A stretch of DNA of 64,000 bases from Oikopleura dioica (Eukaryota; Animalia; Chordata), in NCBI GenBank assembly GCA_907165135.1, contig OU015568.1:12648001-12712000 (forward strand), given 5' to 3'. A program made the translations under genes and the position numbers. Below the pieces are notes generated by a model. The model saw only the letters and a list, made by a program, of their open reading frames with translations, was not told the DNA's origin and ran no database searches. Of this stretch, positions 1-64,000 are shown one piece after another (the first letter of the stretch is position 1; every line of letters begins with the position of its first letter).

Positions 1-188
1 GCTATTGTGAGAGATGACTCCTCCTTGATTTCAAGGGTCCAAATCCCAGGATCTACTAGTAGAATCCAGATTCAAGTGATGATGATTCGAGTCCTCTCCA
101 GTAAAATTATGTTTACCTTTTTACTCTGTTTATTTGTCCTCCGAAGTCACTATCTGCCTCGGAACGTATCGACCAACAAAAGATAAAA

Positions 189-2203
189 ATGAGAATAGTA
201 AGTGCGCTTACTTTACTAGCAACTTACGCCACAGCGATAACGAAGACTGTAGCTGTTAGGAATTTAAAATGTTACTCGAATAATTATGAAGTGGGTAATT
301 GTGACTCGATCTCCTTCAAATTCAATCTTGAGAAAAGGAAAGGATTCAAAAAAACAAGTTGATAATTCTTAACGCTCAGTTTGATCCACAAAAAAAGATC
401 TCGAGCAGAAACGAAACTAGAACTTCTATTAGATGGAAAAGCAAGACCACTTGATATAAGAATCGTCTCACAACCTCGACGAATGATGAAAATTTTTCTC
501 TTTGACGGACGAAGACTTCGACCAAGAGTATCCCCCTTTTACGCTGGAGTTCTAAGTACATCTGGCCTCAACGAACTGTATGTCACAATCAACAAGAATG
601 ATTACGTGGTCCTTTTGAATGGAAGAAACATTGCCCAGATAAGCAACAGAAATCTCGGAAAGTCGATGGCTCATCGGAATAAATTTAACAGAATCGTCAA
701 GGCTCGCGCCACCAGTACCCTGCCCATCAAGTATGCAAATTAAAGTCTTCCATTTTTTCTGAAGGCGTTCAAATTTATATTTAAATAATTTCCAGACGAC
801 TGGTGGTGGCTGAAGGAGGACGGGTAAAGCGATGGGCTCGAAATGCCAATGATCCCAATTGTGGTTACACGTAGGATAAAACTAGAATTCATGTTGGTCA
901 AATATTTAGTTTTGAAATTCCCTCGAGTGCAGCATCTGCTCGTGATAAAGCTACAGCCAAGAACTTCGAAGACTACGAAGGGGGAAAATGCATTACTCGG
1001 AGAGACAATATCAATTTTAACATCGCAGCGGTAATTGATCTCCGAAATTCGGGATTTTTAGGAAGTTTGATTTAGGCCCACGTTGTCGGCGGCGTAAAAT
1101 CTATCCCCGGGCAATTCCCATGGCTTGTTTCTCTACGATTTGATCATTATGGAACAGTCACCCACGAGTGCGGAGGTGAACATATATTTTTATCCCTCGA
1201 AAAACAGGATTTCTAGCGTCTTTGATCAACAGAAAATGGGCCGTTTCTGCAGCGCACTGCTTCGCTAGCGACTATGTTGCTAAAAACTACCAAGTTTACG
1301 TTGGCGACTACTCTGTTGCAAACGACGATTACAACAAGGAAAGAACTCATAGGACAACAATTGCTCAGTACGTGAAACATCCTAACTTCAACATGCAATC
1401 ATTGAAGGATGATATTGCTCTTTTGAGTTAGCCGAAGAAGTGCCGAGTTATAATGAATTCCGATCGCCCATTTGTCTGCCGACTTCTTCACAGCAATTTG
1501 GAGAGGGAGACTGCTGCCAGGTAAGCATAAAGATATTTTCCATAGTAAGGTTTTTACTTTAGGTTGCTGGGTGGGGCAAAACAGCATCAAACCAAGCTGA
1601 TCTCGATAGATTCATTGAAATGGATCAGCAATGCGCCCGAAAAACTCCTGGATACTCGCCATTGTACACGAAAGATACTCCCTTAGTACCGGACACTCCA
1701 AGATTCACCTACCAAGAAATCTTTCCAGGCAATGAGTGCGCCAGTCTTATGCGAGGTCGCATGGATACTTCTGGAGCGCAATTTTGCGCTAGCAAGAGAC
1801 TTGAATGCAATCTTATGGCTGATACTTGCCAGGGGGATTCCGGAGGACCCTTCTTTTGCAAAGAGCCCGGAACCTGTAAGAGAAAGATATAATACAGCTA
1901 AATAATCATTTTAGTTGACTCTGAAGAACCGTCAATCACAATGAATGGGGCTAGTTACAAACTTGCTAATACTGATAGAGCGGTTCTTTGGGGAATCACG
2001 AGTAGTGGCGGAAGTTACAATTCTGCTGGTGAGCATACTGGCTGTGGAGATGCTACGGGAGACAGTAAAGGAGGTTAAAAAAACTGACACTTTTAGGCAC
2101 TCTTTTATCAAATTTTCTAGCTGGTATTTACACTAATGTTGCTTCGTACATGGAATGGATCATGGGCGTCTTCCGAAAGAATAGATTCAGCCCGTCAGGA
2201 TGA
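189..2203 (+). CDS. Secreted trypsin-like serine protease, multi-exon, with an apparent 1-nt frameshift near 1421-1425
   Basis: Signal-peptide-like start MRIVSALTLLATYATA. VVGG activation site, then SAAHC, DIAL and DTCQGDSGGP (S1 Asp) across exons, ending TNVASYMEWI. The frame breaks just after DIALL. Confidence 0.85.
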
Positions 2204-2463
2204 TCATTTTTTAGCTTGTGAATAAAAAAAAACTAGAAAATCATAATAACAAGCTCATTTGTCTAAGACGAAATGGCCAAGCGGGTTTAATTGATTTTCA
2301 AATTCCTCAATCGTTCTAAACAAAATGCATATCGTATAATAACCTTTCCCGCAAATGCATAAAATTGAATCGAGTTATGTTTTGAGTTGATTTTTATCCA
2401 AATATTGGATAAAAGGTAAGTTGTAAGAGATTATTTTCTGAAAGAGAAATTTCTTTTAGCAAA

Positions 2464-5400
2464 ATGTTGCTGCTTTTCGGAGCATGTTTCCTGACGGGAA
2501 TATCGGGCCGAGTTCAATATTCGAGCTTCGATAACCTTGACGGAATCCAGGTTGGCTCCAAATTTTTCTATCTCAATGCACCGCAAGGAGCTGCGGCTTC
2601 TCCAGCAAACTTTAACGACGCAAAAGAAGTTTGTGAGATGAATGGAGGGAAACTCGCGATCCCTCAAAACGCAGATGAAGATCAAGCTATCTCTAGCTAC
2701 ATCGAGGAGCATTTTCTTGGAGATGCGTCTCAAATCCGACAATACGACGGGGCGTGGATCGGAATCTACATGCTTCAAAACGGAACTTTCATGGACATCG
2801 ATGGCAACCAGGCTGATTATGTTCCCCTTGATTTTCACTCCCGACTCGTCGCGGATTTCGATATTTGTCTTTCCATCACTCAAGGTTTCTACTTTTCGTC
2901 CTCGGAAAGCAGCTACACTGAAGCAGTGATGTGGGATGAGAGCTTCTGCGGCCGAAGTAAGATGCCACTTTGTGAGATCGATCTCTCCACGACCTGTAAA
3001 ATTACTCTTGTCGCCCCTGCTGTCGAAAATCTGAGCCTTTTGCCTCACGAAGAATCCTGTGAAGGAAGCAGCCGATGTTTCAACGGGACATTGGTTGTTG
3101 ACACCTGCACTTTCCCTACTCTCTATTCTGTCAACGAGACTGCTTGCGTTGATCCAAGAGAAGTGCCAGAATGTGATGTTAACGAGTGCCTTGACCCGAA
3201 CGCTTGTCCTGTCAACTCCATAAACTGCACGAACGAAGTGGGTACATACACTTGCGAGTGCGATGCCGGATACGAATTCAACGACTTTGGCTGGACTTGG
3301 AACACAACTGCTTGGGAATGTTCAGATATTGACGAGTGTGCTGAGCAACTTGATGACTGCAGCGGCAGGAGCTCCTGTAATAATTTTGACGGTGGTTTTG
3401 ATTGCATCTGCCACACTGGTTTTTATTACGAGAACTTTACCCACGGAGAATGCGTCGACTACGATGAGTGTCACGATGGAATCTTCTACGATAGAAATGT
3501 TTGGCCAGCGATTCTGATTGGAGACAGTCAAGATCCGATGAACACTTCTGTCATGGCGGATGTCTGGGAAATGATCACAGCATGCCCATCTTTCTCGAGT
3601 TGTGCCAATCAGCTTGGAGCGTACAACTGCACTTGTGATGATGGGTACATGATGAAGATGGATAACTTCTCTGACTATGGCTTCATGTGCGAAGACTTCG
3701 ACGAATGTGCAAGTGGCGATCACATGTGCGATGAAAACGCTTTTTGCGACAATGACTCGCCTGGTTACAATTGTACTTGCATGATCGGTTACATTGGTGA
3801 TGGCTGGAACTGCACTGACGTTGATGAATGTGCGGACGGAACTGATATGTGTGACGATAATGCTGTCTGCGACAACTTCGACGGCGGATACAATTGTACA
3901 TGTGAAGTAGGCTGGGAAGGATCTGGATTCAACTGCACCGATGTTGACGAGTGTCTCGAAGAAGAAGCTCTCCGACAAATCGGCGCTTTTGATGACTGTG
4001 ATATCAACTCTTCTTGTAACAACTTGCCAGGATCTTACAACTGTACCTGTGACGAGGGATATTTTGGAGATGGATTTAATTGCACCGACGTCGACGAGTG
4101 CGATCTTGGGATTGATATGTGCAATGATAACGCGGAATGTGGCAATTTTGAAGGTGGATACAACTGCACATGTGTGATCGGATGGGAAGGAGATGGTTTC
4201 AACTGTACGGACGTTGACGAATGTGCACAAGAAGATCTTCTTAGACAAATTGGTGCATTTGATGACTGCGATGTCAACTCAGTTTGTCAAAACTTGCCAG
4301 GCTCGTACAACTGCACTTGTATGGACGGATTCACCGGTAACGGAACCGTCTGCGACGATATTGACGAGTGCTCAGACGGATCCAACGACTGCCATGAAAA
4401 TGCTTACTGCATGAACTTTGATGGCGGGTTTAACTGCACTTGCATGGAAGGATATTTCGACGCAGGTTCCCAAAATGATACAAGTGGTACCTTATGCGAG
4501 GACTTTGACGAATGTCTCGCGGGAACCGATGCTTGTCACAATCAAGCTACTTGTAACAATACTGATGGAAGTTATACTTGCGATTGTAATGACGGATTTT
4601 ACGGCGACGGCTTCTGCTGCAAGGATTCTGATGAATGCGGATCACAAATCTTTTCAACTACTGATGAACCTACAACAACTACAAATTGGCAACCAACAAC
4701 GACTACATTAGAAAGCTGCGAGTTCGGTCCGATCTCTCTTCCATGCCCAGCTGATTTTGAAGATTTCAATGGACGATGCTACAAAACACTTTCTAGCCCT
4801 CGAGATTATTATGCTGCTGCTGACCGATGTCAAGAACTTGCTTTCGAAAATGACAGTCCGAATGGCTACATCGCGACTTTTGTTGATGGAGCTCCTTTCT
4901 CTGAGCAATTTGATGTGCTTGTTTCACTTGCTGGTGATAAAGCACCTTGGATGGGGTTGGTCTGGAGTAGCGGCTTCTACGGGAACATATTTGGGGAATC
5001 ATTTTCAGAAATTTTGGGTGATAATGATGCCAGTTTCTTTTGGGCGCCGAATTTCCCAAAACCAGCAAACGGCGACTGTGTCCATTTCACACTTGTTGCC
5101 ACTTTGAAAAACAACGATTGCTCGATCGAAAGACCAGTCATTTGCATGATTGAATATCCCGAAACATTCCCTGTTGACTCTCAAGTTGCGACCAATAACT
5201 GCAGTGCGTTTGCCACTTGTGCCAATACTTTCGGAGATTATGAATGTTTCTGCAATGACGGCTACAATGGAACTGGATTTTCTTGCGAAGATGTCGACGA
5301 ATGCGCTTTAGAGATCGATGAATGCGGTCCTGCTAATGTCGGTTGTGTTAATTTTGACGGAGGCTACAATTGTACTTGCGAAGACGGCTACCGAGGAGAT

Positions 5401-8067
5401 GGTTTCGACCCTGCTTTCCTCGCTACTCGAATCGCTTACACCGGGTGTGAGGATATCGACGAATGCTCTGAAGGAACTCACATGTGTCACGGTATTGCAG
5501 ATTGCACAAACTTTGATGGTGGTTACAACTGTACGTGTCATCTCGGCTATGAAGGTGATGGATTTAATTGTACTGATGTTGATGAGTGCCGAGAAGAAAA
5601 TATGCTCAGAATGGTTGGCGCTTTTGACGACTGCGATGAAAATTCACACTGTTCGAATTTCCCTGGTGGTTACAATTGCACCTGCAATGATGGATTCCAA
5701 GGCGATGGATTCAACTGTACCGACATCGATGAGTGTGCAGAAGATGGAACTTGTCATGATAATGCCTTCTGCAATAATTTTGACGGAGGATTCAACTGCA
5801 CTTGTTTTGATGGCTACCAAGGCGATGGATTCAACTGTACTGACATTGATGAATGCGCTGATGGATCTGATGAGTGCGTCGATTTCTCCTTCTGCACAAA
5901 CTTTGATGGTGGCTTCAACTGTACCTGCGAAGACGGTCTCGAAGGAGACGCCCTCGTTGAGTGCGTTGATATGGATGAATGCGCTACCGGATTTAACACT
6001 TGTGGTGAAAACGCAAATTGTACAAACACTTTCCAAAGCTATGAGTGTTCCTGCAATCCTGGATTCCACGATGCCGGATATTGTCCAAGAGGATCTTCTG
6101 ATGGATCGGATGACATGTTCTTCTCCACCATTGACCATGACAACTGCATTAATCTTTACCCATCTCTACGAAATTTCGACGAAGCCATCAATATCTGCCA
6201 AAACGAAGGCGGTGAACTCTTGACCTTCGATCAGACCAATCAAAATGATCTTAGCATGTTCAACGCTTGGGTTTTCAATATTGCTGCTGGTCTCCCTGCT
6301 TGGATTGGCTACACCGCTCCATCTGGTGCCAACGATCCATCTTTGATGACCAATATATACACAAATGAACCAATAGCGAGTACATTCAACCTTGCGCCAA
6401 AACACCCAAATATCTGGGACGAAGCCTGTTTCCACATGACGGCTATCGGCCAGTGGAAACAATCCGAATGCACAAAGTTCAGACCAACTCTTTGCATCTT
6501 TGATCAAGGTCCTGTTGGGGAGATTTGCGAAGACATCGACGAGTGCGCGGAGAATATTTGCGCTGAAAACGCTAATTGTGTCAATTCTGTCGGTTCTTTC
6601 GAGTGTACTTGTCCAGATGGGTTTTCTGGTGATGGTTTCACTTGCGAGGATATCAACGAGTGCGATTTTACTCCTGTTCCATGCGCTGCTAACGCAAACT
6701 GCAACAATTTTGATGGTGGATTCGAGTGCCTCTGCGCAGAAGGATTCGAAATGAATGCCAACGAAACTAGCTGTGTTGATATCAATGAGTGTGCTGACCC
6801 AACCACTTGCTCTGATCCTAATTCTTCGTGTTCCAACACTGAGGGAAGTTTCTCCTGCGACTGTAATGCGGGATACGAGCTTGATACTACAGATCTCTGC
6901 GTTGACATCAACGAGTGCCTCGATGGATCCAACCAGTGCTTCCATCAACTTGCTACTTGTGCTAACTTGGATGGAGGGTATGAATGTATCTGTGCCGATG
7001 GGTACGAGGGAGACGGTCTTACCACTGGTGATAACTGTACTGATATCGACGAGTGCTCAGATGCAACAATCTGCGATGCTAAGGAGAATAGCGAATGTGT
7101 CAATTCAGTCGGTAGTTATGATTGCGCTTGCAAACCTGGCTTCTTGCCTCTTGGAACTGAGTGCCTTGATTTTAACGAATGCCTTATCCCAGGCGCACAT
7201 GATAAGTGCGATCCCGTCAATGGAATCTGCGACAACACCATTGGTTCATATGAGTGTTCTTGCCCAGAATTCTTCAGCGGTAACGGTACGGTCGATGATC
7301 CTTGTGTCAGCGACCTTGGTTTCTGCTTGTACGACGAACTCAACATCGAAAATGCTGTAATGACTGATTGCAGCACATCAACAGATGAGTTCGAATCCTG
7401 CACCGGTGTAACTTGTGCTCAAGGTCTTTACCTGACTTTTGATGGAAAAGACCCCATGAATATTGTTTCTGAGTGTACCTGCGACAATCATGTCAACTGC
7501 ACTCATACCTTGAACAAGAATGTTGCCTGTGTTGACTGCCCCGATAACGATGTCATCACTTGGTTTGGATTCAGCACAAATCAAATCAAGGTAAGACATT
7601 CGTCAGTCATAAATTATTTAGATATTGACTTTCAGGTTTCCGGCCCAACCGGTGGCCTCATTCAATCCCGTGTTGAAGCCAACCTCGCCGTCACTTCTGA
7701 CTGGAGCACTTACACCGTTCTCTTGGTCTTCCCAGGCGATCTCACCGACGCACGAATTTTCACCTGGGTCTTTGACGTTGCTAACGTTATTCTTGAAGCT
7801 GATGGAAGTTCTACAATGGTTGTGCTCAACCAGAATGCGAACTCTCCAAGTTTAACGGACGCCTGGTCCGAGTTCTTTGTTGGTCTCGACAACGTTGCTT
7901 CAATTGTTGACTCGGATGACTTGACAACATTCAAAGTTGGAGTTATGCCCGGATCTATCGCCAACCCAGACTGTGTTCTCGATACAAACGCTGATATGCC
8001 ATCAGAATCTTCCTCGAGAATCAAGCAGAGAAAAGAGCGAAAATATGCAAGAAGAAATAATGCATAA
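2464..8067 (+). CDS. Large secreted matrix protein with 3 C-type lectin domains, a CBM14 chitin-binding domain, many Ca-binding EGF repeats and a C-terminal beta-rich domain (oikosin/fibrillin-like)
   Basis: 1867-aa ORF with signal peptide, repeated D(V/I)DEC...C.N..GG(Y/F)NCTC, and CTL motifs (AWIG, WMG). PHEESC..CFNG..C..C..PEC fits CBM14. Probable in-frame 45-nt GT-AG intron at 7591-7635. Confidence 0.88.
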   Translation: MLLLFGACFLTGISGRVQYSSFDNLDGIQVGSKFFYLNAPQGAAASPANFNDAKEVCEMNGGKLAIPQNADEDQAISSYIEEHFLGDASQIRQYDGAWIGIYMLQNGTFMDIDGNQADYVPLDFHSRLVADFDICLSITQGFYFSSSESSYTEAVMWDESFCGRSKMPLCEIDLSTTCKITLVAPAVENLSLLPHEESCEGSSRCFNGTLVVDTCTFPTLYSVNETACVDPREVPECDVNECLDPNACPVNSINCTNEVGTYTCECDAGYEFNDFGWTWNTTAWECSDIDECAEQLDDCSGRSSCNNFDGGFDCICHTGFYYENFTHGECVDYDECHDGIFYDRNVWPAILIGDSQDPMNTSVMADVWEMITACPSFSSCANQLGAYNCTCDDGYMMKMDNFSDYGFMCEDFDECASGDHMCDENAFCDNDSPGYNCTCMIGYIGDGWNCTDVDECADGTDMCDDNAVCDNFDGGYNCTCEVGWEGSGFNCTDVDECLEEEALRQIGAFDDCDINSSCNNLPGSYNCTCDEGYFGDGFNCTDVDECDLGIDMCNDNAECGNFEGGYNCTCVIGWEGDGFNCTDVDECAQEDLLRQIGAFDDCDVNSVCQNLPGSYNCTCMDGFTGNGTVCDDIDECSDGSNDCHENAYCMNFDGGFNCTCMEGYFDAGSQNDTSGTLCEDFDECLAGTDACHNQATCNNTDGSYTCDCNDGFYGDGFCCKDSDECGSQIFSTTDEPTTTTNWQPTTTTLESCEFGPISLPCPADFEDFNGRCYKTLSSPRDYYAAADRCQELAFENDSPNGYIATFVDGAPFSEQFDVLVSLAGDKAPWMGLVWSSGFYGNIFGESFSEILGDNDASFFWAPNFPKPANGDCVHFTLVATLKNNDCSIERPVICMIEYPETFPVDSQVATNNCSAFATCANTFGDYECFCNDGYNGTGFSCEDVDECALEIDECGPANVGCVNFDGGYNCTCEDGYRGDGFDPAFLATRIAYTGCEDIDECSEGTHMCHGIADCTNFDGGYNCTCHLGYEGDGFNCTDVDECREENMLRMVGAFDDCDENSHCSNFPGGYNCTCNDGFQGDGFNCTDIDECAEDGTCHDNAFCNNFDGGFNCTCFDGYQGDGFNCTDIDECADGSDECVDFSFCTNFDGGFNCTCEDGLEGDALVECVDMDECATGFNTCGENANCTNTFQSYECSCNPGFHDAGYCPRGSSDGSDDMFFSTIDHDNCINLYPSLRNFDEAINICQNEGGELLTFDQTNQNDLSMFNAWVFNIAAGLPAWIGYTAPSGANDPSLMTNIYTNEPIASTFNLAPKHPNIWDEACFHMTAIGQWKQSECTKFRPTLCIFDQGPVGEICEDIDECAENICAENANCVNSVGSFECTCPDGFSGDGFTCEDINECDFTPVPCAANANCNNFDGGFECLCAEGFEMNANETSCVDINECADPTTCSDPNSSCSNTEGSFSCDCNAGYELDTTDLCVDINECLDGSNQCFHQLATCANLDGGYECICADGYEGDGLTTGDNCTDIDECSDATICDAKENSECVNSVGSYDCACKPGFLPLGTECLDFNECLIPGAHDKCDPVNGICDNTIGSYECSCPEFFSGNGTVDDPCVSDLGFCLYDELNIENAVMTDCSTSTDEFESCTGVTCAQGLYLTFDGKDPMNIVSECTCDNHVNCTHTLNKNVACVDCPDNDVITWFGFSTNQIKVRHSSVINYLDIDFQVSGPTGGLIQSRVEANLAVTSDWSTYTVLLVFPGDLTDARIFTWVFDVANVILEADGSSTMVVLNQNANSPSLTDAWSEFFVGLDNVASIVDSDDLTTFKVGVMPGSIANPDCVLDTNADMPSESSSRIKQRKERKYARRNNA

Positions 8068-8238
8068 ATTTTCGTAAAAGCTGTAGTGACTCAAACGTAG
8101 TGAGAAAAATAAACTCTCATTTTTATATATCCAGAATTTTTAATTGTCGTTCAATTATATTTTCATTTTGATCAATTTATTAAAAAAAACAATGAACTTT
8201 GAAGAAGCAAGAATGAAATTTAAGTCGTCAAAAAGTAT

Positions 8239-9156
8239 TCAGCGACAGGTACTTGTTGTTTTTTGGTAAAACATATCTTTACAGTGTACCCCGGCTGGCC
8301 ACGAGAAGCCCTCCACTTTGACGAATTTCATAGTACAGACTTCTTCCTTTTCGATGGATACTTTTTGAATCGATCCACGTCCACAGCAGAGCTCATCACA
8401 GGTTCCAGCTCCGTATGATTTCGTAGCGTCGCAAACTCTTCCTCGAGTGACTTCGCAGAAATTGGGAGATTTCTTCCCAAAGATCAATCGGTCGTTGATG
8501 AACGAATCGAAGACTGCTTTTGGTAGAATTTCAAGTTGTCGTTGTTGGATTCGAGCAGCAGATTCGTACTTTTCTTTGATAATTCTGTTCATCTTATTGA
8601 CGTTCGTGCTCGCTTTCCAGCAGGTTTTCTGAGCGCAGCTTCCGGAAGGACCATGGCACTTGCAGACAGTATTCTTGGCGCTTTCAGCAGCATTTCGACC
8701 GACTTTGTTATTGTGAATTCCAAATAAGAAGGGCTTCTTTTTAAGAGCAGCGACATCGGTAAATTCAAGAGCGAACTGCTCAGCATTGAAATTTTCACAA
8801 TCAGCTGAGCCCAGTTTGCAAAATTTTTCGAGGGAGTTCTTGAGATGAGCCGTAGCGAGAGCATGGAGATATGCGCTTTCTTGAGTTGGTTGTTCAAGTT
8901 CTGGTTGCTCTTTGGGAAGCGTTTTGATGCCGTTGCAGCCCCAGAGGGTGTCAGACATCGACTCGAAGCAAGAGGAAGAAGTGACTTCAGCTGCATTCTT
9001 AATCGCAGGGGCGATGAAGCTATTGCGTCGACAGAGATTTTTTTGCTGAGAAGTAAATCCAGAGTAGGAGCAGATCTCACCAGCCGAAGATCGGATGCCA
9101 ATCCAGGAGAGAGAAGATGCCTCTGAAAAGGCAAGGAGAATGTTGGAGATTTTCAT
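8239..9156 (-). CDS. Wnt ligand, intronless and divergent (probably Wnt11-type)
   Basis: Signal peptide, ESAYLHAL, HNNKVGR, CKCHGPSGSC..KTCW, SPNFC and LCCGRG, all in one uninterrupted ORF. Confidence 0.9.
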   Translation of the reverse strand: MKISNILLAFSEASSLSWIGIRSSAGEICSYSGFTSQQKNLCRRNSFIAPAIKNAAEVTSSSCFESMSDTLWGCNGIKTLPKEQPELEQPTQESAYLHALATAHLKNSLEKFCKLGSADCENFNAEQFALEFTDVAALKKKPFLFGIHNNKVGRNAAESAKNTVCKCHGPSGSCAQKTCWKASTNVNKMNRIIKEKYESAARIQQRQLEILPKAVFDSFINDRLIFGKKSPNFCEVTRGRVCDATKSYGAGTCDELCCGRGSIQKVSIEKEEVCTMKFVKVEGFSWPAGVHCKDMFYQKTTSTCR

Positions 9157-9499
9157 TTTTGGTTGTTTTTGTAAGAGTTTGAATGATCATTGAAGGTATG
9201 TCTCCGCTTTTATATCGTCAAAGACTGTAGCGCTAGAACCTGATTCAAACAGATGTCCCAGTATTTTTTCTTTGAAGCGCAGATGGAAAATATAGCCAAC
9301 ATCCGTTTTTATCTGATTGTCCATCGTATGTTGCAACTTCTCAGAAGTGATCCGCAACAGATGCACCGATCCACCTTACCGAAACAAGCGGCTATCAAAC
9401 AAGCGAATATGCATGAAATCGTAGTTCAAAGGTACAGGTTCAAGAGTAATTAGGTCAAGAATATACAAATTCATAATTATCTAAATTTTCCACTTCGGG

Positions 9500-9645
9500 T
9501 CTTTTTCGAGAAGATGATAGAATATTCCAGAAGAATTTGAAGGCTCCAGACGACAGACATCTACAGATAGAAGATTCCAGAACATTGTACCCTGGAAATA
9601 GAACCTTCTGGAAGAAACGGCGCCAGTCATCAGAAACTATAAATA
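9500..9645 (+). promoter_or_regulatory. Heat-shock elements and TATA box of sHSP copy 1
   Basis: Arrays of inverted nGAAn: GAATATTCCAGAA, GAAGATTCCAGAA, GAACCTTCTGGAA. TATAAATA at 9638-9645. Confidence 0.8.
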
Positions 9646-9697
9646 CCGGACGAGAGACGGTTTTTTCATCACACCAGAGACACAAAAACGAACGAAA

Positions 9698-10129
9698 ATG
9701 TTTACTTTTTCCAACGAACACTTTGAACCGCTGATGAACCAGCTCTTTTCTGAGTTCGCCCATTCCGCCAACAAGCGAGGAGGATGCTGCCAAACTGCTG
9801 AGAAATCGAGCAAGTGGTGCAGCTGCATCAACCTTTCTTCCATCCCCACCAAGGCCGAGGAACTGCACGTGAAGGTGGACGAGAAGAGCCGCACTTTGAC
9901 CGTGTCTGGAAAGTCTGAAACCGAGTCTACTCGACGAGACGGATTGAAGATCTTCTCAACGCACGTTTGGACAAAAGAAATTCGAATTCCAGAGGATGTG
10001 GAGCTGAAGACGATCGCGTCAAAGTTGCAGGAGAATCAGCTCACTTTCGTCGCCCAACGAGTGCAGAAAGAAGAAGAAAAGCAACAAGAAATTCCGATCG
10101 AGATCGTCGATACTCCTGCTCTTGACTGA
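9698..10129 (+). CDS. Small heat-shock protein (alpha-crystallin/HSP20 domain), copy 1
   Basis: 143-aa intronless ORF with EELHVKV..LTVSGK..KEIRIPEDV..IASKLQENQLTF. HSEs upstream and AATAAA at 10201. Confidence 0.85.
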   Translation: MFTFSNEHFEPLMNQLFSEFAHSANKRGGCCQTAEKSSKWCSCINLSSIPTKAEELHVKVDEKSRTLTVSGKSETESTRRDGLKIFSTHVWTKEIRIPEDVELKTIASKLQENQLTFVAQRVQKEEEKQQEIPIEIVDTPALD

Positions 10130-10259
10130 GAAAGTCGATTATCGTTCATTCTTTTCTTAGCTGATTTTACGGAAAACACATAGATACAGTATTAACCTGC
10201 AATAAACGGAATCCTGATTTAAATTTTGCTACTTATGCTGGCTAGAACCAGCCTCCTTC

Positions 10260-10378
10260 GCTTAGCGTCATACCGCGTAGAATAAACCAGTTCTCGTCCG
10301 ATCACTGAAGTCAAACTACGACGGGCGGGGTTAGTACTTACATGGGTGACCGGTTGGGAATACCTCGTGCGCTAAGCA
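10260..10378 (+). rRNA. 5S rRNA, copy 1
   Basis: 119 nt with terminal helix GCTTAGCG...CGCTAAGC and box C-like GTTAGTACTT..ATGGGTGACC..TGGGAATACC, followed by a T-run terminator. Confidence 0.93.
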
Positions 10379-10647
10379 TTTTGCATTTTATTCAAATGAT
10401 GATTATCGTTTTTAACGAGGAGCCGTTCATGTCGTAAATAATTCAACAATTGTTGAATAACCAACTCTTTAGTCATTGAAAAAAGTCACCATGTTTGCGT
10501 GCGGCAAGCATTGAGTTTTGAGCTTGCCTGGCGGGCGGCGTGGCACTTGGGAAAAAGCGCCCTCTACCGCGCGCCTTTCTGAAAAGAGGCCGAAAATAGG
10601 AGCGCGCAGCGACAAAACGACCTCGAAATCAAGGACCCCTTCTCTTT

Positions 10648-10740
10648 ACTCATCCCATTTTTGAGTCCGATTTCGATTGTCTAACAGGTAAGAATCGTCT
10701 CCATGCCCTCTCTCTCCTATCCCTCTCGCCTCTTACAAAA
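10648..10740 (+). ncRNA. Spliced-leader RNA locus, copy 1 (exon 10648-10687, donor GTAAG; 3' end uncertain)
   Basis: Matches the 40-nt O. dioica SL exon as recalled, followed by GTAAG. It lies downstream of 5S, the linkage reported for this species. Confidence 0.88.
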
Positions 10741-10828
10741 AACAATCATGGCCCTACATACGAGACTTCTCAGGGGTGGCTGAAACTTTCCAGCCCACCT
10801 CCGGACTTAAGGGACCTGGGCGAGCAGC

Positions 10829-11135
10829 GACGTGCTTTTTCTAAGGTCAACGAAGTTTTCCAGTCCACTTCCGCCTTATAGACCCCCTAACATTATACCT
10901 TTTTAGAATCAGCAGAAAATTTTAAGAACTTTGACGGTTTAAAATTCTTGAAAACTCCACTTCCGGTCGATTCTAGAGCCGGAAATTGACGAAATTTAGG
11001 TGTAATGGTAGAGTGTGACCTCTCAAATTGATGCTCAGAAGATTTTGAGTCATCCTGTAATCAATATATCTGAAGAAACACTCCCAAACGGGGTGAAACC
11101 GACCGGTAAAATTATGTAAAAAAAGGCATAAATTA
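10829..11135 (+). mobile_element. Diverged, truncated MITE of the same family as 49253-49856, forming the palindrome spacer
   Basis: Starts GACGTGCTTTTTCTAAGGT, like the TIR at 49253. Shares collinear blocks CACTTCCGGT..GATTCTAGAGCC, GTGTGACCT.TCAAATTGATGC.CAGAAGATTTT and GAAGAAACA.TCCCAAACG.GGT. Confidence 0.85.
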
Positions 11136-11229
11136 TACACGGGGATTCGTCCCACGCGGTTAAGTCCGGAGGTGGGCTGGAAAGTTTCAGCCACCCCTGA
11201 GAAGTCTCGTATGTAGGGCCAAGATTGTT

Positions 11230-11322
11230 TTTTGTAAGAGGCGAGAGGGATAGGAGAGAGAGGGCATGGAGACGATTCTTACCTGTTAGACAATCGAAAT
11301 CGGACTCAAAAATGGGATGAGT
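11230..11322 (-). ncRNA. Spliced-leader RNA locus, copy 2 (exon 11283-11322)
   Basis: Reverse complement of copy 1. Confidence 0.88.
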
Positions 11323-11591
11323 AAAGAGAAGGGGTCCTTGATTTCGAGGTCGTTTTGTCGCTGCGCGCTCCTATTTTCGGCCTCTTTTCAGAAAGGCGCG
11401 CGGTAGAGGGCGCTTTTTCCCAAGTGCCACGCCGCCCGCCAGGCAAGCTCAAAACTCAATGCTTGCCGCACGCAAACATGGTGACTTTTTTCAATGACTA
11501 AAGAGTTGGTTATTCAACAATTGTTGAATTATTTACGACATGAACGGCTCCTCGTTAAAAACGATAATCATCATTTGAATAAAATGCAAAA

Positions 11592-11710
11592 TGCTTAGCG
11601 CACGAGGTATTCCCAACCGGTCACCCATGTAAGTACTAACCCCGCCCGTCGTAGTTTGACTTCAGTGATCGGACGAGAACTGGTTTATTCTACGCGGTAT
11701 GACGCTAAGC
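11592..11710 (-). rRNA. 5S rRNA, copy 2
   Basis: Reverse complement of 10260-10378. Confidence 0.93.
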
Positions 11711-11840
11711 GAAGGAGGCTGGTTCTAGCCAGCATAAGTAGCAAAATTTAAATCAGGATTCCGTTTATTGCAGGTTAATACTGTATCTATGTGTTTTCCG
11801 TAAAATCAGCTAAGAAAAGAATGAACGATAATCGACTTTC

Positions 11841-12272
11841 TCAGTCAAGAGCAGGAGTATCGACGATCTCGATCGGAATTTCTTGTTGCTTTTCTTCTTC
11901 TTTCTGCACTCGTTGGGCGACGAAAGTGAGCTGATTCTCCTGCAACTTTGACGCGATCGTCTTCAGCTCCACATCCTCTGGAATTCGAATTTCTTTTGTC
12001 CAAACGTGCGTTGAGAAGATCTTCAATCCGTCTCGTCGAGTAGACTCGGTTTCAGACTTTCCAGACACGGTCAAAGTGCGGCTCTTCTCGTCCACCTTCA
12101 CGTGCAGTTCCTCGGCCTTGGTGGGGATGGAAGAAAGGTTGATGCAGCTGCACCACTTGCTCAATTTCTCAGCAGTTTGGCAGCATCCTCCTCGCTTGTT
12201 CGCGGAATGGGCGAGCTCAGAAAAGAGCTGGTTCATCGGCGGTTCAAAGTGTTCGTTCGAAAAAGTAAACAT
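11841..12272 (-). CDS. Small heat-shock protein, copy 2
   Basis: 143 aa. Differs from copy 1 at three N-terminal residues (L>P, F>L, S>L). Confidence 0.85.
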   Translation of the reverse strand: MFTFSNEHFEPPMNQLFSELAHSANKRGGCCQTAEKLSKWCSCINLSSIPTKAEELHVKVDEKSRTLTVSGKSETESTRRDGLKIFSTHVWTKEIRIPEDVELKTIASKLQENQLTFVAQRVQKEEEKQQEIPIEIVDTPALD

Positions 12273-12461
12273 TTTCGTTGGTTTTTGTGTCTCTGGTGTA
12301 ATGAGAAAACCATCTTTCGTTCGGTATTTATAGTTTCTGATGACTGGCGCCGTTTCTTCCAGAAGGTTCTATTTCCTATCAAGTGCCTATCAACTTTGTT
12401 CAAAGTGAAGAATAAAGATTACAAATCAACAGTGTTTTATAAATTATAATGCTTTTAATAT

Positions 12462-15400
12462 TCAATGCTTCCACATAGAAGAATATATTTTGGAGGTAAT
12501 TGATTGAGGTATTGTGCGGCGATCAGCTGAGGATCGTGTGGATACAGATGATAGAGATTTTGATGGCTTCGACTTTTTCTTTATGTCATCAGAAGTCACT
12601 ATGTTTTGAATAGGTTTTAAAGTCATTTCTGAGGAATCACCTGAGGGAAAAACCCGGTTCTTACGAGCTTTTTTCTTTTTCTCTTTTGGATTGGAATTAG
12701 ACTTCGAAGCTCTTAAATTCACTTATTTTTCCAATTTTTAACAAAGAAAAAATTAACCTCGAATCACCGGAGGTTTTTTCACAATTAGTGCTACTTTTCG
12801 AATTTAATGCTGGCAAATGTCTCTTTTTAGGCAGAGTATCTTGGATCTTTACCCCATCACTGTTTGCTACAATTCTGTCTTCGGTTTACTATGTTATTGC
12901 GAAATTATGGCAATGAGCTATCTTATTTTCCGATTGAACCGAGGCCTTGGTTTTGGAGTTTCTGTATTCCAGGGGTTACGACTAAAGAGGCGGTCTTTTT
13001 TCAAATCATCAAGGTGACACTCTACTCGTTTCTTCCTTCTCCACCATGCCTGGATGATCACTGCTGCTTGAGCTGACCTTTGCACGTATTCATGACGACG
13101 TCTTGCTTGTTTCAGAAGATGATGACGAGCTCCAGGCACAGTTCCGAAAAGATGTCTTGCAAAAGCTTCGGGGGATTCTCCACTGTACCTAAGTGCTTTA
13201 TCAAGTTTCTCACTATCGCTTATTCGGGCTTTGATAGATCCCTGAGTTCTAGCCTTAAACTTCTATGTCTTTTTTTCTTGAGATTAAATAGGCCCGATAA
13301 AATTATGTCATTTCTCAAGCCGTTCATAGGAATTTCTTCGCGAAAAAGGATTCCTTCCACTTTCACAGAGCTAAGTTTTCTTGGAGTCTGAGTTTGATGC
13401 GTTTTCGTTTTCAGTTCCGTTTGTGTTCCGATCGAGACTCTTATTGGGTTTGGCGGTGGTGCTTCTACCGGTACAAATGTGCTCACAACTTGCTCTCGTT
13501 TTTTGTTCTCATTGATTTCAGTTATCGGCGTCGCTTTTGACATTGAAGCAATTCTTATTCGTCTTATTTCATCTGCATCGCGTCGAAGATGTTCTTGCTT
13601 TAGCATAAGGAATTTTTGCTTTTCTTCTTTGAGATTTTCACTGTATCGTCTCCATGCTCGCTGAATCTTACTTGCAGCCAGGTGCTTCACGTCTTCACCA
13701 ACCAGTGCGTCCAAATTTATTAAAATAGCAATTGCATCCTGATGATCCGCTTCAAATGCCATGTCAAGTGGTGTCTCTCGCTCGATTGAGAAGGTCATCG
13801 AATTGATAAAAGCATGATATTGGAGAAGAAGTCTCATTGCTGCAACATGATTACTTCTTGCTGCGAGATGAAGGGGAGTGTATCCGTTTTCGTCTTGAGC
13901 GTCGACATCAGCGCCCCATTCCAGGAGGGCTGCCATCGAATTCGCCTTGCCATTTTCACTTGCAACATGCAGCGCTGTCTGACCTGATGAGTCTTTTATC
14001 TCAAGTCTGAGCATATTCTTTGCATTCGCAAGTCTTGCAATGTATTCGATCACATCTGCATGACCAGCTTCAGCTGCAAAATGGAGCGCAGTACTTCCAA
14101 AGTTGTCCTTTTCGAAGGTTTGAAATTTCTTTAATAAGAATCTTTTGAAAATAAAAGGAAATAGAAATCTATCCTGATGGAAAATCTCTTCTGGTGACGC
14201 ATTATCCGCTAGATTCTTTACAGTTGACAAGCTGCCGGACTGAAGAGCTCCAAAGAGCGCCGTTTGACCATCATGATTCGATGCTTGAGTATCTGCCCCA
14301 CGAGAAATTAAGGCACTTACACTCAGACTTTTGCCATGTGCAGCAGCTGCGTGGAGTGCTGAGTTACCATCATTGTCTACTGCTTGAATCTCACCACCGG
14401 AATGGATCAGCTAAAAGCTCTCTATGAGTATCCGGTTTCCAACAATGAAATCAAATAAAGAAAATTCTTCAAAGCGTACTTTCTCGATCGCGAAATCAGC
14501 GCCACGAGATGCAGCCCACATAAGAGGAGTCGCACCAGTTTCATCCTTGACATCCACATTTACCCCATGTTTGAGAAGCAGTTGAATAGATGTCTGGTGA
14601 TTTGACGTGCTTCCAGCCGCTGCGGCGTAATGCAGTGCTGTTGCCCCATTACAGTCCTTATGAATGCCAAAAACTGACGAAATTCTAGTCCTACCTGCGC
14701 ATGAACATCAACATCGCCATCAATGAGCTCTTGAATAAAATCAGCACGCCCGAGCTGCGCGGCCCAGTGAAGAGCCGTTCTACTTAGATTATCGGCTAAA
14801 TTAACATCACATCCTTTAGCTTTTCAGAGGTTCTGATGATTCTAAAGAAATTTAATGATGAGTTGCCACCTCAAATCCTATTAACAAAGACGCCACGCTT
14901 TTGTTTGCAGCTTTGACGGCAACATGAAGTGCAGTCCGACCTTCATGATCCTGCCAATCAATAAGAGAAGAACTCCCTTTCTCCAGTAGCACCTCCGAAG
15001 TAAGAACAGCATCTGCTTGAGTATTTCCAGCGCAAAAATGCAATGGAGTCTTTCCTTTCGAGTCGCCAATATCTGGGTTCGCAGATGCCTTCAAAAGAAG
15101 ACGGACAGCTTCCACATTGGCAAAATAGCTAGCACAGTGAAGCGCGGACTGGCCTTGATGGTTTTGAACATCAATATAATCAGAAGACATCGCTTTTAGA
15201 ATATATTTTACACATGATCCGTCGGTGATTCTACGATTGGTAGCAAGATGCAGCGGAGTTTGACCATCTTTATCTGGTAGGGAAAACTGACAATTCTTAG
15301 CAACCAAGAGCTGAAGAAATTTAATCGATCCCTTATGTGCAGCGATGTGAGCAGCACTTCGACCAACATTATCGACGGAGCTAACTTGAGCTCCTAGTCT

Positions 15401-15794
15401 GAGAAGACATTTGGCAGTGTTGAGTCGGTCGGCGAGGACGCAGTACATAAGAGGAGTGCGACCGAAATAGTCTGGGGAATCCATCAAGGTGCCGTTTTCT
15501 TTTAGAACTTCCTCTTTAGTAGGGTCGCATAAGTGCTTGTTAGTTATAGAAGAAATTGAGTACGTAAATTATTTTCGCCCGTTTTCCTAGTTCATCGCGA
15601 TCGCCTTAGAAATTGTATTTGTCAAAAGATGTGAATAATTTTAAATAAGCAGTAATCTAATAAACAGCTAATTCTATGACAATTGGACAAATATTAATTT
15701 TGCCCTGTTTGACTTTTGTGAGCTCCTTTAGTTTACCTTTGAGCGCAGCTTTATGTGCAGCTGTAATGTCGTCAACTTTAAGCTCTACTTCCAT
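12462..15794 (-). CDS. INVS: Inversin (ankyrin repeats plus two IQ motifs), multi-exon
   Basis: D.FGRTPLMYCVLADRL matches the inversin N-terminus. Many ankyrin repeats; IQ motifs AASKIQRAWRRY and AAVIIQAWWRRK. First exon MEVELKVDDITAAHKAALKG. Confidence 0.85.
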
Positions 15795-16476
15795 TGTTAT
15801 CTATTTTTTTCAAAGAGTTTTGTATACTTTTTCTGGTCGGGCAAAAAGTCAAATATTTTGGTGAAATTGGATTTTCGCGGGAAAGCGTACGACGCTGAAC
15901 GACTTCTACCACGCAGCGCCTGGAGTAGACAAAAGCTGACCTACAAGTAGCTTCTCAATAAGCTTTATATCGGCTTAAAATGTGCGAGACGCGTTAAACA
16001 AACATCTGAAGACGGAATTCTGCTTTTTTTTCTACGAAACATTTTGAAGATATTTCGACCAAAAGTCTGACCATGATGCGTAAATATAATATTCTGCGTT
16101 GTCCAATTTGTTAACTGAGGCTTACTTTTCGTTATTGGCAATTTGTGATTTGACATTTTAATTTGCGTCATTTTCTTGTTGAAATGTTGAAATCGATACC
16201 TGCAAAAGCTGCTTACTAACTAACCCTTACAATGATGAAAAACTACTATCTAAGGACTAACAAAACTAGTTAATACAATTTTTTTCTGCAGCAATATTTA
16301 TTTCAAAAATCTATCATAAAGGGCGCTGAGGTAAATATAAATAAAAAAAAAACATTGCGGCGTGTAAAACGATAATTAATCACGGGGAGAAACTCGTGAA
16401 TAAAAAGAAGGGAAAAGGCAGCAACGTCGATCGCGACGGATTGGGGTTTTTGAGATTTGTGTCTAGTTAACTTGGA

Positions 16477-17439
16477 CTAAATAAATAGTCCAAGTAAGCT
16501 AATCAGAATTGTAGTGGAGGTGAATGAATGGAATCGGGGTAGATCTGAGCCTTTACTGGAGCTACAAGGGTCGCTCCAATTTTCGGGTGTCTCATCTGTA
16601 TAATTAGAAGAGTTACTCGAAATATTAGAGTATGAAAAGCATCCTGGAGCTGACTCTTCCTCACATGACAAAGCAGGCTGTCCTCCATATAGCTGAATTA
16701 AAAGTTTTAGCTAAAGAGTCAAGCTCTTTTGTTCTAACCTGATTATCTTCGACTCTCAAGAAAGGACATTTCAATCTAATTCGACAACAAAAGTCTCCGC
16801 ATAAAGTATCATTTCTTCCTCGCCGCAAGAGCTGGGCACACACAAATTGCTCATAGGTTTTCGTACATTCTTCAGCGATCATCTTCGTCGGGTCACCATT
16901 AGTAGGATCGGCAGCGTCGTCCAAAACATCATTTAACTCTTCGATAAATTGCGTTGCGCATTTGTTAATTCTATCTTTGCAGCAGTCACATAATGAAGGT
17001 TGCTTAGTCGTTCCTCGTTGAGTGAAGTTATTAGGGCAAAGAGCAGATGTTGATTCAGAACTTGAAGACGCACTTTTATACAGTAGACCGCATTTATCAT
17101 CTTTGCTTCGACCATCCTCTTTTGAACAGGACGGGTCACTGAGTACTGTGGAACTAAAATTGATTTGATTCACTTGTCAAGGCTCATTTGCTGATTAGAC
17201 GAATAAAATATTCCCTGTTCAAGTTTGAACTGTGGAAACAAAACTTACCAATATTCAACCATATCTCTTGAGCACTCTTCTTTGCCGAAACAATTGTATT
17301 TGATTTCACAGCTAGAGCTTGTATTCTCGTCCATAGGAAATTGTCCGACTAGATTCAACAGTGGAGAGCTGGTTATTTGGTCAAGGGTACCTGTCGATAA
17401 TATGAGTATTAGGGCGACTAGCCAGGCACATTGCAGCAT
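16477..17439 (-). CDS. NALF/FAM155-like (NALCN auxiliary factor, Mid1-family) Cys-rich protein
   Basis: Signal peptide and hydrophobic C-terminus. Spliced CTKTYEQFVCAQ...CGDFCCRIRLKCPFLRVEDNQ|LYGGQPALSC resembles FAM155 C..Y..WLC...C..YC..V..RCPF......YGG...F.C. Confidence 0.6.
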
Positions 17440-18833
17440 TTTTGTATACACCTTGTCATGGCAGTCCCAGAGTAAACTGGCTCATCCGAATCTTTTTCTT
17501 CTTTTGAATATCTCTTCACTGATCCCTTTTAGGTGGTGAATATTTGATATTAACGCTTCACGAGAGCGCGTTGTTTCTCTAAGGCGGCGTGGTAGCTCCC
17601 CTGTTAATGGAACAGGTTTTACTCCGCTTTGGCAAGTGAAAATGGCGCGAATATCAAGGGGATTGAGGATCGATTGACTTATCTGTTGCAAGAGGCCAAT
17701 CGGCGTGGCGGCGATTACCGATCAATGCCTTCGGTCGCAGAGCAATGCACGGTGCACTGTGCGACACGCGCCCCGGCGTGGACCTGCATGCCTGCCGACC
17801 CGTCGGCCCCGCTGCACAAATTAAAAATTATCTCTCAGACCTGACCTTATACTCTCCCAGAGGGAAAACAAAAATATAAATCAACAGCTTCTTATGAATG
17901 CTGGAAGCACATGAGATATGATTCAAGATCCTATAATCATCACAGCGCTCAGGTTAGTGTTCCAAAAAGAGAAGCCGCTAAATTTGACTTAGTGTCTTTG
18001 CGATAGGATTTATGTTCATGTTTGGATTTTATTTCTATGAGCAGTTTTTCCTGAAATCCTATCAGAGAAAGAAGCTAAACCGCTTTAGGACACCAGGTGC
18101 AAGTCAGGATTGGGGTTGAGTCGACATCCTGGAGTATAAATGTCCTTGGATCTCGCATCAACCCTTACTTAGCGCTCTATGTTTGGCGAAACCTCCTTCA
18201 ACGATTCCAAGAAAGAGACGAATACAGTTTAATTTCTTGGCGTCAAAGCTGTCATCGACACTTCTGTACTAAAATGTCAATCACTTCCATTTTTTCTGAA
18301 TACATTCAAGCTAACCCATTACTTCCACAGTGCCGTACCGCATCAGGGCCATCGTTAGAGCGGTCCTTTAAAGTGCATTTCTTCATTATTGATAATGTTT
18401 GACATTAATACATCAATCGGTATAAAAGCAAGAGTCAGGTGTCATTAGCTCGGATCAGAACATCATGAAGATTTTCAAAGCTTTAGGATTACTTTTTGTC
18501 GCGACTGATGCGATGATGTCTTCAAGGCAGAGTTAAGAACAGACGTTTCTTGAGGGTTCTTTTTTTGAAAGCTCCTATTTTTAACTCTGTGAAGTGCTGC
18601 AGCTCGCAAAAATCAACGCATGCAGCGACTTCTCACTGGAAAATCCCGAAAGGTAATAAATATTTGTTAATTCTACTTTGAGATGTATTTGAATCAAACT
18701 ATTTCAAACGTAGAGTTTAATCAACACTCTATATTTACGACGAAAATACTAGTTCAACAGAATGCGATTCCAGGGTTGAAATACGCTTCCTCAATGTTGT
18801 CTTCAAATATTTTATTGTTCTCAAATAAACTTG

Positions 18834-19193
18834 TCAAACTGAAGTAGGGTCTATGGCATGATTTCGGCGCGGTACTTGCAGGATGTACTTGTTGATCGGA
18901 AACGGGAACAAAAGTGCTTTGGATATTCTTGAGTTTTGATTCAAGCGAGGATTCCGCTGAATCCATTTGCAGTTACAAGCGAGCTTAAATTATCAGAAAC
19001 AAAGAACAGTAGCATTTTAAGTCTTACTGATATAAAAACACCGAGTACGATGAGAAAGCCAACCGCAACGAGGATAAGATCCTATAAGCATAAGTCACTG
19101 ACTGATGTTAGTTTAGGTAGGCCCTAATTGATGTTCTATTCATACCGCTGCTACAATAAATTCCAAGGTGTGCAAGGCGCTTTGATTATCCAT
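18834..19193 (-). CDS. Putative small single-pass membrane protein (about 83 aa, 3 exons)
   Basis: Acceptor-like TTTAG before the ATG. Two GT-AG introns join MDNQSALHTLEFIVAA|DLILVAVGFLIVLGVFIS|LACNCKW...PTSV*. Confidence 0.4.
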
Positions 19194-19485
19194 GTTTTCT
19201 CTCTTGCTAAATATGAAATTCCGTCATGGTTTCAGCGTTTTATGAGAACGAAGAGACAATAGTCTGAATTCGAATGTCCTTCGAATCTAATAAATTTGCT
19301 AGACTGAGAGTAAGAGACATGTTCTTGTTGAGACAGAACAGTTCTTTCAACCAAATTATGTCCGTGATGCCCCCTGACAAGTTAACAGCCATTGTTGTGA
19401 AACTAAGTTTCAAAACAAATTGCTCCTTTGTTTTCATAAATTAATACATTTATTCATTCTAAATGAGTTCGCAGTGATCACTTTC

Positions 19486-20485
19486 TTATTTCATCATTGT
19501 GTCGACTCCCTTGACGTCGAGCAATAAGTTTCCAGTATCCATCATAACCTGAGCAGATGTTTTAAAATGAGCTCGAATTGTTTAGGCCTGATTACCTTGT
19601 TGGGGCTTTGAGCGATGACTCGAGAGACCTTCTTTCCGTACTCTATTCTTTGAAGCTTGAGATAAGCTGGGTTTTTCTTCAGAGCTTCACCGATTAAAGT
19701 TGCGCTAGAGTAATAAAATTTATCCCGATTCGAGATGACATAATTTACGATTGAGCTTCTCCCTCAGCCGAGACAATCTTCTGCTTCTTTTCTTCTAGCG
19801 CTTGTTGAACGATGAACTTGGCTTGGAAGGCTTGCTGCTGAGCAATCTGCTTGTTTTCAATTGATTGAGTGAAGAGAGGACTAAACTGGGTATCCGTGAT
19901 AGCAACGTCATCGAGAATAATGTTAAAGTCACGTGCTCGCTGCTCGAGATCATTTCTGATAGCCATAGACACCTAGAAACTTGTCATTTCTTGTTTTAAC
20001 AGGTAAATTTTATACCTCGTTACGTTTTGTCAAAAGTGAAGCAGCATTATATTGAGCCATCACAGATTTAAGAGTGTCATGAATGATTGAGGGCAACACT
20101 TTATCAGAGAAGTCCTCACCAATAGTCTGCGCGATAATACCGATTCTGTCTGGCTGAGGGCGGTAGAGAACACGGAGACCGATGTCGACCATCTGCAAAT
20201 CAGCGGTTCCAGAGGGCGAGACGACCTTGTATGCTTGAGAACGAATGTCGTAGATCAGGGGCCACTGGAGCCATGGGATTCTAGGGCGCTTTTAGAAGAG
20301 ACTCATTTGGGTGGGACTTACTTGAAGTGCATTCCTTCGGTCTTGATGTCTTCGCTCTGGACGCCTCCGACTCGAGAGAACAAAACAGCTCTGTGACCAC
20401 CATCGACGGTGTAGATACTGTTCATAACACCGTATCCAGCGGTGAGAGCACCAAGGCCAGCATAGAGAAGCTTTTGAGTAGCCAT
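19486..20485 (-). CDS. PHB2: Prohibitin-2
   Basis: YTVDGGHRAVLFSRVGGVQ, IPWLQWPLIYDIR, DLQMV and FNIILDDVAIT. The YDIR..SPSGT pattern favours PHB2. Confidence 0.88.
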
Positions 20486-21292
20486 CTGAAATCTGAAACA
20501 TATTGAGTTGGTCAACATAACTGTTACTTTTTTCGTTTATTTTTAAACTTTCTAAAAGGCACACGCAATGTTGAAGCAACTTGGAAGGCACTGGATATGG
20601 ATTTTTGGGAGGAATTTTACACTTTCAGAACTTTTCGTTTCGTTTGAAATAAATGAATTGCAAAAGTACATGAATCGTCAAATGAATGAGTATGTATCGC
20701 TATCGTAGTACTGCGAGTCCTCCGACGGTATCTTTTGCACGGGAAATTAGAAAAATATAAAGAGACTAATTAGGCACGATGACCCGATTGTAACATCTAA
20801 GAATTATAGCTTGAAATAATGAGATATGAAAAGATAGCAATGATCAGAAAAAATTGATGGTTATATTTTTGAATTCGCACTACCCGGATTAAGTTAAACT
20901 TCATACACTTTTTGTATGGAATAGAGGTTCTTTGAAGCGATTTAATTATGTTTTCATGGGTTTTTAAAGTGGTCAACAGCAACGAAAAATAACATGAATA
21001 AGAAATAATGTAAAAAAATATTGCAGATTTTCCCAAGCAGTTTGGTGGTGGTGAACAAAATATGTTTTTTTTGTTATTTTCATAGAGTTATAGCTAAGAA
21101 AAGTAAGTTGGTTCCATTTTGGAAATGGTACAGCAGGTGGTTTGAGGTAACTTGGATAGAAATTAAATTAACCGTGAGGGGAACGACGGCTTCTCCAGAA
21201 TCAAAAATGGATTTGGCTTGTGAACAAGTCGCCAACTCGCATTCTCGAGTCGATCCTTTTTAGTGGAATATATGAATTAAGAGTTGCTGGCT

Positions 21293-22563
21293 TTAGGCGG
21301 AAGCAAGGCGCTTATGCAGCAACTGGAAACACAATGGACCAAATAAAGCAGCAGAAGTAGCGCTCAGAATGTTAACAGCGTGATTATCGAGAATGTCTTG
21401 GCCGGATATATGGCTGAAAGAAGAATTTTACTTCCTGTCGAAGAGAGGTAGCACTTACATAACACCATCGCCAGGTTCAGAGACGATAAGTCGGGTGTCA
21501 AGGTCTTTTCCCGAAAACTGGAAGAGCGCCCCTAGTACTGAGTCTATTGCTGATCCAAATAAGCCTAAGAAAAGATGAAAATAAAAGCATTTCTTGCGAA
21601 CATTTACCTGTAAGCGCTAGGCTCAAGAAAAGCACCTTCGCAACCAGCTTCCCACTGTCATCGGCAAAGTCAATTCCATTTGTCCACCAGAGACCAGCAA
21701 GAACACAGACAGCAATCCAAGCCCCAGCAAGAGCAGCTGCCACGAAGCCAACGAGCGAAACGCCTCCATTGGTTCCTCTCGGAACTTTTTTGAATGGAGG
21801 AATGATGAGTCGACACATGGGCAGCTTTTCTTTTTTCACGTCCTTGCTATTGTCGAGTGTTTTCGACTGTTTTCCGCGTTTCTTTTCGCCCAAGCGTAGA
21901 ACAGAACCTATTTCCGACGACCATGTATCTGCTGTCGAGCAGACAATCGTCCCGGTTATTGCTAAGAAGACTTACTCGACGGTCAATGAATAATGACTTT
22001 ACCTAAAAAGAACCAGCTAGCGTCAATCCCTCGTGGCTGATTGAGTGTGAATGTCTTGGACTCCTGAACAGCCAGGTATAGCAGGCTGTATGCACATGCA
22101 ACTCCACCATTACAGATGACCTGAAAACGAAAGAATTGGGAATATGGGGTGGATAGAGACATACGTTGATAGCGTTTCTTCTGGTGTTTCCAGAGTGATG
22201 ATCTGGATCGAACTCTTTTTTCTGGTCCTTCTTGAACTTTGACCAGTACATGCTGCTAATGAAGAAAGCAAGAATAGCTAAACTTTTGATTAGGCAAACT
22301 CCGATTGAAAATTGATTACCGATAAAGAATACAGAACTAGCAGCGAATAGGATAATTCCTACTAGAATAGAAGCGAGCCTTCCATCAGGCGTAAGCTTGT
22401 TTGCCGATTTCATTGCAATTAAAACGCCAGATATTAGACCCAGGAGCGCGCGCAGGTGGCAACCCTCCGGCAGCGGATGAAGTGGCGGCTTCACTTCTCG
22501 TAATACCAGGCAGGGGATGGCCATCAACGCGGCCACCAGCGATACAAACAACGTAAACCGCAT
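21293..22563 (-). CDS. TMEM19: Transmembrane protein 19 (DUF92)
   Basis: DTWSSEIG, KVPRGTNGGVSLVG, DSVLGA and LDNHAVN motifs. Confidence 0.85.
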
Positions 22564-22867
22564 TTTTCACCAGGGCCTCATCTGAACAAAAAATTTCACG
22601 GTCAAAAAAAGGTCACAAAGAGCGGCAAACAGTGTCGCGTGAGTTTTTATTCTGAAAAAGAAAAAAAATAAAAACAAACAACACAGATTGGAAATGTGAA
22701 CAAAGCGCGCTCTTCGACCAATTAAGTTTGAGAACGATGAGGGATGAGTGCTTCATGAGATAGGGAAGATAGCGATAAGGCATGAGAAACGATTTACGGT
22801 ATAAGTAAGTCAGAGGCTGGGAGTAGACGGCAGGTACTGATAAAGCAAGCAGTGAGTGTTGAAAGGT

Positions 22868-25512
22868 TTATGGCTCGGTTTCAGAGGGAGAATTTGAACT
22901 TTCTGTCCATGGAACTCGCTCGTATGGAACGTCGATATATGCACGAGGAACACATTCAAGAGTTTTAAGTGATTCCGCGGATTTATCCTTGTCTCCAAAT
23001 GCAATTGCCAAGACGCGCATTTCAAGTGAATCGGCCCGCGGAAACTCTGGCGCACAGAAGTTCTCATCGGGTATCTGGATCCAGCAAGTTTTCCCTTCAG
23101 ACGCTAAAAAGATTAAAATATTCACTATCAATAAAGTTGACTAACTTTCAAGGAAACGAAACATCGCATCATGGTCAATCCTTTCGTCGTCTCCTGGGAT
23201 GTAATCTCCGATTATAAACGGAATTCCCTGCGCCGGAAGCTCCCAAAATTCTCTTGGCCGATTGAGAGAGATTACTAATTAAACTTTGAAGACGCTTTAA
23301 TTTTCTATTCCTTACCATCAACAAGTTGAATATGTCCGTAGTCAATGAAATAAACGCGATGCAGCTTATCTTCGTCTCCTAAGTAAACTCCTCTGTAAAC
23401 TTTTTCATCGTAAATAGCCGTCACAAATGATCCAACTTTGACTGTTCCGATTGGTCGAATATGATCTATTTTATCCAAAAGTGCCTTTTCTAAAGACCAG
23501 AGTTCAACTGAAGAGTCCACATCTTGACCCCAAATGAACGAGCCCGAAGGATCGTAACGAGTTATTTTCACGGTCATCAAATCGTCGTTCGGCTATTAAG
23601 ACATAATGAGTTGATAAACTAAAATTCACAAAAGTCTTACCCAAGGAAGATTGTAGATAATGTTAGTAGGTGAACTTGAACATGAGATAGAACTACACCC
23701 AGAGGCTGCCGTATGTTGTGTATTGCCTGACATAACGCTTTGATTTTCGTCAAAGACTTGACGCTCGGTATCTTTCACTATTTCAGGAGCATTGAGGCTT
23801 ATTTCCGATAGTTTTGAGTTGACACTTGAAGAAGTTACGCTAAGGTTGTCTGATGCTGGGGATGGTACTCTTTTCTCTTGTTTTTGGCCAGCTGCATGTT
23901 GCTTTTGAGATTCGAAAGGAGCTGTAGAGCGAGATATATTCTGTTCTGTTTCATTCTTTTGCGTGTCAATTTTAGACGCTTCTTCGAGCTCAAAAATAAG
24001 GCTGCTGACTTCGCTACTGGAATTTGAAGAATTACTCGACGAGGTGGTTTTTGGTACAGCTGATAAGTCTTCTCGGTCGGTTGAAGGCTTCGAGGGAGAG
24101 TTTTTAGAGGGTGAAGGGCTTGAGGCGCTGCGTTGAAGCACGAGAGGACCGTTAGCTGGTTGCTTGAAGATCACCCCGGGAATTGATGGGGCGCGCTGGA
24201 GGTTCATTGGCGATTGTGATGGATAGTTTCGCCTGACTGAGTGGCCAGATTCTCCAGGCACGAACTCACGAACCTTAGAAGGTGACTTGAATTTGAAGCT
24301 CTCATTTTGTGAGCGAATTGATGGCGAGTCGCTCTCAAGAAAGTTCAATTCCTCCAGTATTTTAGAGAAATGAGTCATGTTGTTTTCTGGATGCTTTTTG
24401 TATAATTGGACCATTTGGGGTTCGCCGGAATCAAAAGGGATGATGAAGCAGGAGTAGCCATTCAGGTTTTGGTTCTTCTCGTCGAGGTACATATTGAAGA
24501 TCGATCTACATAAATTTTGGTCGCTTTCACTGTTGAACTTTTCTGGCTCGTAGATTTTACACTTCACGATTTCACTATTGCCTGGTGCTCTGTACAGCTT
24601 CTTGTTGAAAACTTTTCTAATTTCGCCAGTAATAAGCTCGATTTCAGAGTATCCAAAGGGACTCTCATTTGGCACTCTGATCGTTGCCAATTGAGGGATG
24701 ACTTTTTCATCCTTTTCCGACTCTAGCAAGTATATACAGGTCGAGTTGCGCATCTGTGGAGTAAGTTGAAGTTGAGTCAGCGATTCTAATTTGAAGTCAC
24801 TTTGGTGGAAGCTGTTTTTAACCACGGTGAAGAACGGTAGAGAAACAGATTCTGGTATGATTTCTGCTGTAAAGCCTCCCTTCGCGTTTGGATGCATAGA
24901 ACTTTGTGTATCTGTATGATGGCATCTGTTTTGGAAGCCATTGTATCGTGGGTTCTGGTAGTCATTCTGATTCGCACCGTCGAAAAAGTTTGTCCTGCGA
25001 TACGCTACTCTTGCGCTTTTCGGAATGTGGACTTTTGCGCTTATTCCGCCATAATCCCTGCCTCCTGGACCTGGGCCTCCAAGGAACATCGGTCTTGATT
25101 CGTTATTGAAATGTCTGTAAGGTCCTCTATTGGAGTTTATCATCTTCTCCACTCTAGCTGCAACTTCGGGCGAATTAAACGTTGCATACGCGAAGTTCGA
25201 GTTACTAAATCTATATTAGCTTTTTAGGTGATGATTCGTTACCAACCTGCTTTTTCGGTCTGGCTTGATTCTGAGAGAAAGGAGAGTTCCATCCACTTCG
25301 TTGCAAATATTGTTGAGGAGTCTCTCAATATCCCCTTCACCGTGCATTTTGGGAATGTTAAACAAAGCGACTTGTGTGCCATCCTGACAGTCGAATGCGT
25401 TCTCGCTGCTAGAAACCTCCTCGAAATATTCTCTATGATTGCCTCTATAGTTGCTAGTGTGGCTGCCTTGGTAATCTGCAAAGAAATCATCTCTATTGCG
25501 TGATCCCGTCAT
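22868..25512 (-). CDS. RRM + Tudor domain protein with a long Ser-rich linker
   Basis: RRM-like VALFNIP...NFAYATF. Extended Tudor VGSFVTAIYDEKVYRGVY...VYFIDYGH. Confidence 0.65.
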
Positions 25513-25728
25513 TCTAGAACATTCTCGAATTAGCACTCGATTGGAGAACCTTGGAGTTTATTGAAAATTTCTGTCTATCATATGCGGATTTCAGAATGCA
25601 ATATTTTGTAAGAATTTGTTAATGATTTTTCAGCAATGATTTTACTAGTAGAAGAAAAAAGGAAAAGAGGAGAATTAGCACTCCCCAGGCAGATCAGTGT
25701 GAGCGTGGGTGGTCGGACGTTGTCTAAA

Positions 25729-25992
25729 TTAGGCGTAGTAGAGCTCGAGTGAACAGCCGTCGTTGATCTCGTAGTCGTAGAGGGTGACGTTGTCCTTGAA
25801 CACGGTGTACCACTTCTTGAGAACGATCTTCTCATATCTACGCAAGCTTGAAAACACCAAAAACTACGCGAATTCGTACCTGGTACCAGTCTGCGCGGCG
25901 ACTAGCTTTTTCAAGTCACCAACAGTATCCTGCGGGTTGCACTTGATTCTAACCTTTTTGCCCAATCGATCATTAACGATGATTTCTATCAT
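25729..25992 (-). CDS. UBL5: Ubiquitin-like protein 5 (Hub1), 2 exons
   Basis: [38 protein letters not shown]|[10 protein letters not shown]...[14 protein letters not shown]. Confidence 0.95.
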
Positions 25993-26380
25993 TTTTATTC
26001 TTAAGTTTTTCTTGTCAGTGTTGCTAGCTTTACGACATCAAAAGTATTTTTTTGTTGTTGAAAAGAAAAAATGACTAGAGGCAAAAATGTTTTCTCGGAA
26101 AGAGTGAGCTGACTTTGACAATTCATTATTTCAGGGCAATGTTAGCTCTTTAAAAATTTTTCTAGGAAGAAACATGAGTCAAAGATAGAAGGTAGAGAAA
26201 GAACACGGTAAGATAAGAAACAAAATTTGCCTTTTTAATTTTTTTTTAATAGATGTGAGTAGTTCAGGAGGGCAGTATCAAGAGACTGAACGGAGTTACA
26301 ATAACTTGTTTCGCTTTTAAATGTCGTTGCTTTTAATGATGGTGCTTTCTTTTCGTTTTATTGGTCAAATTCTTCTACAG

Positions 26381-26856
26381 TTAGATCAAGTCCGCTACGT
26401 TCATTGGCATTTCATCAATCTGAGTCGAGTAATACTGTTCAATATCTCGCAGAATTCGAATATCGTCGTTCTTAAATATTTCGCTGAAAAGAAAGGCAAA
26501 AAGAAGTCCCTTACTCTGACAAAGTTGATGGCAACACCCTTTCGTCCATATCGACCGGATCGGCCGATTCTGTGGATGTACAACTCACGATTGTTCGGCA
26601 GATCGTAGTTGATGATCAGCGAGACCTTTTGGGAAAGTGGGTTATCAAGAGCGATAAGAGCTGAGAAAGGCGTACCTGTGGGACGTCGAGACCACGGGCC
26701 CAAACGTCGGTGGAAATGAGAACTCGAGTCTGACCGGATCGGAACTCGCGCATAATCTCGTTTCGTTCCTTCTGTGGCATGTCTCCGTGCATCGCCGAGA
26801 CTGTGAAGTTCGCCTCTCGCATCTTTTCGGCGAGCCAGTCGACCTTTCTCTTTGTG

Positions 26857-26887
<31 letters not shown>

Positions 26888-27801
26888 GCGTGTCGTAGAG
26901 ATCACAGAGGGTGTCGAACTTCCATTCTTCGCGCTCAACGGCGACGAAAAACTGCTTGATACCTTCGAGCGTCAGTTCATCACGCTTGACGAGGATTCGG
27001 ATCGGGTCAGACATGAATTTGTGGGTCATCTCGAGGATCTCGTGGGGAAGGGTGGCGGAGACGAGGACGACCTGGGTTGCTGGAGGAAGGTATCGGTAGA
27101 CATCGTAGATTTGTTCTGAAATTGCGTCAAAGTTGAAGCGATAAAAAACGATGTACCTTTGAACCCTCTGTTCAACATCTCGTCGGCTTCATCAAGAATC
27201 AAGAGCTTGATGTTTCGAGTTCTCAAGTTTCGTCGACGAATCATGTCGAAAGTACGACCAGGAGTACCAACGACGACGTGCTGACCGAAATCGAGCTTTC
27301 GGATATCCTCTCCTACGTTCGTTCCACCAATGCACACGTGCGCCTAAGCACTTCAATAGCATCGGAAACAGTTTATAATTATACCTGGACATTCATGTAA
27401 TCACCGAGGGCGAGGATGACTTTCTGGACTTGCTGGGCCAATTCTCGAGTGGGGCAGAGGATGAGAGCTTGGGTCTCTCGGACAGAAGTGTCGAGGACCT
27501 GGAGAGTGGAGATCGAGAAAGTGGCAGTCTTACCAGTACCGGACTGGGCTTGAGCGATGACGTCACGGCCCTAGAAACGCTTGACATCAAGGAAGAGAAT
27601 GCTAGTTACCTTGATGATCTGCTTGATGGCTCTCTGCTGGATGGCCGAAGGTTTCTCAAAGCCATAAGCGTAGATACCTCTCAAGAGGTCCTCTCTGATG
27701 CCCATGGAGTCGAAGGTTGGGACAACATCGACCTCTTCAGAGGTCTCGAACTCGACCTTCTGGAGCTCATCATCAAGCGCCTTGCGTGCACGGGAACTCA
27801 T
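26381..27801 (-). CDS. EIF4A3: DEAD-box helicase eIF4A-III
   Basis: [48 protein letters not shown] and MPMNVADLI*. Confidence 0.95.
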
Positions 27802-27997
27802 TCTGAGAGATAAAAGCGATAAATTAAAAGAGACAAGACATTTTTCTGCGCTGTTCCATTCATGTTCTGTCGAATGAAGGTTCAGGTACAGTAGGGAAGG
27901 ATTCATTCTAAGGTCAATACAATCAGTAGCGCAGTAGAGGAGCTTTCTGGAAGGGGGAGAGTCAGGGAGTGTTTATTCTTCGTTCGGGGATCTTTCT

Positions 27998-29124
27998 TTA
28001 CTTCTTCGGTGGCGGTCTGTAGATGCCAACCACGACTGCGTGATCTCTTTCGTAGGGCTCCAAGGTCAACTGTTCCTGAGGCTTCATTTTCTCAGCCTTC
28101 ATCTTTTTGACCTAAAAAACAAAAGGAAACTCCGATGAATAAATTCGGCATACCTCGGACGCGAAAACGGCTTCTGGCTTGGCAGTGGAGTCGATGCAAG
28201 AGGCCTTGATCGAGATGACAAAGTGACCCTCCGCTTTCAAAAAGTGGTGGGCATTGAGAGCCACGATTCGGGTCTGATCGGGCTGGGCAACGTCAGCGAA
28301 AACACAGTCAACCATGCCGACGAGCATTCTGTATTTGTGGGGGTGTCGGGCATCCTCGATGATGGGGACGATGTTGGTTCGCTTCTTCGCGACGTTGAGA
28401 AGATCTCGGCCGGATCTGTGGGAGAATTCAACGGCGTAGACGAGACCTTCTGGTCCGACGATATCAGACACGTGAGAAACAGTAGTTCCCGAGGCAGCAC
28501 CAAGATAAAGAACCTGAAAAACTATTGAAGGGAGTAGAAAGGGAAGGACTTACTCTTTTGCCAGGAGCGATGTGGATTTTATCAACACCACCGAGAATAG
28601 CAGCAGCGAGCTTAGATCGGAAAGGATTCCACGATCTGTATTCGACTTTCTGGATTGGGTTGGCAGATCCTTCTGGAGCTGGAACCTCAACCTGAGGAAT
28701 ATTTTTAAGCAAAGAATTCGAGCAAGCTATATTTACCTCAATTTTCTTTTCACCGTAGACGGTATCGCCAGGGACCAAGTTCTTGGTGACAAGAACGTCT
28801 TCCTTGCCCTTGGCGATGAAGACTCCTCCGTGTCTGTGGGGCTCGACGATGACCTTGGCACCGCCACCTCGAGCACCCCCTCGGCCACCTCCGCGTCCAC
28901 CGCCTCGTCCACGTCCGCCACCTCGACCTCCGCCGCGGCCGCCGAATCCACCGCGTCCGCCGCCTCGGCCTCCGCCTGAAAAGACAAGATAGAATCTTTT
29001 GAATAGAAAATCCCTGTTTACCTCGGCCACCGCCTCGTCCGCCTCCACGGCCTCTTCCGCCGCCTCTACCTCCACCTCGGCCTCCAAATGGAGCTGGTAG
29101 TGGTGCTGGTGCCATTGGAGCCAT
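27998..29124 (-). CDS. FBL: Fibrillarin
   Basis: GAR/RGG N-terminus, [27 protein letters not shown] and EPYERDHA. Confidence 0.96.
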
Positions 29125-29736
29125 ATTTCTAGAATAAACAAATATTTAATCGGCGGAGTAAATTTAAGATTTTGCAGGAGATTCTCTTAATAAATTAATG
29201 ACTAACTAAAATGACTAATAAACACGTAGAATAGGGATTTATCGCAGGGAAAGACATTTCTCTCTTAGAATTTTTGTTGGCGCATGTTTGGCGGCCAATG
29301 GGAGCGTGCGAAAGAACAAAAATCACTCATCCGGGCTGGATCGAACCACCGCCCGCGTAAAACTGGAAAGCTCGTAGTTTTCAAGAACAACCTTGGTTAA
29401 ATCTTTATTTCTTTTGTTTTTTAAAATACGTTATCTGATATCATCAAAGCCAGATTTATTTGTTTATATGAATATTTTTTTCTTGCAAAATTTATAAAGA
29501 ATCGAAAATAAAGGAGTTTTAGACTCAAGAATTTGATTATCTGAATATAAAAAAATGATACTACAATATATCTGAATTTCATCAGACTCCAAGCCAATAA
29601 AATATTGATATGAAAGCGTAAAAATGAAATCAACGAAGGCGTGGCGTAACACATAAAAAGTTATATTTTCGCCGCCCAGTGAATTGTGAGTCACTTGGAA
29701 AGTTTGTACGCTTTTCGGCAAGAGTCAATTTAAAAA

Positions 29737-31504
29737 ATGAAGAGTTTTGTAGAGGTTCCTGCTAATTCCGACTTTCCCATTCAAAATTTGCCTTTTGGCG
29801 TCTTTTCGACCTGCGAGAATCCGACGCATAGAATCGGAGTCGCCATTGGAGAGCAGATCTTAGGTAAGAACAAGTTTACTATTCACAAGTTACTGTAACA
29901 CACAGATCTTTCGGCTGTTGATGATTCGATCTGGGCCGGCATTGACGCCAACTTGCCATCTGCGTTCAAACAGCCAGTCCTCAATGACTTCATGTCAATG
30001 GGTCGATCTGTCTGGTCTGCAGTAAGAAAAACTCTCCAGGATGATCTTCTTGCTGAAGGGTCATCAAGTCAAGAAAAAATTGCTGCTTGCTTGATCCCGC
30101 AAGCGACTGCTAAAATGCACTTGCCTGCAAAGATTGGGGACTACACTGATTTCTACTCATCGGTTCATCATGCAACGAATGTTGGAATCATGTTTAGAGG
30201 GAAGTTTTTGTTATAATTTATATAGGAAAATATCGCAGGATATGCACTTCAAACGTGAAACATAGCCGATACTTGAAGCCTCATTATAACACTTCATACA
30301 GAGTGCTTAAAACTTCAGATTGATTTCTTGACTGAGTTTTTCACGATCATGTGGAGCGTATTTAAAATCGATCTCTCCAAAAGAGGGCAGTACTTGTCCG
30401 GCACACACCGGGCGGTACAAACGTGCCCTGCTGTGATGATCAGATCGCTCAGATAAAATACGATTAGTATCAAGTTCTACCGTATGTCATTTAAAACTTC
30501 CGAAAGGCAAAGAAAATGCGTTAATGCCAAACTGGACTCATCTTCCCGTCGGCTACCATGGTAGAGCATCCTCTGTTGTCGTTTCCGGAACTCCTCTTCA
30601 TAGACCAAAAGGTACTTTTCTCCAAAATTTATCAAATATAACAAAATCAGGTCAACGAAAGCCAGAAGACGGCCCACCAACTTACGGTCCTTGCCGATTG
30701 ATGGATTTTGAGCTTGAAACCGCATTTTTCGTCGGAAAAGGGAACGACCTCGGCGATTCTATCAATGTCAATGAGACTGCCGATCACATCTTCGGAATGG
30801 TCTTGATGAACGACTGGTCAGCACGAGACATCCAAAAGTGGGAATATGTTCCTCTCGGCCCATTCCTCGGAAAGAACTTTGGAACTACTATCAGGTAGTG
30901 TCGCAATCAAGGAAGAATACCAAAAATATTTCAGCCCTTGGATCGTCACGATGGAAGCAATGGAGCAATTTATTGTTCCAAACATGGAAATGAAAAATCC
31001 TATTCTTGATTATTTGACGATGAATAAGGACTACAACTTCGACTTGAATTTGGCTGTTTCAATCAAGGGCGAGAACCAGTCGGAGTACAACCAAGTTGGC
31101 ACCTCAAACTTCAAGGTGATTATTAAACAAATACAAAAAATTATAATTGATAAGTACATGTACTGGACAGTGGCGCAGCAGCTGGCTCACCATACAGTCA
31201 ATGGCTGCAATTCCCAGCCAGGTGATCTTTATGGCTCTGGCACAATTTCTGGCCCAGAACAAGGTGAATATGGATCCATGCTCGAGTTGAGCTGGAAGGG
31301 CACGCGAACAGTCAAAGTTGGCGACGAAGAGCGAAAATTCATAAAAGGAACCGTTCAAGATTCTCATGAAGAAATCTTGCCTATAAAATGTTTTATGAGC
31401 GGTAAAAAGACGGTGACTCTGTTTTGATCTCCGGCTTCTGCGAGCGAGACGGAGTTCGAATCGGCTTTGGCCCTTGCGAAGGCACCATTCTTCCTTCAAA
31501 ATAA
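29737..31504 (+). CDS. FAH: Fumarylacetoacetase
   Basis: [55 protein letters not shown] and GSGTISG. Confidence 0.95.
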
Positions 31505-31716
31505 ACTTTTTGATGCGCTTCAATTGAGATCTTGAATAAATTAAAAATCCCTCAGAAACTTGATGACGGCGATTCTCATTTCTTGCCCTTTTTATGATAC
31601 GCGCTTATTCATGCGAGCTGTGCGCCGTTGAAAATTTACTCGTGACAGACAATTAAAATTGTCAAAGACAAAGCCCCACAGTTTACAACCAAACGTCGAA
31701 AAAACCGCGAGAAAAA

Positions 31717-32210
31717 ATGGATTCGAATTATAACGAAAATGAACGAAAGCCATGTGAAGAAGGAAAACCTTGTCTCCGATTCAATGGAGTACCTGACCCT
31801 TTAGATGGGACTGTGAGTAAACTTTTTATGATAATTTTATTTACATGTATATTTTTATTATATTTTAATAATTCACTTTAAATAAACGATTTTAGTCGAA
31901 ATACGTTATTTACGGAGCGATTGGAGTTGCCGTTCTTCTTCTCCTCATAATTATATTTTTCGCCATAAGACTCCTAATGAAATCAAAAAAGGGAGACGGA
32001 ATTCATGAGCCGGAGTCCCTAAAATCAGGAACCTATCGCGCTGAATCAAATGCGTACAAGTCCCCCGATGATGGATACATTCCCCCTCGAGTCCAAGCAT
32101 ACTCATATACGCCGGCTCAATCAGCTGAATCAGGTACTAACATTGACGATGGATACGTCGCGCCCAGAAATGATTCGCAAACTGAAGGCTACTTGCAGGA
32201 AAAGTTCTAA
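31717..32210 (+). CDS. Small single-pass membrane protein with a Tyr-motif cytoplasmic tail
   Basis: 2 exons. TM segment YGAIGVAVLLLLIIIFFAI; tail contains DDGYIPP, DDGYVAP and EGYLQ; AATAAA after the stop. Confidence 0.6.
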
Positions 32211-32319
32211 CTGAGGCTATATTAGAATAAAATAACTATTGAAAGCCACTAAAAACTTTCGAAAGCCAAGATTATATGACTACAATCCTCAAACAAGAAA
32301 ATAAGAAACAGTTATTTTC

Positions 32320-35300
32320 TCCTTCACTCCTGTAAATACCTAAAAATTTTCTGCATCAATATAAAATAAAAATCTCTCTTATCAATTCTTTATTTTGCTT
32401 TTCTTCCAAAATAAGGTCCCAATGCAGTAGAAAGTAAACATAAGAATTAAATGAGATCCTAAAATTATGAGAGAAAAATAAAATTGATCATCAGATCCAT
32501 CAGTTGCTTCAAGGTGAAGCTTCTCGCAATCGTCGAAACTAACGATTCTTTGACTCATTGTACCGTTACTGCATATTTTTGAATAACATTCTAAGTGCTC
32601 TGAGCATAATTGACAATAAATAAGTTATTCAAAAACTATCCAAAAGACTTCTAAATCAATATGCAACCATTGTGACAGAAGTATTCCACGGTGATATTGA
32701 TAACTTGTTGAAGTGACCTGAATCATTGGGCCACGTTAATTTACTGTGTTTGTACCTGTAGAAGGTAATCAACCCACTCTTCTGAAAACTGGCCGAGTGT
32801 TTCAGTAACGCCTAACAAGAGCTCAAAAATAAAGCCCGAATGATCTTGGCCAGATCTTCAATTTCTCCAAAGAAAGCCTTTAGAAATATATTTTAGACGG
32901 ACAGAAGCCCGAAAAATAGTTTGAACTCTTTCCTGTTAGCGCAAGAGATGGCAAAAGTATGAGAATACTTTCAAACCATAATTACTAATTTCTCATTTTA
33001 ACCGAGCTTAAAATACAAGCTCAAAATCACGGTCTTGAGCGACCAGAAACAACTATTCTTAGAAAAACAATTCTTTATGTAATGCACTCTTGGAAAGGCT
33101 GCCTTCCAAAAGATAATTTAGTAATTTCTTCCTGAAAACGATAGTTAGATGGTCATTTACGAAGATGACGCCGGCGGAGATAAGCAGTCCAAGCACAGTT
33201 GAATGTAGCTAGAACAAGAGCTTATTTAACCTAACAAGTGTAGAAAAATGAAAAAGGAACAATGGCCCCTCGCTCCCGCGAAGTTCCGGTGGCATGCATG
33301 GTGAATTATCGCTCTGGCTAATAAGGGCCTTGTGCGGTTACCTGAACAAGCCAGAAGATGCCCACGTAGACGCCAAAGTCGGGCAAATTCGCCGCTAAAC
33401 GTGCATCTTAGAAAGTAGCGTTTTAATTGACCGATTTCTCCTCTAATGAAGAGCTACGGCAATCCAAGTCGGAATTTTTATTGCGCAATCTAGTTCAAAT
33501 TTTGTTAGCCCGGAAAGAATTCGTTCTCAGAGGAAGAACGTCGTAAACCTTTAGGGTTCCTGCATCATTACATAAGGGATTACGAGTCAGAGTTACGTGG
33601 GATAGGATCTAAAGGATTAATGGGCAAAGAACCCTGCGAATTTCATAAAGAGACGATATCTAGGGCAGGAGAGCTCATTCAAATGGAAAAAATTGTCATT
33701 AAAAACCACTCTTACAAATCTGAAAACAGCAGTGATCAACCGTATCGCTGGACTGTGCGGGGATTGAACAATGCTCTGAGCGAAGAATAATTAAAGGAGA
33801 TTAGGTAATTCTGGTTTGTGGAATTTTCCCAAGGATGGAAAATATTCTTGAGGAAGTAAGCAATCCTGGATCAATCTTGCCCAATACGTACCGAAGCCGA
33901 AAATCGCGTAGCAAGCCGAAGCAGGGAGTAATGAGTTCAAGATCGACTAAAGACGAGATTTATTAGACAATTACAAATCCTCGCTGGCTTCTTGCCGCCG
34001 CGCATTTCCACGCTCATCCGCTAACAACGCGCTAATGAAGAATATATTGGACTTACGATGAATGTACAAATCAAGAGAATCGCAGTATTCGTCGAAGCTT
34101 TCGAAATTTGAAGCTCTAAAAAGAAATTAAAATTTCGAAATCTCAAAATCCACTCTGCTTGTTTTTCTTTTTACCTTGGACGAAGTAATAAGCATCTATA
34201 AAGACTTTGTTGAACATTCGAGTGGATAGATAAATATTTAAAGTTATCTCGGCGCCGATATTATCACGTCTAAACGTGCAAGTGGGTTACCAGTTTTTCT
34301 AGCTAATTAATTTCAGCTCCTGTATTTCGTCTCCAAGTATTCGGGTGTTTCGAATCGAGCAATAATCTGGTGTTGAAATGAATAGTGGTTATTACCGATG
34401 CCGTGCTTTGAAATCTCATCTGAGCTCAACTTATGACGTTTCGATTTAACCTCTTAGGGTTCTTAGTTACACTGTAAGCTTCTTAGCAGATGCTCAAGGT
34501 TATGCAACAACTTCTTTTCTTGTCGAACTGAAGGTGTAATTAGGAAGCACGCTACGTGTGGGGTACCGTTTGACTGTTTCGCCAGCGAAATTAGCTCATG
34601 TTTGTACACATCGCTTCAGTCGGGCTCGCAAATTAGGGGCTGTTTACAAGAGAAGATTTTTCGTAATGTTATTACTAAGCTCATCAAATATTCAAATCTT
34701 GAAAAGTTCAAATTTCACGTTACAAAATTTCACATGAGTGAGTTTTTATCGGTTCCTGAAGAATCGTATTGGTCCCAAGATAAGTCTTCATAAGAATATA
34801 CTTTTCCGCCCCAAAAGAAGCCATAAAACCGTCATCCCAGATCATATTTTTTGGATTCAGCCAAAAACACGCATAAAATCCAAGTGTGAAGAATGGTAGA
34901 AGAATTGATTCAAGAAAACATCGATTGATTGTCAGGTAACGGAAAAGGTGATAAATTAGCATTCCGATTTGTCGAAATCCATGATTTGATCGCTTCTTTG
35001 AAAACTTTTGCGATCTGTTACTTACTCTCTTACTAAACCACTTCGACTAACATAGAAAATTTCAGATAAAATTTTGACATTGAAAAGTATTTCAGCCTTG
35101 GGAGTAACAGTAAGCTTGAACGTATTTTTGCGGTATGAATAATTGTCCGTGACAGATTCCTGCGTGTCTTGAGCATATGTAAACTCCACCGCCATGTCCA
35201 TGCCAACGATAAGGAGGTGTTCGTCGAGTTTTCTCTCGAATTTAGCGCCCAATTGCAAATGATAGTTGATCACGGAGAGGTCTTCTGTTTTATTGTTCAT

Positions 35301-36590
35301 TCCTTAGCATGGCCTTAACCCTTAGCTTATGAAAGAAGACATGGGAAGCCGGATTTTAGAGAAGATTTTTGAAAGAAAACAGCTCATTTTTATTCACTTC
35401 TCTGTCAAAATCCGGACTAAAACATTATCATAAGAGCCATTTAAGGGTGTCAACAACGATCGAATTAGGGTCTGTCTTATGATTCGACCAATTAATATCT
35501 TTTTATTCAGCCTTTGAGGATTCCAAATCTTTTTTCAGATCTGAAATATCTCTGAAAATATGAAATCAAATATCAGGAAGGTACCTAAACTGTGGTAATA
35601 AAATTGGCAAAATCGTTGTTGACACCCTTAATAATGCAATTTTATGAAATTAATCCGCATAAGATACGTTAATTGTTGAAGCCCTAACTATTCGATACAC
35701 CTGTTTCGCATCACTGACGGATCTTTTTTAGGGTTTAACTGAATCAAATTTATATTTCAGTAATTCACCAAATTGTCTGAACCCCAAGCCATGAAATAGT
35801 ACAAGCGAATTTTTGACCACGATTAAATCATCGAAGCTGTTCAAAATCTGGTAATCGTGGTTCATCGCACAAACGATATTCGGCCCGAATTGAGCAATGT
35901 GTCGAAGGGATGAGAGCAAATCCTGTGTTTGCGAGAGATTAAGCGAGTTGAAAACGTTTTCCAAGAAAATAAACGGTGCTCGTGTGAAAAGCGCCGTCGC
36001 TACTTTGAATTTAATTCTGTTGAAGGTGGTCCATTTGTCGGTGATGTTCAGCATTCGAATCACTATAAATAACAATCAGATAATTAGGAAACCAGGTCAA
36101 TTAGGAATTAGCGACGTTCACTTGAGGACAAGCTTCTTAGAAGCGTTGCTGGGGTGATGTAACAAGAAGCTGGAAGCTTGGCAAAAGACGAGTTTAATCA
36201 GCGTGGCAAATTACCGCCCATATTAACAGGCTATTTCAGGTCATCTAAAATGCCCTCGCCATGTAAAGAAAAGTTTTCAAGAGTTAGTGATCAAGTTACT
36301 TTTTCTTTTTTCTTCCGGTCCAAATTAATCATCGGTCGAAAATTTGACTTTCTTCGCCCGTTACTCGGAAAAGAAGGAGTTTTTTTTTACCTTGATGGAC
36401 AAAATCATTCTGGTCCTTTTTCTTCATCGTCGGATTCATGAGCGAGAAACAGATTCCCAAGGAAGTAAGAACATCGCCCTTCATTTTTGTATCTATGGCT
36501 TCTCCGAAGAGGATTTTGGAGTACTGTGCGAAATTTTCATCTTCTGCGTGGCCAAATCTGAAATTCGGGTAAATCGGATGCTGCACGTTC
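32320..36590 (-). CDS. Highly diverged ABCG-like transporter, many small exons (boundaries approximate)
   Basis: KFKVATALFTRAPFIFLENVFNSLN..LLSSLRHIA..NIVCAMNH...FDDLIVVKN..VLFHG aligns with the ABCG NBD C-terminal half. Hydrophobic TMD-like exons follow. Confidence 0.45.
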
Positions 36591-39268
36591 CGACAAAAAC
36601 AACAGGGACATTGATTACGTCTGTAATTGGCGGCTAATCAGAGCACCACTCGGCTGCTTCTTTTTATCACACTTTAGGTGTTTTAAGACATCGCGCAGTC
36701 ATCTTTGTGGTTTTTGAACGTGGTTTTGAGGAAAAAAGACCAACATCAATACGATGATACCTTACTTGTTGTTTTAACTAAGATATGAGTATTTACTTTG
36801 ACACCATTGAAATCCCCTTGACTGTGTATTTGATTGTATCAAATACAAATCTTGGATTTGCATCTCATTTTTCTAAGTTGATTTGATAATATAATGGATT
36901 CTGAATTCGAACCTCTCAAATAAGGGGATAGATCTGAAAGGATCCTTTAGGTCATTTATTCCAGAAAAATAAGGGTGTCACTTTATAAAATCCATGCAAA
37001 AAAAAACAACTAATAAGGTTTATCGATGTCTTCCTCTTGAAATTTCGACCTACCTCGTGATAGATTCGAACAAGCTCTTCGCAAAGAGAATATCTTCAGC
37101 ATCATTTGCTATGAGAAGAGTTAGCCTCCTATTCGGAAAGAATCCATTTTGACCATCCTTTGAAAATTCAGCAAATAACGAAGGTGCTCTAAAGTTTCCA
37201 TTTCAAATTCAAGCCGTTAAGTTATGAAATAAATTGACATATTTAAGACGCTTTTTAGACGTGCTTGAGAAGCCGCAAGCATTTTAAAATTGTGTGTTTA
37301 TTCTACCGAGGCTTGAATCCAGAAGTAGCCGTGTACTTTGTCACAAAACAGTCATTATTCCACATTTAGTGATTTTTTTTCTCTCGTGGAGGAATGCACT
37401 TTTTGCCGTGACGCGGGTCATATGTTTTACGATAAGTAAATGTCTTCAAACGGTGTTTTCACTCTTTTCTTTGAATCTTTGGGAAAACTGGAAGCAGATT
37501 GAAATTGATCCGCGGAACTCATCGAAGATCCCAACGGATCAACTGATAAGAATAACGGAAGCCGTCGAAAGCCCAGACGAATACTTAGCTGTTGTTTAAA
37601 CTTTGACGGCTAAAATACGTAGATCAGAAGTTCAAGCAATTTCTCGTCCGCAGATTGAAAACCAGTGTCAAATATAACTTTGATTTTTAATACTAAGCTG
37701 GATTTTTCGCGCGAAGAAGAAGACCAGATTATCCGCTAATGAGATGATTTCTTGAGCAGCTTCAAAGAATTATCGATCTGATAGAATTCGGGATTACTAG
37801 TTGGTGTTATTTTTTTGCGAATTGAACACCATGCAAGGTCAATTTCAAGATTCCCTTGAGCTCTTCTGCCTTTTTTAATATTAAAAAAAAAGAATAAATT
37901 CAAGTCTAAACTCGGGGTTTGATCATTTTTTTATGTTTTTGTATTTTTAAAGTGTACATTTAGTTTATTACTTAGATCAGTATACTTAGGTGTTCAAGCA
38001 ACATCAAACTGCTTATCATCTCATTCCCCTCGAAGCTGCCTGTAATTCCAACAATATTTATACTGCACGTTCCCTTACTCTTCAAAAACTGATTTTCAAG
38101 TAGCTCTTGCTGGCTCTATTTTCGGCGATCCCGAAATTTCACTGCCGTGGCACTTCTAACGGAAGCCGCAAAAATCACCATGGGCTTCTATTTTTTCGGT
38201 TGCTAATTTAGTGATTTGATTTTGTTTTTCAAAAAACTTGCTTCTCCGCCACCTCGAGCTGAATATTCGCGTTTAGAAATGATCACGTCCTCGCGTCAAA
38301 GAATCCAGGTCACATTGACCTGTCCCTCTGACCTATCATTTTTTTCTTCATCATTCTTCTCTTCATTCATCTTCAGGGATGGTTAAATGGTAAAGAGATG
38401 GAAAAATATTACTCTTGTAACTGAAATTAATATTCTTTTAGTCAATCTAATAAAGGGAAAGACATAGGATAAGACTAATTTTCCGTAAGAAAGACATGTC
38501 AATTTACCCATAAACGAGGGTCTTGTATTTTTTAAGAATCATTTGTCCAGTTTGTAATTTGATTTTAATTTAATTTATTATAATTTAATTTAATTTTTGT
38601 AATTTATCATAAGGTTCCATACTCGACCCGTGAGGCACTACCAGATGACATTTGGTTTAATGGATTTCAAAATTGAATGCAGATGTCTTAATTCATTTCA
38701 CACGTTCTTTTGTCAAGGGATTCTATAGATAGTTCAAGATAACTAGAAATTTTTATCTCTTTCATTTATTGACTGATTTAGATTCTGTACTACATTTAAT
38801 TAAGTCGTACGAAAATCGTATTTTTTTCTCACTCAAATCATGTTTGATGATATTTTTAAAGGACCTTAAAAATCTTGCTACCAATGAAAATCACTTTTTT
38901 ATATTCTTAAATAGGCTATTTTAAATAGCCTTTCGTAAATATAGTCCATAGCCTATGGACAATAGCTTTGTTTTTAAAAGTTAGAATTTGTATTTAATAA
39001 ATAAATCGTATAAAGAAGAGTCTTAATCTTTCCTTCCTGTGTCGGCCCAAGATCGAGTATCAATATTTACTGATCCTCTACTAGAAAAAAAAACGCTTTG
39101 CGCTACGCGCGCCTGCCGCGCTAGGTGGCGCTGATATTTAGCGCGCTTCATTATAAAATCACGATAACTGCCATTCAAGCTCGAAAAAGTTGAAACACAC
39201 AACCAAGTTCTAAGTGTCGCTTTTGTTTGCTCTATTTTTTGAAAGAAAAGATAAATTCCCGCTGAAAC

Positions 39269-40610
39269 ATGTGGCTTTTATCGAAAAATCAGCTAGTTAG
39301 AGCATTACCGCTTTTTGCCGCAGTCGATGCTCGAAAAGAGAATTGGGAATTTGGGGAGATTGAAGATACAACAACAGTGGCTTATAATGCAACGAAAGCT
39401 CCAATTCCAGCCGGAAGATTCAGTCTTGAAAGATTCGCTCCTGATGACATCGACCACTTCTGCGACTCTATCGAAGCCTGCATCGCGTTCAATCCACCTA
39501 ACAGCATGAATAGGGCAAAGGTGAGTCGGAAAAATGATCCTCCACCATCTTAAATTTACTTTAAGTGCGACGGACGAGTCTTCAGTGAAGAAAAGGGCAC
39601 GATTTCATACAGCAACTACCATAACCACGCCGCCTGTCGTTGGGAAATCCGCGCTCCAGAAGGCGCGAAAATCAAAGTCAAAGTCCACAGTGGTCCCACA
39701 TTTGGGATGGAGCACCACAGCTACTGCGGCAATGATAAACTCTCGCTAGGATATCCTTCCGAAGATGGAACTAAAAAACTCTTTGCTCGAATTTGTTCCT
39801 CGAAAAATAACTCAGAAAGGCCGTATAATGGTCTGATGCCGTCTTTCTCGCCTAATGGAGAAAAAATTCAGTCGTATAAATTCAGGGACGGAATAATCTT
39901 AGGTACGGGACTCTTACAGTTGCTCGAGCATTATCGCTTTTTATAGATACAAATGTCTTGATTGTCCATTTCCAATCCGATCAAGCAGATAAAGGCGTTG
40001 GGTTTTCTATGGAATACGAAATGGTCAACCTTCCAACTCAGTTGCCCATCATTGACGTCGGAGACAATCTGGAAGAAGATCTCCACGGAGTCATCGAAGC
40101 CCTCGCACCTCAGCTAGCGGACCATCACGAGGAAAAACTAGCGGCTCGTCTAACGGTCAGTTGGCGTGAGATTGATTCATTCTAGCTTTTTTGTAGAAAC
40201 TCTTCAAACGTTTCGACTCTCGAATGGTCAAATGCAACAAAACGCAAAAACTCCACGAAGTGATTTGGCAAGTCTCTCATGAAGACATCGACAAAACAAA
40301 AGAACTTTGGATGAGCTTCTTCCGAAACGCCTTCAACCAGTGCGATATTCCAATTATCAAGTAAGCCTTAGAATGCAATCGAGAAAGCAATAAATCATTT
40401 TTCAGCAATAATGAGGACAGATTTGACGGAACCAGCTGGCCGCGAAGAATCACCACGTGGTTCGAACGACTCAGACGCACGCTAGAACGCGCAAAAGCAA
40501 AAGAAGCGCGGCTAAAAAAGAAAGCTGAAAAGCAAGGGTAAGTTTAAATCTTCATTTTTTATAGAATTCAGGTGATATGCAGCTCGTGCCGATTTGAAAA
40601 ACGCAAATAG
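39269..40610 (+). CDS. Secreted CUB-domain protein
   Basis: CGRVFSEEKGTISY.NY.NHAACRWEI.APEG.KI...CGNDKL...FQSD....VGFSMEY across exons. Confidence 0.7.
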
Positions 40611-41339
40611 ACACGAAAAAATGACCTACTTGTAAAAATTTGTAAATTACTGCTAAAATATACACAATACTATTCCAAACCTTTTATTTTGATTTCAAAT
40701 AGAGCATATAAAAGATTATAAAAGCAACTGAAAAAACACAGTGGTGCGGGATCGATTTCTAAAGTGCGCGCGTTTGAATGCGGAGCACAATCAATAGGAA
40801 TTTTCGAATGTCATTCACGCATAAATGAATGGGCACACACTCTCAGGGAGCGCGTTGTGCGTTGCTGCCCGATTCCAGCAGCGCCGCGTGGGCGCTTTTC
40901 TTGAACCAAGATTTTGTTTGTCTTTTCAGCCGCCAGCGAGTGACTTTTCCGAATATTGAGTTCTTTTTTCTCGAGAACAGGAGTGAATGGTGTTTGTTTT
41001 TTGAAAGAAGGAGAGAGTAATTTACGAAAATGTCGATTTCCGAAGCGTCGAGCATGAAATCGGTGACGAGGAAGTCAGAAACGTCGGATGCTTCCACTTC
41101 AGAATCAGAGCCAATGGGTAAATATTGAAATTGTGAAAGCAAAAGGGACTAAACGATTTGTAAATAGCGCCGAAGGATTTTGAATTCAAAGTTCCTGGTA
41201 GGGAATTTATCACTTATCGAAACTCATTTATCGTTAATTGCCCATTTATCCCTTGAATCCTGTGCTCAAGTGTGTATTGTGCTTGTATCTCAAGTAATTT
41301 TTTGAACCAGAATTTTCAGTCATTCCACCGGCGAAGAAA

Positions 41340-43904
41340 ATGCCAAGCGTTGATCAGCTTGACCCGAGTTTTCGAGGAATCAACGAGGATGTTCCACAGG
41401 CGCTAAAAGACCCAGTAGAGGTTCAGAAGCTTCTTCTCGCAGAGCAAATGAAAAGTGCCGAAGCAAGGGTAAGATTATTTCTCCGAAATAAATCTGAAAT
41501 TTTTTCAGTCGAGTTTCGACTTTCTGATGGAGGAATACCAAAATGTGAAGAATCGTCTCAGTGATAAGGGATCGCCGGAAGCTCTCAGTCGCAAAACATC
41601 CAAACAAAGTGTCCAAGAGAGCACATCTGATGAGCTGCGGAAAATTCAAGCTGAACTGAATGCCACGAAAGCTCAGCTAAATGACATCCAAATGTCGAGT
41701 ACCAAGAGGGTACTCAATGGAGAGGACGATCCCCAGGTAAAAACCTCCATCTAGCTTTGTGAATTCAATTAATTCAGGGTCTGCACATCCCGGAAATGTG
41801 TCCAGCTGAGCTTGAAATGGTCAAGGCGACAGTTATCCACGAGAACAAGCACAAATACAATTTGGAAAAAGTGGGCTCCCTCGAAGAAGAAATCGAAAAA
41901 TACAGATCATTATACAACGAAACGCGATCTCGACTTACCATCATCAATGCCGACTTCGAGCAAGCCAAGATGGAGCGTTTTGAAGAAGTTGACGCGCTGA
42001 AATTCGAAGCTAATGTGCGCGTCCGAGAAGCCGAGAAAGATAGGGACTCGGCCAAGGCTCAACTCTTGGAGATTCGAAGACACGCGAATTCGCAAGTTGA
42101 TGGGCTAAGAAGAGAAATCACTGTTCTTAACGAAAAATTGGACTCCTACAAGACAGAAAACAAGACCCTCGAAGAAAGCAGACTGAAATCGTTGAAAGAA
42201 GTTGACTCTACAATCGTCGAAGCTAGGTAACTGTTTCCCTGTTGATTGTTTTACAAAGCAATATTAAGAAAGTCCGCACTTGACGCCCAAAATCAAGCTA
42301 AAATCAACGAGCTAGAAATCGACAGACTCAACAATCTGGTAGAATCGCGCGAAAAAGAGTTCTCCAAGTTGAGAGTTGAGCTGAAAGACACAAAAGCAAG
42401 CCTTGAAGTGCAGCGACGAGACTACAAAACACTTCAACGCGAAATTAAGGAGCAAGCGCTCAAGTTTGAGAACGATAAAGAAATGATAAAAGCAGAGTAT
42501 ACAAAGCAGATCAACGATGGAAGACTCGAAATCGAGAAATACAGAGGAGCTTGGAAAAAGGTTTGGAATCAAGGAAGATTATTTTTTATGAGGATGATTT
42601 TCAGGCTAACTCGCAGCTAGAAACGACACGAAAAAATGCAGAGAAGAGATCTGGTCTCGCCGAGCTTGCCGAGAAAAGTGCAAACGAAAGAATCGAAGAA
42701 ATTAAACGCGAACAGTGGGCTCTCGTTGAACAAATCCGTAGCGAAAAACGAGAGACTGATGCTCAACTTCAAAAAGAAACTGAAAATTGCAGTCGCCTTC
42801 GAAGCGAACTCGAAATGGCTAAGGAAGGGTTCAAAAGAATATTTTCGAGGGCTAACTTTTTCGAAATCGAAATCATGGAAGAATATTTTGAACTTTTGAA
42901 AGGATGAAATGAAAAATAATAACAGCGAAGCAGACCGAGTTAAAGCCAAATTCGAGAAACAAATTGTTAATCTACGAGACGAAAAGGCGAAGATTCAACA
43001 GTCGCTGAGTGAAGCTAGAATCAGAAACGAGCAAATTGACGAATTAAAGAAAACGATCGAAGTTGACCAAAAAGAAAAGAACGAATTGAGTAGACAGGTT
43101 TTTCTCAATACTTTTTCTTCAATAATTTTTAAAATTTTATTCAGCTCACAGAAAGAGATGGCCATTCAAAAGAGCTTTCTCTAGAAAAAGATGCTCTCAA
43201 GGCGGAAATTACAAAACTCCGACAAGAGCTCGGCATCTCCCTTGACGAAGCAAAACGAGCTAGAGAAGAAGATCGCATCAGCTTTTGGAAGAAAAGAATC
43301 GTCTCAACCAGCGAATTTCTCAGCTTGAAATCAAAAATCAAAATGTCTCGGATCAACTCGCAAAGTCAATTAATGATTTTGACGCGGCAAAGAATAAGCT
43401 TCAGAAAAAGTAATTGAATTGAAGACTTTTTATTCTCAAACTTCGTTTAAGAGTACGAAATCTGACAGAAGAAAGGTTGAAACTAGCGGCGGAGAAAGAT
43501 CGAAGCCATGCCGAGCTAGAGCTTCTGAAGAAGACAGGAGGCGTTCCGAAAGAAGAACATGATCGACTTAAGAAGAGGCTGCAGAGAATGCAAGGCAGGA
43601 TGTCCAACTTTGCTCACGTAAGAATGATTATTTTCTCAATAACCTCAGCAAAATTCTAGGCAATAAATATGCAAGAGGAAAGCTTCTCTGCCTCGCCTCA
43701 TTGGATATCTCCGCGAAAAGCAAGATCTAAAGAATCGGTCCTAACATTGGATGGAGTTGAAAATATACCAGCTGAATTAACTCTCATCAACAAAAGGTAC
43801 ACTTTTGATTGTGTTCTTCTCTCTTGAAATAAAACATCAGGTTGGATCAAATGGAACAAGACCACAAAACGCACGAAGAAGTATTCAAAACCCGCATGCA
43901 GTAA
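41340..43904 (+). CDS. CEP83: Centrosomal coiled-coil protein CEP83-like
   Basis: EVQKLLLAE, PAELEMVKA and LEEEIEKYRSLYNE.R....I.ADFE resemble the CEP83 N-terminus. Long coiled coil over about 10 exons. Confidence 0.65.
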
Positions 43905-44486
43905 AACGCCTCATTCCCAACAATTCCTATCTATTTTTCTACACAACCGCAATGTCCTCTGAGTTCCTTCTTTATTTTTCTACTTCAAATCTTATTTTTA
44001 CAATCAAAATTGCAACTTTTCTATGAATAAATTTCTATTTCTATATAACTTTGAGTATATTTTCCAAATGCAATTAGTTATGATTACGCATGAATGATTT
44101 GACTTTTGAAAAAAGCCTTTGAACGTAAAATTTGAGTGCTCTTAAAAATTACTTCAATAAATTCTTAGCTAGATTTAGAAAGTTCAGAAATTATTCGCTC
44201 GGCGGCAAAAGTAGCCATGTTAGCATCGATTGAAAGAGTTAAATTAATTAAAAGTTAAAAGTTGTTCTGTCTGTCTGTATTTCTCGCTTTTGAATTGAGA
44301 AGCTATTCATTTACAAATTGATAGTTGCGCAAGTGAGAAAAAGTTTATCAGCAGTTGTCACCAAGGGCCTCAAGTTAGAGAGACAAGTTGAGCGCGCGAG
44401 CGATTGAGCTGGAGTCATTTTTTATAACTGAGATCATCCCACAAAAAGAGTCACAGTGTGTCACAAGTACAGACACAACAAGACCG

Positions 44487-45288
44487 ATGGAGCAAATTGT
44501 TGACCAAACGCGGGCAAGATTGGAGAGAGTGAATGAAGAAACGCTCGAGCTCAGACATGAGCTCATGAAAACGAGAAATGAAAATGTAGTTCTGAAGTGT
44601 CAGCTGAAGCAAGAACTAAAGAAAAATGAAGCTTTAGGCAAAGGGTTTCTGATGAACTTTTCGTCAGACTTTTTCTAAAAAAATTCTTTTCTTTTTCATT
44701 TAGAATGAGAATCGTTATTAAATTTCGATTGTCAATTATAATTACTACCCTCTTGAAGACTCTAAAAATGAAGAACTTACTGCTCATATCAACCACCTGG
44801 AAGAATCGACAAAAACTGCTTTGAACTTTATGAAATGCATTGCCTTACAAGCGAAGGCTGAAATAAAACAGAATCGTGCAGAATTGACGACACTTTACAA
44901 GAGGTTTGGGGAAAAGACGGTAAGGGCAGTTAATATCTTTTTGTAGCTTCAGACGATTAGCAGAGTACGATAACTTGCACAGAATTGAGCTAGAAACAAA
45001 TCTGACAGTAACTGATACTCGAGTTATCGCTGCGCAAACAGAGCTTGAATCTCTCCAGCTGCACATCTCCAAGGAAAGGAAATTATCAAGTTTTCTTTAG
45101 ATAATTCGAATTTATTTTGAGCATCTCTTGATAATTTTCAAAAGCTTCGACAAAGCTTTCATGACTTCAGTGACGATATTTTGGAGATAAAAGAGACCAA
45201 AAAACTTCCAACGGCAAAGTCTGAAAATGAAGAGCAAAGAGACAAAAATCAAGACGAAGAATTTGACTGGGCTGATGATCAAGTCTAA
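44487..45288 (+). CDS. Uncharacterised coiled-coil protein (multi-exon, ends uncertain)
   Basis: Heptad-rich exons MEQIVDQTRARLERVNEETLELRHEL... separated by short introns. Confidence 0.4.
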
Positions 45289-45451
45289 TCTTTTTTCAGA
45301 GAAACAATGTGCAGCCATTCGAGCCCGCCTTTGCGTACTTTATTATTTTTTTCTAGAATGTAAATGATCTGTATTCGTTATTTATGATTTCATAACAGTC
45401 ATCCGAGAGAAGGTTGGTTCACGAAGTTAGCTTGAAGTTTGGAATCTGCGA

Positions 45452-46595
45452 ATGATGATGGAATATTCCAAATGGGCTCTTCTTCCTGTAAGTTTATTAA
45501 TTGATTCTTTTTCGAATGTCCGTTTAGTCCATTTATTGTATTTGGTTCATTATTATGCTGATTATTCTCCTCATTCAAGCAAAGACTAGTTGTCATATAG
45601 AAGAGCTCTGGTGGCCCTTCATTTCCCATCTTGGAACTAGGTAAGATGAACAAGCTTTGGCAATTTTTTTGAAGAATTAAGAGACCCGGAGGACAAAGTA
45701 TTCACAGCGACATTTGCCATCAGCGGTCTGTTGGCAATGTCGACAATGACAGTCGCATATAAATTCTTCGACTCTTCGAATCCAAAAGAAAACAGCAGAA
45801 TTAACATGATTGCTTGGATCATTGGTCTCGCTGGAGCGTTTTTCAAGCTTCTTGTCGGCGGCTATGGCGTGAGTACTTCCTGTTTACGTTCTGGCTAAAT
45901 TGAGTTAGGTTTATGATGCTGCGACAATTCATTTTATTTGCGCTGGGTTAGCTTTCTTTTTTGGCACCATTTACTGCTCCTTGATGGCTGTCGTGACAAA
46001 AAGGTAGGAAAATTGTCTTTTGTAAACAGGTCATTCTTTAGATATATTGAGCAGAACCCAAAGAGGAGATGTACGTGCATTTACTATCTCCGATTAACCC
46101 TGTCCGTTGTCTTGATGATTGGATTTGTCATCGGCTTTGTTCTCCATAATTACGTCAGCTCGATGCCTGAGTTCTGGGAGTCACCTGTCATGTAAGTTAT
46201 CATATTTAAACCTAAACAATAAGATTTCTTTAGAGATTTGCGATCACTTGGAAGACCAGAGTGTAACCAATTCGCAGATGAACTGAAGGCAGAACCAAAT
46301 GCATGGAAGCCGAGACAACATTCTCAGGAGTACATGGTCCTCACATTCGTTGGCGGCATAACCGAGTGGATTATGGGTACGTAAAATTTAATTTTCTGCC
46401 TCTGAAATTCAGTTATTTCTAGGCTTCGGTTTCATTACCTACCTTGGAAGCTTTACTGTCGAGTTCGCCCGAATCGAAAATATCACTTTCGAAATCGAAG
46501 AGCGCGCCGAACTCGAGGAGCAATTTTCAACGATAGAACAACCCAGCTGGTCAGCACTCCACAAGCAAAAGGAGCTTCCGAACCCAAAGCCCTAA
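45452..46595 (+). CDS. TMEM150/DRAM (Frag1) family membrane protein
   Basis: WALLP, PFISHLGT.DPE..VF and ITEWI...F.TY..SF..EF, with six TM-like segments. Confidence 0.75.
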
Positions 46596-48164
46596 GAAAA
46601 CTTTAATCATTCGCAGGAATCAACTCTGACACAAGTGCCTTTCAATACTCAATAAAACTACATAAACCTCAACTCTCGTTACTTTTTAGAAACTCTTTTT
46701 TTTGAGAAAGAGTTTTCTTAGTCGGTTTTTTGGTTTAGTTTGAAGGGTTCAAAGCGAGTTTGTTTGTAGAGGCGCGTTATATTGCCGTGAATTACACTTT
46801 TGAGACTTTGAACTTCTCGATTTTGAAAGGGAGTGGAAGTGTCACGTGCCGAAAATGGCACTTGAGAAGCTAAAGCCGCGGCGAGCTCAAACGCTTTTGT
46901 TGTTGATTCAGAGGAAATCAACTAAAACACAAATATAATAACAAGTTTGTATTAAATCGATGAATACTCCTCTCCAGCTATTTATCGATAAATTTGCAAA
47001 TTTTGGATTTTATTACTCGGGTAATCATTTCCGGAGAAATTCGCAAAAGCGTGAAAATTTCGCGCCGTTATTGACAGTTAAAATATCACTTGTGACGACA
47101 AGTGCTGACTCTGTTTACTGGCCAAATGCGGGGATGAAAATTTTTATGCAAATATCAGGTTTCTTTGAGGCTGGGCAAGAAAGACGGTTTACAGATGATC
47201 ATCATTGAAGAATTGCAATTAGGCGTAGCATCAAAGGTTATTTGCAGGGATTTTAGGAAACTTGGATGATACGAAGATGAATCAATAAAGAGTTTTTTTT
47301 TCGAAATAATTTACGAAATCGAAAAGAAGAACAAAGCGGGTACTTCACACTGTTAGTCAAGATTCTTGCCAAGAACTACCGAGCTATTTTCCTATGTTCA
47401 GCTGAACGGTGCCCAAGCAACACGGAGTCCCCAACAAAGCTCGCTCAAAAAACTCGGAAGTAGCTACAGATGGCTTTAACTCTCACAGATTCCACTTCCT
47501 GAGCCTCTCCAAACGGCGATTGTGTCAATTGGAGAGATGAAATGGCGCTAACAATTCTCTTTTGTAGCGAATCCGATCCAGCTGTAGATTTTAACCAAAA
47601 CAAAGAGGAAGATTAATTCAAGCCACAGGAAAGCGGATTACTCTGTGGTTACTGTTAAGTAACTATGGAACGCCGCGATATACTGTTCTGACTCGTATGG
47701 TTAATGGAACAACGGAAACAGCGAGTCTTCTTTGATTTTCTCCTCGAGGCCTAGGACCAGTCTTATTCAATCTCACTCATTTATGATCGAATATCTTTCT
47801 TATTATGATATAAATGATTACTACTAATTTTTAAATTGAAATTCAATTGTTTAATAATTTATGATATTATTCTAAAAATTATCGCATTGATGAGATTAAT
47901 ACTTTCAAAAAATCATATAAGCGTCTAAACAGGTCAAATGTATTAATTTGGAAGATTACCGACAGTCTACCTTTTGATCTTCTTTTCAACAATAATCTTT
48001 GGATAGTTCACGCCTTCGGCGCTTTCTCTGGCGCACCGGAGCGCACCTCCAACAGCGCCGCGTTTTTTTTTGGTAAAATCTGTTTTCAGGTGAGAATAAC
48101 TATTATTACAACTTATAAAAAAGTTTCAAAAAGATTAAAAATCGATTTTTGAAAAGAAAAAGAA

Positions 48165-49177
48165 ATGAGTGCCAGTGATGACAACGAGGAAATTCTTAAT
48201 TCCCCAGAAGATGGAGTCATTCCTTACCCAAGAACTGAGAAAGGTGCTAGAAAACCGAAGTGCGCTCGTTGCCGAAATCACGGAGTCATCTCCTGGCTGA
48301 AAGGACACAAGGCGAATTGTCGCTACAAAGACTGCAACTGCAACAAATGCATCCTAATCTCAGAGAGACGTCGGGTGATGGCAGCGCAAGTTGCGCTCAA
48401 AAGGCAGCAAGCAGCTGAAGATGCTATTGCTCTAGGCTTACGAATGCGACAGGACTCTTCTGATGGAGTAGACAACGCTGGTAACCCAAAGCTAGGATAC
48501 TTAGCCCCTGGACCAGTGTTCCCAAAAGGTAAAACTTGCTAAAAGCACGCACAAATTTATGATTCTCTGAGGATCAGATCATGAGGACGAACTCGACGAA
48601 ATCAGCGATGATGATGACTCAAAGCCAATCGTCGGAATCAAGCGCAAACTCGATGATAGCTTTGAATCTGCCCCACTCAAAAGATCCAGAACGAATTCAA
48701 AATACGTGAATCTCCTAGAGAGACTTTTTCCCGATCAGAAATCAGACGTAAACGCTGATAGTTTTGATTCAAATTAACATAATAAAGGTCCTCGAGCTCG
48801 TTCTTCAAGGTTGCAATGGAGACGTCGTCCGAGCGATCGAGCATTGCCTGGCAGTCGATGACAGCCGCAATGAGATCTCAAAGATAACGCGACAATCTGT
48901 TTCATCTGAGACTTCTTCTGCTACCCCGACGACCTCCTCTACGTCGCCAACATCGCCGGCTGAGTTTTTCCGAACTCTCACAAGTCCAGGTCGACCTCTG
49001 ATTCCGCCGATCTCCCCTGCTTACCCTTACATGGTAACAAATTTTGTAAACTAAACAATTCTAACTTTTTGGCTTCAGTCCTCCCCAAGTCTTCTTTTCC
49101 CGTGCCTCTACCCAGGACTTGCCGGCTTAGGAAGCCACCCTCATCTCAACACAGACTTGGCAAAATGGAAAAAGTAA
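48165..49177 (+). CDS. DM-domain transcription factor with DMA domain (DMRTA / Dmrt4-5 class)
   Basis: [21 protein letters not shown]...[16 protein letters not shown] domain [11 protein letters not shown]|[18 protein letters not shown]. Confidence 0.92.
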
Positions 49178-49252
49178 ACTTCCCGACAACAATTACCGAT
49201 ATATGCCGGCCTGTATCTCTTTTTTTCAATTTTCTGACAACACAAGCGCATA

Positions 49253-49856
49253 GACGTGCTTTTTTTAAGGTTGTGCAATTTATTTCACCCACTTCCTCAT
49301 TTTGAGACCCAGAACACCATACATATTTAGAATCAGTGAAAAAAATCTAGAAACTTGACCGTTTTAGTTTTTCGAAATTCACTTCCGGTTACGATTCTAG
49401 AGCCTGAAGTAGGCGAAATTTTGGAGTCATGGTAAAGTGTGACCTATCAAATTGATGCGCAGAAGATTTTCAATCATCTCATCATTGAGTAATTTGAAGA
49501 AACAGTCCCAAACGCGGTTAAACTGATCCGTAAAACTATGAAAAAAACATGATTTAATGAGAAATTTTTCAATTTTTACCGGTCGTTTACCGGCGGTTTT
49601 TGACCGCGGTTGAACTCGGTTCCGATAATAAATGACTAAATTCGTTGTGAGCTTCAATTTGATAGGTCATAAGCACGTTTTTCTTATAAATTTCGTGAAC
49701 TTCCGGCTCTAGAATCGTAACCGGAAGTGAATTTCGAAAAACGAAAACGGTCAAGTTTCTAGATTTTTTTCACTGATTCCAAATATGTATGGTGTTCTGG
49801 GTCTTAAATTGAGGAAGTGAGTGCAATAAATTGCACAACCTTAAAAAAAGCACGTC
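49253..49856. mobile_element. MITE with about 155-bp TIRs, flanked by a 3-bp direct repeat ATA
   Basis: GACGTGCTTTTTTTAAGGTTGTGCAAT...ATTGCACAACCTTAAAAAAAGCACGTC. ATA at 49250-49252 and 49857-49859. No coding capacity. Confidence 0.9.
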
Positions 49857-50394
49857 ATAACAATAAAGCGATTTTATGGAACTAACAAAAGACCAACTTC
49901 CCAAGTTGCTTCCAATTTGGAGGAAGTTTCTTTTAGAAAAACTTGACAATTGTTCTTCTACAATTTCCGTAACCACTCGATTTTAGGAAACACGCGCAAA
50001 ATTCCATGATCATAAATTATATTTACAGTTAGTTACATGTGTTAGGTTCTTGAATGAAACTCCGTCGATTTTCTTTTCTTGGGTTTAAAAGCAATCTTCG
50101 TAGAAATCGACTCTGTTACCATCGGGGCAGCACTAGAAAGTTTTCAAGAATAATGTCAATAAACGAGCTGACCTTCTGCCCCTCACGGTAGTACTGAACA
50201 TTGGGAATTCGTCCACAGCAGCCTATTATTTTTCCGTAGTGTAGGAATGACACGATGTTTGGTAGACTTATCGATCGAGCTAGAAACGAACATATCTGCT
50301 GGGGAAGAATAATCTGGGCTTGTATTTACGGCGTGTTAATATTTGTGTGGGGTTTTTTCTAGTTTGTTTGATGATTGTTTCTCCCCCGTGGGGG

Positions 50395-50581
50395 AGTGGG
50401 CCGAGCTCGCCGGTACTGCAATAGCGAGTCAACCCGTGGGAAGAGCGGAGCAAGCCCCTAACTACATCCCTAGTTCCAAAAATCAGGGTGACAATAGACG
50501 TCCCAGTAGGGACGGTCCCAGCTGTCACACTGAGAAGAACAGATACTACACTTGATCTTAGCCACAAAGGCCGGAAGCGAT
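50395..50581 (-). ncRNA. U2: U2 spliceosomal snRNA
   Basis: ATCGCTTCCGGCCTTTGTGGCTAAGATCAAGTGTAGTATCTGTTCTT, Sm site GATTTTTGG, GCTTGCTCC and loop IV ATTGCAGTAC. Confidence 0.96.
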
Positions 50582-51039
50582 GCCGTGCTGGTGTGGAGAA
50601 AGGTACCGTTTTTCAAAACTGGCTATCGCGTTATGGTGCCTATTTCGATAGATGGCCTCTTACCTGTGAGAAGCGGAGGGGGCGCTACCGCGCTCGAGAT
50701 AGCGGAGGATGGTGCTGGAAGACGATTTTCAGCTGGAAGAAGTTCACAACAATTTACAAAAATGAATTCCAAATTAAAGTTTCTAGGTAGCTTGCTATAA
50801 TGACTTCTTATTACTTTTATTACTTAATTTTCTTCATGACAATATTTTGCCTAATGTGACATTAGTAATCAATTCCTTTCAAAATCAACATTCACTACTA
50901 AGTCGGAAAGACGAGCTGATTTAGGAAAATTCTCATCTGAAAATTGCTGATATCCATGAGAACAAGAACTTGTGTCTAGAACTTGTCTTGAGCGATGAAT
51001 TGTTTTTCGAGTTTGGGAAAGTCAGAGAAGGTGCTTCTG

Positions 51040-52079
51040 CTAGGCGCGGCCCCGCGCAGTCGCTCGATTTCTAAAGAAAATGATATTTGTGATGTGTTTT
51101 CGCTTCCGGAATCGGTTACGGTTCGTGGTGCCTGAATGTTTGAGACATCTTCGCTCCCAGTTGAATGGCGGCTGGCCCCACTTCCGGTGGTTTTGGATAT
51201 TCCACTCAGGTTCAAGACCGGCCAGCTTCTCCGCCAAGGAGAGATCGCACTCGCATCTCTGTCGTTTACAAGTTCCGATGTCATCCGCGCAGACGAGCAA
51301 GTTCTCACCTGTCTGCTCGTTTTCTCGCCCGTAGACGTTATAATGACCTATTTCGTTCTCAGAGCAAGGAGCGTTGAGCTTAGAGCTGTACATGCAATTA
51401 TAGCAGGTGCTGTACTCTCTGCAAGATTTATCGATATTGTCGACTGGGTCTCCAGTCCCGATACCGAGGTCACCCGCCCCGTTTGGAAAGCACCAGCAGC
51501 CGTAGAAGCAATACTTCCCGAGGAACTTCTGTTTCTGACGAAATTGAATTGCGAACTATTGAAGGTTTTACAAATTAAAATGATGTCACCGAGAAAAAGT
51601 TCTATCTTTATTTTAACTCGCTAAAACCCGCCCCTTTAGCTGCACATATCGTTTGACAAAAGCTTTATCTTCTTCCGAAAACTCGGCTCTCGAACTTTTC
51701 AATCTTACGCGTTCCCTCCCCGTCGCAATGAGTTCCAACAACCCTCGATCAAATTGGGGATTTCTCTGAAAACCGTTATTAAAACTACTCTTACCAGGTG
51801 GCGGCGCGGGTCTGTAGCTTGGTATGAAGTTGACCATTATTTCATCGTATAAATTTTGATAGTCTCTTCTGCTCCAGTTCTCTAGCTTCATGTGTTCCAT
51901 AAGCTCTTTCACTAGAATTTCTCTTCACAATAAATGTCGATAAAATTGTTTTTACCATCTTGCGTTCGATTGTACTGCAATTTGCGAATATCAAACTTAT
52001 GGTGGCTCGACTCGACAAACACTCCTCTCGCCGAGATTACAGTAAAAAAGGGCCAAAACAGGAGCACGCCGCGCAACAT
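51040..52079 (-). CDS. Secreted phospholipase A2-fold protein, catalytic dyad lost
   Basis: Signal peptide MLRGVLLFW. YGCWC...PVDNIDKSCREYSTCYNC and CKRQRCECD. Confidence 0.75.
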
Positions 52080-52477
52080 GATTTCAAAATAGAAACTGGC
52101 GGAAGTTCCAGCGACCGCGTGGTCGATTGTGGTCAGCAGCGCCACGGAGAATGGGGGCGCCTCCCATCCTGATTCTCCAAAGGTTGAGTTCAAGGAATGC
52201 TTCTTTTTGATTTGATATCTATCACATTCATGATTCAAAATCGCAATAATAAAAAATAGGTTCTATCATGAATGATTGAAATTTTCTACATTTTTAGGTC
52301 TTTTAAAATTTGCGATCTCCTATCTACCATGAGATTTTTTTAGAGAGGGAGAAGGCCCCATTTACCCACACGTCATTCATGTTTTGAAAAATTTTTGAGT
52401 AAAATTCAGATTGAGATTTGATTTACCGCAACTTTCCCAGATTTCAATTCGCATTTAGCCAGAATATTTACTAGAGA

Positions 52478-53082
52478 ATGGACAATTCCACTTTTCCAAA
52501 TAACACCACCTCACATTTTTCTGAGGTCAGCAAAGCTTATGAAGAATATTTTTATTGAATTTTAAGGCGGATCCGATTTCTTTCTTCAATTCTTCAGAAG
52601 ACTATGTTTTCGCTAATGTGACGGAAACTGCTATTTCCCCAAGAGAACTGGTCTTTGAATACGACGGCGATGAGTTTGACACTGTCAACGAAACTTACGC
52701 CCTCGTCAACGGAATTTACCTCGAAAACGGAACAATTGGAAACGACACGCTTGATGGTCGACGATACGTACCTTCGGCTATTCCCGATGTAAGAGTTTAT
52801 AATGGTTTCAATTAAAATTTCCCATTCAGTACCTCACTACAACTAAACCAACTGAAGAGACGAAGGGTAACGACGGGAAACAAGGTTTCATATTCCTGTT
52901 CGGGCTTTGTGGAATCATTATTCTCATCGGTCTTCTCCTCAAGTTTTTCAACAAGGGAAAAGATCAAGAAGAAGATGAAGAGCACCAGAATCTGAGTAAG
53001 ACCAAATTATCCTTCTTTTTTTGTTAATTTGCTAAATTTAGAAGCGAATGAAAACCCGAACGAAAAATTTAGCAAAATGTAG
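52478..53082 (+). CDS. Small acidic, N-glycosylated single-pass membrane protein
   Basis: 4 exons, many NxS/T sequons, TM segment FIFLFGLCGIIILIGLLL, AATAAA downstream. Confidence 0.6.
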
Positions 53083-53643
53083 CTTTCAATTACGCTATCA
53101 GAATAATATTCAATAAAGAATACATGTTATGAACATGAAGTTTTATTTCTGTCGACTGAACTTGGGGCTTATTGAGTTGCGATGAGTTTGGCACTTGTAT
53201 TCTTATTCAGGGTCATCGAGCAAAATTAATGATTACCAAACTTTCATCTAGTCGATGTTAGTGAGCATTAGTGGTGAAACGTCAAATACAAAGACAACTG
53301 TTTTCCAAAGATGAAAACATTGTCACGCGTTTTTAGTTCGTTAGTCAGACATGTGCAAAGGCATTTAGAAAGTCATTAATTAAGGCAGTCTACGTATTTC
53401 TCACAGTGCTCATTCCAAATTTACATTTCAACACTTCAACCCTGAAAAGTGATTATCAACACAGTGAGAACAACTTTCCTTGCGGAAGGATGATCCCGCT
53501 TAACAGCTGGCAGCCACGGGAATTTAATTAACAAGCATGCACCCTGGAATACGGTCTAAAGGAGAAGAAGGCTGATTTTCAAAAGGACACGCTAAAATTC
53601 ACACTAGTTTCTGTTTTTCAAATGTACAGTATCGCTTCGCTCT

Positions 53644-55431
53644 TTACGACAATTGCATGACCACTGTGGCAAAAGAAGGCCTCATGCTTCGCGATATCTT
53701 TGTCGGAGTTGCTTTTGCTGCATTGAGAATTGAAGTCCGCACTTTCTGATATTTTGTCTTTTTATACGTCACGTGGGGCCCATGATCTGCCTTTTGTGGC
53801 TTTCTTCTGTTCTTCATGTTGCCTTGGCGCAATCTGAAAGACTTGTTCTTTCCAATCAAAAAGTTAGATATTGATACTATTTCGCTAACTGTTTATGTTT
53901 GCGCAAAAAAGTCAATTCCAAGTTCAAGAAACGAAGAAATATGTGAATCGGCTAACAGCGTTGCCCTTTTCGCCAATTTCAAAATGATGGAACTGGCTGC
54001 TTACTTTACAAAAAGGCGCAAGGCGAGAAATTGCTTTCTCCGGTACTTACAGCAGGTATTCGATGTCTACTTCCCGCTGGCAAACATTCTTTCGAGAAGG
54101 GATTGAGTCAGAACAAGAAGTTGAAGTGGATGGAGAATCCCTTGGAGAGATATTCTTTTCTTGGCCTCGACGATTTTGACAATCGAATCGCGAAGGATCG
54201 ATCTTTTCCTGATGAAAAAAGTTAATTTTGTTTAAAGATATAAACATAATTAATAAGTAGGCAGCGCCTGTTTTGCCCAAATTCCCGGATCGCCCACATC
54301 CCGGATCGCCCATTTTCCTGGATCGCCCATTGTGGGCAAAACGGGAAAATGTGCGGAACGGGATTTGTGTGCAAACCAGGATTTGCAATTGTAAATTTGA
54401 AATTTGATAATCGATCGAAATTGATCTTTGGAAATCAGACATTCCAAAGAAGATTTGACCGAGTTATGATTTTATTTGTAGGAAGAAAAGATATAATACC
54501 CAGGCAGGGGTCTAAATATCAGCCAAAAACCCAGTGCGAGAGCGAAACTTTTTTTTCAAATTTTGTGCGAAGAGAAAGCGAAGCGAATTTGAACTTCCAG
54601 TGCGAAGCGAAAATTTCTTTAAAATTGCGAACATTTTTGGAGATAAAAATTTTTATTTCAAAAATAATAGAATTCATTGGTTTTCAAAAATTTGACAATT
54701 ATAAAAACGTCGATATAAAAGGGTAAGTTCACAAAGGTTTGTGATACATAAGGCGACCATCTCGAATGCCTGAAGGAAAACCCTAAAATGTATTTTTTGC
54801 GGAATTATAAGACCCAAACTAAGGTCCCGAAGCCTCCGAGAGAGTTCAAGCTCTTATCTTTCAAATAAGGTGCTCAGGGCTACTGTGTTCATAAGAATTA
54901 ACCCTGAGATGGCCCATCTCAAGTAAGGTAACATTCGGCACTTGTAAAGGTTAAAAATTTCAAAGTGACAAATTAAACATCACAATTGTTATGATATTCT
55001 TACAGACGCCCTACTATAGAGCAAAAAGTAACCGCCTTTTGATAAATAATGTCACTTTTTCGCTTTTTTTCGCTTTTGAGAGTTTGATATTTTGTGCTTC
55101 GCTTCGCTTCGCTTCGCTTCGCAATAAAGCGAATTCGCACTGCGAATTTAGACCCCTGACTCAGGGATAAAGAGTTCCTTTTCTAATTTTGTAAATCCCG
55201 TTCTGCCCAATCCTGAATCGCACATTTTCCTGATTCGCACATTTTCCCGTTTTGCCCACAATGGGCGATCCAGGAAAATGGGCGATCCGGGATGTGGGCG
55301 ATCCGGGATTTTGGGCGAAACGGGAGCTGCCTAATAAGTATGAACGTACAGATAATAAAAATTTTAACCTTCGATTTTTTCTCTTTAAAAATTTCAGCTA
55401 ACTTGTTCCAACTCTTTCCAAGAATAGTCAT
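53644..55431 (-). CDS. Putative uncharacterised gene whose first intron hosts the nested transposons
   Basis: MTILGKSW...EKKSK|GT intron ... CAG|EKIDPSRF splices in frame. Later exons are tentative. Confidence 0.3.
54260..55331. mobile_element. Non-autonomous Mutator-like element (about 100-bp TIRs, 9-bp TSD TAATAAGTA)
   Basis: GGCAGC...GCTGCC termini and internal GGATCGCCCA repeats in the TIRs. Identical 9-mer at 54251-54259 and 55332-55340. Confidence 0.9.
54505..55158. mobile_element. Nested non-autonomous element with 13-bp TIR CAGGGGTCTAAAT and subterminal GCGAA repeats
   Basis: TIR pair at 54505 and 55146-55158, (TTCGC)n array near the right end, flanks ACCCAGG / ACTCAGG. Confidence 0.8.
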
Positions 55432-56166
55432 TGTTCCGTTTTGTCTCTTGAATACGCTAGAAAGTCGCTTGTTTTCTCTGCGTGTAAGTGTTTCTATCAG
55501 TAGTTTTCCAGAAAATCCAAAGTTAAAAGGGATAACCGCTGCTGATTGTTAGATGTCGTCAAGTATAAGTAGCAGCTGTGGGCCGTTTCCTTATTATTTT
55601 CCGTGTGAGGCCTTATCGAAAGCATTCTGTCGAGATCTTACTGTAAAGGTGGTGACACGAGAAATCAAGCGAGCAATACATCAAGTGAAGGAAAGCGATT
55701 TTGACACTATAAACTTGCAGTCCTGTGGTTACTCTTTCTGTCAACGAAAAGAAGACGGACCTGCCGATCTAGAGTCGCGAAATAATCGGTTGCATTTTTT
55801 TGTTTATTGGAGCTGATTTGTACTTCCTGATTCTTGACCGGTGTCGCGTTGACTAGCAGTTGACTTTTTGCGGTTTCCGTAAACTCGAGAGAAGATAATG
55901 ATTTTAGCGGGCAAGAATGGCCTTTTCAAAAAGAAAGAAAGATAAAATTCAATTTTCTAACACTTTGTCATTATGAACGGCCACCAGGAAAAATGTCAAT
56001 TTCGGAAGTTTTGCGAAAATAATCTTTTACAAAAATTGGCCACGAAAGAATTGTGGTTGAGGAGACTAGAAAGCCGGAAACGGTTCTCTATTTCTAAAAG
56101 ATACGGTTTCGACAATTGTGCAATATTTTGTTTATTTAAATATAATTGGAATAGAAACATATAAGC

Positions 56167-57740
56167 TCAGTAGTGATGGCGCTGATGTTGTTGCTGGTGC
56201 GACCGTTCTTGGGGTCGATATGTGCTCCGTCCTTGGTGAAGATGCTGATCTGCATCGCGTTGACTCATTCGGTACGAGCGCAGTGGGTCTGACATGTGAG
56301 TTGAAGCCTGCTGCCCAGGACGGGGAGGAACTGGAGCCAGGGGATAGTAAGGTGGCGGGTAGGGTTGTTGGTAGCTCATCGGATTCGGATGGTAACTTGG
56401 AACTGTGTTGTAATTAGCCCGATGTGATCCTTGTGGAATGGAGTTGTAGTTCGGCATTGACATGGCATTTTGTTCTTTTGAAGTTTCAACAGTGTGGTCT
56501 TTTTTTCAAATTCAAAAAGGTGATGTTATTGCTGAAACATTCCTCTGGGGTAATTTCGATTAACTGGAGGATGGCTAGGTAACAAAGGATGAGATAATTC
56601 ATGTTTGCCATAATCTGTATCCTGAACGTCGTCACTTAAAATAATGAAAATATATTCATCTTACGTGACTAAGTTTCAACGGCGGTACGACATTTTTCAA
56701 TTCGACGTCCGACGATGGTTTTCTCTTTTCATACAAATCACTGTATCCCATTTTCACTGGTTTTTGAGGTGGTTGTTCTGTCTTCTTTTTCTCTCGCTCG
56801 CTTCTATGCCTCGGTTGGACAGGTGTTTGAGTTGACGCTTCAGAAGTTATAGTTCGGCTGCTGAGTTTCGAGCTCATTCTGGTACTTTGAGACTGAGATG
56901 GCTCCGGGCTGGAACCGGAACTTTCTTTCAGTTGTGGAAGTTCTGTGGAGACCGAATTCTTCATTGAAATTTTCGATTCGTTCAACGCCTTCTGACGAAG
57001 CTCCTTCGAAAAATTAGAAAAATATATTTGATGTTTGTGGCACCTTATTTGATGTTCTCAAACTTTGATTCTCCATCATGTATTCTTGAAGCAAATTGTA
57101 CAAGCTCCGATCTTGTTCTGCGTCTATTTCGCCACTGTCGATCTTATTTTTGGCGATTTGCTGTCGTAAGTTTCGATTCTCCTCCTTCAACGCGTTCAGT
57201 TTATTTTTTATCTCCACCATTTCGCGAACTGAACATTAATATATATTTTCTCATTAGTTGTATTAACCGGAATCGAGATTTTTGCTATTATCTCGAGCTG
57301 ATCTTGGGGACCTTCTTTTCTTTTCCGAGATTGACCGAGATGAAGTCGGAGTTTTCGCCCCGTGAGACCGAGCAGAGCGCGGAGTTCTATGTGATTCGGA
57401 ACGTGGGGTCTTATTCATATCAGGCTTATTTGATTCTGCATGATCTGACTGAAGCTGATGCGCGTGACTTGTGCTTTTTCGGCGCTCTCTTCTCCGTCTT
57501 TCATGTTGAACCCTCGGAGAGTACTCATTTGCTACGTTGCGCTCAGCACGGGGACTTGCTCTTGGACTTGGACAATTATCCCAAAGGTCCTTTCGATCTG
57601 GTAGGGGGCGCCTTATCGGGATAAGTAACTCTTTTTCTAGCTTGCCAAATTTATAAAATTCAATTATCCTACTGGCCTTTCGTTCTGCGATTTTCTCCCA
57701 TCAGACCGGGGCGTCAAATAGTCTGCATTTTCACTATCCG
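56167..57740 (-). CDS. Uncharacterised protein (coiled coil plus Ser/Pro-rich), multi-exon, start uncertain
   Basis: Consecutive minus-strand ORFs (57014-57220, 56656-56985, 56167-56463) separated by short introns. Confidence 0.45.
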
Positions 57741-58303
57741 ACATTTGCTCTCCCCAAGAATTTTTCAAACTGATCTTTTTCATGCCACTTTGGAACAACT
57801 ATCCTGCTCGTATTCTAGAAGTCCCCTTTTACAAGACTTTTATTATACTCGATCATAATTATGAAAACAAGGCTTTTTACCTTTTATTAATGAGTTTTTA
57901 GCCATCTGAACTTTCTCTTTTTCATGATTTTCTTGAGCAAAAATGGGGAGGTGTTTTCACTTTGATCGGGGTGATCAATTTTCCTCTTTGTCTAGCTTGC
58001 TTCTTTTATATTTTTCTTTCTGAAAATAAAAAAGAAACAATTCTTCCTTATAATATTTGAGTACTAATCAAATAGGCCCTTTCTCGACTCCCCTCTCTCG
58101 GAAGTAAATATTAAAATTATAATAAAAACGAAGCCACAGATCGGGCTCCTGTATTTGACCTGCTGAGCTTGCGGGCTCGATTTTCGTAAAAAACCTGTGT
58201 CAAACTGCAATTTACTCTCGTTCACGAACGAAAGTAAATAATCGGAGATTAAAAATATTGATATTTATTATATCTTGTTACTGAATAAATAAGTCTCGCA
58301 CAG

Positions 58304-61008
58304 TTATCGAGAAGTAGTATTGAACTGATCAAAGTACGCGTTCGATGGCCGGTTGGTGTAAACTTCCGAGTCCATGTGATTGAGTCGCTCGCACTGCTCC
58401 TTGGCGAGTTTGTGGTTTTCCTCATCCAGCTTCTTCTGGATATCGCGGCGCTGTCGTTTTTCGCTATAAATCGGCTTGATAATATTTGTATGCGAAGAGT
58501 TTAGGGATAGTTTGCGGGTATTCTCTTCCATGATTTCAAATGAGAAAACTTAAGCCGTTCCTGCGCTCCATAAGCATAAGAGTTTTCGCCTGCTGGATTC
58601 TGTCGTTGTCCCATTGATTGTCGATTTCTTTATTTTGATTTTGGATCGCTTTATTTTCGCTTCGCTGAAGTTCTTGCGTTGATCGGATGTCTTCGACCTG
58701 CGCGGGACTCATTCCCTAAAGGAACTTTTATTTAAAAAATAAAACTAGACGATTTTACCTTCCATCGGTCAGTAAGAACTCGGTGGGAGCCAAAAGTGGA
58801 CTTGGCGACAGCTGGATCTTCCGTCAGCATAGTACCAGTAACGTTGTTTCTGATATCGGTCAGTTTGTCCTGCAACTCGCGGTTCTTTTCCGCGGCTTCT
58901 CGCTCACGCTTCTCTTTAGCTTGCTAAATTGGCATTCAGAAACATTTGTAATTTTTCAATTTACCTGTAAGTTAAATTGCTTCAATTCCTTTAAATCAGC
59001 TAATCTCTTGGCCTCTTTTTGGTCGAGCATCGTTTGCCACATCTCAGCCCAGGCGATTTGCTCAGTAAGGTACTTATGGGTGGTATAAGCTTCTTCCTGC
59101 TCTCGTCGAAGTTTTTCCTCTCTCTGGCAGTCTGAAACACACAATTTTTGAAATCGAAAAATTAACAGTGATTTTACCTGCCCACTGTCGTCGCTGATCC
59201 TGCTGGATGGAATTTCGCGATGGACCAGCAAGATCTTCTCCGTCGAAAACTTGTGCCGACGAAATACCAAGATTAGTGTCGACATCGGCGACTCGAACTG
59301 GAGCGCTGTTCTTTTTCGATTCCGGATCGTTGAGGTCCCACTCACGTCGGGACTCCTTGGTCTGATGCTCGAAGCGGAACTCGTTGATGCGCTTGGCCAA
59401 GTCGCGTTCGTCGCGCTCTTGTCGCTGCTCGTAGAGAAGACCGAGCTTGGCGTTCTTGTTGCTCTCCCGACCGTACGCCGCGTTGCGCTCATCTTCGGCT
59501 GCTAGTCGCTCCTTCTTTTCAGCCGTCTGCCGATCGAGCGCGGGCTTGTCAACGCCGATAAGTCTGAAAGGCTTGGTTATCATAAAAGAACCAGCTGCTT
59601 AAAAATAGAGATAAGGATGCATATCCACCCTCGGGTGAAAATTTCAATTCGAATTTCCAAAAATCATTTAGTTCAATCTTTAGTTTGCGAAATAATTTGA
59701 ATTATTGCTGCAGAATCTCAATCGAAGCGAGCATAAAATGCATTTTTTTCATTGCAAAATATGAATTTACATCGATTAACAATAGCATTGACTATTTTTG
59801 CGATACTAACTTTGCTACGTTATGTATCTTTCAGCCTTCAGAGCCAGAGAAAACTGACTGAAAGAAGAGTTTGGCCTATTTATTATTTGAAAAAGGAGTT
59901 TCGTCATTTTTCTTGATAAACAGTAAAATATTATTTCCAATATGAAAATCCTTAGACAGCTCATAAAACAGGAAGTTCGACGCTGCAAAACATCATCTAT
60001 CGATATGCGCAAAAGAATCATCTACGGCTTGCTTTTCCAACAAACGATTTTGCAGTCTTTTGCAATGGAAAACCGTTCAGAAAAGACTGCACGTTTCAAA
60101 AAGAATTCGATATCATAGGTCTGGTTCCAAAAAACTAAGAATTTCAATCTACCAACGTTTTCAACCAAAATTAAGCAAACCATCATACTTGGTCGCCTGT
60201 TATCGACAAAGTTTTACCGGCTGCTAAGAGAATAACCATCCTTAGAGAGCCTATTTCGCAAACAATATCGAGTTTTATATACTTCGGTAAAGATCATATA
60301 CGGGCTAATTCAAAATCACTTGATTCGTTCGAAGAATTTATACGGCGAAAATTTCAGACTAAGAAAATATACGGCTTCGAAGTTCGAAAAATTACGCACA
60401 ATCCGAATTCAGCAGATTTAGGTTTGTCATATGTTTTAGGTTTTATTGAGATAATATCATTTATTAAGGATTAGCGAGTATAGCCGAAGAACACAAAACT
60501 CCAGAAGCTTTTGCTGAACACATTCTGGGATACTACGATTTAATTCTAATCATGGAGTACTTCGACGAGAGCCTTATCCTTCTCAAACAGCTGTTATCTC
60601 TAGAATACGAAGATATTATTTACCTAAGAGCGAAAGAAAATCACGAAAAAAGCTTCAGCGAGGAAGATTTGACCAAAAAGTCGAAAGAAATCATTTTAAA
60701 ACGTCAATCTATCGACCAGATTTTATATGACTGCGCGAATAGAACGCTTTGGCGGAAAATAACTGATTTCGGACTTGTAAAAATGGACTCTGAATTGAAA
60801 ATCTTCCGAGAACTCCGAGAAAAAGCCGACCCGAATGATCTTCTTTTAAATTTTCAGGGGAAGAAATTCATGAATTATTTGAAAAACGAGCAGCTTCTTA
60901 CCTCTCCCGAGCGTTGAAGATTCGCTCTTGGCGAAGAGTTTCTCGCATTCGAGACTTCTCAATTGCCTCTTTCTCTTTTCGGTCGAGGAGCTCTCCGCGG
61001 GTCTCCAT
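58304..61008 (-). CDS. RIB43A-domain ciliary protein (RIBC)
   Basis: Exon 1 (61008-60902) METRG...RQERIFNARER joins LIGVD at 59563. RREWDLNDP, GISSAQVFDGEDL and YFDQFNTTSR*. Confidence 0.88.
59761..60917 (+). CDS. Galactose-3-O-sulfotransferase-like, nested antisense in RIBC intron 1
   Basis: N-terminal signal anchor, HKTGSSTLQNII.RY, TILREP..Q.IS.F.Y, EYFDESLILLK and D..LYD.AN.TLW. Confidence 0.85.
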
Positions 61009-61176
61009 TCTCCAGCTGCTGACTTTTCAAACTGACGATTAAACGTAAACACGCCTCAGGCCGAGACGTGTTCTAGAAAATAAACGACTTTTGGGATGAT
61101 TTATTTTTATTGTTTTATCAGCTTCTGAAAGGTAAATAGTTATGGCAAGAGAGAGAAAGCAGTATTTTAAACCTTG

Positions 61177-61927
61177 TTATTCAAAGACAAAAATTTGTTT
61201 TTGCATCATTTTTACGCAGTTCTTCAGGCCGAGAGTCTTTTCTTTCGGGTCGAGCTGAAGACACAAGTTCTGAAACTCGCTGAGCAGGTAAGAGTGCGCT
61301 TGGCCTCGGGTTTTCCATCGTTGAGCCTCGTTTTGATCTTTGCATCTTTCCAAGCGCGGAATCGGATTGTCTTTCATCGGTTGGAGGCAGATCGGAGGCG
61401 TCACGTCGTAGTCGTACATAATTTGCTTATTCTTATTGTACTGAGTACTTGTTTAATTCATTGAATCAAGAGCAAATCATACTTGAAAATATTGATTTCG
61501 GGCTCTGGCATGACACTTGTCAATTGTCAGTGTTTTGTTTAAAACTAAAGCTTATATTAATTTTTTATTGAATAAAAAACAAACCGGTTAAACACAAGTC
61601 CGTCATTTCTCCACGAATCTGACCAGCAAAGCGCACATCTTCGTATGGTAAGAATTCCAAACTCTTTAGAACTTTATTTCGGTACCATAAAAACGGTTTC
61701 GATTCTTTTTTCTTTCGAAAGAATTTGATCTGTTTCACGAGGACTCGATTTTCCTTGGAGAGCCTTTTTGATGGATTTCGTTGAATTACGGCCTCGGCAA
61801 AGTCGTCCATCCAAGATCGTGCAAGAATAAGGATCGTCTCATCGGAAGGAGAAGGAAAACGATCTTGGAAGAGTTGGCCGATGTGCGAGCAAGGATGAAT
61901 TTCAATCGACCCTCCAAGCATCCAGAT
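61177..61927 (-). CDS. Second GALNT C-terminal exon set (end of catalytic domain plus ricin lectin); alternative terminal cassette or truncated operon gene
   Basis: Acceptor TTCAG|[26 protein letters not shown] and ricin repeats (QRW, QIF). No N-terminal half of its own. Confidence 0.65.
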
Positions 61928-61970
61928 CTGAATAAAAGTTTCTGGAGGCACTATTTATATTCACAATAAG

Positions 61971-64000
61971 TTACGAGATGTAACTCGAAACTACAAATTT
62001 TTGCATTTTTGAGTCACTAAATAGGTCTCAAGATTTTTCATCGAACATTCACATAAATGTCTTATGAGACCTTTCCTGCAGCTTGCGAGCACGGCACCAG
62101 CAGATTTAATTTCTATACAAGTATGAGTTGAAGGGTTATAAAAGCGAGAATATTCATCGAGTATCCAAGTTTGTGAGGGGACCGCTAATTGACGCCCCTG
62201 CACACGACTTTGACAAGTTTTAAAAACGGGCACTGCGACGCCTGTTACAACTGTGATGCACATTTCATAATCGTCAGATTTCCTAAAAAAGAATATATTT
62301 TCGAAGAGAATGATTTCAAACCTTATGTCCTTGATGTTTGTGTACTCGAAATATTGATTTCCGAGCATACCATGGCAAGGAAAGATCTGGATCTGAGCAT
62401 TGTCTTTTCCAGAACTGTCAAAACACTGTCTGTTATTTGGATTTCGTGCAGTCATCAGTCCTTGAAAAAAATTGAGATTTTTTCTTTTTTTAGTTGAAAA
62501 CCTTGAGCAATGATTTCTCCGGCAAAAATCAAATCGCTGTTCATCGTGTAATCGAGCTCCGGTAGAACGTTTTCCATGTACCAATGAAACGATTTGCATT
62601 GAAGATCTTCTCGAAGTTGAATTCTGGAGGTCAAGTCACCTTGAGAGGTTTATTGAAGAAGAAATCAAGGAGGACTACCTGCATCGATTTTCGCAAGATC
62701 AGGCGACCCCCTTCTGAAGTAAACTTCTTGGAACTCATCGAGCCAGACGTCTGCGACCCGGATCGAATTCCTGATGATCGGAGTCTCTCCTCCAGGATGA
62801 GAATAAGGCGATTTCTCGCGGAAAACATGCCCTCACGTTGGATTTCTCGACTTGTTGAAAATTCTCAGTGTTTAAAAAATAGAATATAGAATGAATCATG
62901 AAACCGTAACTATATGCGAGCAGGGATGAATTTCCAAGCTCCCACCGCACATCCAAATCTACGTGTAAATGGTCAAAGTTAAAAATTCAGGCTACGTGAA
63001 TTTTTTACCCGGAAACTCATTTCCAAATTTTCGCCGCCCCAGATTTTCATCTCTTCGTCATAAGTTCCAAGCCAGTTGAAATACGCTTAGATCAATAATA
63101 ACGTTTCGATTCGCTCAAAATACCTTTATCCATCGTGAATAGACCGCCAGCCATCGTTGGTGATCGAATCGGTCGAGCTTCGTCTTTTAAAAATATTAAT
63201 AAAAAATTGATAAAATTTAGGTACATGCAGACGTATATGGATTTTGAGGACCATATGCTTCCATCCAGTAGAAGACGAGATTCCATCCGAACACTCCTTT
63301 GAAAATGTTGGCAGTTTTCGTCTCAGTAGTACGGAAAGTACCAGCGTCGATCACCTTAGTTCTTCAAATTGGTGTCTTACTAAAGATACCAAACCTCGAT
63401 AACAGGTGTCATCACTCTAGTTGGATCCTCAGCAATTCGTTCCAATAAAGGCTCCGCCCAACCAGGAAAACACTCGCAGTGTGCATCGAGAAAAGTAATC
63501 GTATCGGCTTTTGCCGCTGCTGCCCCAGCAAGACGAGCTTGAATAAGCCCCATTCTTGTTGGCTGCCTGATCACTTTCACGAAGTTTTCTCCCATTTTGC
63601 TGTTTATTTCATTAACAATGTATTGCTCCAGCTTTACTCCTAGCTCAGGTCTTTTGTCGATTTCCGATTTGTCATCGACGAGGATAATTTCGGTTAACAG
63701 GATTTTTGGCGTTGTTCCGAGGATAGAGTAGACCGTTCGCAATAGAGTGCATTCGGCTTCATTGTGAAAAACAATCACAACTGAAGTCGTCGGCAGCGGC
63801 TTCTTCCACCTTTTTGACATGCATTTGCTTGGTCGTTTGTCCGACAAGTGTCTTGTTAGTGCGATTTTGTTGCAAACGAACTCGTTGAAGCCGTGTCGTT
63901 CCCAGCCTTTATCAATTTTGGCCTTGTCTTCGGCAGACGGATTCTCTGGAACATACGCTTTCCCAAACTCACCAGGGTCCGACTTTCTTGGTAGAGGCTT
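61971..64000 (-). CDS. Polypeptide N-acetylgalactosaminyltransferase (5' end outside the window)
   Basis: [41 protein letters not shown]|IWMCGG, ricin domain CHGMLGNQ. Confidence 0.92.

Follow-up and report, generated by a model that had tools for sequence, protein, structure and literature searches.

The window, the whole 64-kb stretch of Oikopleura dioica DNA analyzed here, contains an inverted repeat whose two arms are 1217 nt each, 99% complementary, and separated by a 349-nt spacer (Table 1). Within each arm the order is HSE, TATA box, sHSP gene (sHSP-A), AATAAA, 5S rRNA gene, and SL exon. A preliminary description had proposed this anatomy, and it was borne out in both arms; the distance of about 55 nt that it gave from AATAAA to the 5S gene was measured as 53 nt. 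The arms differ at 12 positions, 11 within 9649–9807 and one at 10748. The outer 214 nt carry 11 of the 12 differences, and the inner ~1 kb differs by one base. The flanks of the palindrome are unlike each other, and both are unique. In two other samples, unitigs end precisely at 9593 and at 12376, the behaviour that true repeat borders would produce. The DNA runs were used as Logan unitigs of 100–450 bp, a length too short for testing the join of the arms.

Table 1. Positions of genes, signals, and repeat parts in and around the palindrome (numbering of the window).
Feature	Position	Strand	Remarks
Distal HSEs	9520–9532, 9570–9582	+	left flank only, outside the repeat; perfect pattern matches
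Left palindrome arm	9594–10810	+	inverted-repeat comparison
Proximal HSE, left copy	9601–9613	+	perfect pattern match
TATA box TATAAATA, left copy	9638–9645	+	read from sequence
sHSP-A, left copy	9698–10129	+	143 aa, alpha-crystallin domain, intronless; Pfam HSP20, E = 4e-9
AATAAA poly(A) signal of sHSP-A, left	10201–10206	+	hexamer ends 53 nt before 5S
TATA-like box upstream of 5S (about −31 to −24)	10229–10236	+	degenerate at this locus
5S rRNA, left	10260–10378	+	Rfam RF00001, full length, 97 bits (gathering score 38)
T-runs after left 5S	10379–10389	+	read from sequence
SL RNA proximal promoter block (−48 to −1)	10600–10647	+	90–94% conserved in Bergen and metagenome copies
SL exon, left	10648–10687	+	40 nt, GT donor at 10688; bounded by RNA reads
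Inner end of left arm	10746–10810	+	no match in the other 5S–SL regions compared
Asymmetric centre	10811–11159		349-nt spacer
Right palindrome arm	11160–12376	−	inverted-repeat comparison
SL exon, right	11283–11322	−	sequence and RNA reads
5S rRNA, right	11592–11710	−	Rfam RF00001, full length, 97 bits (gathering score 38)
sHSP-A, right copy	11841–12272	−	143 aa; Pfam HSP20
TATA box, right copy	12325–12332	−	read from sequence
Sole HSE of right copy	12357–12369	−	perfect pattern match

Both sHSP-A copies scored 37 bits for the HSP20/alpha-crystallin family (PF00011), above its cut-off of 20.8. The right copy differs from the left by three residue changes (L12P, F20L, and S37L). Values of dN/dS were 0.06–0.10 between lineages and 0.07–0.38 among loci of this genome; judged by its coding sequence, sHSP-A is under purifying selection. 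Three inverted nGAAn units forming an HSE lie close to the TATA box, and 6 perfect HSE matches were observed in the whole window, against 2.3 expected by chance. The left flank is homologous to promoters of other sHSP-A loci, back to about 9505–9564. The promoter of the right copy ends at the arm boundary, 104 nt upstream of the ATG, and the right flank has no continuation of the sHSP-A promoter homology. A scan for bacterial-type promoters and terminators was uninformative in this eukaryote.

Transcription of sHSP-A probably starts near 9671, the position from which the first residues of transcript-derived proteins (P0001) are encoded. Marine metatranscriptome catalogues contained 97%-identical transcript-derived proteins that begin at the genomic 5′UTR, not at SL sequence. 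The sHSP-A gene seems to encode a functional chaperone and to be stress-inducible.

The TATA-like box upstream of the 5S gene has the consensus cTATATAa and is conserved in the 36 5S genes examined. The expected sHSP cleavage zone adjoins this box. A motif of 11 nt and a T-rich run, immediately upstream of the start, are common to the SL promoter block and one Bergen U6 upstream region; the block gave no clear match to the U2 gene of the window. RNA reads carried the template-switch oligo directly before 10648, and after 10687 they diverged into many mRNAs, that is, trans-spliced tails. The SL RNA body extends to about 10745, where homology between units stops. The 36-nt SL core, including the GT donor, occurs 53 times in the genome (48 exact copies and 5 with one or two mismatches).

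Within the centre of the palindrome, positions 10829–11134 are one arm of a dispersed fold-back or MITE-like repeat whose copies are usually found as close inverted pairs. This repeat had at least 77 genomic matches, the majority outside 5S–SL units, and its copies are mostly paired, inverted, and ~70–90 bp apart. In Rfam, neither the centre nor the SL region matched a family at E values up to 1.

The preliminary description had asked how many other 5S–SL units have an upstream sHSP, and the linkage does recur in this genome, with 8 intact copies and ~12 relics. Each of the 8 intact sHSP-A copies has a 5S gene 130–134 nt downstream on its own strand. Only 8 of the 5S genes (at least 47) and of the SL genes (at least 53) have an intact sHSP upstream. 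The ~12 further 5S units have truncated 3′ coding sequence or 3′UTR of sHSP-A directly upstream, and the AATAAA block is still present at two decayed units (C4:11763451 and C4:11764886). Many units without sHSP still have perfect 5S and SL genes, and certain members of the sHSP family have neither a 5S nor an SL neighbour. Inverted 5S–SL pairs were seen at at least 15 loci. For the unit survey, loci of ~3.4 kb were merged into 21 regions; outside these regions are 5S/SL genes at C1:7.555M, C1:2.02M, C2:2.645M, C2:11.12M, C2:11.51M, C4:14.06M, C5:6.51M, C5:12.27M, C5:12.48M, C5:13.51M, and C5:13.82M. Pairwise identities of the sHSP coding sequence and of the linked 5S–SL spacer showed no significant rank correlation (rho 0.26, p 0.25).

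The closest counterpart in this genome is a 6.5-kb palindrome on another chromosome, at C4 12.0117–12.0183 Mb. It has mirror-image sHSP-A/5S/SL arms with an identical inner part and slightly diverged sHSP genes, as the present locus does. It differs in having a divergent partner gene, sHSP-B, which is absent here, and 6 HSE matches per arm, whereas the present locus has 3 for the left copy and 1 for the right.

A comparison across lineages, also proposed in that description, found the sHSP linkage both in the Bergen assembly and in contigs from metagenomes. L071 has the same sHSP–5S–SL module. In the metagenome loci L073–L076 (78% amino acid identity, dS ~2.3), a 5S gene begins 130 nt after the stop codon, and in L077 (57% amino acid identity) it begins 65 nt after it. 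In Bergen L078, L069, and L070, an SL gene follows the sHSP directly, facing a 5S–SL unit, with the sHSP ~190 nt upstream of the SL gene. The downstream neighbour of the sHSP is 5S in L077, SL in L078, and a tRNA gene in L068; L072 has no 5S-, SL-, or tRNA-type neighbour within 2 kb.

The Bergen locus FN653139 carries two HSE-driven, strongly stress-induced sHSP genes (CBY12775 and CBY12776) between 5S–SL units. Unlike the present locus, it has SL directly after each sHSP with no intervening 5S, and its two sHSP genes lie head to head rather than in separate arms. CBY12776, a Bergen orthologue of sHSP-A, falls in the same 90% cluster as P0040. In a published array study, benzo[a]pyrene induced CBY12776 14.5-fold and its neighbour CBY12775 21.4-fold, and the two genes top the table of induced HSP genes (PMC3292500 Table S1).

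The facing 5S–SL pair itself is the standard, published organization in O. dioica. The 5S–SL linkage that the preliminary description gave as reported finds support in a passage of the Okinawa assembly paper (PMC8008620). Its view that a palindromic arrangement was unreported does not hold: that paper describes 5S and SL genes as inverted repeats in 22 of 27 copies (Bliznina et al. 2021, PMC8008620), and it cites Ganot et al. 2004 for such repeats. The present locus resembles the published ones in that SL follows 5S on the same strand, that two units face each other, and that tens of copies are spread over several chromosomes. It differs in that the arms add a complete sHSP gene with a heat-shock promoter upstream of 5S. 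The sHSP built into the unit, the other element thought to be new, is real, and no earlier report or mention of sHSP/5S/SL linkage was found in the literature searched, which excluded the full text of Ganot et al. 2004.

Repeat units of 5S with histone or snRNA genes occur in other animals. In Caenorhabditis (C. briggsae), SL1–5S repeats place 5S within the repeat unit of another family (PMC7986045). As in these systems, the 5S gene in O. dioica is homogenized and moved along with unrelated genes. Here the partner is a stress-inducible chaperone gene, and the units are dispersed inverted pairs, in contrast to long tandem arrays.

We consider it probable, at roughly two in three, that the locus arose by local inverted duplication of a composite unit whose sHSP was co-amplified and co-homogenized within a 5S–SL subfamily. 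The unit would comprise a heat-shock promoter, sHSP-A, a 5S rRNA gene, and an SL RNA gene. The inner end of the left arm is unmatched in the other 5S–SL regions compared, which points to a local inverted duplication. The left copy, with its full promoter, is the likely parent, and the direction of duplication was presumably from left to right. The inner ~1 kb was most likely made identical by gene conversion between the arms; this identity could instead be an artefact of assembly polishing. The centre holds half of the dispersed fold-back repeat.

Each of the three genes appears to be transcribed on its own. sHSP-A would be transcribed from an HSF/TATA Pol II promoter and end at its own AATAAA. 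The 5S gene has its TATA-like box near −28, ends in a T-run terminator, and is presumably transcribed by Pol III through internal control regions; the SL RNA gene would use its own conserved −48 to −1 block. We assumed that the three units are independent under stress.

According to the same duplication model, sHSP-A entered the 5S–SL subfamily before the cryptic lineages split. Afterwards it was copied, dispersed, homogenized, and in many units lost, together with 5S–SL. The likely gain would lie in having multiple copies of a gene expressed in bursts, rather than in controlling 5S or SL output. Co-amplification with 5S–SL units would then explain the multi-copy state of sHSP-A, a tangible example of small-RNA repeat dynamics amplifying and homogenizing a Pol II gene. 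The present results show that a 5S–SL subfamily has carried an apparently working, stress-inducible coding gene, at nearly fixed spacing, since before the cryptic species diverged. Counting against the model, a spacing of 130 nt and a poly(A) zone that overlaps the box upstream of 5S have been retained across lineages with saturated synonymous sites, which exceeds the needs of a mere passenger.

It is rather unlikely, in our estimate, that the linkage persists because the sHSP gains from its Pol III neighbour. With 5S or SL permanently occupied, the small locus would stay nucleosome-poor and poised, and the occupied gene would serve as a roadblock terminator and insulator for a gene firing in bursts in a very compact genome. 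The 5S gene downstream of every intact sHSP-A, the SL or tRNA gene in that place elsewhere, and the persistence of the linkage between lineages highly divergent at synonymous sites are consistent with this. L072 argues against it, and the copies within this genome arose by duplication of the whole unit, so they do not count as independent events.

A related proposal, which we put forward only tentatively and with low expectation, is that an interaction of the two polymerases under heat shock holds the sHSP 65–134 nt upstream of 5S, or in Bergen ~190 nt upstream of SL. If so, Pol II coming from sHSP-A would meet a Pol III gene, resulting in roadblock termination, or in silencing of 5S–SL with dsRNA arising from the convergent arms. 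There would then be a built-in link from proteotoxic stress to how much 5S rRNA and spliced leader is supplied.

The stress-linked Pol II/Pol III module suggested in the preliminary description, in which HSF-driven opening or read-through alters 5S and SL output and the convergent arms could yield dsRNA or a hairpin of up to ~1.2 kb, is improbable. Its best arguments are the short distance from AATAAA to 5S with a cleavage zone abutting the 5S TATA-like box, the spacing conserved in L073–L076 although dS is ~2.3, and the strong HSE clusters in sHSP promoters. In addition, other animals show Pol II read-through upon heat shock, and in trypanosomes heat shock interferes with trans-splicing. Against it, intact sHSP accompanies only a minority of 5S and SL genes, many units lost sHSP and kept 5S and SL intact, certain sHSP family members have no such neighbour, and Bergen units lack 5S between sHSP and SL. 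Unstressed oligo-dT RNA, a library blind to stress effects, gave no reads across the centre (10838–11171) and none on either sHSP copy.

That the second arm is an assembly artefact, a Nanopore fold-back chimera or a collapsed repeat, is hardly credible: the arms' inner 1 kb is identical save one base and no spanning read or contig was found among the 100–450-bp unitigs, but the outer arms carry 11 differences, the flanks are distinct and unique, the spacer is asymmetric, unitigs from two other samples stop precisely at the repeat borders, and the convergent design is seen at at least 15 loci, in the independent Bergen assembly, in metagenome contigs, and in publications.

With 8 linked, ~12 decayed, and many unlinked units, this one genome is a natural test bed for possible mutual effects between a heat-shock gene and the Pol III gene next to it.

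The possibility that the palindrome lies inside a neighbouring Wnt gene was rejected. No extra Wnt-like exons were apparent in the flanks on inspection by eye. The Wnt ORF (8239–9156, minus strand) has its own ATG, and two stretches of it match the Wnt profile.

The preliminary description had proposed a palindromic cassette with two convergent arms, each carrying a small heat-shock protein gene (sHSP-A), a 5S rRNA gene and a spliced-leader (SL) RNA gene. A repeat search of the window recovered it as a single long inverted repeat, with arms of 1217 nt, 99% complementary and separated by a 349-nt spacer. Rfam detected a full-length 5S gene in each arm (97 bits versus a gathering score of 38), and both 143-aa sHSP-A ORFs scored above the Pfam HSP20 cut-off. 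Pattern matching found six perfect heat-shock elements (HSEs) in the 64-kb window versus 2.3 expected, and four of the six were at the two sHSP-A promoters. The SL exon was delimited with an oligo-dT, template-switch RNA run. The switch oligo lay directly before its 5' end in 167,402 reads, and more than 200,000 reads branched into unrelated mRNA sequence past its 3' end; these reads may derive from any SL gene copy, not the window copies specifically. The palindrome is intergenic. Elsewhere in the window, two overlapping perfect HSEs were flanked by ORFs without a Pfam match, and a U2 snRNA gene was present.

Features of the window, sHSP-A sites on contigs C1, C2, C4 and C5 of the same assembly, and loci of sHSP-A relatives (L068-L078)
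Feature	Position	Strand	Remarks
Large ORF	2464-8067	+	1867 aa uninterrupted; calcium-binding EGF and C-type lectin domains; beyond Wnt gene
Wnt gene, left neighbour	8239-9156	-	single exon; ATG faces left sHSP promoter (head to head)
Perfect HSEs, left promoter	9520, 9570, 9601
Left arm	9594-10810
TATA box, left sHSP-A	9638-9645		TATAAATA
sHSP-A ORF, left	9698-10129	+
AATAAA, left sHSP-A	10201-10206		53 nt from hexamer end to 5S gene
5S rRNA gene, left	10260-10378	+
SL exon, left	10648-10687		RNA-read boundaries
Right arm	11160-12376
5S rRNA gene, right	11592-11710	-
sHSP-A ORF, right	11841-12272	-
Perfect HSE, right promoter	12357
Ankyrin-repeat gene, right neighbour	13220-14230	-
Overlapping perfect HSEs	25512-25529
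ORFs beside these HSEs	23626-25152; 25784-26074	-; +	no Pfam match
U2 snRNA gene	50391-50581	-	full-length, 157 bits
Intact sHSP-A	window locus		2 copies
Intact sHSP-A	C1:13.335M, C1:13.435M, C1:13.737M, C1:14.490M
Intact sHSP-A	C4:12.013/12.017M		2 copies, second palindrome
sHSP-A relics	C1:13.821M		2 units
sHSP-A relics	C1:14.486M, C1:14.4927M
sHSP-A relics	C4:11.763M		2 units; AATAAA block retained
sHSP-A relics	C5:14.003-14.009M		4 units
sHSP-A relics	C2:5.591M		2 units; 54-bp coding-sequence fragment
L071	metagenome		90% to sHSP-A; sHSP-B / HSE / sHSP-A / 5S module, as in window genome
L073-L076	metagenomes		78%, dS about 2.3; 5S start 130 nt past stop, then SL
L077	Tara metagenome		57%; 5S 65 nt past stop, identical to window's 5S
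L078	Bergen FN653139		73% and 79%; 5S SL> <SL <sHSP, 3 HSEs, sHSP> SL> <SL <5S
L069, L070	Bergen FN653740; ENA metagenome contig		72-74%; like L078, plus adjoining U6 gene
L068	Bergen		79% and 85%; two sHSP genes head to head with tRNA gene downstream; neither 5S nor SL
L072	metagenome		82.5%; neither 5S nor SL found in the contig, which extends about 2 kb past gene

The palindromic arrangement, believed unreported in the preliminary description, is already published: the Okinawa assembly paper places 22 of the 27 copies it found in inverted pairs (PMC8008620). The interval that this paper queried for 5S and SL (chr1:8487589-8879731) matches positions of 5S genes on contig C4 of the present assembly, in which the window is C1:12648001-12712000. 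The palindrome is thus of a known kind. SL exons number at least 53 in the genome and 5S genes at least 47, and almost all of them are arranged as convergent pairs. The linkage of sHSP, 5S and SL genes was not found in the searchable literature.

Protein and DNA searches of the genome found eight intact sHSP-A copies, with 90-100% protein identity. All eight had a 5S gene 130-134 nt downstream on the same strand, so that of the 5S genes (at least 47), eight follow an intact sHSP-A. The fetched loci were merged into 21 annotated regions with 36 full 5S genes. About 12 further units among these were immediately preceded by a truncated sHSP-A 3' coding sequence or 3'UTR, and 16 of the 36 had no sHSP-A trace upstream. 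The usual module elsewhere is larger: 5S-SL(+), sHSP-B(-), 5-8 HSE matches, sHSP-A(+), 5S-SL(+) and SL-5S(-). The annotated region of the window locus, unlike this module, lacks sHSP-B, a paralogue sharing about 35% identity with sHSP-A.

A large protein collection contained 75 sHSP-A relatives; some are proteins of Bergen O. dioica, and many are 'merc' entries derived from transcripts. Their loci extended the comparison to other lineages, where an sHSP gene accompanied 5S and/or SL genes in Bergen and metagenome contexts (L071, L073-L078, L069 and L070) and did not in L068 and L072. The linkage therefore predates the split of these lineages, but it is not universal and varies in form. In L078, an SL gene directly follows each sHSP. 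In L077, the 5S gene (548-666) equals the window's over 119 nt beside an sHSP only 57% identical, indicating that the 5S sequence has stayed frozen since a deep split. L069 and L070 each have a U6 snRNA gene (3494-3600 and 2682-2788, respectively) about 680 nt before the 5S gene of a 5S-SL unit, with a 32-nt 5S fragment between the two genes. The presence of sHSP inside the 5S-SL palindrome is genuine, recurrent and old.

For sHSP-A, dN/dS was 0.06-0.10 when lineages were compared; among loci of this genome it was 0.07-0.38. Its relative P0040 falls in one 90% cluster with the Bergen protein CBY12776. Benzo[a]pyrene induced CBY12776 14.5-fold and its neighbour CBY12775 21.4-fold, at the top of Table S1; HSF1/4 was also induced, and HSF sites were present in promoters of induced HSP genes (PMC3292500). 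P0001 (97% identical) and similar transcript-derived proteins start with residues encoded from 9671, after a two-residue prefix that we take as a template-switch oligo product. This start would put the cap site about 33 nt past the TATA box and would point to an sHSP-A mRNA without SL trans-splicing. The unstressed oligo-dT RNA run gave no reads on either window sHSP copy, which fits a tightly inducible gene.

Separate signals accompany each gene of the unit. Upstream of 5S, a TATA-like box (consensus cTATATAa at -30 to -23) was conserved with some variation across the 36 5S genes of the fetched regions, whether or not an sHSP was present, and most had TAGAACCAGC at -17 to -8. The box is degenerate at the window locus, whose two 5S genes have the least canonical box of the 36. 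T-runs directly follow the 5S gene. Conservation in Bergen was 90-94% over the 48 nt preceding the SL start. From the last ~24 nt of these (10624-10647), the 11-nt motif CGAAATCAAGG and a T-rich stretch recur just ahead of a Bergen U6 gene (L069 3474-3493), faintly suggesting an snRNA-type promoter.

These observations are best explained by a live heat-shock gene that was co-amplified and co-homogenised with a subfamily of 5S-SL units; sHSP-A would have been copied along with them. Regulatory cross-talk among the three genes is a minority possibility. In its favor, the distance from the sHSP poly(A) signal to the start of 5S is 40-90 nt in three aligned lineage groups (the Okinawa copies with L071, L073, and L077). 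With this layout, Pol II that terminates after cleavage must run into the 5S gene, which makes a degree of physical interplay under stress plausible. No read crossed the palindrome centre in unstressed poly(A) RNA, a library that could not show a heat effect. Arguing against an obligatory coupling are the small share of 5S genes with an intact sHSP, the perfect 5S and SL genes in units that lost it, the Bergen units without 5S between sHSP and SL, and some sHSP family members without either neighbour.

The palindrome itself probably arose when a single unit was duplicated locally in inverted orientation, the left copy being the parent. Homology with other sHSP-A promoters continues into the left flank (9505-9593), which holds two additional HSEs, whereas the right arm goes no further than the position equivalent to 9594. 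At the inner end of each arm, 65 nt (10746-10810) matched no other fetched unit. The centre is occupied at 10829-11134 by one arm of a dispersed repeat of about 300 bp with at least 77 genome copies. These usually come as close inverted pairs separated by about 70-90 bp, in fold-back or MITE-like fashion, and most are far from 5S-SL genes; other 5S-SL palindromes each have one or two of them in the middle. We speculate that a fold-back repeat adjoining a 5S-SL unit seeded the duplication.

Base-by-base comparison found 12 mismatches between the arms, 11 in 9649-9807 and one at 10748. The outer 214 nt thus differ by about 5%, and the inner 1003 nt at one site. The C4 palindrome is similar, with identical 5S-SL spacers and coding sequences 98.6% identical. 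We read the inner identity as arm-to-arm gene conversion, which would have progressed from the centre outward; alternatively, short-read polishing of the assembly may have homogenised the arms. In DNA run X4, one unitig had 9161-9583 replaced by 16 other letters, and a second unitig covered the region (9160-9584). The variant looks like a structural polymorphism, with loss of both distal HSEs and of the region upstream of the Wnt gene.
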